Source of the DNA: Octopus sinensis
Taxonomy: Eukaryota
DNA: 64,000 nucleotides
Assembly (NCBI RefSeq): GCF_006345805.1
Contig: NC_042998.1
Span: 184,078,001 to 184,142,000, forward strand
Direction: 5' to 3'
The translations under genes and the position numbers were made by a program. Below are positions 1-64,000 of this stretch, piece by piece (the first letter of the stretch is position 1; the number at the start of each line of letters is the position of its first letter). The notes beneath the pieces are model-generated. The model was given only the letters and a program-made list of their open reading frames with translations. It did no database searches and was not told the DNA's origin.

Positions 1-358
1 TATAGCCTCGGGCTGACCAAGGCCTTGTGAGTGGATTTGGTAGAAGGAAACTGAAAGTAGCCTTTCTCATCTATCTATCTATCTATCTATCTGTCTGTCT
101 GTCTATCTCTGTGTATGTCTATATGTCTTTGTCTGTGTTTGTCTCCTCATACGACTGCTTGATAAATTGCGTTGAGCTGTTTACTTCCCCATAACTTTGT
201 GGTTCACCAAAAGACACCGATAGAATGAGTACAAGGCTTATAAAAACAAAAAGGAGTACTGGAATCTATTTATTTGACTATAAAATATTCTTCAAGGCAT
301 TGCTCTAGCATGGTCACAGTCTGATGACTGAAACAAATGAAAGATGAAAGATAAAAGA
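1..358 (+). mobile_element. SINE family B (tRNA-derived, central microsatellite), 5' end cut by window edge
   Basis: Matches body and tail of the intact copy at 16007-16448 (gccttgtgagtggatttggtaga...gatagaat.agtac...tgactgaaac). Confidence 0.85.
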
Positions 359-494
359 TATATATTATAATGTGTTTGAACCATTCCATTAAGTGTAAAT
401 GAGGTAAATGTTTTCAAAAGCCCTTGACCTTATGTGTGTGAGGAATGTAGCAAAATATGTAAAAGGATGTCAGTGAATAAAGACAAAAGATATT

Positions 495-926
495 GCGTGT
501 GGTAAGAAGTTTGTTTCTCAACCACATGGTTCTAGGTTCAGTCCCACTGCATGCCACCTTAGGCAAGTGTTTCTTACTATGGCCTCGGACCGACCAAAGA
601 TTTTGTGAGTTGATTTGGTAGATGGAAACAGAAAGAAGCCGGTCATGTAAGCACACACACACACACACACACATATATGTATATATATATAATATGTACA
701 TGTATTTGTGTGTGTTTTGTGTCTTTGCGTCTTGACAATTGATGTTGGTGTGTTTATGTCCCCATAACACAGAAGTTTGGCAAAGAAGACTGATAGAATA
801 AGTACTAGGCTTACAAACTATAAGTTCTGGAGTAAATTTCTTCGATGAAAACACTTTCAGGTGGTGCTCCAACATGGCCACAGCCAAAATGACTGAAACA
901 TGTAAAAGAGCAAAAGAATAAAAGAG
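495..926 (+). mobile_element. SINE family B copy
   Basis: Head gtgtggtaagaagtttg...ggttcagtcccactg...accttaggcaagt, central (CA)/(TA) tract, tail aaatgactgaaac...aaaagag. Confidence 0.85.
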
Positions 927-1169
927 TAAGTTGTTTAAGGACCCTATAATATTTCAGAAAGAACACCTCTTTCCTATTACAAAATAGAAAAACAAAATAA
1001 AAAAGAACAAAAAAACTCCAACTAATCATATAGTCTGCAGAAATGTGTTGTTATCGGCAGGCTGTTCTAGCGAGTTCGTTGTTGTGATAGAAATTTTTTG
1101 AAATAGTTTCAGTACCACATGTGTTGGTAGAATTGTGTGGCTTGTTGATGTGGATTGCATCAGCATACA

Positions 1170-1449
1170 AGCACAGGTGTGGCTGTATGGTATGCTTCCC
1201 AACCACATGATTCTGGGTTCAGTCCCGCTGTGTGACACCTTGGGCAAGTGTCTTCTACTATAGTCTCGCGAGTGGCTTTGGTAGATGGAAACTGAAAGAA
1301 GCCTGCTGAATATATATATAGAAGAGCGTAGACTCGAAACGTAAAAGACTTTTCCTATTCCTGAGCATTATACTAATACATCGTTTGTTTTGTACACCAC
1401 CTGTCTTCGTTTTTTTGTTTTTTTCGTAAACTCTCCCTATATATATATA

Positions 1450-1502
<53 letters not shown>

Positions 1503-1750
1503 GTATGTAGTATGCATATATGTGTGTTGTGTGTGTGTGTATTGTGTGTGTGTGTCTGTGTTTGTCACCCCTCCCAGCATTGCTTGACAACCAATGTTGG
1601 TGTGTTTACATCCTCATAATTTAGCAGTTCAGTAAAAGAGACCAATAGAATAAGTACTAGACTTACAAAGAATAAAACCTAGGATTGATTTCTTCAACTA
1701 AAACCCTCAAGGCAGAGCCCCAGCCCAATGATTGAAACAAGTAAAGCAGA
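1170..1750 (+). mobile_element. SINE family B copy split by a family-F module and (TA)n expansion
   Basis: Head 1170-1310 and tail 1550-1750 flank the F module at 1319-1438. Confidence 0.75.
1319..1438 (+). mobile_element. Family F short repeat (Penelope pLTR-like, partial minimal hammerhead)
   Basis: gaagagcgtagactcgaaacgtaaaag...ttttgtacaccacctgtcttcg; homologous to 17990-18150 (+) and 8305-8402 (-). Confidence 0.6.
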
Positions 1751-1796
1751 ATATTATACATGTGTATGTATATATATATATATAATATATGTATAT

Positions 1797-1842
<46 letters not shown>

Positions 1843-1882
1843 TATATATATGCATTATATATATAATATATATATATATATT

Positions 1883-3910
1883 ATCATCATCATCATCATC
1901 ATCATTTAGCGTCCGTTTTCCATGCTAGCATGGGTTGGACGGTTCTACTGGGGTCTGTGAAGCCAGAAGGCTTCATCAGGCCCAGTCAAATCTGGCAGTG
2001 TTTCTACGGCTGGATGCCCTTCCTAACGCCAACCACTCCGTGAGTGTAGTGGGTGCTTTTACGTGCCACCCGCACTGGTGCCAGACAGAGCTGGCAAACG
2101 GCCACGAACGGATGGTGCTTTTTATGTGCTACCGGCACGAGGGCCAGGCGAGGCTGGCAACGGACACGAAACGGGGCGGTGCTGGCAACGGTCGCGAAAC
2201 GGAAAGTTCTCTTACATGCCACCGGCACTGGTAACACATCTGCAATTTCCATTGATCGATTTCGATTCTGATCCTCACTTGCCTCAATGGGTCTTCACAA
2301 GCAGAGTTTCGACATGCCACCGGCACTGGTAGCACATCCGCAATTTCCATTGATCGATTCGATTCTGATCCTCACTTGCCTCAACACGTCTTCACAAGTA
2401 GAGTTTTGTGTCCCAAGAAGGGAAGTATGCATACGTAGGCTGGCTCCATCCCATGTAGAAGGCCACGGGTTGTGGACTCACTTGTCCTGCCGGGTCTTCT
2501 CGCGCACAGCACACTTCCAGAGGTCTCGGTCTCTAGTCATTTCCTCAGTGAGACCTAAAGTTCGAAGGTCGTGCTTCACCACCTCGTCCCAGGTTTTCCT
2601 GGGTCTGCCTCTTCCACAGGTTCCCTCAACCGCTAGGGTGTGGCACTTTTTCACACAACTATCTTCATCCATTCTCGCCACATGACCATACCAGCGCAAC
2701 GTCTCTCTTGCACACCACAACTGATGCTTCTTAGGTCCAGCTTTTCTCTCAAGGTACTTACACTCTGCCGAGTGTGAGTACCGGCATTACACATCCATCG
2801 GAGCATACTGGCTTCATTTCTAGCGAGCTTACGCATATCCTCAGCAGTCACGGCCCATGTTTCACTGCCATGTAGCATGGCTGTTCGTACACACGCATCA
2901 TACAGTCTGCCTTTCACTCTGTGCGAGAGGCCTTTTGTCACCAGCAGAGGTAAGAGCTCTCTGAACTTTGCCCAAGCTATTCTTACTCTAGCAGTTACAC
3001 TTTCAGCACACCCACCCTCGCTGCTGACTTGGTCACCTAGGTAACGGAAACTATCAACTATTTCTAGTTTTTCTCCCTGGAAAGTGACGGAAGTTGGTCT
3101 CAGAGCATTTTCAGTGTTTATTGTTCCTGAGCATCTGCCACATACAAAAACCATCTTCCTAGTTAGCCTTCCTTTGACATTGCTGCATCTCTTATGTGTC
3201 CATAGCTTACACTTGGTGCATCTTATAGAGTTTCTACCTACACCTTTTCTACAGATCGAGCAGGGCCATCTACCTGAAGGTGTTTGTGATTTGTCTACCT
3301 TCCTACTGATTACGACTTTGGTTTTAGCTAAATTGACTCTGAGGCCCTTCGATTCTAATCCTTGTTTCCACACCTGAAACTTCTCCTCCAGTTCTGATAG
3401 CGACTCAGCAATTAGAGCAAGGTCATCAGCATAGAGGAGCTCCAAGGGCATCCTTGTCTTGAATTCCTCCGTTATTGCCTGGAGGACTATGATAAATAGG
3501 AGGGGGCTGAGTACTGAGCCTTGGTGGACCCCTACCTCTACCCGGAATTCTTCACTGTACTCATTTCCAACCCTCACCCTACTAGCGGCGTCCCTATACA
3601 TGGCCCGCACAGCTCTCACTAACCATTCATCTATCCCTAGTTTTCTCATTGCCACCAGATAAGGGATCGGGGGACCCTGTCGAAGGCTTTCTCCATGTCA
3701 ACAAAAGCCAGGTACAGGGGCTTATCTTTGGCTAGGTATTTCTCCTGCAGCTGCCTTACCAGGAATATAGCATCAGTAGTACTTTTCCCTGGCACAAACC
3801 CAAACTGCATCTCATCTAAACTAACTCTCTCTTAATTAGTTGGCTATGACCCTCTCCGTAACCTTCATCACCTGGTCCAACAGCTTGATACCTCTGTAGT
3901 TATTTGTATC
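1883..3910 (-). mobile_element. RTE-clade LINE (family A), 5'-truncated young copy
   Basis: RT motifs NYRGIKLL, QFGFVPGKSTTDAIF, FVDMEKAFDRV, GVHQGSVLSPLLF, LLYADD; C-terminal RWYGHV...GRGRPRKTW; 3'UTR ends in palindrome plus (GAT)n. Confidence 0.95.
2478..3910 (-). pseudogene. RTE reverse transcriptase ORF (RT + PHD-like finger + C-terminal region), frameshifted
   Basis: ORFs 2651-3655 and 2478-2720 plus upstream frame 3655-3910 join into one RTE protein after 1-bp shifts near 3652 and 2700. Confidence 0.9.
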
Positions 3911-4345
3911 TATATAAAATATGTGCATGTATAATATATATCATATATATATATATATGTGTATACATATGTATATATGTGTGTGTGTATAAAAAAATGA
4001 ATTTATATATATATATATAATATATATATATATGTCTTAATGTATATTATCAATATTATGAGCATGCAAAGCAATTAGAATCAAAACAGTGAAATGTATA
4101 TTCGCTCTTAAGATGCTTCTGCTGACTTGGATACGGAAACCGCTTAAAGTAGATTCATATCAGAGTCTGTCGGAATGTATTAACATTAAATACACATCAT
4201 TGTGTGTGTATGTGTGTGTGTGTACACGTACAAATGTATATGTATATAATATATATATATATAATATATAATATATATGTATACATACACACATATACAT
4301 GCACATATTATGTGGTGTAAATGTATACCTATGTAACTATATCTA

Positions 4346-4382
<37 letters not shown>

Positions 4383-4414
4383 CTCTATCTATCTCTCTAT
4401 CTGTTGACTCTCTT

Positions 4415-4449
<35 letters not shown>

Positions 4450-4456
4450 GTGTGTG

Positions 4457-4503
<47 letters not shown>

Positions 4504-4506
<3 letters not shown>

Positions 4507-5768
4507 TCATCATCATCATCGTTTAACGTCCGCTTTCCATGCTAGCATAGGTTGGACGATTTTGACTGAGGGCTGGCAAACCAGATGCCTGCAACAGGCT
4601 CCAATCATGATCTGGCAGAGTTTCTGCAGCTGGATGCCCTTCCTAATGCCAACAACTCCGAGAGTGTAGCGGGTGCTTTTACGTGCCACTGGCATGGGGG
4701 CCAGTTTGGTGGTACTGGCAGCAACCTCACTTGAATCTTTTTACACATGTCACCAGCACAGGTGCCAGTAAGGCGATGCTGGTAATGACCACACTCGAAT
4801 GGTGCCTTTTACATGCCACCGGCACGGAAGCCAGTTAGTCGCTCTGGCAACGATCATGCTCGATTGGTGCTCTTGGTTCCCTACTAACATGGATGCCAGT
4901 CATCGAATTTGAATTTGATTTTGATTTTGATTTCACTTGGCTCAAAAGGTCTTTGCAAGCAGAGTTTTAGTGTCCAAAGAAGGAAAAGGTACGCATAAGT
5001 GGACTGGTTATGCTCCTGGCATTCGCCACGAGGTTATGGTCTCATTTGGCTTGCTGAGTCTTCTCAAGCACAGCATATTTCCAAATGTCTCGGTCACTAG
5101 TCATTTCCTTGGTGAGGCCTAATGTTCGAAGGTCGTGCTTCACCACTTCATCCCAGGTCTTCCTGGGTCTACCTCTTCCACAGGTTCCCTCAACCGCTTA
5201 GGGTGTGGCACTTTTTCACACAACTATCCTCATCCATTCTCGCCACATGACCATACCAGTGCAGTCGTCTCTCTCACACATCACATCTGATGCTTCTTAG
5301 GTCTAACTTTTCTCTCAAGGTACTTACACTCTGTCGGGTATGCACACTGACATTGCACATCCATTGGATCATACTGGCTTCATTTCTTGTGAGCTTACGC
5401 ATGTCCTCAGCAGTCACAGTCCATGTTTCACTGCTGTGTAGCATGGCTGTTCGTACACAAGCATCATACAGTCTACCTTTTACTCTGAGCGAGAGGCCCT
5501 TTGTCACCAGAAGAGGTAAGAGCTCTCTGAACTTTGCCCAAGCTATTCTTATTCTAGCAGCTACACTTTCAGCGCACCCTCCCCGGCTACTGACTTGGTC
5601 ACCTAGGTAATGGAAGCTATCAACTACTTCTAGTTTTTCTCCCTGTTCTCTGCACATTTTCAGTGTTTACTGCTCCCGAGCATCTGACACATACAAAAAC
5701 TATCTTCCCAGTTAGCCTTTCTTTGATATTACTGCACTTCTTATGTGTCCATCGCTTACACTGAGTAC
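4504..5768 (-). mobile_element. RTE family A copy, 5'-truncated, small internal deletion
   Basis: ORF 5274-5657 (EVVDSFHYLGD...LHSSETW) and CTQCKRWTHKKC finger remnant; same 3'UTR and tail. Confidence 0.92.
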
Positions 5769-5972
5769 ATGAAAACACAAAGAGAAAACACAACAATGCA
5801 AGGACGTGAAACAAGTATAGTATTATTGGATGCTCAAGAAAGAAGGAAAGAAGGAGGGTTTAATGTTTTGAGCAGAGATCTTCATCAGAAACATAGGAAA
5901 AGGAAAGATCCAAAGAAGGGAAGATGGAGGAAAAAAAATCGCCAAAATGGTACACACGCGGTCACATTTTGA
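5769..5972 (-). mobile_element. Short repeat with decayed hammerhead (Penelope pLTR-like, family G)
   Basis: Minus strand reads GTTT-CTGATGA-AGATCTCTGCTC-AAAAC-ATT-AAAC at 5858-5892; abuts (TA)n. Confidence 0.55.
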
Positions 5973-6009
<37 letters not shown>

Positions 6010-6013
<4 letters not shown>

Positions 6014-6510
6014 ACCATTCCTGCTTTCCATGCTAGCATGGGTTGGATGATTTGACTGAGGTCTGGCAAACCAGATGGCTGCACCAGACTCCAATCTGAT
6101 CTGACAGTTTCTACAGCAGGATACCCTTCCTAACGCCAACCACTCAGAGAGTGTAGTGGGTGCTTTTACATGCCACTGGCATGAAGGCCAGTCAGGCAGT
6201 ACTGGCAACGGCCATGCTCAAATGGAGTTCTTTACGTGCCACCTGCACAGGCGCCAGTCCAGTGGCACTGGCAATGACCTTGCTTGAATGTTGTTTCTTG
6301 TGCCACCGGTACAAGTGCCAGTTAGGCTAACGCTGGTAACAATCACACTCAAAAGGTGCTTTTTACATGCCACTGGCACAAACGCCAGTTAGCCTCTTTG
6401 GCAACGGTCACGCTTGGATGGTGCTCTTAGCACTCCACTAGCACGGGTGCCAGTCATCAAATTTGATTTCGATTTCACTTGCCTCAATAGGTCTTTGTAA
6501 GCAGAGTCTT
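6010..6510 (-). mobile_element. RTE family A 3'UTR fragment
   Basis: ttccatgctagcatgggttgga...cccttcctaacgccaaccac plus tandem UTR modules. Confidence 0.88.
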
Positions 6511-6519
6511 CTCTTGGGC

Positions 6520-6990
6520 ATACCATATTTGTTTTCCCTCTTAAATCCAATGTTTTTCACAGTTCATTTGCGATCTTTTGTATACTACCCCAGATAGTCA
6601 TGACCACATTGTCACATAAAACCAGCCTCAAACATTTCTCTTATGTGCTGGAGAACCATAATAAAGAAGATGGAACTGTGGACTAAATCTTAGTGGATAT
6701 TTGCCAGCACTTTTCTTCACTGAACTGATTGCTAACTTTCATCTTCCTAGTGGCATTTCTGTACATGGTTTACACACCTCTCCATCCCTCAAAAGCTATT
6801 CATTTACACCTAGTTTTCTTAACAATCACTAGACAAAGAGAATATGGTACTCTGCCAAATGCCTTTTCCAGGCCAGTAAAATGTTAGCAGTAGTGGCTTA
6901 TTCTTAGCTTATAACTTTTGTAGATGTTTCACTAAGAACAGGGAATTTATGGTTCCCCGTCATCCATTCTGGCACAAACCCATATATCTA
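6520..6990 (-). pseudogene. Old degraded RTE RT fragment
   Basis: Minus strand retains GFVP and LEKAF-RVP-like motifs (6850-6980) with many stops. Confidence 0.5.
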
Positions 6991-7164
6991 TGTTTCACCA
7001 TCATTGTCATTTTAGATGCACTTTCTAGGTTGGCAAAAGTTGGATGGAACATTACAGTGTGAGTCAATTCTTATTTAGACCTACTGCCCTCCCAGATGAG
7101 TCAGATGACCACATCTTAGTTGCAGGTTTCAGTTCAGGCTTAAATTCAATGGCTCGATGCCCTT

Positions 7165-7620
7165 CATCATCATCATCATCATCATCATCGTTTAACGTCC
7201 GTTTTCCATGCTAGCATGGGTTGGACGGTTTAACTGGGGCCTGGGAAGCCAGAAGGCTGCGCCAGGCCCAGTCTGATCTGGCAGTGTTTCTACAGATGGA
7301 TGCCCTTCCTAACGCCAACCACTCCACTCCGTGAGTGTAGTGGGTGCTTTTTACATGCCACCTGCACAGGTGCCAGACGAGGCTGGCAAACGACCACGAT
7401 CGGATGGTGCTTTTTACATACCACTGGCACGGGGGCCAGACGAGGCTGGCAACGGCCACAATCGGATGGTGCTTTTTACGTGCCACCGGCACGGAGGCCA
7501 GTCGGGGCGGCGCTGGCAATGGCCACATTCGGATGATTCTCTAACGTGCCACCGGCACTGGTATCACAGCTACAATTTCCAATGATGTTGATTGATTTCG
7601 ATTTTGATTTTGATTTTCTT
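7165..7620 (-). mobile_element. RTE family A 3'UTR fragment
   Basis: (cat)n-cgtttaacgtccg-ccatgctagcatgg and UTR modules. Confidence 0.9.
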
Positions 7621-8000
7621 AACATCAATTACTTTACAGTGTGTATTGGGTGTATTTTACAATGGAACCAACACTGAAGAGGTTGTCATATCTTCAACAA
7701 GATGAAGGGGGTTTCTCCGTCATGCCATTATTTTTGCTAAACTACTTTACATAGTATACTGGGAGTGGCGTTGTCCTGAACACTCCTCGATGTGTTCATT
7801 CATCCAAGGCTATGCGTAAGAGGAGGAATGTGAACGGAAGTGAGATTGATTACCTGGAAAGAGAGGTGGAGGAAAAAGAGTATGACCTCAGAAACAGGAT
7901 GGTTTAGATGAAAGAGTGGCAGAGGGGATGGGAGAGAGAGAGTGTTAATAAACTGCATCAATCAAGTCTGTTGCAGTCAGACTATGTATCTTCACACACA

Positions 8001-8031
<31 letters not shown>

Positions 8032-8304
8032 CATGTATTTATGCATATACGTGCATGTGTGTATAGGTAATAACAGTCTTTAGAGGCATATATTTTAGGA
8101 GTTTTATGATTTAATTATAAGTTAAAATAGATTTTATCAAGGATTAGTCCTTGTTGAGGATTATCTGCTGATGTTCTTATCAGAAATATACATACATACA
8201 CACATACATACAAACACACATATATATATATACATATATGTATACATACATATATATATATGTATATACACACACACACACACACACATATATATGTATA
8301 TATA

Positions 8305-8402
8305 ATGGGAAGGTTTATGAAAATACACAAAAGACGAAGGCAGGTGGGGTACAAACAAACAAATGTATTAGTATGGCGCTCAGGAATAGAAATAGAACAA
8401 GT
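8305..8402 (-). mobile_element. Family F short repeat, partial
   Basis: Reverse complement of the 3' part of 1319-1438; embedded in (TA)/(CA). Confidence 0.6.
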
Positions 8403-8406
8403 ATGT

Positions 8407-8440
<34 letters not shown>

Positions 8441-8589
8441 ATATATACATATATGTATATATATATATTTATATATTTATATATACACACACACATACAT
8501 ACACACATATACACACACTTATTATCGTCATTGTTGTTATCATCATCATGGCCATCATTGTCGTTATCCTTATCACATTATCATCACTA

Positions 8590-9600
8590 GTGTTACCAAT
8601 TCAGTAGTTAAAATCTCTTTTATTAGGTGTTTGCTATCAGTTGTTTTTAAATCCATTTGGTTAATATTGTCAGCCAAACAACAAACAGAAATCACTCTCA
8701 CAGAATTAACGTTAATGCAATTAGTATATCTTTCATTAATAAAATACAGTTTGGATGAGTTCTCTTCATTGATTGATCAAGCTGTTAGCTAAAAGAAAAG
8801 ATTATTGTCTATTATTTCAAAATACACAGGTCAGCAAAAGTCTTATGCTTTGATGTAAAGGTATGTAGTTAAATGGTTAGGGCATTTAGCACATTATTGT
8901 AAAGTCGTGAGTTCAGTTCCAGGTGGCTTGTGGTGTACTTGAGCAAAGTACTTTATTTCACACAGCTCCAGTCCACTCAGCTGGCAAAATTGAGCTGTAC
9001 ATGTAATTCAAAGGGTCAGCCTTGTCACATTCTATGTCACACTGAATCTCCCTGAGAAATATGTTAAGGTATGCTTGTCAGTGTAGTGCTCAGCTATTTG
9101 CATGTTAGTTTCATGAGCAGACTGTTCCATTGATTGGATCGACTGAAATCCTTGTTGTTGTAACTAATGGTGTGCTAGCTATGTGACTGATAGAAATGCA
9201 TCTTCCTCAATTTCCATTTCAATTTTTCTGTTGTAATACAGATTCCGTACAATTTCATCTTAGGAGGTAACAAATGAAACTCTTTGAAAATTTGTTTAGC
9301 AATTTCACCCATCCTCTGTTCATCTCTTTCACGACATTTTACCCACTTGAAATGATTTTGATTAATTGTACAAAAGCTGGTCAAGATTTATCCAGATAAG
9401 AAGTGAAAGGCTTCCATTTGAGCCTGGCATACACAGCTCTAAACATCAACATTCAGTTATGACTACATTATTGACAATACTCAAATAAGACCAAATAATT
9501 ATCAAGGATTCTCTGAAAGCAAGTAGTGTATAGTGTGGCTCCAGCTGAATTTTGAACCACTGCTCTTAGATTTTCCCAGTTCAGGACCACAACCTACAGA
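8590..9600 (-). pseudogene. Decayed hAT (ZMYM1-like) transposase remnant
   Basis: Minus-strand peptides TCFQRILDNYLVL, VCQAQMEAFHFL and [26 protein letters not shown] occur in the order expected for hAT transposase C-terminal halves; stops and frameshifts; interrupted by a SINE. Confidence 0.55.
8860..9175 (+). mobile_element. SINE family E (CORE-like), old copy
   Basis: tRNA-like head then cttgagcaaagtactttatttcac..gctccagtccactcagctg, homologous to 61900-62240. Confidence 0.7.
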
Positions 9601-9637
9601 TACTGCTATAAAAGGCAAATTGTTGCCATAAATGGCA

Positions 9638-9859
9638 TTAACTCTCTTGGGACACCCAGGCTGATTCGTCACCCCAAATGGTACAAACTGAAAGGACTTT
9701 GGGGACAATACATTGGCCCAAGGGAACAAATGTTGAGAATGGTTGGTTTTGAGGTGTAATAGCTAACCAGAGATAGTCTTTCAGTAGATATATCTCAATA
9801 GAAAAGAAAATGGTCTTTTTGGCTACACATACCAAAACAGTGTGTCTCAAAAGGGTTAA
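9638..9859. mobile_element. piggyBac-type MITE (TTAA TSD)
   Basis: TTAA at 9638-9641 and 9856-9859; TIRs ctctcttgggacac / gtgtctcaaaaggg (11/14 complementary). Confidence 0.7.
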
Positions 9860-10104
9860 TGCCTATATGAATATGGCTCAACCAGTCAACAGTGGTTGAT
9901 TAGTTATGATTGATATGGTAAATCTTGAAGGAAGGTTTCCTGCCAAATAGCTTGATCGAAGTCTTTTGCTTTTGCATATAAAATGTTGGTGAATTCAACC
10001 TCAGATGATGAGCCAGCCAGCAGTGTTTATAAAACTTTACACTTTGCTCAGTGAATCTCCCCCTTTTACCTTCTCTTAACACTCTCTTAACATTCTTGAG
10101 TCAT

Positions 10105-10502
10105 TATCATCATCATCATCGTCTAACGTCTGCTTTCCATGCTAGCATGGGTTGGACGATTTTGACTGAGGGCTGGCGAACCAGATGGTTGCACTAGTCT
10201 CCAATCTTGATTTGGCAGAGTTTCTACAGCTGAATGCCCTTCATAACGCCAACCACTCTGAGAGTGTTGTGGGTGCTTTTTACGTGCCACTGGCACGGGG
10301 GCCAGTCTGGCAGTACTGGCAACGACCTCGCTCAAATCCTTTTACACATGCCACCAGCACAGGTGCCAGTAAGGCGACTTTGGTAACGATCACGCTTGAA
10401 TGGTGCCCTTTTACGTCCCACTGGCACGGAAGCCAGTTGGCTGCTCTGGCAATGATCACACTCGGATGGTGCTCTTGGCACCCTACTAGCACGGGCACTG
10501 TC
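10105..10502 (-). mobile_element. RTE family A 3'UTR fragment
   Basis: (cat)n tail, palindrome, UTR modules. Confidence 0.88.
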
Positions 10503-10900
10503 ATGTACCACAAACATTACTGACCATATGTTTTAATGCTGAATCATGCACACAATACATACATGCAAGAATTCTAACTCTATTTATTTTGTCTTCAATA
10601 ACTATGAGCTATTTTAATTATATTATCTAGCATTCTACATTAGAGAAAATACCTAATTATTATGTTCATTATCTCATGAATGCTGTTCCATTAAATGAAA
10701 TATATGCCATGAAATAATACAAACAATGCAGGTTAATAAATATATAAGAAAACTCAAATAAATACTAGTGCGATCATTCTTGTTTTCACACACAGCCTAT
10801 TTTCAAATATCACCAAAGAATTAATGATTAAAACCCACATTAAAAATTGGTAACCTCTGATGCTACCAACTAAAATGGTGACTTATATGCTACAACTAAA

Positions 10901-11130
10901 GGCGGCGAGCTGGCAGGCACATTAGCGCGCTGGGCGAAATGCTTAGCGTATTTTTTCTGTTGTTACGTTCTGGATTCAAATTCCGCCAAGGTTGACTTTG
11001 CCTTTCATCCTTTCGGGGTCGATAAATAAAGTACCAGTTTCGCACTGGGGTCGATGTAATCGACTTAATCCCTTTGTCTGTCCTTGTTTGTCCCCTCTAT
11101 ATTTAGCCTCTTGTGGGCAATAAAGAAATA
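10901..11130 (+). mobile_element. SINE family C, full length with 17-bp TSD
   Basis: ggcggcgagctggcag...gactttgcctttcatcctttcggggtcgataaa; TSD tatatgctacaactaaa at 10884-10900 and 11131-11147. Confidence 0.92.
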
Positions 11131-11721
11131 TATATGCTACAACTAAATTAGTGACCTGACATCTCTATCATGACTTGATAAACTAGCAACTACTGAATTA
11201 ATTACTGTGGGACAACATCAATGCTGATATAATACTGTGCCTGATGTGTTTCTATATAATCCAGACAAGTAACCACAATAAATTACAACATTTTACTACT
11301 GTTTCTAGTGAATTTTTGCTAATTTTCTTGTATAACAAGAAAATAGTTCTCTCAAGGAACCTTTAAGGAAACAGTTATCCCTCTCATGTTTACCATCAAA
11401 AAGGCAAGCTACTTTAGTTTTTGTGAGAGATTGAAGTGTTGTTGATCAACTGGAAGAGTTAATGGATGATATTACAGACATTTCACTTCTTGCTTCCTCT
11501 ACCCATTTCATTTCTTCTATATCTTCAGAATTGGCAGCTTCCACAAGTTTACAGAGGACAGAATCCAGGTATTCATGGAAAAAATGGAATAGCTCAAAAC
11601 ACCTTGTTTTTTTCCCAGTGTTTCATCTCAAATTCCAAGAATTTGATGCTAAAATGCTCCTCTAGTTTTAACAGGAGAAGTAATACACACTTTTGATATC
11701 ACTATAGATACAACTTGTATG

Positions 11722-12028
11722 TGCGGAGGCACATGGCCTAGTGCTTAGAGCAGCAGACTCACGGTTGAGGGCTCGCGGGTTCGAATTTCAGACCGGGTGA
11801 TGTGTGTGTTTATGAGCGAAACACCTAAGCTCCACGCAGCTCCGGCAGAAGGTAATGGCAAAACTTCTGCTGATTCTTTCGCCAGAACTTTCTCTCACTC
11901 TTTCCTTCTGCATCTTGCAGCTCACCTGCGACGGGCCGGCGTCCCATCCAGGTGGGGAACCTATACGCCAAGAAACCGGGAAATTGGCCCTTATGAGCCA
12001 GGCATGGCTCGAGAAGGAACAAACAATA
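11722..12028 (+). mobile_element. SINE family D (tRNA-derived head) inserted in Gypsy gag
   Basis: A box tggcctagtgcttag, B box ggttcgaatttc; TSD acaacttg(t/c)atg at 11710-11721 and 12029-12040; second copy at 25290-25593. Confidence 0.9.
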
Positions 12029-14925
12029 ACAACTTGCATGCCCATGACTGTGTACCACATTGCACTTCCCAATCAGTTTCTAAGCAACAAAAAAACATGG
12101 ATGCTAGGGGAATAAGAACAACTACATCCCCTGGCATCTCTGAAGTAAGTAGTTGCTTATCTTATACTTTTGATTCTTCCTTAAAATCTTATTTTCTAGT
12201 CAATACTGATGCTGAATGCAGTATATGGCCTTTGTATTTTTTTTCTCACAAGGCATACAGCAGCCAAAAGCAGTTACTTTGCAAGCTGTAAATCATTTAG
12301 TAATACCCTTTTATGTTGAAAAATCCATGATGTTGGACTTTGGGATTTTTGATATAGCTGATTTTCTATATCCAATATTTATTGTTTGATTTTCTTCATT
12401 ATTTCGGTCTTCTAGTAGATCTAAAATATCAATTGATTCTGTGACTAACTTGTGGATACATAGTATTACTACTATGATTAGTCCTCTTTTTTTTTTGTCC
12501 CTTTTACATCTAACAATTGTAATGCTAAAGTATACTAGCTATCTCAATATGGCTAACCACTAAGGGTGGGTGTTACTGTAGCTTTTAGCCCCAGGAGATC
12601 ATCGTCTCCAGCTGGCTTTAGACACACTTTAGACACACTTATGGTATTTTCAAGGAGGGGTCATCACTCTCTCATAAACCTAAGTGACATGCACGGACTG
12701 CAGTTTCTAGGTATTTGCCTGTCTTCAGCGTACAGCAGTCACCGGTTTACAATGAAAGGGAGACCTGTTTGCAAATACTTATCATTTTTCTAGTAACTTA
12801 CTGTCACTGATTTCGAAATTGTAATGCACTTCTTAGTCAATTTCCAAACATACTCAGTTTATGGAGACAAAAAGCTGTTACATTCAGTAAAATATCATAT
12901 TGTTACGTCTGGTCCTCCCTCAGTTCATCATAGATGCCTTGCTTCAGTCAGACTGAAAATTGCTAAAGAGGAATTTAGACACATGTTGCAGCGCAGTATT
13001 ATCTGACCATTTTCTGGTATTTGGACTTCTCCTCTACATATGGTAATCCTAAAAATGCTTTTCTGGTACCATATGTAGGTGATTGGCATCCCTGTAAGGA
13101 CTACAAAATGTTAAATTCCAAAATGGTGTTGGATATGTATCTTATTTCTCACATTCATGATTTCTTATCTTATGGGTTTTTTTTTCTGAATGCATGAACT
13201 AAATAGAGTTAGTTCGTGCATACAGCCAGATTCTAACAGAGACTAGTGACAGTCATAAGACAGCTATCATCACACCTTATGGACAGTATAAATTTGCTAT
13301 AATACCTTTTGGGCTCAAGAATTCTGTGAATTCCTTCCAAAGATTTGTTGACGAAATAACTAGTGCTTTGAATTTTGTTTTGTTTATATCAATGACTTGT
13401 TGATTATTAGTAATTCAGAATTGGAGCGTAAGCATAATCTAAGTCATTTCTTCACTAGATTAGTACATTACAAAAAGATCATTGACCCTAGTAAATGTCT
13501 TTTTATTGTTTCATCTTTTTCTAGCCATAGCATTGATAGAAATTGTATTCACCCTGTGACAGTTATGTAGTTTCTTTGTTCCACTTCAGTGTGAAAATTA
13601 CATGGATTTCTCAAGAGTTTCATTCCACACTGTGCTGAAATGATAAGCCCTTTAACTGGATTGTTAGTCTAATCAGAAAAGGGAAAGTGGGAACATTCTT
13701 TTAACACTGGAAGAATAACAATAATTCAACTTGATTAAAGTGAAATCCAAGACCACTCTATTACCTCTCTTGATACCAGATGCACATCTTTCTCTACTAA
13801 TGGATGCTTCTGATGTTAGCATTGATGGCATTTTACAATAAATTATTCAGGATTCCTGGTAACTTTTGTTGTTTTTTTTTAAGTATTTGAAATCTGTCAA
13901 AATTAGATATAGCATTTTCAGTCAGGTATTATTAGCAACATATTTATCTAAGAATTTTGATTATTTTCTGAAAGGAAGGAACTTTGTCATAAATACCGAC
14001 CAAAGGCCATTAAGTTTTGCTCTTCAATCTAAATTGCAAAAACATTCTCCAAAGGAAATTAGGCACCTTGATCTTGTATTGCATTTTACTGCTGATATTT
14101 GTGATATCAAAAATGTGAATAATGGCACAGATGATGCTTTATCCTGAGTCCATATGAATTCTTACTCCAGCCAGTGATTCTATTAACTTGCAAAAAATTC
14201 CTATAGACCAAGAATCAACTGAAGAACTATTAGAATTAAAGAACACTTATGATCTTCTTTAGAATTCTGTTTTGTTCTTCTGTCTGCTTCAGTGAAGCAT
14301 ATTTTGTGATATTTCTACTGGTCACGAAATAATCTTTTGTGCCTGTTAAACAGATATTTAGTCATTTCTGCTCTTCAAAATGTATCTCATTTGAGAGTTG
14401 CAGAATCAGAAAAACTTATTTCAGCTTGTTTCATTTGACTAATTATGAAAAGAAGTGTTTATCAATAGGCTAGAAATTGTATGTCAGAAAGCAAAAGTTC
14501 ATTGCTACATTAGAACTTCTCCAAGAACTTTCATTAAGTCAGATGCTCGTTTTTCAACACATGCCGCTCTGGACTATATGTATCTGTTGACTTGTACTGA
14601 TCATTCCTCTAGGTTGTCGAGAGATATTCTAATTAGACATATTCTATCTGCCATAGAAGCAAAAGCATTGCTTTTTCACCAGATTTTGCATTTTGGAAAT
14701 CTGGTGACAATAGCAACCAACAGAGACTGGAAATTTTAATATAGTCTGCTGGATATCAAGATATTATCATGCAGTGAATGGAATAATAGAACATTTCCAC
14801 AGTCAACTTTTCTAAAGCATAAGACAACAGAGATATCTTCCAATTATGCTACTAGATATCAGACCGGCAATTAAAATACACTTTAGTGATATTTCAGTCG
14901 AGCTACTTTATGGCATAACAATAAC

Positions 14926-15370
14926 TTTGATACATTGAAACTCCGACGTCTGGCAGCTGACTTGGCAGACACCCATAAAAGTATTAACCATCTTACCAAC
15001 AATAACTCTGAGCACCTTTTCAAACTCCATCTGTCTAACACCCGTGGACATGTTTACAAAGTCAGAAAACAGCACAGCTCCCATGGCTTTCGGAAACATT
15101 TTGTCATGCTAAGAGTTGCTGAAGCACGGAACAAACTGCTAGCATCAGTTGTTAGTTGTTGGAGCACTGCATCCTTCAAAACTTCCATGCTTCCTGAGAT
15201 TCGCCAACACTACACCTGATTTTCTCCCTTCCATATACACATGCAAACATGTATCTGACTCATACACTGTTCGTTTTCCAGACATTTGTACATTACTGCA
15301 TATACTTTATATGCACTTTTGACAAGTTGTGGTGCACCTGAGCACTGTATACAATAATTTTATTATTATT
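14926..15370 (+). mobile_element. CR1-clade LINE 3' end inserted in Gypsy integrase
   Basis: LRRL..DL..THK...TRGH.YK...RV.EA.NKL motif, (ATT)n tail, TSD ataac 14921-14925/15371-15375; near-identical copy at 35935-36420. Confidence 0.88.
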
Positions 15371-16006
15371 ATAACCCTTCCTGGACAGATGGTAGTTGGA
15401 GATTCCAATATGTGCCACAATCTGCCCAGTTATGTACATCACCTATGGTAGTGTATGTCCAAGTTACCAAAATCACTGCTGAGACAGCAAAGAATTGAGA
15501 CTTACATTACCACATGGTTTTAGTTGCTTGCTATATTAAAGTATATTCTACCAGAGTTGTACTGATGTAGTTGGTGTCTTGTTAGGGTATCTGTGATAAC
15601 TGAAAATATTGTTGAAGATTTTTATGTTTGGCAAGCTGTAAAAACTCAGAAATTCCTCATTGACTGCAAAGTATGTGCCAGTCCAACACATAGCTTGTTC
15701 TTTGTTAGATTAATTGGTTTATGCATTAACAATATTTGTAAAAAGCTTCATGCCTTCTTAACTGAGTAAATATCTCATAGCAAAACCAATCATTACAGAA
15801 CAGAAAATATTTTGTATACAGAGGCTTATGTTGTACAGAGTTAAAATAAAAAAAAAAGAAGCATAGTTGAGTGTGAAAGGAAATTGGTGTTCTCTATGTA
15901 GCTTCTTAACTTGAGGTGCATCCAGAAGATTTGAATCACTTTTCTCTCTGTTGTATTAACGTAGACAATGATTCTGCAATATTTTCTTGCATTAAGGCAA
16001 CAAATA

Positions 16007-16171
16007 GGCGCAGGAGTGGCTGTGTGGTAAGTAGCTTGCTTACCAACCACATGTTTCCGGGTTCAGTCCCACTGCGTGGCATCTTGGGCAAGTGTCTTCT
16101 GCTATAGCCTCGGACCAACCAATGCCTTGTGAGTGGATTTGGTAGACGGAAATTGAAAGAAGCCTGTTGTA

Positions 16172-16226
<55 letters not shown>

Positions 16227-16448
16227 ATATGTTTGTGTGTCTGTGTTTGTCCCCCTAGCATTGCTTGACAACCGATGCTGGTGTGTTTATGTCCCCGTCA
16301 CTTAGCGGTTCGGCAAAAGTGACCGATAGAATAAGTACTGGGCTTACAAAGAATAAGTCCCGGAGTTGATCTGCTCAACTAAAGGCGGTGCTCCAGCATG
16401 GCCGCAGTCAAATGACTGAAACGAGTAAAAGAGTAAAGAGTAAAGAGA
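16007..16448 (+). mobile_element. SINE family B, young full-length copy
   Basis: ggcgcaggagtggctgtgtggtaag (A box), gggttcagtccc (B box), central (TA)n/(TG)n, tail (agtaaaag)n. Confidence 0.92.
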
Positions 16449-17054
16449 TGTGGCAGAATTGTGAGAACACTGGGCATTTTGTCTGTCTTTACTCTCTGAG
16501 TTCAAATTCTGCTGTGGTTGACTTTGCCGTTCATTCTTCCGGAGTCGATAAAACAAGTACCAGTTGAGCAATGTAGCTCATCATCTTCCCCAAAATTGCT
16601 GGCCTTATGCTCAAATTTGAAACCAATATTTCCTTGCATATTTATTCCTTGTTGGCAAAGGAAGAGCAAACAGCATTTTTTTTTATGTATTTGTGATTTG
16701 TTTGCTGCTGTTTTTTGTTGTTTTTTTTTGCTGTTTCATGTAACAATTCCCAAACATTATTAAATTTAGGAACCAGCACTTCTAGCTAAATAGCAACACA
16801 GTGATATGCAGAGAGTTGAGGTTTCCTCAAAGCACTGATGACATTTTTTTTCCCAATTATAAATTCCTTTTGTTAAGAAATGCTTTTTCTTTCCTACATA
16901 TTGGACTTCATTATCTTCCTACATGTTTTATTATCCTCATAATTTGCTGTAAAGAAATAACAATATGCATGGTTAGGGATTTGGTTATAATGAGTTGAAA
17001 TATTGTTCTCTGTTGCAAAATGTCAGCTTTATTTGCTTCAATAATGATAATAAT

Positions 17055-17790
17055 GAACTGGCAGAAATGTTAGCCCACTAAGTGAAATGCTTAGCAGTAT
17101 TTCGTCTGTCTTTACATTCATCATCGTCGTCGTCATCATCGTCGTCGTCATCATCGTCGTTTAACGTCCGTTCTCCATGCTAGCATGGGTTGGACGGTTC
17201 GACCGGGGTTCTGGGAAGCCAGAAGGCTGCACCAGGCTCCAGTCTAATTTGGCAATGTTTCTACAGCTGGATGCCCTTCCTAACGCCAACCACTCCGTGA
17301 GTGTAGTGGGTGCTTTTTACGTGCCACCTGCACAGGTGCCAGGCGGGGCTGGCAACGGCCACGGTCAGATTGGTGTATTTTATGTGCCACCGGCACGGAA
17401 GCCAGTCGAGGCGGTGCTGGCATCGGCCACGAGTCGGATAGTGCTTTTTACGTACCACCAGACCAGGGATCCTGGCTGGTTCAATTCGATTTCGATTTCG
17501 CTTGCCCCAACATGTCTTCACAAGCAAAGGGGGTTGGCAAGGGTGCCTGTCGTACGGTCGCATTGGAGTATTTTACGTGCCACGGCCACGAGTCGGATAG
17601 TGCTTTTTACGTACCACCAGACCAGGGATCCTGGCTGGTTCAATTCGGAGTTCAAATTCCGCCAAGGTTGACTTTGCCTTTTCATCCTTTCGGGGTTGAT
17701 AAATTGAGTACCAGTTGTATACTTGGGTCAATCTAATCAACTGACTCTCTCCCCCAAAATTCTGGGCCTTGTGCCTAGAGTAGAAAAGAA
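17055..17790 (+). mobile_element. SINE family C variant split by an RTE tail insertion (17118-17642, minus)
   Basis: 5' part ends ctttacattc, resumes attcggagttcaaattccgcc at 17643. Confidence 0.82.
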
Positions 17791-17989
17791 TAATAATGGC
17801 AAAATAAGGTAGAGCCATTTTATTGACTGGTTGTGTGAATGTTGATTGAGATATTGAAACTGAAATCCCTATTACAGAAATTACTTTACTAAAAGTCACT
17901 GATTGCATTTGGAATTGTATTATTTCAATCATGCTGAGACACCACTCTGAGGAGTTTCAGTTGCCATTATAGATTGTTAGCTACTACAC

Positions 17990-18150
17990 ATATTTTTTTT
18001 TCTCCTTGTTTTTTCTGTGTCCCTTTCTGTAGAAGAGTGTAGGCTCAAAATGTAAAAGACTTTTTCTATTCCTGAGCGTTATACTAGTACATCTGTTTGT
18101 TTTGTACACCGCCTGTCTTCGTCTTTTGTTTTTTTCGTAAATTCTCCCTA
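17990..18150 (+). mobile_element. Family F short repeat with decayed minimal hammerhead
   Basis: CTTT-CTGTAGA-A-GAG-TGTAGG-CTC-AAAAT-GTA-AAAG at about 18023-18058. Confidence 0.6.
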
Positions 18151-18294
18151 TATATATATATATATATATACACATATCACCGTGATCACCATGACCAACC
18201 AGGCTATCAGATGTTGCTACACATCGCTGATCACAATGCACTTCGCATTGTTTTAGCCTTCAAATGACGCCACCCCGCTGGCTAAGCGAGCAGG

Positions 18295-18361
<67 letters not shown>

Positions 18362-18364
18362 ATA

Positions 18365-19120
18365 TGTACCAGCATTGTGTCCAGCAATGACAGCAGCAAC
18401 AGAACCAGTGATAGGGCCTGCAGTGGTGACAACAGCATTGGTAGTGATAATGACAACAACAGCTGTAACACCACCAGTACAGGGATAGAAATGCAGAAAT
18501 ATGTGGGGTCTTCAGGTGGTTTGTTCAAGCATCATCTTAGCAATCACAGGTCTTCTTTAGGATACCAGAGAGATGCAACATCATATTTCTGGCAAGCTAT
18601 GTATAGCATTTAAAAGATGAGGGTACACCATATATAATTAAATGGTGGCTTCTAGAACAACTGGAATCATATTATAACTAAAACAAATGGTGTAAGCTTT
18701 GTTTTGTTGAAACCTCAAGAATCCTGATAAATGCACTTAACTTAGGGGCCTTTTAAACTTCAAAACAGAGATGTTTAGTCAGTGCCTTCATGAGAGGAAA
18801 TTTGTGTTTGAAACATGGAATTCGCCATTTTCTGACAAGGTAAATGCTGCTATCTTCAGACATCTTTGGCAGGTATATCATAGACAAAAGTGGAACTGAT
18901 ATAAGGGGGATAACTACCTCATCAAAGGTTTTAACAGAAGCGTTTTGTTCCAAAGTTTGTTCATGAAATTAACTGACCATGATGATTTTCCTCTCTCCAG
19001 TTGTAGAGAGGTTATGTGCCTCCAGTCATTTGAGTCTAACATGTCACCTATACAGTTAAGAGCTTTATAGGTGCAAAACCAATGGTGACTCTGACCATCC
19101 ATAACAAGCAACCTTCAAAG
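18365..19120 (+). mobile_element. Penelope-like element 3' fragment (GIY-YIG endonuclease C-half + 3' region)
   Basis: KYVGSSGGLFKHHLSNHRSS...LKDEGTPYIIKWWLLEQ...WCKLCFVE...NFKTEMFSQCLHERKF; homologous to 26565-27390. Confidence 0.8.
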
Positions 19121-19140
19121 ATATATATATATATATATAT

Positions 19141-20603
19141 CATCATCATCATCATCTCGTTTAACGTCCTCTTTCCATGCTAGTATGGGTTGGACGGTTC
19201 AATTGGGGTCTGGGAAGCCCGAAGGCTGCACCAGGCCAGTCAGATCTGGCAGTGTTTCTACAGCTGGATGCCCTTCCTAACGCCAACCACTCCGTGAGTG
19301 TAGTGGGTGCTTTTTATGTGCCACCGACACAGGTGCCAGACGAGGCTGGTGAACGGCGATGCTCGGATGGTGCTTTTTATGTGCCACTGGCACGGAGGCC
19401 AGGCGAGGCTGGCAACAGCCACGATCGGATGGTGTTTGTTACATGCAACCAGCACGGAGGCCAGTCGATGCGGTGCTGGCTACGCCCACATTCAGATGGT
19501 TCTCTTATGTGCCACCGGCACTGGTACCACAACTACAAATTCCATTGATGTTGATCGATTTCGATTTTGATTTGATTTTTTGATTTTCACTTGCCTCAAC
19601 AGGTCTTCACAAGTAGAGTTATGTGTCCCAAGAAGGAAGGTATGCACAGGTGGACTGACTACGTCCCAGGTAGGGGCTATGGGTTATGGCCTCACTTGTC
19701 CTGCTGGTTCTTCTCACGCACAGCATACTTCGAAAGGTCTTGGTCTCTGGTCATTTCCTCGGTGAGACCTAAAGAGTGAAGGTCATGCTTCACCACCTCG
19801 TCCCAGGTTTTCCTGGGTCTACCTCTTCCACAGGTTCCCTCAACCGCTAGGGTGTGGCACTTTTTCACACAAATATCTCCATCCATTCTTACCACGTGTC
19901 CATACCAGTGTAGACGTCTCTCTTGCACCCCACAGCTGATGCTTCTTAGGTTCAACTTTTCTCTCAAGGTACTTACACTCTGTCGGGTATGAACACTGAC
20001 ATTACATATCCATCAGAGCATACTGGCTTCATTTCTTGCAAGCTTACGCATATTCTCAGCAGTCACGGCCCATGTTTCACTGCCATGTAGCATGGCTGTT
20101 CGTACACATGCGTCATACAGTCTGCCTTTTACTCTGAGCGAGAGACCTTTGGTCACCAGCAGAGGTAAGAGACCTCTGAACTTTGCCCTGGCTATTCTTA
20201 CTCTAGCAGTTACACTTTCAGCACACCCGCCCCCACTACTGACTTGATCACCTAGGTAATGGAAACTATCAACTATTTCTAGTTCTTCTCCCTGGAATGT
20301 GGCGGAAGATGGTCTCTGCATATTTTCAGTGTTTATTACACCAGAGCATCTTCCACATACAAAAACTATATTCCTAGTTAGCTTTCCTTTGACATTGCTG
20401 CACCTCTTATGTGTCCATAGCTTACACTTGGTGCATCTTATAGAGTTCCTACCTACGCCTTTTCTATAGATCGAGCAGGGCCATAAACCTGAAGGCTTTT
20501 GTGATTTGTCTACCTTCTTACTTATTAGGACTTTGGTTTTAGCTAGGTTGACTCTAAGGCCCTTCGATTCTAATCCTTGCTTCCACGTCTGAAACTTCTC
20601 CAC
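19141..20603 (-). mobile_element. RTE family A copy, 5'-truncated
   Basis: ORFs 20013-20699 and 19692-19967 carry the finger and C-terminal region; TGA at 20013; full 3'UTR. Confidence 0.93.
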
Positions 20604-20621
20604 ACACAAAATATAAAGATT

Positions 20622-20694
20622 AATCACAAACCCGGTTTCATTGTTACCACTTACGTAATACTTATGTAAATGTCTGCAATTCATCAGTGTGATT
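20622..20694 (-). ncRNA. Type I hammerhead ribozyme, apparently intact
   Basis: AAUCACA-CUGAUGA-AUUG...CAAU-GAAAC-CGG-GU-U-UGUGAUU: 7-bp perfect stem I, complete core, 4-bp closing stem II, minimal stem III. Confidence 0.78.
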
Positions 20695-21139
20695 GTCATA
20701 GCAAAATATGATTTGCAGAACTATACACGAGACATCCGCATGAGATTAAACATGCATATAGTTCTACTGCTTACATTCTGGCATTTGCGGAATTTTCTTG
20801 AGAACAATCTTTTCTTAGTGTTCAGACCATATGGGGTCTACCTCTAGCATAATGGATGTCCACTTAGTGGTCATCCCTCTTATATGTATGTAATATAATT
20901 TTTCTGAATCTTCAGATTTTTCAATATGCTAGACCACTGGTTTTAAATTGAAATATTAATCAAATTAATATTCAATTTTCACCCTTATCATTTAAATTTA
21001 ACAGGCAAAATTCACTGCAGAGAATTATTTTCTGCAGAATTATTTCTGGTATTTTGGTGTGCCAAAATGAAGACTTTTGAAATATATATATATGTATATA
21101 CACACACTCATGTAGATATATATATATACAATGGGATTC

Positions 21140-21402
21140 CTTCAGATTTCATCTTGAATATCACAAAGCTTTTGGCAAAAATTAATGCAGTATCTCTGGT
21201 CAATGCGTTCGGTGAAAATGAATGTGCAATACATGTCTGTACTAAAGACATCACAGTTAGGAACTCTTGTGGACTATTGGCACAAACATTTTCACACATG
21301 TGCAGAAAGGATGGCATCACCTTCCACTCAAGGGATTTTTCTCACTTGGCATTAATTTTGATGGGAAAAAATAAAATCAGATACTTTTTGAATGCACCTC
21401 AT
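21140..21402 (-). mobile_element. mariner 5' end (TIR + start of transposase)
   Basis: Minus strand TATGAGGTGCATTCAAAAAGTATC TIR-like end, then TERIDQRYCINFCQKL, a mariner N-terminal HTH-like motif. Confidence 0.72.
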
Positions 21403-21524
21403 ATGTGGAAGGAGCACACAGACTATCAGACATCCTTTTCATTTGATTCCTCATCAGAATATATATTCATGAATATTGTAGTCATGTTGAATAGATCCAT
21501 ATGTAAGGTTTGTGAGGAGATATA

Positions 21525-21923
21525 CTCTTTTACTCTTTTACTTGTTTCAGTCATTTGACTGCGGCCATGCTGGAGCACCGCCTTTAGTCGAGCAAATTGA
21601 CCCCGGAACTTATACTTTGTAAGCCCAGTACTTATTCTATCGGTCTCTTTTGCCGAACCGCTAAGTGACGGGGATGTAAACACACCAGCATCGGTTGTCA
21701 GGCAATGCTAGGGGGACAAACACAGACACACATACATATATATATATATATACATATATACGACAGGCTTCTTTCAGTTTCCATCTACCAAATCCACTCA
21801 CAAGGCATTGGTCGGCCCGGGGCTATAGCAGAAGACACTTGCCCAAGATTCCACGCAGTGGGACTGAACCCGGAACCATGTGGTTGGTTAGCAAGCTACT
21901 TACCACACAGCCACTCCTGTGCC
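21525..21923 (-). mobile_element. SINE family B, young full-length copy
   Basis: Reverse complement of 16007-16448 with high identity. Confidence 0.92.
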
Positions 21924-23514
21924 TATATAACTCACATTCTCTTGCAATTTTTACTGTTTCATAAAAAATTCTACAGGCTACCCTTTAAATGATAATTTTT
22001 TCAAAATTCTGACTACAATCTGTATTTGATGATATTATACTGTAATTATTAATTTACCATATGAAAACGACTTTTCATGTAAATAAATAATTCAAGTTTG
22101 AAAGAATTAATTGATAAACAAAAAGAAAAAAACGACAGGTGTTCCCAACAGAAATAAAAATCAATAATAAAGCAAAATTATGAACAAACCTTGAAAGAGC
22201 CATTTAATAACAAAGTTGTTAAATTCATTTTCAGTTCAAATTGTTTCAAGAGGTGACAACTACCACCTGGTGTCTAGCAAAATTCTATATTTCTGCAGTA
22301 ATTTTGGCATCTCATGAAAAAGAAGTTTAAACTTAGATTTAAATTTTACAGTTTTATATGCTAAGTGCTCTTTTACGATGTAGTTCCTTCAGTTTAACAC
22401 ATTGTCTCAGATCAGGTCACTTGCTATGTGCACCAATATAAAGAGGTTAATTGGGACAAACAAATTATATTATGTCCTTCCTTACTTGTGTATGCAAAGA
22501 AGATGGATACCAATTTTGGAATTTCACACAAATAAAATTGAGAGATATGGTTACTATTTCAAGCAGGATGATGTATTATCAAAAGTGCTTTTTCATACTG
22601 AGGATGGAGATTTGAACCACTGAAATGGAAAGTGAGGACTGATAATAACAAGTGGCCTGGGGAAGAGTGAGTGATGACTGATAGTGCAGAAAAAATTGAA
22701 GATAGATGTATTGGTTACAAAGAGATCTGATGAAATCTGTTATACATAGACCTTATAATAGTTATGAGTGGTAGAGGGATGAGGATGGTGGTAAGGATTT
22801 TGACTGTGGGTAGGTCCTGTCTTATGTCTCATTATACAAGTTGCATGAATGATGGGAAGATGACTGATAGGGAGATGAGTTGCAGGGAAATGAGTAAGGG
22901 AGATGCTTTTCTCATTGTAGCTATGTTCGTCTCTCTGACTGACATGAGAACATTGACTGCAATGTGCTATTATCGTATACAGAGGAGAGTAATCTCTCTT
23001 GTCTGATATAACAGGAACCACTTATATATTCCTATAGCTAAACTGACTTTGGAAATCTTGTGGTCAGAGGAGACATCATTTATATCATATACATATATAT
23101 ATAAGAGAAAAGAGAGACAGAGATAGATAGATAGAGAGAGAGAGGGAGAGAGTGAGAGAAAGGTGGGGATATATTTATAAACTCAGTTGCTTCTTTTTAG
23201 GTCGATGTGAGGAGTGGGGGAGGACATGTTTCTATAGGAACCAAAATCTAATGATGACTAATTTATTGAGTTGTTATTGATTCTTGTTAGCATAAAATTT
23301 TGGAAGGAAATTTGCTTTTTTCATCATAAACATGGTGACATTTTCCTTGATGCACTGATAACAACATTAATCCCTGCAGATGTGCACATCAGCATGCATC
23401 TGTACTACATGGAATAAACACATTCATATTACCCGATACGTAGATGTGCTGTGGAAGTCTAAAACGTGGGGACGTTTTCCAAAAACATGTTTGGTGCAGT
23501 CATGTATCGATATT

Positions 23515-24010
23515 ACACTGACAGACACACACACACACATGCACATATGTACATACATACATACATACAGACATACATACATACATACATACATACATAC
23601 ATACACACATACATAAACACACACACATACATACATACATACATACATACATACATACATACATACATACATACATACAGACAGACATACAGACATACAT
23701 ACATACACACACACATACATACATACATACAGACAGACAGACTTACATACGTACATACATTCATATATACATACATACATACATACATACATACATACAT
23801 ACACACATACATACATATATACATACATACATACATACATACATACACTCTTACATACATATGTCTATAAATACATACGTCTATAAATACATACATACAT
23901 ACATATTTGCACATATACATACATGTGGACATAGCTACATTGAACTTACCCGCATATATACACACACCATGGATACATATGTTTGTGTGTATATGTATAT
24001 ATACTGTATA
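23515..24010. repeat. (CATA)n/(CA)n compound microsatellite
   Basis: Direct reading. Confidence 0.95.
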
Positions 24011-24189
24011 TTACATATATGTAAAATACATATATTAATGTTCGATTTTTTTATGTCTAGTTAAACATAAAAATAATTAATGTTATACCGAAGCATTACT
24101 CAATACTTTTTAGTAAAGCACCTGTTTATGAAATATTTACAAAATGTAGGGTGACAGTAACATCAAAGTTTCAGTCTATTAATCTTCAA

Positions 24190-24259
24190 TATATATACAT
24201 GAATATATCTATCTGTCTGTCTGCCTACCTGTCAGTCTATCTATCTTTCTATGTGTGTG

Positions 24260-24294
<35 letters not shown>

Positions 24295-24590
24295 GTATCT
24301 ATCTCTCTATCTCTATATTTCTCTGTATATATATACACATGCATATATAAATACATCTTCAATATATATAAATATATCTATCTGTCTGCCTGCCTGCCTG
24401 CCTGCCTGTCTTCCTGCCTGTCTGTCAAGTTGTTTGTCTGCCTGCCTGTCAGTCTATCTATCTTTCTGTGTGTGTGTGTGTGTGCGTGTGTGTGTGAATG
24501 TCTGTCTATCTATGTATCTATCTCTCTATCTCTATATTTCTCTCTCTATATATACACATGCATATATAAATACATACATGTATATATATC

Positions 24591-24628
<38 letters not shown>

Positions 24629-24630
24629 CA
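24190..24630. repeat. Two-copy ~220-bp duplication of a compound microsatellite
   Basis: tctatgtatctatctctctatctctatatttctct...cacatgcatatataaatacat recurs near 24290 and 24510. Confidence 0.75.
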
Positions 24631-24670
24631 AATAAATGAAAGAATGGAGTTGAACAACAAATTAACAAAA

Positions 24671-24774
24671 TTCCTTTATTTTATTCTCGACATATGTTTC
24701 GAAGGCTGCATATTCCTAATTTCGAAGGAATAAGGGGTGCATTATGCCGCCTTCTCATCAGGAAAAGTAAGGAA
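24671..24774 (-). ncRNA. Type I hammerhead ribozyme, apparently intact, in a ~195-bp module flanked by (TA)n
   Basis: UUUUC-CUGAUGA-GAAGGC...GCCUUC-GAAAC-AUAU-GUC-GAGAA; distal stem I UUCCUU/AAGGAA; GUC triplet, predicted cut between 24689 and 24688. Confidence 0.85.
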
Positions 24775-24819
24775 CTTATGTCAGCATCAAGATGCACAAA
24801 AACTTTTAGATTTAACAGT

Positions 24820-24879
<60 letters not shown>

Positions 24880-25289
24880 CATACATATATACATACATAT
24901 ATATTTCATGTTATGCTAAGATGTGGTGCATGGTAACAGGATTTTCAACATGAGTCAAATATAACACTCCAAATCATTGCTAGAGTATCCGCATAAGTGG
25001 AGTAAAGAAGAGCTAGTTTGTATTGACATGTTAGTCATGTTAGTTTTGATAGCGAAGTCAACCCAAGTAGTGATATTTTGAAATCATTCAATATATATAT
25101 TTCAGGTTTGCCTTTTATATGATAGGAAAGGCCTTAAGTTTTACTTAATAGATGCGCTTCCTACTAACTATATATTATGCAAACTTGAAACATGCATATT
25201 AAATGATTTCAAAATATCACTATTTGGTTTGACGTCATTATTACAACTTTGTGTGTGTGAGTGTGTGTGTGCATGTGTGTGTGTGTGTT

Positions 25290-25593
25290 TTTTTTTTTTG
25301 TTCCTTCTTGAGCCATGCCTGGCTCATAAGGGCCGGTTTCCCAGTTTCATTGGCGTATAGGTTCCCCATCTGGACGGGATGCCGGTCCGTCACAGGTGAG
25401 CTGCAAGATGCAGGAGGAAAGAGTGAGAGAAAGTTGTGGCGAAAGAGTCAGCAGAAGTTCGCCATTACCTTCTGCTGGAGGCGCGTGGAGTTTAGGTGTT
25501 TCGCTCATAAACACACACATCACCCGGTCTGAGATTCGAACCCGCGATCCCTTGACCGCGAGTCCGCTGCTCTAACCAATAGGCCATGTGCCT
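25290..25593 (-). mobile_element. SINE family D copy (tRNA-Arg-like head, TCG in anticodon position)
   Basis: Reverse complement of 11722-12028; head ggcacatggcctattggttagagcagcggactcgcggtc...ggttcgaatc. Confidence 0.9.
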
Positions 25594-25629
25594 CGATATG
25601 TGTGTATGAGTGTGTATATGTGTATGTGA

Positions 25630-25664
<35 letters not shown>

Positions 25665-25987
25665 CATGCATGTTTTTGTGTTTGTGTGTGTGTGTGTGAT
25701 ACATGTGCACATAGATATATGTATACATCCCTGCAGTCTAATGTACATACTTACATGTCATCATCTAGTTCATCTGTCCCATCATCTACAATCATTAGCA
25801 TTTTTGAATATCATTATCACCTTTATCCCCAATTATCCTCCTCTTCCTCATTATCATCAACATCGTCATCATTATCATTGCCATCATCAGTCTTCATCAT
25901 CACCTTTATTTTGATGTCAATTCATTTTTGAATGCTTTCATGTGTCAGTGTGACTGGGTTCTTGGCTATAGCATGTCACCACTCCCT

Positions 25988-26215
25988 TTAACTCTTTCGT
26001 TTCCAACCCGGCTGAAACCAGCTTTGGCTCTGAGTACAAATGTCTTGTTTTCATAAATTTTGAGTTAAAATCTTCCACCAAACCTTACTCACAATTTATG
26101 TTCCTAATAATAGCTGAATGATAACTAAGTTATTTTACTAAATTCTTTGTTATATTTAAAGTGATTGAAAGAAACACAGAGCATCTCAATAGAAATATGG
26201 TTATAAAAGGGTTAA
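25988..26215. mobile_element. piggyBac-type MITE (TTAA ends), diverged TIRs
   Basis: ttaactctttcg at 25988 and aaagggttaa ending 26215; TIRs 9/14 complementary. Confidence 0.6.
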
Positions 26216-26564
26216 TCCTATCTTCTCTTCTGTAAATAAAGCCTAGCTTCGTGAGATTTTCCTTCTCTACCATCTCCCTTCATGTCTCACTATGTTTTCC
26301 TCTTTCCTGTGTGTCTCTAACTGTCAGTGTATTATGCTTTTTCATTCATTCTACGTTGCTCGGTTAATGTTCATAGTAACACAGTTGTCTCTCATACATA
26401 CACTGAGTCATTTCTGTTCCATGTGTCATGTTAGTTTACATTAAGCATGTCATACCTGACCATATTCAACTATGTTTAAACAGATTTATATAAACACACA
26501 TATGTACTCACACAGACACACACATAGATACACATGTACATCTATCTATACATGTATAAGAAAC

Positions 26565-27390
26565 TCAAAAGGTTGTTGCTTGTGGCTGGTCAGAGAGTGA
26601 CAATTGGTTACACAGCTATAATATTTCTTACTGGTAAAGGTGACTCAGCAGACTCAATGGCTGGAGGCACATAACCTCTCTATACAACTGGAGGTAGGAA
26701 ACAGTTTTGGTCAGCAAGGATTGTAAGCAAAATATCCCAAAATGAAATTCTGCTGTTCAACCATTTTTCTGGTTGAGATGGAGTTATCTCTCTTAGATTA
26801 GTTCCAGTGGCATCTGAGAAAGGGTCAGCAATGGATGATTACTTTTCACTAATTGGCAGTGAGGAATTCCATGTTTCCAATTTAAATTTCCTCTGATGAG
26901 AGCACTGATTAAAAATCTCTTTTCTGTAGTTTAAGAAAGTCTCTGGGTTGAGCAAATTTTTCAGGATCTTTGCTCTCTCAGCCAAGCAAAGCTTACATCA
27001 TTTGTCCCCCATTATGGTACAACCCTGGTTGTTCAAGGAGTTTCCATTTAATTACATATGACACCCTCTTCTTTTAAATGCCATATGTAGCTGACCAAAG
27101 ATGTAATGTTGTGCCTTTCTGGGACCCTAAAGCCAGACCTGTGATTGTTAAGACACTATATGAAGGTTCCCTCTGTAGACCCAACATATTTCAGCGTCTG
27201 TGCCCTTGTGTCAGTGGTGCTGCAGCTGTTGTTGTTGCTGCTGTTGTCATTACCATTGCTGTGTAGCTGTTGTTTTTGCTGTTGCTGCTGGAATTGCTGC
27301 TGTTAATGCTGGAGGTGATGCTGTTGTTGTAGTTGTTACTGCCACCATCACCACTATTGTTGCTGTTATTGTTGGACACATTGTCGATGC
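26565..27390 (-). mobile_element. Penelope-like element 3' fragment (GIY-YIG + 3' region with decayed hammerhead)
   Basis: KYVGSTEGTF..LNNHRSGF...YIWHLKEEG..YVIKWKLLEQ...CKLCLAERAKIL...LNYRKEIFNQCSHQRKF; CTGCTGA-GTCACC..AGTAA-GAAA at 26624-26651. Confidence 0.85.
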
Positions 27391-28209
27391 TGTTATTTCT
27401 AGCAGGCTAAATGAACATATACAGCTCCTTCATTGTCCATGTTGATTTGCCTCCAAGACAAATTTTATCAAGCAAACCCTATAATCAAAAGACATTCCAA
27501 CCATTATGATCCTGTCGTTTTTGCTTTCCACAAATGGATTATCAAGAATCAAATCATCCAATATGTCCTTTTTTTAAAGACAATATTATGAGCTATTTGG
27601 CTGCTATTTCTAGCACTTTGAGCGTTTACATAGAAGCCTTTTCATTGACCGTGAACATTATATTGTAGAGTTGTTAGAAACTATGTACAGTATATTGATT
27701 GTTCCACACCAGAAATGAAAAGCATATGTTCTTGATTGTGCTGGATATTTCCTGTGTCTGATTTGATAATGTAAGAATAGTGATGACTGCATGGCTTCTG
27801 TATCTCCTGATTTCCTGTAACTTTGTTGATGAGGCTGTTAAGGATGCCAATAAATTGCTTCAAAAAGTGTATCAGGCTATAGTATCAGCTAGCAACTGAA
27901 GTGTAGTAATGTGTGTCTGCAATAATTCGACTCTTGTCAATCTTTCAGTCTTGGACTACAGTAATCAAGTAACAAGTAGCTGAATCTGTTGAGGCAGCTT
28001 ATGCAGCCCTGCAGTATTGAGAAGAGGTACAAGTGGCACATACTCCAGCCATGGCTGTGTGGTTAAGAAGTCTGCTTCCCAGCCATATGGGCTCAGGTTC
28101 AGTTCCACTGGGCTGACCAAAACCTTGTGAATGGATTTGATTGGTAGAAACTGAAGGAAGCCTGTCACACACACACACACACACACAACACACACACCAC
28201 ACACACATG

Positions 28210-28335
28210 CGTAAACACTGCCAGATCTGACTGGCCTGGTGCAGCCTCCTGGCTTCCCAGACCCCAGTTGAACCGTCCAACCCATGCTAGCATGGAAAGC
28301 GGACGTTAAACGATGATGATGATGATGATGATGAT
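28210..28335 (+). mobile_element. RTE family A 3' tail
   Basis: cccatgctagcatggaaagcggacgttaaacgatgatg. Confidence 0.88.
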
Positions 28336-28404
28336 ATATATATATACATCCCTCTCTCTCTCTTGGAGAGGCACAAGCACCTACACACACATATACACAC
28401 ACGG

Positions 28405-28550
28405 CTGTAACTGCCGCCTACCAAATTCAATCACAAAGCTTCGGTCAGCTCGGGGCTATAGCAGAAGACACCTGCCCAAAGTGCCATGCGGTGGGACTGA
28501 ACCCAAAACCATGTAGCTAGGAAGCAAGCTCCCTAACCACACAGCCATGT
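28405..28550 (-). mobile_element. SINE family B head
   Basis: gggactgaaccc...accacacagccat; inverted relative to a partial head at 28045-28165. Confidence 0.75.
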
Positions 28551-29151
28551 CGTCCCTGCATCCTTCTCTAGCTGAGCATCCCTAATCTTGTGGGCTCATG
28601 GGTGCTGGTGCCACATAAATGCACCCATGTCAGTGCTGCATAAAAGCACCCAATACGCTCTGCAAAATGGTTGGCTTTAGGAAGAGCATCCAGCTGTAGA
28701 AACTATGTCAAAGCAGGCATGGAACCTGGACAGCTCTTCAGTTGGCCAGCTCCTGTCAAACCGCCTGACATGGAAAATGGATGTTACCTGAATATGGTGG
28801 TGATGATGATGATGATGATGAGGAGGAGGAGGAAGGAGGAGGAGGGGGAGGAGGAGGGGGATGATGATGATGATGATGATGATGATATATGTATATATGT
28901 ATGTGTGTATGTATGAGCGCATGAGAGTGTGAGTATGTGTTTGCTTGTGTCTGTTTGGCTGATTGTCCTTCATTCCCAATAATCTGCAAAAAACATATCT
29001 GGCAATGAGGACATATTACCTTGTTTGGAAATAGCTATGATTCAGCAAAAAGTAGGACATCTAGTGGTAGAAAATCCGTTTTAAATAAACTTTTATTTTT
29101 TGACTCATGCAAGCATTAAAAAAGCAAACGTTAAAATGATGATGATAATGG

Positions 29152-29209
<58 letters not shown>

Positions 29210-29289
29210 GGTGGTGGTGGTGGTGGTGGTGGTGACTTTGAAAAAATAGTCACGAGGATACATATATGAGATGATACAGTGATATTTCA

Positions 29290-29696
29290 CTCTTAATGTG
29301 AATAAAATACTGGTAGAATGCTCCCATTAAAATGCTTGTGAAATATAGGCTTTTACATAACAGTTATAATGATTATAGACAGAAACAAAAAAAATGTGTG
29401 TGTGAGTATGCACAATAGTAGAAATCATTTGACTGGCAAATGACAACATAATGTAAAGGCAGAAAGAAAAAAATATTTCGCTTGAGTTAATGAGAATCTT
29501 CAGCCACCACATGCAGACTATAATTTTAGATTTATTTATATCTGTGGTTAATGATGCACTTACTTGTATAACTGACTGTCTAAGTATCACTCTAGAGAAG
29601 CTGGGTTTTTTGAAACCAGAAATGATGCAGCTATTTAAGAAATTACAATTAGAAGCCGTTAATGAGATATTAGCGGAACTACAGAATTATGAATAA
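29290..29696 (+). pseudogene. R4/Dong-like LINE C-terminal (restriction-like endonuclease) remnant
   Basis: CTIVEI..AND....KEK...ELMR and FISVVNDALTCITDCLSITLEKLGF...KKLQLEAV fit the decayed C-terminus of REL-type LINEs; lies next to an (AAC/GGT)n tract. Confidence 0.55.
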
Positions 29697-29726
29697 TATT
29701 CCAAGCATATCAATAAATATATGCAT

Positions 29727-29727
29727 G

Positions 29728-29775
<48 letters not shown>

Positions 29776-29786
29776 CCACCACCACC

Positions 29787-29856
<70 letters not shown>

Positions 29857-30160
29857 CCATCATCACCACCATCGTTTAACATCTGCTTTCCATGCTGGCA
29901 TGGGTTGGACGGTTTGACCGGGGACTGGTGAGCCAGATGGCTACACCAGGCTCCAATCTGATCTGGCAGAGTTTCTACAGCTGGATGCCCTCCCTAATGC
30001 CAACCACTCCGAGAGTGTAGTGGGTACTTTTACGTACCACCGGCATGAGGGCCAGTCAGGCGGTACTGACAACGGCCACACTCAAATGGTGTTTTTACGT
30101 GTCACCTGCACAGGAGCCAGTCCAGCGGCACAGGCAATGCCCTTGCTCGAATGTTGTTTT
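29727..30160 (-). mobile_element. RTE family A 3'UTR with greatly expanded (GAT/GGT)n tail
   Basis: ~145-bp (cat/cac)n run leads into cgtttaac..ccatgctggcatgg. Confidence 0.88.
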
Positions 30161-30309
30161 CATCCAAAATGAAGATGAGTACCAACACTTCCATGTGGCA
30201 TTCTCAAACAATTGTGAAGATCACTTCACATAAAACCATTGGTTGTCTTGTTAAACTACAAATAAACTATATATTGTTGTTGTTAAGTAGACAAATGAAA
30301 GAAAGAGGC

Positions 30310-30516
30310 ACTCAGCACATTTAGTAGGAGTCACATTATTATAATTAAAAACAGTTTGATCTAGACCATTGTAGCTTAAAATTTTGCAGGCTCATTACAG
30401 AAACCTAACTCATTGGGTTAGGTTCCTGTAATGAGTCTATGAAATTTTAAGTCACATGGAGCTGAATCAAACTGTTTTTAATTATAATAATGTGACTCCT
30501 ACTAAATGTATTGAGT
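30310..30516. repeat. Long fold-back palindrome (~207 nt)
   Basis: Perfect 44-bp arms 30317-30360/30466-30509; inner arms 30389-30409/30417-30437; ~7-nt loop. Confidence 0.92.
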
Positions 30517-30799
30517 AACACATTCTTTGATATGTCCACTTACTCAAATGCATGTATGTGTGTGTGTGTGTGTGTATATATATATTACCTATTATTTCTG
30601 CTATTTTAAAGGCAATGCTGCAGTTGAAAATATATATATATATATAAGAAAATAAGAAAATAAGAAAATATACATATATATATATATATACACACACATG
30701 CTCACATATATTTATACATATATTATGTACACACACATACTTATATATGTATGTATATGTATACATATGTGTATGCATGCTTGCATATATATATATATA

Positions 30800-31060
30800 T
30801 GGCTGGCCCCGTGCCGGTGACACGTAAAAGCACCATCCATTCGTGGCCGTTGTGCCAGCTCTGTCTGGCACCTGTGCAGGTGGCACGTAAAAAACACCCA
30901 CTACACTAGCAGAGTGGTTGGCGTTAGGAAGGGCATCCAGCCGTAGAAACACTGCCAAATCTGACTGGGCCTGATGAAGCCTTCCGGCTTCACAGACCCC
31001 AGTTGAACCGTCCAACCCATGCTAGCATGGAAAACGGACGCTAAATGATGATGATGATGA
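30800..31060 (+). mobile_element. RTE family A 3'UTR fragment
   Basis: Ends ccatgctagcatggaaaacggacgctaaatgatgatg. Confidence 0.9.
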
Positions 31061-31452
31061 TATATATATATATATGTATATATGTATATATGGTATATCT
31101 TGAGTGTGCAAATAGATGTATAACTGCCAACTGCTACTCTGAAGTTTAGAGCTCCATGCAGATTATCTTCATCCAGTCTGCCTCCAGGATAGTGATATTA
31201 AGCAAATACTATAGTTAGTAGTATTACTAGTTATAATATTTGGAGCAAACATACAAGAAATTTTGATAAACACAAATTTATATCATTTGTTCCTATGTAC
31301 GTTTCACCATTGTGGTTGTTTGTAACTCTACATTAGATGTTCCAAGTGCAGCTGGATGTTTAACCACAAGGCATCATCAGAGAATACTTTTATTGCATTA
31401 CGTTACAGAGAACTAATATCTGGAGTTGGATAGTTGGCAAGACACTTTATAT

Positions 31453-32794
31453 CAGGGATGGGTAACTTTTTCTCAACTGGGGGCTGCATCCTACCATTTC
31501 CAAGTGGGAGAAGGCTGCATGATAAAATACATATACATGAAATATTACTTCACCCTTTTACACTGAATTTCTTGCAGTTCTCCTTAATTTTATTTGTCTC
31601 AGTATGAAATTTTATTTGTCTTTGTATGAAATTTTATTTGTCTCAGAATGAAATTTTATTTGTCTTAGTATGGAATTTTATTTGTCTTAGTATGAAATTT
31701 TATTTGTCTTAGTATGAAATTTTATTTGTCTTAATATGAAATTTTATTTGTCTTAGTATGAAATTTTATTTGTCTTAGTATGAAATTTTATTTCTCTTAG
31801 TATGAAATTTTATTTGTCTTAGTATGAAATTTTATTTCTCTTAGTATGAAATTTTATTTGTCTTAGTATGAAATTTTATTTCTCTTAGTATGAAATTTTA
31901 TTTGTCTTAGTATGAAATTTTATTTCTCTTAGTATGAAATTTTATTTCTCTAAGTATGAAATTTTATTTGTCTCAGTATGAAATTATATTTCTCTTAGTA
32001 TGAAATTTTATTTGTCTCAATATGAAATTTTATTTCTCTTAGTATGAAATTTTATTTGTCTCAATATGAAATTATATTTCTCTTAGTATGAAATTTTATT
32101 TGTCTCAATATGAAATTTTATTTCTCTTAGTATGAAATTTTATTTGTCTCAATATGAAATTTTATTTCTCTTAGTATGAAATTTTATTTCTCTTAGTATG
32201 AAATTTTATTTGTCTCAATATGAAATTTTATTTCTCTTAGTATGAAATTTTATTTGTCTCAATATGAAATTTTATTTCTCTTAGTATGAAATTTTATTTG
32301 TCTCAGTATGAAATTATATTTCTCTTAGTATGAAATTTTATTTGTCTCAATATGAAATTTTATTTCTCTTAGTATGAAATTTTATTTGTCTCAATATGAA
32401 ATTTTATTTCTCTTAGTATGAAATTTTATTTCTCTTAGTATGAAATTTTATTTCTCTCAGTATGAAATTATATTCTCTTAGTATGAAATTTTATTTGTCT
32501 CAATATGAAATTATTTTCTCTTAGTATGAATTTTATTTGTCTCAATATGAAATTTTATTTCTCTTAGTATGAAATTTTATTTCTCTAAGTATGAAATTTT
32601 ATTTGTCTCAGTATGAAATTATATTTCTCTTAGTATGAAATTTTATTTGTCTCAATATGAAATTTTATTTCTCTTAGTATGAAATTTTATTTGTCTTAGT
32701 ATGAAATTAGAAAACCTAGAAACTCGTCAAGGGCCAAACAAAAAACATGTTGAGAGCTGCATGCAGCCTGCGGGATGCAGGTTGCACATGCATG
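31453..32794. mobile_element. hAT-type MITE containing a satellite array
   Basis: TIRs cagggatgggtaac / gttgcacatgcatg (10/14); perfect 8-bp TSD ctttatat at 31445-31452 and 32795-32802. Confidence 0.82.
31587..32706. repeat. 22-bp tandem satellite (TATGAAATTTTATTTGTCTTAG), about 50 copies
   Basis: Period 22 read directly (tatgaa at 31691, 31713, 31735...). Confidence 0.97.
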
Positions 32795-32859
32795 CTTTAT
32801 ATGTATGTTAATGTTTGTGTTCATGTTTTTCTCTTCCGCTATTGCTTGACAATATACAA

Positions 32860-32892
<33 letters not shown>

Positions 32893-32901
32893 CTCTCTCT
32901 C

Positions 32902-32955
<54 letters not shown>

Positions 32956-33249
32956 ACACACACACAAACATACATGCATGCACACAGGTTTGCACATAAT
33001 CAAAGAAATAACACATACACACAAACACCCTCAAAAAAAGACATAATATGACTCAGTTGATGTTTTGGTTAGCTTGTGTTGGAATTGTCAATCTCTATTT
33101 CTGTTTAGACAGTCTTTCCTTTCATCTGTGTGGTTTTCTCAATAATTTAAGCACCGATACAGATCTAGAGAAACAAATGTTTGAAAGACCAAATACGTTA
33201 TTCATAGACTTAACGCTTCATTACCTGAGTAGAGTGAGTCAGCAGAGTG

Positions 33250-33905
33250 TATGTATGTATGTATGTATGTATGTATGTATGTATGTATGTATGTATGTAT
33301 GTATGTATGTATGTATGTGTATGTGTGTGTGTGTGCGTGCAAGCATGCGTGTGCGTATATGTATTTGTGTGTGATGTATATGTGTGTATGTATGTAGGTA
33401 TATATGTATGTATGTGTGTATGTATGTATGTATGAATGTATGTGTGTGTGTGCGTGCATGCATGCGTTTGCGTATAGGTATTTGTGTGTGATGTATATGT
33501 GTGTGTGTATGTATGTATGTATGTATGTGTGTATGTATGTATATATGTAGGTATGTATGTGTATGTGTGTGTGCGTGCAAGTATGCGTGTGCATGTATGT
33601 ATTTGTGTGTGATGTATATATGTGTATGTATGTATGTATGTATGTGTGTGTATGTATGTATGTGTATGTGTGTGTGCATGCAAGCATGCATGTGTGTATA
33701 TGTATTTGTGTGTGATGTATATGTGTGTATGTATGTGAGTATGTATTTATATATGTATGTATTTCAGTATGTTTGTTGGTGTGTGTGTGTGAGTATGTAT
33801 ATGTGTAAGTGTCTATATATATATGCGTGTGCGTGTGTGTGTGTGTATATATGAATGAATGTATACATGTATGTATGTATGAATATATGTATGTATACAT
33901 GTATG
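33250..33905. repeat. (TATG)n/(TG)n field with ~105-120-bp higher-order repeat
   Basis: gtatttgtgtgtgatgtatat recurs near 33361, 33478, 33599, 33702. Confidence 0.8.
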
Positions 33906-35009
33906 TAGGGATACAGCATGGCCAAATAGCTTAGAGATTCACTTTACACACAGGAGTTCCTGGGTTGAATTTCACTGTGTGGCATGTTAGGCTAATGTCT
34001 TTTGTCACGACCTCTAATCGACACTTATACATTTGTACATATATATATGTGTGTGTTTGTGTGTGTAAGTTCCTTGGTGAGCTAACTAGACCGAGTATAT
34101 TTTGTAATGTGGTTGGTGTAAGAGAAGGTGTCCAGCTGTAGAAACCATGCCAAAGCTGACATTTGATGCAGCCTTATGGTTCACCAGTTCCTGTCAAACC
34201 TTCCAACTTATGCCAGCATGGTAAACAAATGTTAAATGATGATAATGATATGACAGATAATGTAACTGTGTGTGTACATAAATACACAGACACTGACACA
34301 GACACAAACAGACACACACACACACAACTCATACATACATGCATGCAAACATACATATATATACATACATATGAGTATATATCATGTAAAAGACATCATT
34401 TGAGCATGATCATTACCAACATCGCCTTACTGGCACCTGTGCCGGTGGCATGTGTAAAAGATTTGAGCAAGGTTGTTGCCAGTACCGCCTTTCTGACCCC
34501 ATGCCAGTGGCACGTAAAAGCACCCACTACACTCTCTCCTTAAAGCTACATATTCCTCACACCCACCTTGTGTGTGTGTGTGTGTGTTGTATCTATGTAT
34601 TTACAAATGTATGTATGCAGTGTCGTGTGTATATGACAGCTATAGTAGCATTACCATCCCATTCTCACCACTATTCTTGCCTTTAGTGATAGAAGTCATC
34701 TCTCTGTTTGTATATATGACAGCTATAGTAACGTTACCATCCCAGTACCACCGCTGTTCTTGCCTTCACTGATAGACATCACCCTCTCATACTTATAATT
34801 TTGCAACATTCTCATTTTATCATATAATTCACCCTAAGCTCCTGGGGGGAACATTATAGATTTTTATTGAAATTCAATTAGCCTATTATTGAACTGGATG
34901 TTTGTATCACATGTAAGCAAAGTTTTGTGAATATTGGTTCAGTGGGTTAGGCACTAAGTTGGTAACAGACAGCTGGACAGACAGAAATTACCATTTATAT
35001 GTAAGATAT

Positions 35010-35465
35010 ATAAGGTGCATTCCTGGAGTTTTCAAATATTTTCAGGAGAGATGCTTATTTATTTCAAACAAATACAAAACTTTAATCTCCTTCAAAGTAG
35101 GATCTTCTGACTTAAATGCATTTGTTGTAGCACTCCAGCCCCCTCATGAAGGCACCCCCACTTCCATGGAAGTGAAGGTATCAGGAATTCTTGTTACAGC
35201 CTCCTTCATCTTTTTCTTCAGTTTGGGAACCAAGGTGTAGACTGTAAGGAGGATGAGGGACAGTTTTGATGCCCATCTCTGTCAAGTAGTTGGTGAGTTA
35301 TCAGGATGAAAATGTGGATTGGTGCATTGTCCTGGTGCAGGTACTCTGGCTTTTTATGATAAAATCTCTTTCTGAACTCCCTCAGACCCCCCACCCCCAC
35401 CAAGTACTCTTTGTTGACTGTCTATCCAGAGGGAATGCAGTGGATGTAGATGATGCCCTTGCCGC
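35010..35465 (-). pseudogene. mariner transposase remnant
   Basis: LREFRKRF..K.PE..LHQDNAP.H and GIKTVPHPPYS-like motif across a frameshift. Confidence 0.78.
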
Positions 35466-35573
35466 ACACACACACACACACAGAGAAACACAGGCACACC
35501 CATACAAACATACAGACATACACACACACACTCAAACAAGCACCCGTTCACACACAGACACAAGCACTTACAA

Positions 35574-35604
<31 letters not shown>

Positions 35605-35934
35605 CAAACACAGGCACAAACACAAGCACCCATGCACACACACAGACACAAGTACTTACAAACACACACATACACACACTCACTCACAACTCCCTCCAGA
35701 TTTTTGATGAGATACACTATAGTTCAGCAGTATTGGAGTCCATTATCAACCCATAAAATGTTGTTCACTTCATTTTTGAGCATTTGGTTGAGGAGTTTAT
35801 TTTTGCTGCAATTCTTTAAATAAATGCTGTTTGGGTGATACCAACCACATAACAGTTAAAAAGTAAAATATCAATCCAACTTACAAGGGCCAATTTCCCA
35901 GTTTCATGGCATATATATTCCACACCCTCCATCA

Positions 35935-36420
35935 GGCATTTGCTATATTCTGAATGCCTTACTTCCCTGGGCATGGATACATTGAAACTTCGACGTCTGG
36001 CAACTGACTTGGCAGACACCCATAAAATTATTAACCATCTTATAAACAATAACTCTGAGCACCCTTTCAAACTCCACCTGTCTAACACCCGTGGACATTT
36101 TTACAAAGTCAGAAAACAGCACAGCTCCCATGATTTTCGGAAACATTTTTTCACGCTAAGGGTTGCTGAAGCATGGAACAAATTGCCGGCATCAGTTGTT
36201 AGTTGTCGGAGCATTGCATCCTTCAATACTTCCATGCTTCCTGAGATTCGCCAACACTACACCTGATTTTCTCCCCTCCATACATACGCAAGCATGTATC
36301 TGACTCATACACTGTTCGCTTTCCAGACATTTGTACATTACTGCATATACTTTATACACACTTTTAGACAAGTTGTGGTGCACCTGAGCACTGTATACAA
36401 TAATTTCATTATTATTATTA
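35935..36420 (+). mobile_element. CR1-clade LINE 3' end
   Basis: ORF 35940-36266 (YSECL..LG..TL..RRL..DL...TRGH..K...FFTLRVAEAWNKLP), (ATT)n tail. Confidence 0.9.
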
Positions 36421-36739
36421 TGAAACACCAGTCCATCATAAGATTACTCATTTTTGTCCGCTGAGAGGACTGAAACAATGTGAAATGAAGTGTTTTTCTC
36501 AAGAGTACATGTTGCCTTGTTCAAAAACCGAAAGTACAATCTTACAATCATGAGTCCAACACCCTAACCACTAAGCCATGCACCACATAGTTAAAAGGCT
36601 GATCATAAACCTTTTCTCCCGTCATTTCTTCTGAGACAGAGTCTGACAATACGACAATATCTGTGGAGGCTTCCAGTTGATGTCAAGATCTTTCAAGTTT
36701 TAATTTCTATGCAGCATAATATTTTTATAGATAAGTTTT

Positions 36740-36935
36740 GGCACAAGGCCAGCAATTTTGAGGGAAGGTAAGGTCGATTAGATCGCCCCCAGTATACTAC
36801 TGGTATTTATTTTATTGACCCCAAAAGGATGAAATACACGTGGACCTTGGTGAAATTTGAACTCAGAACATAAAGACAGACGAAATGCAGCTGAGCATTT
36901 TGCCTGGTCTGCTAACATTTCTGCTAGCTTGCTGC
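36740..36935 (-). mobile_element. SINE family C variant, diverged
   Basis: gacccc.aaaggatgaaa...aatttgaactcagaac...tttctgctagctt. Confidence 0.72.
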
Positions 36936-37759
36936 CTAAAATAAAAATGGTTTTAAATTTTGGCACAGGGCCAACCATGTTCAGGGGGTATCAGTTACAT
37001 TGACCCTAGTGTTCAACTGGTACTTATTTTATTGAGACCAAAAAGATGTTGGTACCAATATTAGTATGGCAAATGCATTGTAGATATTGTCTTATCAGAG
37101 TTCTTAATGCTGTTGCACTTTACAAAGTCTGGCCACTGAAACTTTGCTCACATATATTATAATATTATAATATATAATATATTATAATATTATATGTAAT
37201 ATATTATAATATATTGAATAATATTATAATACATTGCATAGTATTATAATATATTGTATAATATCATATGATAAACATCTATGTATTTGTAGAAATAGCA
37301 GCCAAAGTCACTCAAATACACCCTACCATCTCCAAAAGAAAAGTGAGTGAAGATAAATTGGACAATGTAATCATTGATATACAAGAAAGACAGGATGGTC
37401 ACAGCTTGAGTGTCTTTGACTAATGGTAGGCCTACACAATTAGCATATGTCTGAGACGCAACATCATCATCATCATTGTCATCATCGTCAACAGCAGCAG
37501 CAACAACAACAACAACAGCAACAATAGCAACAACAACAACAACAGCAGCTGCAGCAACCGTTCCCATCATTTGACAGCACCTGCACTCATATACTATCAC
37601 ACACACATACACACACACACACACATGCATGCACACACACACACAAATATAGATATGCGTTCACATCTATATTAATGTTATAGATTAGTGATAAATCTTC
37701 AGCAAACTGAGTGAGTGACACGAGTTTGAATTTGGGTTGTGTTATTTGGTTTTACATTA

Positions 37760-37984
37760 TCCTTATATGTGTGTGTGAATGTGTGAATGCGTGTGTGTGT
37801 GAATGTGTGAATGTGTGTGTGTGTGTGTGTGTGTGTGAATGTGTGTGTGTGTGCATGTGCATACATATATGTGTTTTTGTATGATGCTCGTGTATGTGTG
37901 TGTGTGTATTGAACTCTGCAGTTCACTCCATTATCCAGTTTAGTATGTGTGTTTGAATATGTATGTGTGCACACACATGTGTGA

Positions 37985-38031
<47 letters not shown>

Positions 38032-38347
38032 TGTGTGTGTATGTGTGTGTATGAGAGTTATCACTCATAATCAATAACCAATAACTTTGAAAGAAACACA
38101 CTCTACCAAGTTGATTCCCTTTGAAATGCAACATGAAAGTGAAAATCGTTTGTGGAGATTTAATGATCCAATAAGGGTTACAACACAATTTGTATGTAAA
38201 TCTGAATGCGCTTATATGCATGTGTGTGTGTATGTGTGTGTATATACACGCACTTTCACACAACGCACACACATATATGATGGCAATAATGTATGTGTGT
38301 GTGTGTGTGTGTGTATATATATGTGTGTATATATATGTGTGTATATA

Positions 38348-38435
<88 letters not shown>

Positions 38436-38725
38436 TTATATATGTATGTATGTACGTACGTATGTATGTATATATGTATGTATGTACGTACGTATGTATT
38501 TATGTATGTATGTATGTATGTGTGTATGTAAGTGTATGTATGTATGTATGTATGTATGTATGTGTGCATGTGCACACATATATGTGTGTGTGTATATATG
38601 TATATGTATATATTTATATATGTATGTATGTACGTACGTATGTATGTATATATGTATTTATTTAATGTAGGTATGTATGTATGTGTGTATGCAAGTGTAT
38701 ATGTGTGTGTGTGCATGTGCACAGG
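37760..38725. repeat. (TG)n/(TA)n/(TATG)n microsatellite field
   Basis: Direct reading. Confidence 0.9.
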
Positions 38726-39937
38726 CATGCTGTGTGGTTAAGAAATTTATTTCCCATCCACATGGTTTTAAGTTCAATCCCACCTGACATATGTCTCCTA
38801 CTACAGTTCCAGGCTTACCAAGTGGGGGTTCACAGCTTAGTGGTTAAAGTATTGGATTCATGATTGTAAGACTGTGCTTTTGATTCCTGAACTGGGAGGT
38901 GTGTTGTGTTCTTGAGCAAAACATTTCATTTCACATTGGTCCAGTCTGCTCAATTGGCAAAAAATTCTGTACCTGACTTCCCATCCAGGTACAGAATATA
39001 TACGCCATGAAACTAGAAACCTGGCTCTTATGAGGTGGCATTACTTGGGAAGGTAACTTTACTTTTACCAAGCTAATGAAAGCCTTATTAATAGATTTAT
39101 TAAATGGAAACTGAAAGAAGCTCATTGTGTGTGTGTGTATGCATACACACATATATGCATACACACATATATGCATACACACATATATGTGTGTGTGTGT
39201 GTGTGTATTTGTGAGTATGCATGCGTAAAAGAAAGCACAGTAATGTGTGCCATGCAGCTAAAATCAGACTCTGCAGTCCACTCCAATATCCAGTTTAGTA
39301 TGAAGTGAGGCAACAAACTTGGGATAAGTTAGGGTGTGGAAGGTGATACTAATAACCAGTTGTTAGCACTCACTATACAGAGTTTTAGACTAAAACAAGA
39401 GACTAGTATAGAATATATTATTAATTATTGAATGGCAAGGGAACAAGGATTATGTAATGAACTTCATTAGCTTACAGCTGTTTCTGCTATAAGAAACATT
39501 ACACTCAGAGCTGAGTGCTTGTGCAAGATCTTAAAACTTCCTTGGATCCATCAAAATGAAATGTATGCTTATTTTGGAAAGCATTTAAATAACTTAAAAT
39601 GATTACTTTTGGAGTGATATATTATCATAAATAATCTTCTCTACTATGGGCACGAGGCCTGAAATTTTGGGGGAAGGGAAATGTTGATCACATTGACCCC
39701 GTAAAGACAGGCGAAATACTGCTAAGCATTATGCCTGGCGTGCTAACGATTATCTCAGCTTATTGTTTTAATACAATCATAAATAATACAATACAGTTTG
39801 AAGGTGAGAGGTCACAGAAATATGCAAGTTTAGATAAATATATTTATTCTTAAAGACCACAATGAAAATACATATAACTATTCATACACAAACAAAAATA
39901 CATACACATGTTTTATTAATACATATCTAAATGGATA

Positions 39938-40586
39938 CAGTGATCCCTCATTTATTGTTGTAGATTGGTTCTGAGACAGGCCATGATAACTGAATTTCCG
40001 CAAAGTAGGGACACCATATTTACAGTATTTATTTAATGTGTATTTGGACTTTTAAAACTCTCCCTGTACTGTTAACAACCCAGTAGTCTATTAATAACAA
40101 GGACAACTGTTAAGCAATAACACTTTAGATTTAAAAAAATAAAGATTGTTACTGTTACACAGGCCAGATTACAAAATAGAAAGCTGTGATTCGTTGTCTC
40201 TCTCCATAGCACCAATCGCAGCCCGTCTTAAGTTCAAATACCCCTGTATATGCTTTTTTTGCTATTTTACGCTTGCTTTGTTGTTCCTAGACAAGGAAAT
40301 AATATTTATTATTAATATTTTGGCGTTAGGAAGGACATCCAGCTGTAGAAACACTGCCAGATCAGACTGGGCCTGATGCAGCCTTCTGGCTTCACAGACC
40401 CCAGTTGAACTGTCCAATCCATGCTAGCATGGAAAGCGGACGCTAAATGATGATGACGATGATGATGATGATGATGATTTTAATGGAATTAATGAAAAAT
40501 TTTAGGCGTTCATATATATATATTTTAAAAATCCGCGAAGTCGTGAATCCATGATAGTTGAACCGCGAAGTAGCAAGAGATCACTG
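39938..40586. mobile_element. Tigger/pogo-like non-autonomous element with nested RTE tail (40321-40477, +)
   Basis: TA-cagtgatccctc ... gagatcactg-TA; subterminal ccgc(a/g)aagt motifs at both ends. Confidence 0.75.
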
Positions 40587-40698
40587 TACATACATATGAA
40601 TACAAAAAAATAAATAAATTAGATGACTAGATGAATATATGACCTTAATGACCCAGACAAAATAGAAGGCTGTGGAAACAGATCAACTAATGGACATA

Positions 40699-41095
40699 CA
40701 GTCTGAAGTCAAAGTATCTAATTTTCCTGAAAATGTTATTTTCCACTTTTGATGTGATGGCTTTATCTATAATTTCAGTGGAGGCTAGGAAAGACCAGAC
40801 AACCTATTCTAAGAGACAAATTGCTCAGATGTTGTGATAGAAGCCATAAAAGTGTTGACAGCTCCCTCTGCACTGCTACATCCACAGACTGACATTAGGT
40901 GAATGTGGTGAGTTCAGGAGCTGTCAACAGTTTTATGATTTCCTCCACCACATCTCAACCATTTGTCTAATAGCATAGGATGTCTGGCCTTTTCCTAACT
41001 GTCATTCTAAATTATCTCCGTGTCTACATAAAAGCCATCACATCAAAAGTTGAAAATAACATTTTCTTGAGAATAAGACACTGTTGACCAAACTG
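40699..41095. mobile_element. Fold-back MITE with ~170-bp inverted arms (TA flanks, CAGT ends)
   Basis: 40729-40764/41031-41066 35/36 complementary; 40845-40865/40917-40937 20/21; TA at 40697-98 and 41096-97. Confidence 0.85.
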
Positions 41096-42824
41096 TATCA
41101 TCTAATATGTCAAATGTTTATGATTGTAAAATATGATTTAAGGAACATTTGATTGCTTTATTTCATAGGTCAAGTTAGCACATAGTGCTTCCTTGATTTC
41201 GTTTTCTTTTTTAGGCATTGTGTATTCCAATGGTCGGCTATTATGAAGGAAGGATTCCAAAATGTTGGCTTTGTCCCTAAATGTTGGCTTTGTCCCATTA
41301 TACAGGAGAGACTTGGTTTCTCTTTCTTGTAGCTTAATGGACTGCATACGATCTCCCTTGTTTGCTTATAATAGATGCTTGTTATTGTTATTTAGCTTCA
41401 GGTTAGCCCTAATTGTGCTGACCAATGTTGCTCCAGCTGTCACAATGCCATCTTTTTGCATTGCAAGAAGAACGTTATCCAATGTAACCTTTTAAAGATA
41501 GAGTATGATTTGATTGACATTTGGCTGATATTTCTATGTGTAGGGCACCTGAACACTGTATACAATTAGCTCATTATATAACCTATATAAGTAGTGGCTT
41601 CCTCATTATTCATCTATGGTAGCTAAAACCTCAGATCTTAATGTGCTAAACCAGACACTCACACTTTCTCTTGTCTGTTCTTCTTTCTCACTTTTGATTT
41701 TGATCTTATTATATCTCCTAATTCAGTAATCAATTCTTCTGTTATAAAGAAAAATAACGTGATCTTATTGTTGAATAATTTATTTTTCAATTAGAAAATG
41801 GGGTGGAAAGATTCCGCCAGTTCTTAGCCAAACAAGTTTGCAATTAGTTGTTGACGCCTAATTAGAATCACTTCACCTTTATAATTAATGCCATAGAAAT
41901 AGCCATGGCCGTAATAACTTCCAATTTCTCACCTTCATAAAGCTGAGACATTGTTATGAAATTTTAAACTTTGTCACTTCAATCATATTTTCAGTGTATG
42001 CATCCATAAATACATGAATTCTTGCACACATACTTAAATAAATAATGCATACATGCATACATAAATACATGCATGTATGCATGCATGCATGCATTCATAC
42101 ATACATACATACATACATATATGTACTGCTGCAACCAGAGTGAAATGCAGAATCAAAGTCACCCTCCCTCTCTCTCCCTCACTTTTTCTTCTCTATCTCT
42201 TTTTCTCTCTCTCTCTTTTTACTCTATGTATATATAGCTAGTCTCTTGTCTTTTTTGTCAGTCTATGCTATGTTTATATCATTAAAGAGTATTGTCAGTA
42301 GAGGTTGAATGGAAGAGTTGGTGCATGGCTGTGTGTCTGAGTACCGTGCTTCTCAATCATATGCATTTGGGTTCAGTCTCACTGCATGGACCCCCGGGCA
42401 ACTGTTTTGTACTATATCCCTTGGCGAACTAAAGCCTTGTGAGTGGATTTCATACACTTGAATGAATGTTTATAAGCCTTAAAAATTTACTCTGACACTG
42501 CCTAAGGGCATAGCATAGTGGATAAAGGCACTAGTTAATGCAGTGCAGTTACCAAGAGGTTCTGAGTTCAATCCCAAGCAAGGCACTAAAATGAATCATA
42601 AGACATTTAAAGAAGACTGGAGCATATACAGTCGATATGTATTGAAAAGACACCACTCTGACTAATACATGATATAAAAATTCTTCATCTCAGAAAAACA
42701 GAATTGTACAAGGGAAAATATTACCTTGTTTGGAGACAGTTAAAGATTGGTGAATGGAAGATGAGGAAAACTTACCTCAACAAATTATATCTAACCGATG
42801 CAAGTATAGAAAAGTTAGTATTAA

Positions 42825-42874
<50 letters not shown>

Positions 42875-42876
<2 letters not shown>

Positions 42877-44937
42877 TCATCATCATCAGTATCATCATTT
42901 AGCATCTACTTTCCATGCTGGTATGGACAGTTTGACAGGAGCTAGCAAGGCTGGGATTCACATCAAGCTCTATTTTTTGATTTGGTATGCTTCCTACAGC
43001 TGGATACCCTTCCTAACACCAACCACTTTACAGAGTGTAATGGGTGCTTTTTATGTGGCACTAGCACCAGTGCTTTTGACATGGCACAATCAACAACAGG
43101 ATCACCAAATACCTTGCAAGACAAAAGCAGGCACAAAATCGCCAACTGCGCAGGGGAGTACTACTGAAGGGTTGGCCTTGTGACAGTCAAAAGATTAAAG
43201 GTATAGAGGGAAGGCAGCGAGCTGGCAGAAGCGTTAGCATGCCGGGTGAAATGCATAGCTGTATTTTGTCTGCCGATACGTTCTGAGTTCAAATTCAGCC
43301 GAGGTCGACTTTGCCTTTCATCCTTTCAGGGTCGATAAATTAAGTACCAGTTACGCACTGGGGTTGATATAATCGACTTAATCCGTTTGTCTGTCCTTAT
43401 TTGTCATTTCTGTGTTTAGCCCCTTGTGGGTAGTAAAGAAATAGGTATAGAGGGAAAGAGATAAATGTCTAGCTGTAGATGCGTGGATATCCCAGTTGGA
43501 AAAGAAAGGAGAATGAGTTACAGAGTAAGATAAAGAGAGCAATAATCAGAGGGATTGTAGAAACGATGTGCCAGGACAGGCTCTCAAGAGACACTGAAGA
43601 TGGGGAGAATAGGTGGAGTGATACAAAGGTTTTGGACTGGGTGAGCGGGCATGATAGAGGTGACTGTAACAACTGATGGGGTGAAATATAAGAGAGGCTC
43701 AGGGACAGGGGTTGCAGTAGATATGTGAGGGCCTTGAGGGTGATAGTAGATGAACTAGGTGTTTATGATGGAGAACGGCACAGAGGAGAGAAGGTACAGA
43801 AAGGAGATGATTAGTGGAGACAGTGGGCGGGAGAAGATAATGAGAAATGGAAGTGGTTTAGGGTGGGGAAGAAAGGTAACTGAGAAAGTCAGTGGGGATG
43901 TAGCATGTACCTATTCTGCCTCTCAGGTAACATAGAAGTGAAGGGTGTTAGGGGATGAAATGTGGGGGAAAAAGCTGACAGGGCAGAAAGGATGGTAATG
44001 GGGGCAGGGCAGAGCAGCTCTTGAATAAACATTACCAAAGTGGTTTTAGGATGGGTTTTCTTGAGTACAGTAAGGCATCAGATATCTCAGTCCTTTAGCA
44101 TCTCCTTCGTAAGGCTCAACATCTTGAGATCAGCCATCAATACTTCATCCCATATATTCTTAGGTCCCTTTCTTATACAAGTTCCATCCACTTTAAGTGA
44201 TCAGCACATCTTTATGCAACTGTTCTTATCCATATGCATCACATGAACACAGACTTCTCTCTTGCACGCTACATCTAATTTCTCTTTTCTCTCAATACAA
44301 GCACTCTTTTGCACATGAACCCCAACATTGCACATCCAGTCTCTAGTCTTCACATGTTCTCTGCATTCAGGGCCCATGTCTCACTACCATGTAGCATTGC
44401 TGTTTGTACACATGCATCAGACAATCTTCCTTTCACTTGCACTATATGTAGCATTGTTGTTTGTACACATGCATCAGACAAATCTTCCTTTCACTTGGAG
44501 AGAGAGACCTTTGGTTACCAACAGACGTAGAAGCTCTCTGAATCAGCTCCATCCTATTCTTATTCTTGTAATTACACTTCTAGTGCATCCTCCTTCACTG
44601 CTAACTAGGTCACGTAGGTAGCAGAAATTATCTACTACTTTCAGAAAGCCTCCAGAGCATTTGAGAAAATCAATTTCCTGTTTATCTGCAGACTTTATGA
44701 CTCCTATACATTTCCTACATGCAAACACGAGGTTCTCTGCTAACCTTCCTATTATTCCACTGCACCTCTTGTATATCCATAGTTTGCACTGAGAATACTG
44801 AATGGAATTCCTACCTATGCTTTTCCTACATATTGAGCAGGGTCCAGTTACCTGAAGTGGATAGGGTCCTGTCCATCTTTTTTGTTTACTAGGACCTTGG
44901 TCTTTGCTAAGTTAACTCTAAAGCCCTTCAGTTCCAG
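42875..44937 (-). mobile_element. Older RTE subfamily copy with long purine-rich 3'UTR
   Basis: ELKGFRVNLAKTKVL, finger remnant, VVDNFCYLRD...RIRIGW; diverged tail at 42875-42930. Confidence 0.78.
43213..43442 (+). mobile_element. SINE family C with 14-bp TSD
   Basis: TSD aggtatagagggaa at 43199-43212 and 43443-43456. Confidence 0.92.
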
Positions 44938-45297
44938 TATGTATGTGTGTGTGTGTGTGTGTGTTGTATGTATGCATGCATGTTGTATGCATGCATGTTG
45001 TATGCTTGCACACGTGCACGCATGTGTGTGTATGTGTGTGTGTGTGTATAACCAATGTTCTGCAATGAGTGTCAGGGGCATGAAGTATTCTGGATTGCAA
45101 GATAATGTACCAGAGAGAACGAAGAAGTTGTGGGTGAGAAATGCATATGGATAGATAATGGTGTGCTTGCACTTGGGGAATCTGTAAAGAAAGAGGTATG
45201 AAGGTACTACTATGAAAGGCTGCTAAATGTGGAGAATGAACGAGAGAAAGAGAGTCTTTGCAATGGGAACCCAGCAGATGAACGAGGTATTATAATT

Positions 45298-45839
45298 GGT
45301 GCCCCTGGCACGTAAAAAGCACCCTCTACACTCTCGGAGTGGTTGGCATTAGGAAGGGCATCCAGCTGTAGAAACACTGCCAGATCAGACTGGGCCTGGT
45401 GCAGCTTCCTGGCTTCCCAGACCCCAGTCGAACCGTCCACCCCATGCTAGCATGGGAAGCGGATGTTAAGTTAAGTTAAGTTAATTTTTTGGCTCAAAAA
45501 GCAAAAAGCAAGGCCATGTAGGGGGACATGGAGTTATGTACAGGGTGGTGTTCATGCAAAGAGTTCAGGCCATTTGTGGTCAAGGGAGACTTTGAACCGA
45601 GCAGTCGTCGGCATCTTCACTATCTTGTCCGGCAGCTTATTCCACGGATCCGCAACCCGGACGGAGAAAGCCCCTCTCCTTCGATTGAGATGAAATCGTC
45701 GCAGATAGAGCTTTTCAGAGTGACCCCGTAGCCAACGCTCTGGAGCAGGAGTGAAGAACAGCTCTTTCGAGAGGTTACACTTTCCGCTTATGATGCTGTG
45801 AGTAAGAATGAGATCACCAATGTTAAACGATGATGATGA
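45298..45839 (+). mobile_element. RTE family A tail, itself split by a CR1 fragment
   Basis: ccatgctagcatgggaagcggatgttaa|...|acgatgatgatga. Confidence 0.85.
45470..45819 (-). mobile_element. CR1-clade LINE 3' end (second family), (TTAAC)n tail
   Basis: LRGHSEKL...RRGAFSVRVADPWNKLP...FKVSLD; TSD atgttaa 45463-45469/45820-45826. Confidence 0.85.
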
Positions 45840-46877
45840 GTAGTATGATAGATAAAGCAATTAAGGATAGGATGGTCGAGAAAGCCCCTTGTCCATTACA
45901 AATCAACACTGAGACGCTTAAGATATCTGGCAAAGTAGGATATGGCTGGTCATACGTATAGTCAATCAGGTTGAGTAAGGTGTTATACCTAACAAATGGT
46001 GTAACATCATTAAAGTCAACTGTTATGAGGGTAAATAAGATGACATAAACAGAAGTAATTACAGAGGTATCAAATTGTAGGGCCAGGGTGTGAAAGTTAC
46101 AGAAAGAGATATAATCCAATTAATTTAGAAGAGAATTAAACTAGATGAGATGCACTTTGGTTTTGTGCCAAGGGAAAGTATTATTGATGTCTTCTTTCTA
46201 TTAACAGCTGCAGGAGAGGTATTTAAACAATATGAAGCCATTGTACTTGGCTTTCATCGATCTAGAGGAAAAAAAAAAAAAACTTCAACAGGGTCTCTTG
46301 TTCTGTAACATGGTGGTCTCTGAGGAAGCTAGGGATAGATGACTGGCTGGTGAGAGCCATAATAACAATGTACAGAGGTGCTGTTATTAAAGAGTGAGTT
46401 AGTACAGTAACAAATTTAGCTCTACAGGTATGAGTCCTCTTGGCCATAACAAGAATTTAAGACCAGTTGCCCTTGGTAATAACTTTATGTTGACGATGCC
46501 ATTTTTACAACAGAATCTGTTGCAGATTAGAAAAGAAATTCTAATTATGGAATCAAAGGGCCTTGAAGTTAACTTAGCAAAGACCAAAGTACAAGTAAGC
46601 AGGCAAAAAGAAAAACAGGATTTTACTCCCTTCAGGAAAATAACCCTGCTCAATATGTAGGAAAAGCATAGGTATAAATTCTATATGTTGTATTTAATGC
46701 AAGTTGTAGACACAAAAATCATAACATCTTATGACTGTCATATCTCATCTTTAAAACCTTCTTGTATCTGCTGTCATTCTCAGCAACCTCTCCCATCTGT
46801 CATCAATAGCCCTCCTCACTCTTGTCATCATCACCTTCTTTATCTTCTTTCCAGCTACTTACACACACCTTCATATA

Positions 46878-47110
46878 TGTTTCTTTATTACCCACAAGGG
46901 GTTAAACATAGAGGGGACAAACAAGGACAGACAAACGGATTAAGGCGATTACATCGACACCAGTGCTTAACTGGTACTTAATTTATCGACCCCGAAAGGA
47001 TGAAAGGCAAAGTCGACCTCGGCGGAATTTGAACACAGAAGGTAACGGCAGACAAAATATACGGATACTCATTTCGCCTGGCGTGCTAACGTTTCTGCCA
47101 GCTCGCCGCC
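46878..47110 (-). mobile_element. SINE family C
   Basis: Reverse complement of 10901-11130; flanking ttcatata direct repeat. Confidence 0.9.
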
Positions 47111-47630
47111 TTCATATAATGTGAGATAGCAATGTATCTCTTCAATAGAAAGACACCTATACTTGTCCCTTTATCATACTTTAGCCTTTCAATACCTGGC
47201 ATAAGGTCATCTCCCTCTTTACTAAACCCCCACTCAGTGAAGGAGGCTTTTTTTTTTTTCATGTGAGTTACTTGGCAACCTACTAGTCATGAAAGAGAGC
47301 ACCTAGTATACTCTGTAAAATAGTTGGCATTAGGAAAGGCATCAGGTTGTAGAATCCATACAAAAGCTGACATTGGAGCTTGACACAGTTCATCAGTATA
47401 TCTTGGATACTGTCAAATCATCCTACCCATGCCAGCATGGAAGACAGAATGTTAAATGATGACGATGATGATGACATGTATGTATGTATGTATGTATGTA
47501 TGTATGATCATGTAATAATATAAATAATATATAAATATATGCATATATACATACATATATGTACATGGGTACAGGACATCAAAAAACTTTGAACACACAC
47601 ACACACATATATATATGTATGTATATATAT

Positions 47631-47696
<66 letters not shown>

Positions 47697-47879
47697 GTGT
47701 AGGAAGATTTATATATTAAATATATATATTAATATAAAACTTCAAATTTCCGCACTAAGGCACGGTTTTTATGCCCCATGGTCGTAACTTCAACCGTGCG
47801 TTTTCTGTTGTGATTTTTGCTACCCAGGTATCGGTTATCATTTGAATTATCCGTAATAAGATAATTCATTTATCTACTT

Positions 47880-47955
<76 letters not shown>

Positions 47956-48394
47956 ATATGTATGTATGTATGTATATAAAGATAGATAAATAGATAGATA
48001 GATACATACATACATACATACATACATACATACATACATACATACATACATACATACATACATACATAAATAGAAAAACTGATACCTACACACACACACA
48101 TATATACAATCTTATTATGGTGAAGCTTATTAATGAAGTAATTTAACAAACAAAAGCACGAAAACAAACCTACTCTTACAGTAGTTGCTCAAATTTCAAC
48201 CTCCTCGTAATGAACTATCTCATTGCACGCACAAAATTGCAATTTGTCAGTCACACTTGGTTTGTGTTTTTGTGTTGAGGAGTTGTTACTAATGCTACAT
48301 TATACCACGTGTGTAGCCAGTTTGTAATTACTTAAAGTGTAGTAATTAACAAATCAAAATAATAATTTCAATATTTTTTGTTATTAGCTGCTGA

Positions 48395-48674
48395 CATGGC
48401 TGTGTGGTAAAGATGCTTGCTTCCCAACCACATGGTTTTGAGTTTAGTCCCACTGCATGGCACCTTAGGGAAATGTCTACTACTGTAACCCTGGGCCTTG
48501 TGAGTGGAATTGGTAGATGGAAACTGAATGAAGCCAGTGGTATATGTATGTATGTATGTATGTATGTAGTATGTATGTATGTATGTATGTATGTATGTAT
48601 GTATGTATGTATGTATGTATGTATGTATGTGTGTATGTATGTATGTATGTGTGTGTATGTATGTATACACATAC

Positions 48675-48740
<66 letters not shown>

Positions 48741-48773
48741 GTCTATCTATCTATCTATCTACCTACCTACATA

Positions 48774-48826
<53 letters not shown>

Positions 48827-48829
48827 CTA

Positions 48830-48866
<37 letters not shown>

Positions 48867-48881
48867 ATTTGGTTGTTTGTT

Positions 48882-48912
<31 letters not shown>

Positions 48913-49031
48913 TTGGCTGTTTGTTTGTTTGTCTGTCTGTCTGTCTATCTATCTATTTGACTGTTTGTCTGTCTGTCTGTCTGTTTATCAATCTATCTAT
49001 CTACCTATCTATCTCTCTGTCTATTTATCTG

Positions 49032-49111
<80 letters not shown>

Positions 49112-49408
49112 CCTACCTACCTATTTATCTACCTACATATCTAACTACATACATATATATGTCATTGCGTTTGCATGTTTGCCCCCCCCCCACCACCACC
49201 ACTAGTTGACAAACTGAGTTGTTTTGTTTATGTCCCCATTTAATGATTCAGCAAAAAGAGACTGATGGAATAAGTACTAGGCTTAAGAAAAACCCCAAAA
49301 AACGAAAAACAAGTACTGGAGTTGATTTGTACATCAAAACCCTTCAAGGCAGTGCCCCAACATGGCTACAGTCTAATGACTGAACTAATTAAAGATAAAC
49401 AATAAAAG
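48395..49408 (+). mobile_element. SINE family B with ~620-bp expanded central microsatellite
   Basis: Head 48395-48540, (TATG)/(TATC)/(TC)/(TA)/(TGTC) blocks, tail 49160-49408. Confidence 0.78.
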
Positions 49409-49664
49409 ACTCCTTCATGCCACATAATCAGGAATTGTAGAAGGAGGAGGAAAAGCAAAGCTTTGTTGCAGATTCATTAAGACTTGCACAATTATCTTTA
49501 GAACCATAACGAATCGATTCGTCAAAATCAAAGTTGCTTTGCAAAATTTGAGTGTAATTCATTTAAATTAACATGAATATAAAGTAAAATTATGGAAAAA
49601 TATAGAAGAAATGTTAATTGTTTGGGTAGATGGTATGTCACAGCAACACTCATCATTTTCCATT

Positions 49665-49872
49665 ACTCTTTTATTCTTTTACTTGCTTCAGTTATTTGAT
49701 TGTGGCCATGCTGGAGCACCGCCTTTAGTCGAAAAAGTCAACCCCAGGACCTATTCTTTGTAAGCCTAGTACTTATTCTATCGGTCTCTTTTGCCGAACT
49801 GCTAAGTAACGGGGACGTAAGCATACCAGCATCGGTTGTCAAGCGATGTTGGGGGGACAAACACACACACAC

Positions 49873-49903
<31 letters not shown>

Positions 49904-50070
49904 CACATGACAGGCTTCTTTCAGTTTCCGTCTACCAAATCCACTCACAAGGCTTTGGTCGGCTTGAGGCTATAGTAGAAGACACTTGCCCAAGGTGCTA
50001 TGCAGTGGGACTGAACCTGGAACCAAGTGGTTGGTAAGCAAGCTGCTTACCACACAGCCAATCCTACACC
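49665..50070 (-). mobile_element. SINE family B, full length
   Basis: Homologous to 21525-21923. Confidence 0.9.
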
Positions 50071-50203
50071 TATGCAACAAAAAGTGCTATATTTACTTAA
50101 CTGACAAAAAAAAAACACAAGACACAAAATTGAGCTAGTCAACCAAATGTTTGTTGCTTCTGATGAATGGTTTGAATGGTGAAATTGAAATGTTCTAGTC
50201 TCT

Positions 50204-50460
50204 CATCATCATCATCATCATCATCATCATTTAACGTCTGCTTTCCATGCTAGCATGGGTTGGACGATTTTGACTGAGGTCTGGCGAACCAGATGGCTGC
50301 ACCAGACTCCAATCTGATCTGGCAGAGTTTCTACAGCCAGATATGCCCTTCCTAATGCCAACCACTCCGAGAGGGTAGTGGGTGCTTTTACGTGCCACCA
50401 ACATGAGGGCCAGTCAGGCGGTACTGGCAATGGCCACGCTCAAATGGTGATTTTTATGTG
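50204..50460 (-). mobile_element. RTE family A 3'UTR fragment
   Basis: (cat)n, palindrome, first UTR modules. Confidence 0.88.
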
Positions 50461-50886
50461 AAATAATAGAGGAATCAGCAAGTACTGACATCCAAGATGC
50501 ATTAGGATTTCCAGTACAGCTGAAGTCATCAGTATCATTTTAATGGCTGCTTTTCCACTCGTGCATAATTACATCCAAGCAAGGTAATATTTCCCTGTGA
50601 CCAGACATGTTTTCATGGAAGATGACACTTGTTTATAGAGATCACACAAAGGCAAGGAGATAGTAACATACATACACACACACACACACACATGGACAGA
50701 GAGAGAGAGAGAGACTTCTTTCTGTTTCAGTGTATCGAATCCACTCTCAAGGCATTGGTTAGCCTGGATCGATAGTAGAAGACACTCACTCAAGGTGTCA
50801 CAGAATGGGACTGAACCTGAAACCATGTCGCTGAGAAGCAAACTTCTTACCATGCAGCCATGCCTGTGCCAACTGAAGTATATCAT

Positions 50887-51104
50887 GAGGTGGCGAGCTG
50901 GCAGAATCATTAGCACGCTGGGCGAAATGCTTAGCGGTTTTTCATCTGTCTTTATGTTCTAAGTTCAAATTCCGCTGAGGTCGACTTTGCCTTTCATCCT
51001 TTCAGGGTCGATAAATTAAGTACCTGTTGCATACTAGGGTCGATCTAATCGACTGCCCCCCTCCCCACAAAATTTCGAGCCTTGTGCCTAGAGCAGAAAA
51101 GAAT
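50887..51104 (+). mobile_element. SINE family C variant with 13-bp TSD
   Basis: TSD tgaagtatatcat at 50874-50886 and 51105-51117; alternative 3' end ...cttgtgcctagagcagaaaag. Confidence 0.9.
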
Positions 51105-52425
51105 TGAAGTATATCATAGAAAGGGGTAAACATCCATCAAATCTAGTTTTAAATGTAAATAAACAGGGGCTAGAATGGAAATGTTTATCATCTAAAGCTT
51201 ATCTCTCATAAAGGAGATAAAAAAAAAGCACCACATGTATAAAGCAATGAAAAATTGTCACTCAATGTTGTTAACAAAAAATATCACAGGAGACTTGATA
51301 TTCATTCCATTGCTTGTTTATTGACTTTGATACACCAAGGGCCATGTAAAATGCATTCAAATCTAGATTTGTTTACTGAATGATTTGCTGAATGTTTCTG
51401 TCTTTCAAGTGTTACTGTGAGAATAATAATTTTCAGCCAGCCAAAAGCACTTCTGTTTTTGAATAATACTCCTAATCAAAGCTTGAGTCATCCAAGCATG
51501 CATACCTGTTGAAATCATTTTCATTTCATCAAACACAAAATCACTACTAGAACTTATGAATCAGGAAGTTATATACATTTTCAAGGAATGTTATTTATCA
51601 AAAACACTTTATATCACTTGATTACAATGGCTGGTGATAAATATCAAAGTATTCTGGAGATATTATAGCATTATGTAATTTTAAAAAATGTGTAATTAAG
51701 AAAGAATATTAGATAAATATAATATCCCCATTTATCGATGTTTTGTTAGAACAAACAATATTGTGGTAGATATCATGTGAGAATCTCAGGTGATATCTAA
51801 TGTTTATTTCATCGTGATAATGTGTGTGTGTGAATATATGTGAATTATATGTGTGAATATATTAGTGAATTCTGATATTGTGTTTTTTAATAGGGTGATG
51901 TGTCCAGGATGAGTGTCTCCAAGGCACTGGTGCTTGTAACATTGTTACACAATCAGAACCTAAGCATTGTACTGATTACAAATAAAAGGTTCTGGGTTAC
52001 AAGAAAGGGTTTTAGGAGAGTTCATTAAGACTACCTAAGTAGCACATCTCTCTTAAAACATGATGGAATAATCTTGATAAGAAAATCTTTGATCATATAT
52101 CAACTGACTTGATGCTTAACAACAACAACAACAATAGCAGCAACAACAAAAATAACAACAACAAGACGACCCCAGTGGAATTTTAATTCAGTACTTTTAG
52201 ATTTTAACTCTAAGATAATGAATATGTAATGATACATGTTATTGGAGAAGCAGCAAACACTAAAAACAGTAATAACAGTGTAGAATGTTTAGAAATCATG
52301 AAGTGAATAAAACAAGTGTGTTCTTATATCTTGTAGCTTTGTTAGCTTTGCTAGGCTATTGTTTTGTTCTAGATTTTTCAAAAGACTTTGTAGTGGCATT
52401 CCTGGCTGACATATACATATACATA

Positions 52426-52482
<57 letters not shown>

Positions 52483-52506
52483 TATATATATATATGTACA
52501 TATATA

Positions 52507-52545
<39 letters not shown>

Positions 52546-52623
52546 ACACATATGTATATATATATATACATATATAATATATAATATATATATATATATA
52601 CACACATGTATATATATATATTA

Positions 52624-52665
<42 letters not shown>

Positions 52666-52666
<1 letters not shown>

Positions 52667-52908
52667 CATCATCATCATCATCATCTCATCATCATCATCA
52701 TCGTTTAACGTCCGTTTTCCGCGCTAGCACGGGTTGGACGGTTTCGACCGGGGTCTGGGGAGCTCGGGACTGCCCCAGGCTCCAGTCTAGTCTGGCAGTG
52801 TTTCTACAGCTGGATGCCCTTCCTAACGCCAACCACTCCGCGAGTGTAGTGGGTGTTTTTTACGTGCCACCTGCACAGGTGCCAGAGGGGTCTGGCATCG
52901 GCCACGTT
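52666..52908 (-). mobile_element. RTE family A 3'UTR fragment in (TA)n field
   Basis: Palindrome variant ccgcgctagcacgg; standard UTR. Confidence 0.88.
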
Positions 52909-52954
52909 CATACATATACATATATATATATTATATATATATTATATATATATA

Positions 52955-52993
<39 letters not shown>

Positions 52994-53074
52994 CACACAA
53001 CACACACAGAGGGAGAGAAAGAGAGGCAAACAGGCATAGAGTGATAGAGAGAGATGGAGCAAGTTCAGGGACGA

Positions 53075-53109
<35 letters not shown>

Positions 53110-53864
53110 AGGGAGAGAGAGAAAGAAAGAAGAGAGAAAGAGAGAGAGAGAGAGTAAGGGAAAAAAACCAGAGATTTCTTCAGTGTTTTTTTTGTTTTTC
53201 TTAATTGAACTGATACAGTAGACAATGCAGTGAATCTATATGTGTTGTCCATAGTCGTTTGCAGCGATAGATCATTAAATGTAGGTACAAACATAATACA
53301 TTTTCTAAGGTGTCCAAATCAATGTTACTGATTGAATCTGTAATAATAGAGAGTTTGGCATTTCTAGTCAGTTGATAATATTTTTAGAACTTCTTACAGT
53401 AAATGTGCTTTGCTTTTGTTCCCTATCCTCTTAATGTTGTAATTATCACCCTCCCCACTACATATTTTCTATATTTTATAATGACTTGGTTAGCCTTGTG
53501 AAGTTGAAAATTCAGAAGTGCTTCTATAAGAATCTGATTTAAAGTTGTATTAACTTGAAGCATCTATTAAAGTGATGTATAATTAAGACGAGCTGAATGG
53601 TGTGTTTTGTTATAAATTAAGAACATTACTATAAATAATTTCTGTTTCATATTTTTTTGTGCCATTTATGAAAGTCATTGCATAAGTTTGTTTCACAACC
53701 ATGTGTGTTTTTTTGTATCCAGCTTTCTATGTGATACTCTGGGCAAGTGTCTTTTACTATAGCCTTAGCCTTAGGCTGACTAATGTGGCATGAGTGAAAC
53801 CTGGTAGATGGAAATTGTATGGAAGCCTATCATGTATGTGTATGTATGTATGTATGTATGTATG

Positions 53865-54290
53865 TATGTATGCAGTGTCTGTGCAAGACCCTGCCTCAGT
53901 AAAGCTGGACTCAAGAGTCATCTTCAAAGTCATAAAGCGAGACAGATGAGTGACAACCTGGCCACCGGTGGTGGTGTTACACCCCATACTAATCATATCT
54001 GTCAGGCATGTGGAAGAGAGTGTAACTCGGCAGGAGGACTTAAACGACATGCAAAGGTACATGAAGCCCAGTTACAACTACAGCCAGCTACAGCCGATAA
54101 AGGTTTTAGCTGCCAATTCTGTACAAGACATTGTAGATCTTTAGCTGGGCTAAAAAGTCACATTCAATCACAGCACCAATAACAGTTAAGCTTCGTGCAA
54201 TGGCCATACTCGATAATGAGGGGGCAGCCATCGTGTATGTATGTATGTATGTATGTATGTATGTATGTATGTATGTATGTATGTATGTAT
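53865..54290 (+). mobile_element. Probable RTE 3' end encoding three C2H2-type zinc fingers, (TATG)n tail
   Basis: CSVCARPCLSKAGLKSHLQSH, CQACGRECNSAGGLKRHAKVH, CQFCTRHCRSLAGLKSHIQSQH; short UTR; flanked by (TATG)n on both sides; no TGEKP linkers. Confidence 0.72.
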
Positions 54291-54336
54291 CTATCTATCT
54301 ATCTATCTATCTAACTATCTATCTATCTATCTATCG

Positions 54337-54414
<78 letters not shown>

Positions 54415-54424
54415 ATTTATCTAT

Positions 54425-54760
54425 GTCTACATACATACACTGGGATTGCTCCATCTTCACAGATGATTGCTGTTTCTCTGAGCTTCCTTGTTGCCAGTGA
54501 TGCTTCTGACATTCCATCTATGACCTCTCAGATGACTTTTCAGTTCTGCTGCAGATCTGCATCGTCTTAAGAATAGGTGACAAACAAAAGACATAACTTC
54601 CTCTGGATTGATTGGGTCATTTTGTGAGATGTGTTCTCCATGAACTGCCATGTGTTTCTCCAGACTTGAAATCAAGAAACAAACCCTCTTGCACTACACC
54701 TGCCAAATCACCAAGTCTCAGAGGAAGGACATTACATACAGTTGATCTTTCCTTCATACT
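54425..54760 (-). mobile_element. Second, diverged C2H2-finger RTE 3' end
   Basis: SLEKHMAVH and FVCHLFLRRCRSAAELKSHLRGH; short UTR then gtgtatgtatg. Confidence 0.62.
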
Positions 54761-54909
54761 TACACACACACACACACATACACACACAAAATATATAGAT
54801 CGAAGGTGATCCAAAATATGTATATACACATTGAATAATTGTAAAGTCAGTCAATATCATCATTATCATCGTTTAACGTCTGCTTTCCATGCTAGCATGG
54901 GTTGGACGA

Positions 54910-56493
54910 ATCAGTGTTTATCAAAATACATTTCATTTTCAAAATTTGATAAAATCTTCAGGCAGAATTTAATTTTTTAATGAATGCTTGTTTTCAAACT
55001 AATTACTATTCTGCTCCAGGCATTGCTGATAACATGAAGCAATGGAATTTCAAACATCAACATACATTTCATTCAGTAATTGAGAGCATTCTTGTTCAAT
55101 GGCTGTCCTCAATTCATTAACTGTTGCTGTAAACTTTATCTTTTTAGCATCTCTACAAAGAAAAATTCTAGTGGTGTGAGGTCCAGTGAATGTAGAGGGT
55201 ATTCTACTAAACCACTTTGTCCAATTCACCTGTTTGGTAAAATCTCATGAAAGTAGGCTCTTACATTACTAGTTTTGTGTGGAATTTTCCAATATGACTC
55301 CACACCTGCAAGGTCCTTGAATGACAGATTCATCATCATCATCGTCATGCCAAGCCTTGAATGACAAGGCTTGGCATGACAGATTGTTACAAGTTCAAGA
55401 ATACTGGTCCAGTTACAGTACTGTCAAAAGAGAATGGTCCAATTAATCCTTTTGGTGATAAGTAGCACCATGTTATAATTCCTGGTAAATTAACAAGATA
55501 TTCCTCTATAATATACAGATTCTCAAATGTCCAGTTGATGTTATTCATCATCATCATCGTTTAACGTCCACTTTCCATGCTAGCATGGGTTGGACGATTT
55601 TGACTGAGGGCTGGCAAACCAGATGGCTGCAACAGGCTCCAGTCTTGATCTGGCAGAGTTTCTACAGCTGGATGCCCTTCCTAACACCAACCATTCTGAG
55701 AGTGTAGTGGGTGCTTTTTACATGCCACCGGCACGGAGTCAGTCAGGCAGTACTGGCAATGACCTCGCTCGAATCTTTTTACACACGCCACCGGCACAGG
55801 TGCCAGTAAGGCGACGCTGGTAGCGATCACGCTCAAATGGTGCCTTTTACGTGCCACCGGCACGGAAGCCAGTTAGCCTCTGTGGAAACGATCACGCTTG
55901 GATGGTGCTCTTGTGTGTTATTGTGGTGGATAATTGAGCCATTTTGTTGAAATGTAACTTGATTACTTCAAACAACCTTTGTTGAAAAGTGTGAATCTTC
56001 AATACACCTTGTCAAGTGTTACTCACAAAACTCCACTCATCTTCATTGAGAACCTGAACTATTCTTGGAGTGCAACTTTTCTAATCTCAGTTCTTTGAAA
56101 TGTGACGGCTGCTTGATTTTGAAATTCCTATCTCATGACTTGCTTGCCGCACAAATTTTCTTGAACTATGACAATATATTTCTAGTACCCATTCTTGTTT
56201 TGTGGGGCCTGTCAGTGTCTACCAGAACGTTTCTTGTGTTCATCCTGAACAGTCCCATCTGCTTCAAACTTATCTATAATTAAAATGATGGTAAGTTGCA
56301 GAAGTGGATCTGTTTGAAACTCCTTCCTAAACTGTCTTTGCACTTCAACTGTTTTCAAACTTCCAATAGCATTTTAGTTAAAGCTTAGTTTGACTCTCTT
56401 CACTAATTCTAATGGCTTTAAATTTAAAAAGAGATGAAAAGTAAGTGTTATTAGCTGTTAAAACGTATATATGTTTTTGAGACACCCCATGTA
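54910..56493 (-). mobile_element. Decayed Tc1/mariner element (rosa/DD41D-like motifs)
   Basis: DKFEADGTVQD..K.RSGR; [39 protein letters not shown]; EYPLHSLDLTPLEFF; TIR-like gtttttgagacaccccatgta near 56475-56493. Confidence 0.8.
55546..55915 (-). mobile_element. RTE family A 3'UTR inserted in the mariner ORF
   Basis: TSD tgttatt 55539-55545/55916-55922; removal restores [12 protein letters not shown]. Confidence 0.9.
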
Positions 56494-56739
56494 TCTGTGT
56501 GTGTGTGTGTCTGTATGTGTGATTTCATGTGTGAGCACTTGTTTCTATATATCTCTACATTGACACTGTTTGTGCAAAAATGGTAAAATTGTTTATGCCT
56601 TCAATAAACAAAATGTTCCATAGCCCTGTAGTTTCATTGTTTTCAATATCTGAGGATCAGTGAAAAAAAACAAAACCTTACTTACAAAACAAGTAAGTGT
56701 TGCTAACTGGAAGGACATCAGGTTTAAGAAAACTGCTTC

Positions 56740-56758
56740 GATGACGATAATGATGATA

Positions 56759-56792
<34 letters not shown>

Positions 56793-56912
56793 CGACGATG
56801 ATAGTGGTGGTGGTAGTGGTGGTGGTGGTGGTGGTGGTGGTGGTGGTGATGATGACGACAATGATGATGATGATGAAGAGGAGGACAATCATGATGGCGA
56901 TGGTGATGATAA
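56740..56912. repeat. (GAT)n/(GGT)n trinucleotide tract
   Basis: Direct reading; follows a very diverged RTE-tail-like stretch. Confidence 0.9.
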
Positions 56913-57471
56913 TTTATATTTAACTATATTTTTAGAAAAATATCGGATAAATGTGATATGTATGTATATATATATATATGTACATGTAAGAAAATATACT
57001 ATTTTTACATATTTAATTACTCATACTCAAACAGAAAAATAACTACCAATCCTCTTAAATGCCAACCAGTGACAAAATTAATCAGTCTATTGGATTTTTT
57101 TTTTCGTATTATTGGTTTGGTTTAGCAGAAAGGTTGTGCCCAAATCTTCTACATGCCTGCCTTCCAAATCAATGAAACTGTAAGAGTTATGATACAAATT
57201 GATCACTATAGATGAATTAATGTAAGCAAATCCATGCAAAGCAGATTAGGTTAGCTTTCCTATGCATCATTTTTGTAATCCATAATTCCAAGGGGTAATA
57301 TTCCAATCACAAGCGTGTTTCACACTTTAGAAGCTGTTGGCTCATGCAGTTGATTTATTCTTCTTTTATAATAAAGGACTTCATTTCCATCACAAGTTAA
57401 TATGAATGAGCAGAGGAGTCTTGGAATCTCATGTAATTTTACTGTTAGTATTTATCATAACAATTTAAGAT

Positions 57472-58109
57472 ATGGAGTCCTTTGTCTACCTGGGTCCAAC
57501 GGTGGTTCCAACAGGTCAGGGTGCAGCTGAGGTCGAGCGTCACATAGGTGCTGCCAGATCTGCATTCGTACACCTCCAGTGGTTCCTGTGGGACAGAAGA
57601 GAGATCTCCTCAGTGACCAAAGGGTGAATCTACCAGGCTGTCGTTCGTACTATCCTCCTCTATGGTTGTGAAACATGGCCTATGAGGGTAGTCGATCAGC
57701 GAAGGCTGGAGGTGTTCGACAATGACTGTCTCTGCCACATTCTTCGCTGCCGACGCATTGATCGGGTTCCTACAGCCGGTCTTTGTCATTGCCTGAATCT
57801 CCAGCCCCTCCCTTCGGTGCTTCTACAACGGCGCTTAAGGTGGTTTGGTCATGCGGCACAGCGTCCAGAGAGTGAGTTGATTCACGATGTCCTTCTCTCA
57901 CCTCCACTTCCCAACTGGCGCAAACGCACAGGCGGGAAGCTGAAAACATGGGCAACGATGATAAAGGAGGACCTCTCCGAACTCTCAGGTCTGCAGGTGG
58001 TCTGTCTACACATATAAACCACGAATGATTCGTGATGCCGTCAAGACCAGAGAAGAAGCCGGCTCAACCCACCCTAGGTGAACGCTGTCACAAGTACAAG
58101 TAAGTAAGT
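57472..58109 (+). mobile_element. GC-rich RTE LINE 3' end (distinct family) with 15-bp TSD
   Basis: SFVYLG...IYQAVVRTILLYGCETW...RRLRWFGHA...WRKRTGGKLKTW; tail caagta(agta)n; TSD ataacaatttaagat 57457-57471/58110-58124. Confidence 0.92.
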
Positions 58110-58204
58110 ATAACAATTTAAGATGATTATAGATTGTTCCAATACAATACTTTCTACACAACCAAAGAAAGAGCATTTTGAAGAAATGACAATAAGTTAG
58201 TAAT

Positions 58205-58600
58205 TCAGGCTCTGTGGTAAGAAGTTTGCTTCCCAACCATATGGAGTGGAACCTGGACAAGTGTCTTCTGCTATAGCCCCAGTCTGATCAAAGTCATGTG
58301 AGTAGATTTGATAGAGGGAAACTGAAAGAAGCTCATCTTATATATATATATACATATGCATATATCTACGTGTGTGTGTGTTTCTATATGTCTGTGTTTG
58401 TTCCCCACCACCACTTGACAACCAGTGTTGGTTTGTTTACCTCCTCATAACTTAGCAGTTCAGCAAAGGAGATAGAATAGATATGTGGCTTAAAAAATGT
58501 ACTAGGCTCAATTTGTTTGCCTAAATCCTTCAAGGTGGTGCCCCAGCAAGGCCATACTCCAATGACTGAAACAATACGAAAAATAAAAGGTAAAAGATAC
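58205..58600 (+). mobile_element. SINE family B, diverged
   Basis: Head, central microsatellite and tail all recognisable. Confidence 0.78.
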
Positions 58601-59075
58601 AAAAATAAATCAAAAAGATTTTCATTAACAATGCAAAAAATAACAAAATAACATATAACTATTCCAAAAATAGCATTCCTCTCCTTTTTTGGATGGTGAG
58701 GATTTTTAGAATTGTCAGTTGCATTTATAGTAAAATGATGATTTGATTGGTTTCCAGCAGCTACTGCTTCCAAATTTATGTTAATATCATTGCCATTGTT
58801 ATCCTCACATTGTGTAACACGAATTTTGTCCTTGCATAGCAACTGTTATTTCCTATTTGCTTACTCCTCGAAAGTATGACAACGGCTAATATTTCCTTCA
58901 AACTTTGCTTTTGCTATATTTATTCAAACCCTAAAGAATCCCTCTCAACACATGGCTATGATGCTCCCCCACTACTCCTGCTCAAGATCAGAGATGTACA
59001 TATTGTAAGCCACTAAGGGACATGCTCAAGTGGTTAAGGTTAAGCAACTGACAAGCAAATCTATGGTATTGGGCA

Positions 59076-59299
59076 AACTGGCAGAATCGTTAGCACGCCG
59101 GGCGAAATGCTTAGCGGTATTTAGTCTGCCGCTACGTTCTGAGTTCAAATTCCGCCGAGGTTGACTTTGCCTTTCATCCTTTCGGGGTCGATTAAATAAG
59201 TACCAGTTACGCACTGGGGTTGATATAATCGACTTAATCCGTTTGTCTGTCCTTGTTTGTCCTCTCTGTGTTTAGCCCCTTGTGGGTAGTAAAGAAATA
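59076..59299 (+). mobile_element. SINE family C with 11-bp TSD, inserted in another repeat
   Basis: TSD ggtattgggca 59065-59075/59300-59310; host repeat aagaatccct..caacacatggctatgatg also at 62259. Confidence 0.9.
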
Positions 59300-61296
59300 G
59301 GTATTGGGCAGAATATTTGCTCCAATGACATTTCTGTTTCAGCAACTCAGTGCCGTGTCTGTTTGAAATGTAATGGAAAATAGGTCAGTTTCAAAACATT
59401 GATGTCCAGGTCACAAACACAGAGTTTGAAGGGAATAGTAGTCATTTCCTTTGATTTCTAAACAGAAGTAAATAGGAAATAACATTAACTGACCAAAAAC
59501 AAATAATATATATATATATTGTTACACTGTTATTGCTGTATAAGTAGTTATATTACAGTAAAGGTTTGTAGTTTTTATTTGTGTTATCTTTAGTTTTGTA
59601 TTCAACTCAAGATAAATGGATTGCTGAGATTGTATCACATTCCCTGTTGTAAATAGAATTAAGATATAATAGTAGGAAAATACTTCTGTCATTGGTGTTT
59701 TTATTAAGATTTACTGATTTCTAAAAGGAAATCCAATTCAGTAGGAGTTTTACCAATGTCAGAGAATCAAGGATAAAAAAATCATCTGACCTTTTTAGTT
59801 TAGAACAATATGCAAAGTTAAACACCACACTAGGAGGTTTAACACACTAGGAAGCCTAGTTTAACACTAGGCATGTTTAAGACACTAGGAAGCAATGATT
59901 ATTAAAGTGACTGTGAGTTATTTATCCTATTGTTTTATCATTCTTTTTCCTCTCATTTTTATTTATGAGGCATAAGAGTAGTTTTCCAAATTATTCCATT
60001 GTGCCATTCATTTTGTGTATTTAATGAAAATTAATAAGTTGTCCCTCTAGCTTTATGAATCTTCTTAAAAATTCCAAAAATTCAATATTATTAAATTAGG
60101 TGCCACAGTTACTTTAATTAAAGCTCGGATCTCTGAATAAAGTGAATTATAAGGAGAAACATTTAAAATTAGCTTGCAAAGTTGCTTTGCTTAAGGCAAA
60201 TGAAGAGTAGTAATTTGTAAACTCATTAAGTACAGTTGAATATAATAGCTACCCATTTTAATAATTGGCATTGGTCCAAGAATAATAAGAATCATTCAAT
60301 GTTGAAGTTTTATTGATAATATAAATTGGCTAAAGGCAACTTCAATGAAATGATGCTTTAATTTGGACATATATCAGGCATGACTGTGTGGTTAAGAAGT
60401 TTGCTTCAGAATCATATGGTTTTGAGTTCAGTCCTACAGTGTGACATCTTAAGCAAGCGATACCTGTTATAACTTTGGCTTGTCTAATGCATTGTGATGG
60501 AATTTGATTGACAGAAACTGTGCAGAAGCTCATGTTGTATGTGTAGATGTGTGTATGTGTATGTATGTGTGTTTCTGTGTATGTGTGTGTGTGCATGTGT
60601 TTGTGTGTGTGTTTTTGTGTGTGAGTATGCATGTGCTTTTGTGTGTGTGTATGCATGAGTGTGTTTGTTTCTGTGTTTGTGTGTATGTGCATCTGCATGT
60701 GTGTATGTGTGTCTGTGTGTGTGTGTGCATCTGCATGTGTGTGTGTATGAATGATGGTGACATGAATATTAACATTCAGTGCTTTGCTCATCTCTGTCTC
60801 AGTGAAACAGTGACAGGATGTTTACATTCTTTATTGACATTATGACTATGCTTTCAAAGACCAGTGGACTAAAGTAATTCTTTACTTGCAAAAAAGTATG
60901 TAAAAGGTTGGTGATTAGGTAAATCTTCCAGCTATAAAAATTCTGCCTCAAAATAAGTCTCTGTCTATTCCATGTTGGAGTAGAAAAATAGATATTTTTA
61001 CAAATGAATGAAATGAATAAATACAATGATCTAATTTGCTCTTATTTGTTATTAGGTTATTACAAACAAGTATTTTCATATAAGCAATTTGTCTATCTAG
61101 GTGCAGGGTTTGCTGTGTGGTTAAGAAATTTGCTTTAGAATCAGGTGGTTTGGGTTCTGTGCCACTGTGTGAATGTTGTCACTTGGCATTCTGTACTACA
61201 GCCATTCAACCAATAATTTGTGAGTGGAATTGCTAGACAGAAACTGAAGAAGTCTGTCGAATACACACACACAACACACACACACACAGACACACA

Positions 61297-61327
<31 letters not shown>

Positions 61328-61387
61328 TTGGGTGATGGTGTTGGCTGCAGCTTCCTTTATGGTGTTGGCATTGATGAACCTGTAGAC

Positions 61388-61454
61388 CAGTGGTTCCGAA
61401 CCCTTTTATTTAAATGAGTTTTTCTATGGACCCCTTTTAATATGCTTATCCTTA

Positions 61455-61550
<96 letters not shown>

Positions 61551-61654
61551 TGTGTGTGTGTATGTGTGTGTGAAATTCTGAATTTAGTTCATGGGCCCCA
61601 GTACTACCTTTGTGGACCATCAGGGGTCTGCAGACCCCAGATCGGGAACCTCTG
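61388..61654. mobile_element. hAT (Charlie-like) MITE with internal microsatellite
   Basis: TIRs cagtggttccgaac / gatcgggaacctctg; 8-bp flanks ctgtagac/ccggagac (6/8); subterminal palindrome ggggtctgcagacccc. Confidence 0.72.
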
Positions 61655-61899
61655 CCGGAGACCAATTCTTGCATTGACGAGTTGATGCCATTGACTGCAT
61701 GGCAATGATATTGGAGGACGAGGTTGATTTTGTTGAGACTTTCTCTCCTGTTGTTTGATTTCTTCCTTAAATAAATGACAAAGGAACAGGAAATTATACA
61801 GTGAACTTCATTAGCTTACAGCTGTTTCTTCTAATGAAGATCATGGCATATATCCTGTTCCTTTGCCATTATCTATTTTCATGTTATGTTCATGTTATA

Positions 61900-62240
61900 A
61901 GGCGCATGGCTCAGTGGTTAGAGCATCGAGCTTACGATCGAGAGGTTGTGAGCTCGAATCCCGGACCGGGCTGCGTGTTGTGTTCTTGAGCAAGACACTT
62001 TATTTCACGTTGCTCCAGTTCACTCAGCTGTAGAAATGAGTTGCGACGTCATAGGTGCCAAGCTGTATCGACCTTTGTCTTTCCCTTGGATAACACTGGT
62101 GGCGTGGAGAGGGGAGGCCGGTATGCATGGGCGACTACTGGTCTTCCATAAAACAACCTTGCCCAGACTTGTGCCTCAGAGGGTAACTCTCTAGGTGCAA
62201 ACCCATTGTCACTCATGACCGAAGGGGGTCTTTACCCTTT
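61900..62240 (+). mobile_element. SINE family E (tRNA head + CORE-like domain), young
   Basis: tggctcagtggttag (A box), gctcgaatcc (B box), cttgagcaagacacttt...ctcagctgtagaaatgag. Confidence 0.85.
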
Positions 62241-62426
62241 TGTTATGTTCTGTACTCAAGAATCCCTCAACACATGGCTATGATGTTCGCTTTATTTCGA
62301 AGCATATGTGTATCAATTTCTAACACCAGGTTATTAGTGTCACGATATCTAAGCAAAACTCTAAAATATGTGTGTATGTGTGTGTGTGTGTATGTGTGTG
62401 TGTATGTGGTGTGTGTGTGTGCGTGC

Positions 62427-62478
<52 letters not shown>

Positions 62479-62584
62479 GTGCATGCATGTGTATGTATGT
62501 CCATTTTTAATTCAGTGCAAAATTCTGTCTGACCAATGCAAGCATGGAAAAGAGGACATTAAAAATATGTGATGATGATGATGA

Positions 62585-62710
62585 TTCATGTACTTATTGC
62601 AGCAGTCCTTCAGTTTTTCTAAGCCCTGTAAAAGAACTCAGAAGGTTGAGCCACCAGCCAGGCCTTTCAAGATACCCTTAAAGCCAAGAACTTTTCAGCA
62701 CCCACATTCA
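62585..62710 (-). mobile_element. mariner-derived non-autonomous fragment
   Basis: gggtgctgaaaagttcttggc TIR-like end and GLEKLKDCCNKYMN resembling a mariner C-terminus. Confidence 0.55.
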
Positions 62711-62949
62711 AATTCTCTCTTTTTAAACAGCATCACACTTCATATGAAAACTTTGGGAGCTGTATTCTCCAACAGCACAATTTAATATTATTGACAGCAG
62801 ATTTAGGTTGCAATCAGATAGAATAGCTGTTGCTTTTTGTTTTGTAACAAGTTTGAATTTTTGTGTTAAAAGTTATGTCATATTTTATCAACTGATTTGA
62901 CTATTGCAAATGCTTATTTACTCTAAAGCAAGTGAGGCTGCTTCCTGCA

Positions 62950-63345
62950 CCAATTTCGCATAGCCCCAGCCCATTCAAAGTACCTTGGATTGCAGTTACC
63001 TTGGATCATAGGGTGACCTGCTGTGCTTGAGGAGACCTATTGAGTCAAGTACATCATCATCAAAATAAATATCAAATGGAAATTGTAGTTACGATACCTG
63101 TGCTAGTGGCACGTAAAAAGCACCATCCGAATGTGGCCGATGCCAGTACTGCCTTGACTGGCTTCCATGCCGGTGACATGTAAAAAGCACCCACTACACT
63201 CATGGAGTGGTTGGCGTTAGGAAGGGCATCAAGCTGTAGACTGGAGCCTGGTGTAGCCTCCTGGCTTCCAGACCCCGGTCGAACTGTCCAAGCCATGCTA
63301 GCACGGAAAACGGACGTTAAACGATGATGATGATGATGATGATGA
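62950..63345 (+). mobile_element. RTE family A-related 3'UTR fragment
   Basis: Ends ccatgctagcacggaaaacggacgttaaacgatgatg. Confidence 0.85.
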
Positions 63346-63784
63346 TTCAAGCTAGAAACAAATTGATTGTCCATTTTGCATTAGGACACAGACACATCTG
63401 TTTAAGGAGTAAAAAATTTATCAAGTGTCAGAACAGATAATGAAACTGTTGTAACATCATTTTTCAGTTTCTTAATTGCTTAAAAGTATTTAACCAATAT
63501 TTGAAAATACTAATATGTTTAATTCCATGTTAGGTTGTTGCTATTGTTGTAAAATATTTCATCCAATTTCAGTAATATAGGAAAAATTCCATTATAATGA
63601 AATTAATCAGGTAGGAAAAAAATTTGCCGTGACGAAAAATTCTCGTTATCAAATTACCAAAAACAAATCATAAAGATACTTGTATTCCTGTAGTACATGA
63701 ATTTCTACAGTTCTATCTATTCTTATGGTTTGTGACAGAATTATTATGATTCTTTGTTAATTGTTTTAATTATTTCATCATTAT

Positions 63785-64000
63785 TGTCATCATCATCGTT
63801 TAACATCCGCTTTCCATGCTAGCATGGGTTGGACGATTTTGACTAAGGGCTGGCGAACCAGATGGCTGCACCAGGTTCCAATCTTGATCTGGCAGAGTTT
63901 CTACCGCTGGATGCCCTTCCTAACGCCAACCACTCAGAGAGTGTAGTGGATGCTTTTTACATGCCGCCAGTCAGGTGGCCAGTCAGGCGGTTCTGGCAAC
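63785..64000 (-). mobile_element. RTE family A 3'UTR, runs off window edge
   Basis: catcatcatcgtttaacatccgctttccatgctagcatgg. Confidence 0.9.

What the first reader, a model, noticed from the sequence alone, without database searches (positions are those of the whole stretch)
20604..20880. Second intact hammerhead of an unrelated family, downstream of a PYGLN motif
Seen: minus strand AAUCACA-CUGAUGA-AUUG[...]CAAU-GAAAC-CGG-GUU-UGUGAUU with a perfect 7-bp stem I and a long stem II (AUUUAC/GUAAGU inner helix). No similarity to the 24.7-kb ribozyme outside the core. About 125 nt upstream on the same strand lies CCATATGGTCTGAAC (P-Y-G-L-N, 20820-20834). Known: PxGLN is a typical ending of Penelope-type GIY-YIG domains. 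Inferred: 3' end of a different Penelope-like family. The GUU triplet and A-U first pair of stem II are tolerated but suboptimal.
Basis: partly seen in the sequence, partly recalled or inferred. Interest (0 to 1): 0.72.

Follow-up and report, generated by a model that had tools for sequence, protein, structure and literature searches.

The report
Decayed hammerhead retrozyme copy, Penelope-style insertion
This is one old copy of a scattered, protein-free 533-base repeat that carries a hammerhead ribozyme motif and was likely pasted in by a Penelope-type jumping gene's enzyme; the supposed protein ending beside it is a chance reading of the wrong strand.

Summary
The type I hammerhead motif is real (minus strand, 20622-20694; 0 of 150 shuffles) and unrelated to the 24.7-kb one. 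The PYGLN reading is wrong. It lies on the family's antisense strand, sits two codons after a stop, and appears in 1 of 86 arms. No PLE protein similarity lies nearby. The motif belongs to a non-coding, strongly folded 533-nt unit with at least 181 exact motif matches genome-wide, a non-LTR retrozyme by DNA anatomy. Copies carry a Penelope footprint: 54 of 90 loci are inverted, 114 of 140 outer 3' ends fall at two sites, and 103 of 140 abut microsatellites. In 30 of 31 head-to-head pairs the arms end at different sites. The window copy spans 20606-21086, is 4-5% diverged and has a two-pair stem III, so it is predicted to cleave only as a dimer. Cleavage, expression and the helper element were not shown. 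This scan found the same kind of element, and the two-site pattern, on other DNA of this genome.

The parts
20622..20694 (-). Type I hammerhead motif: 7-bp stem I, CUGAUGA/GAAA core, long stem II with inner hairpin, two-pair stem III with near-palindromic loop, GUU triplet; predicted cut between 20629 and 20628
20606..20767 (-). Arm A of the insertion: unit positions about 197-358 (187 if junction microhomology is counted), holds the hammerhead; 5.2% from the family majority
20769..21086 (+). Arm B of the insertion: unit positions 380-533 then 1-180, crossing the unit-to-unit joint; 3' end runs into (TA)n; 3.8% from the family majority, with one internal deletion
20768..20777 (.). Head-to-head inversion junction with about 7 nt of microhomology
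20820..20834 (-). The 'PYGLN' letters: antisense reading of a small hairpin in arm B; not coding
21081..21130 (+). (TA)n-type microsatellite at the 3' end of arm B, the likely target site
19140..20600 (-). Neighbour, not part of the unit: 5'-truncated LINE fragment (RTE-like, named from recall) with one stop and a (GAT)n tail ending in (AT)n; it abuts the 3' end of arm A

Best explanation
The hammerhead motif sits in one decayed, two-armed copy (20606-21086) of a dispersed, non-coding 533-nt repeat, a non-LTR retrozyme family that was likely inserted by the enzyme of a Penelope-like element. Shown: the unit, its multi-copy spread, head-to-tail continuity past one unit, head-to-head arms, two fixed 3' end sites used one per arm, microsatellite targets, no ORF. 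Inferred: a source locus with two or more units was transcribed; two hammerheads paired their short stem III loops to cleave as a dimer and release unit-length RNA, possibly circularised; a Neptune-type PLE protein nicked both strands of a (TA)n target and primed reverse transcription at two internal sites of the RNA, giving two 5'-truncated arms joined head to head. The window copy has one hammerhead and is predicted to be inactive by itself.
For: Unit of 533 nt; 25 of 90 loci have an arm longer than one unit and 1 of 90 more than two units. 181 exact matches of a 17-nt stem I/core motif against 1 for the reversed control. Folding: natural copy z -4.98; family majority folded as a circle z -8.0 sense, -6.2 antisense. 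Named structure: 92.8% of cells paired; first pair of stem II is A-U in 29 and G-C in 15 of 51 copies. 54 of 90 loci hold both orientations; 114 of 140 outer 3' ends lie in two bins covering 13.5% of the unit; 103 of 140 are followed by a microsatellite against 358 of 2445 background windows. 30 of 31 head-to-head pairs with both ends at a fixed site use different sites (p 1.5e-8; one locus counted twice). These match published PLE anatomy: inverted 5'-truncated copies, a tail at one end only, microsatellite bias (PMC8557442 passages); both-strand cleavage and two internal RT starts (PMC11167929 main text). RT plus GIY-YIG ORFs of 775-883 aa with a CxxC linker exist in this genome, and many end 70-130 nt past a hammerhead-like motif in (TA)n. 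Stem III segment self-duplex -8.1 kcal/mol; single-molecule active fold probability 7.5e-6.
Against: No autonomous partner found: the unit has no significant DNA match to 30 GIY-YIG loci (best E 0.02). Cleavage was not tested, and 8 of 9 predicted Xenopus retrozyme dimers did not cleave in vitro (bioRxiv 10.64898/2026.07.22.740005). The covariation is essentially one inherited subfamily change, and RNAalifold returned no consensus structure. Core positions changed at 4.3% against a median 5.4% per other non-CpG site, so no clear selection on inserted copies. 5' ends are not enriched at the cleavage site (2 observed, 1.5 expected). The window copy's own two 3' ends (unit 358 and 180) miss both fixed sites; only 3 of 51 pairs do that. 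The unit is longer than the 170-400 nt described for invertebrate retrozymes (PMC7229834 section 14), and long tandem arrays were not seen. Loci were chosen by similarity to the hammerhead region, which biases 5' ends.
Confidence: 0.82

Rival explanations
1. The unit is the long terminal repeat (pLTR) of an autonomous PLE whose coding copies are rare or lost, so the copies are ordinary 5'-truncated PLE ends.
For: The insertion footprint is that of PLEs; PLE ends carry hammerheads (PMC4209133 passages). Only 90 loci, with about 1.5 kb of flank, were examined.
Against: The unit runs into itself head to tail with no ORF between (25 of 90 loci). tblastn of 60 PLE ORF pieces hit 5 of 90 loci, none joined to a unit's 5' end. 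Longest stop-free stretch 5' of any of 157 arms is 210 aa.
Confidence: 0.1
2. One reading: the PYGLN letters are the C-terminus of a GIY-YIG endonuclease and the hammerhead is its downstream 3' repeat.
For: The five codons and the 126-nt spacing are really in the window.
Against: Antisense in the family, separated from the hammerhead by an inversion junction, N private to this copy (1 of 86), stops just upstream; no tblastn hit in window 19000-23000 and no PxGLN in 60 ORF pieces.
Confidence: 0.01
3. The family is a retrozyme, but this copy (or the family) was inserted by a LINE: arm A was copied by template switch from the adjacent RTE-like cDNA, or by twin priming of the L1 kind.
For: The LINE fragment starts 6 nt from arm A on the same strand; both ends of this copy are atypical; the two arms tile one unit with gaps of 21 and 6-16 nt, as twin priming would leave.
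Against: In other head-to-head loci the arms overlap in sequence and end at two fixed sites, which twin priming does not predict. The LINE ORF piece lies within 200 nt of an arm end in only 3 of 90 loci, the window included, as a shared microsatellite target would give. No poly(A) or (GAT)n tail on the unit.
Confidence: 0.07

Closest known systems
Metazoan non-LTR retrozymes (coral, mussel, axolotl: PMC7229834; vertebrates: bioRxiv 10.64898/2026.07.22.740005)
   Same: Non-coding, low-GC (33%), strongly self-paired unit with one type I hammerhead per unit, head-to-tail continuity, many solo copies, PLEs in the same genome. Short stem III as in the axolotl type that works as a dimer.
   Different: 533 nt against 170-400 nt; mostly dispersed partial or two-armed copies, not long arrays; extended stem II; GUU triplet; circular RNA and cleavage not shown here.
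Penelope-like elements (Neptune and Poseidon clades) and their pLTR hammerheads (PMC4209133, PMC8557442, PMC11167929)
   Same: Inverted 5'-truncated arms, (TA)n targets, two fixed 3' ends downstream of the hammerhead with the extension on one arm only, palindromic short helix III.
   Different: No RT-EN ORF; the two end sites are about 100 nt apart against a 30-40 nt tail; PMC11167929 saw no strand difference in RT start in vitro, whereas here the two arms almost always use different sites.
Non-autonomous Chlamys PLE derivatives such as MRC1 (PMC8557442 passage)
   Same: Non-coding, head-to-tail, PLE-type insertion structure.
   Different: Those resemble an autonomous family at their 3' ends and mostly lack hammerheads; no such partner was found here.

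Membership tests
Type I hammerhead ribozyme | CUGANGA and GAAA core, UH site, three stems with open stem I | tested here: met
   Rfam models not matched
Type I hammerhead ribozyme | Self-cleavage at the predicted site | not testable with these tools
   Monomer fold predicted unfavourable, dimer helix plausible
Non-LTR retrozyme | Repeat unit with a type I hammerhead in each unit, arranged head to tail | tested here: met
   two hammerheads one unit apart in L006, L032, L040
Non-LTR retrozyme | No protein coding | tested here: met
   Longest stop-free stretch 52 aa sense, 76 aa antisense
Non-LTR retrozyme | Low GC, highly self-paired unit | tested here: met
   GC 0.33; z -4.98 and -8.0
Non-LTR retrozyme | Unit length about 170-400 nt as first described | tested here: not met
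   533 nt; the 2026 preprint says consensus length varies widely, so this is a range, not a strict criterion
Non-LTR retrozyme | Active locus with two consecutive complete hammerheads | tested here: inconclusive
   The window copy has one. Both copies in L032 have a broken GAAA and both in L040 an altered core; only 90 loci were read
Non-LTR retrozyme | Expressed as circular RNA | not testable with these tools
   Only contigs were available
Autonomous Penelope-like element | RT plus GIY-YIG ORF upstream of the terminal repeat | tested here: not met
PLE-mobilised element | Inverted arms, fixed 3' ends, microsatellite target | tested here: met
PLE-mobilised element | Sequence shared with the pLTR of an autonomous PLE | tested here: inconclusive
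   No match in 30 of 150 listed GIY-YIG loci

The most novel reading that the evidence does not exclude
A PLE enzyme copies a circular retrozyme RNA from two different fixed start sites, one for each nicked target strand, and the window copy records two such enzymes on one circle, each stopping where the other began.
Probability: 0.2. Interest if true: 0.62.

Novelty: new member of a known kind. Interest (0 to 1): 0.3.

Why it matters
As a single copy it is ordinary transposon debris. As a family it adds a cephalopod-type example of a retrozyme whose insertions look like those of Penelope elements, which supports the proposed but unproven idea that PLE enzymes mobilise animal retrozymes. The two end sites, used one per arm in 30 of 31 pairs, give a defined RNA substrate for asking how PLEs build inverted ends. 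The scan has already noted that pattern in other families of this genome, so this is a further instance and not a first sighting.

Tried and rejected
Rfam: no match at gathering threshold, and only a sub-threshold Hammerhead_3 hit. RNAalifold gave no consensus structure. First pair count used a mis-registered structure string and is discarded (corrected). Expression: no RNA holder listed. Contigs of 4 of 24 listed runs were laid; pieces of the unit and end-to-start joints appear, but the run kind is a guess and the same joints exist in genomic DNA, so nothing follows on expression or circularity. Autonomous partner: no significant match between the unit and 30 GIY-YIG loci. Linear cleaved monomer as template: 5' ends not enriched at the cleavage site, and 80 of 113 arms cross it. 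A 5'-end cluster at unit 375-400 is not significant (p 0.17). Exact tiling of the unit by both arms is seen in 1 of 31 two-arm loci (the window); by my arithmetic about 0.1 such cases are expected by chance, so it is only a hint. Target-site duplications could not be read because both flanks are microsatellites. Earlier findings by sequence returned nothing relevant and none near this place. Literature searches listed no paper on octopus hammerheads or retrozymes, and the O. vulgaris repeat paper has 0 occurrences of 'hammerhead' or 'ribozyme' in its main text; repeat libraries, subscription papers and the preprint's supplements were not seen and may hold this family.

Full report
Observation. 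The motif is as described: minus strand 20694-20622, seven-pair stem I, CUGAUGA and GAAA core, stem II closed by four pairs with an inner hairpin, a two-pair stem III with a 3-nt loop, and a GUU site. The descriptor finds it once in the window and in 0 of 150 shuffles. Rfam does not call it, and its lowest-energy fold is not the hammerhead. It shares nothing with the 24.7-kb element beyond the core.

Family. The window's genome (G000, 2.72 Gb) is called an octopus in earlier scan notes; I did not test that, though the nearest clusters of one of its PLE proteins are often molluscan. Searches with the finding and with one unit returned 40 of 40 scored candidates each. Exact patterns gave 39, 70 and 181 matches against 0, 4 and 1 for reversed controls; at 6-7% divergence that suggests several hundred copies (my arithmetic). 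Of 120 loci fetched, 30 were duplicates and were dropped, leaving 90. They map onto a 533-nt unit that runs into itself head to tail. The unit is 33% GC, has no ORF over 76 aa, and folds far better than shuffles. Median divergence of 85 arms from the majority is 6.3%, minimum 3.3%; the window's arms are 3.8% and 5.2% (on the first 68 loci). The family looks old and no longer expanding.

Ribozyme across copies. In 51 copies the named structure is paired in 92.8% of cells. The first pair of stem II is A-U in 29 and G-C in 15, so the window's A-U is a subfamily trait; this is one inherited change, not many. The stem III loop is five bases in the window's subfamily and four in another, both near-palindromic. 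Published work says such short palindromic helices impede monomer cleavage and permit a dimer (PMC4209133 passages). Computed here: monomer active fold probability 7.5e-6, self-duplex -8.1 kcal/mol. Core positions are only slightly better kept than the rest, and RNAalifold found no consensus structure.

PYGLN. The segment belongs to the same unit, about 100 nt downstream of the cleavage site, and reads PYGL only on the antisense strand. The window copy is inverted at 20768, which puts it upstream of the hammerhead on the same strand. PYGLN occurs in 1 of 86 arms, with stops just upstream. PLE endonucleases sampled from this genome end in PxLN, and none of 60 ORF pieces hits window 19000-23000. 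The coding interpretation fails.

Insertion footprint. 54 of 90 loci hold both orientations, and in 51 both outer ends are 3' ends. 114 of 140 outer 3' ends fall at unit 490-515 or 55-100; 103 of 140 run into a microsatellite, against 14.6% of background windows. Following a lead from earlier scan notes, I tested whether paired arms use different sites: 30 of 31 do (51 pairs in all, 20 with an end elsewhere; L133 counted twice). This fits PLE anatomy as published: inverted truncated copies, a tail at one end, microsatellite bias linked to the CxxC linker (PMC8557442 passages), and both-strand cleavage with two internal RT starts (PMC11167929 main text). RT-GIY-YIG ORFs with that linker are present in this genome. 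No helper with shared sequence was found among 30 loci.

The window copy. Arm A (minus, 20606-20767) and arm B (plus, 20769-21086) together cover one unit with gaps of 21 and 6-16 nt. Both 3' ends are atypical. A truncated LINE fragment separates arm A from the (AT)n tract at about 19140. Later LINE insertion with loss of the arm's end, template switching, or double priming on one circle could each give this; the data do not choose among them.

Comparison. It works like, and by DNA features is, a metazoan non-LTR retrozyme (PMC7229834 passages and section 14; bioRxiv 10.64898/2026.07.22.740005 parts 1 and 3 of 5 and passages; its supplements not seen). It is longer than first described, and circular RNA and cleavage are untested. 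It is not an autonomous PLE. Five literature searches listed no octopus retrozyme paper, but the scan has noted several such families in this genome, one with a unit of about 534 nt that may be this family or a sister (not resolved).

Verdict. A real hammerhead motif in a decayed copy of a retrozyme family that was likely mobilised by PLE enzymes; new member of a known kind; interest 0.3.

Noticed in passing
L064 2290-2900 (+) (G000:C4): A second, older hammerhead-bearing non-coding family with a 456-nt period; 40 of 40 scored candidates match at about 71-83%. It is weakly similar to this family around the hammerhead (0 of 200 shuffles), so the two may share an ancestor.
   Followed up: partly
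L065-L090 and other GIY-YIG loci of G000: Many near-identical PLE copies, several with 781-aa open frames; their 3' ends carry a variant hammerhead-like core with a four-base palindromic loop, mostly 70-130 nt before (TA)n.
   Followed up: partly
window 20013-20720 (-): The AUG inside the hammerhead core is in frame with the adjacent LINE ORF fragment, giving a 235-aa stop-free stretch. Probably chance; the LINE piece has a stop further on.
   Followed up: no
window 24630-24825 (-): The 24.7-kb hammerhead has the look of a plain PLE 3' end: hammerhead, short tail, then (TA)n.
   Followed up: no
window 2651-3697 (-), 5274-5666 (-): Two more fragments of the same LINE family as at 19140-20600. 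No host gene exon was evident among the 38 stop-free stretches of 130 aa or more.
   Followed up: no
L133: The same two-armed insertion appears twice about 950 nt apart, likely a local duplication.
   Followed up: no
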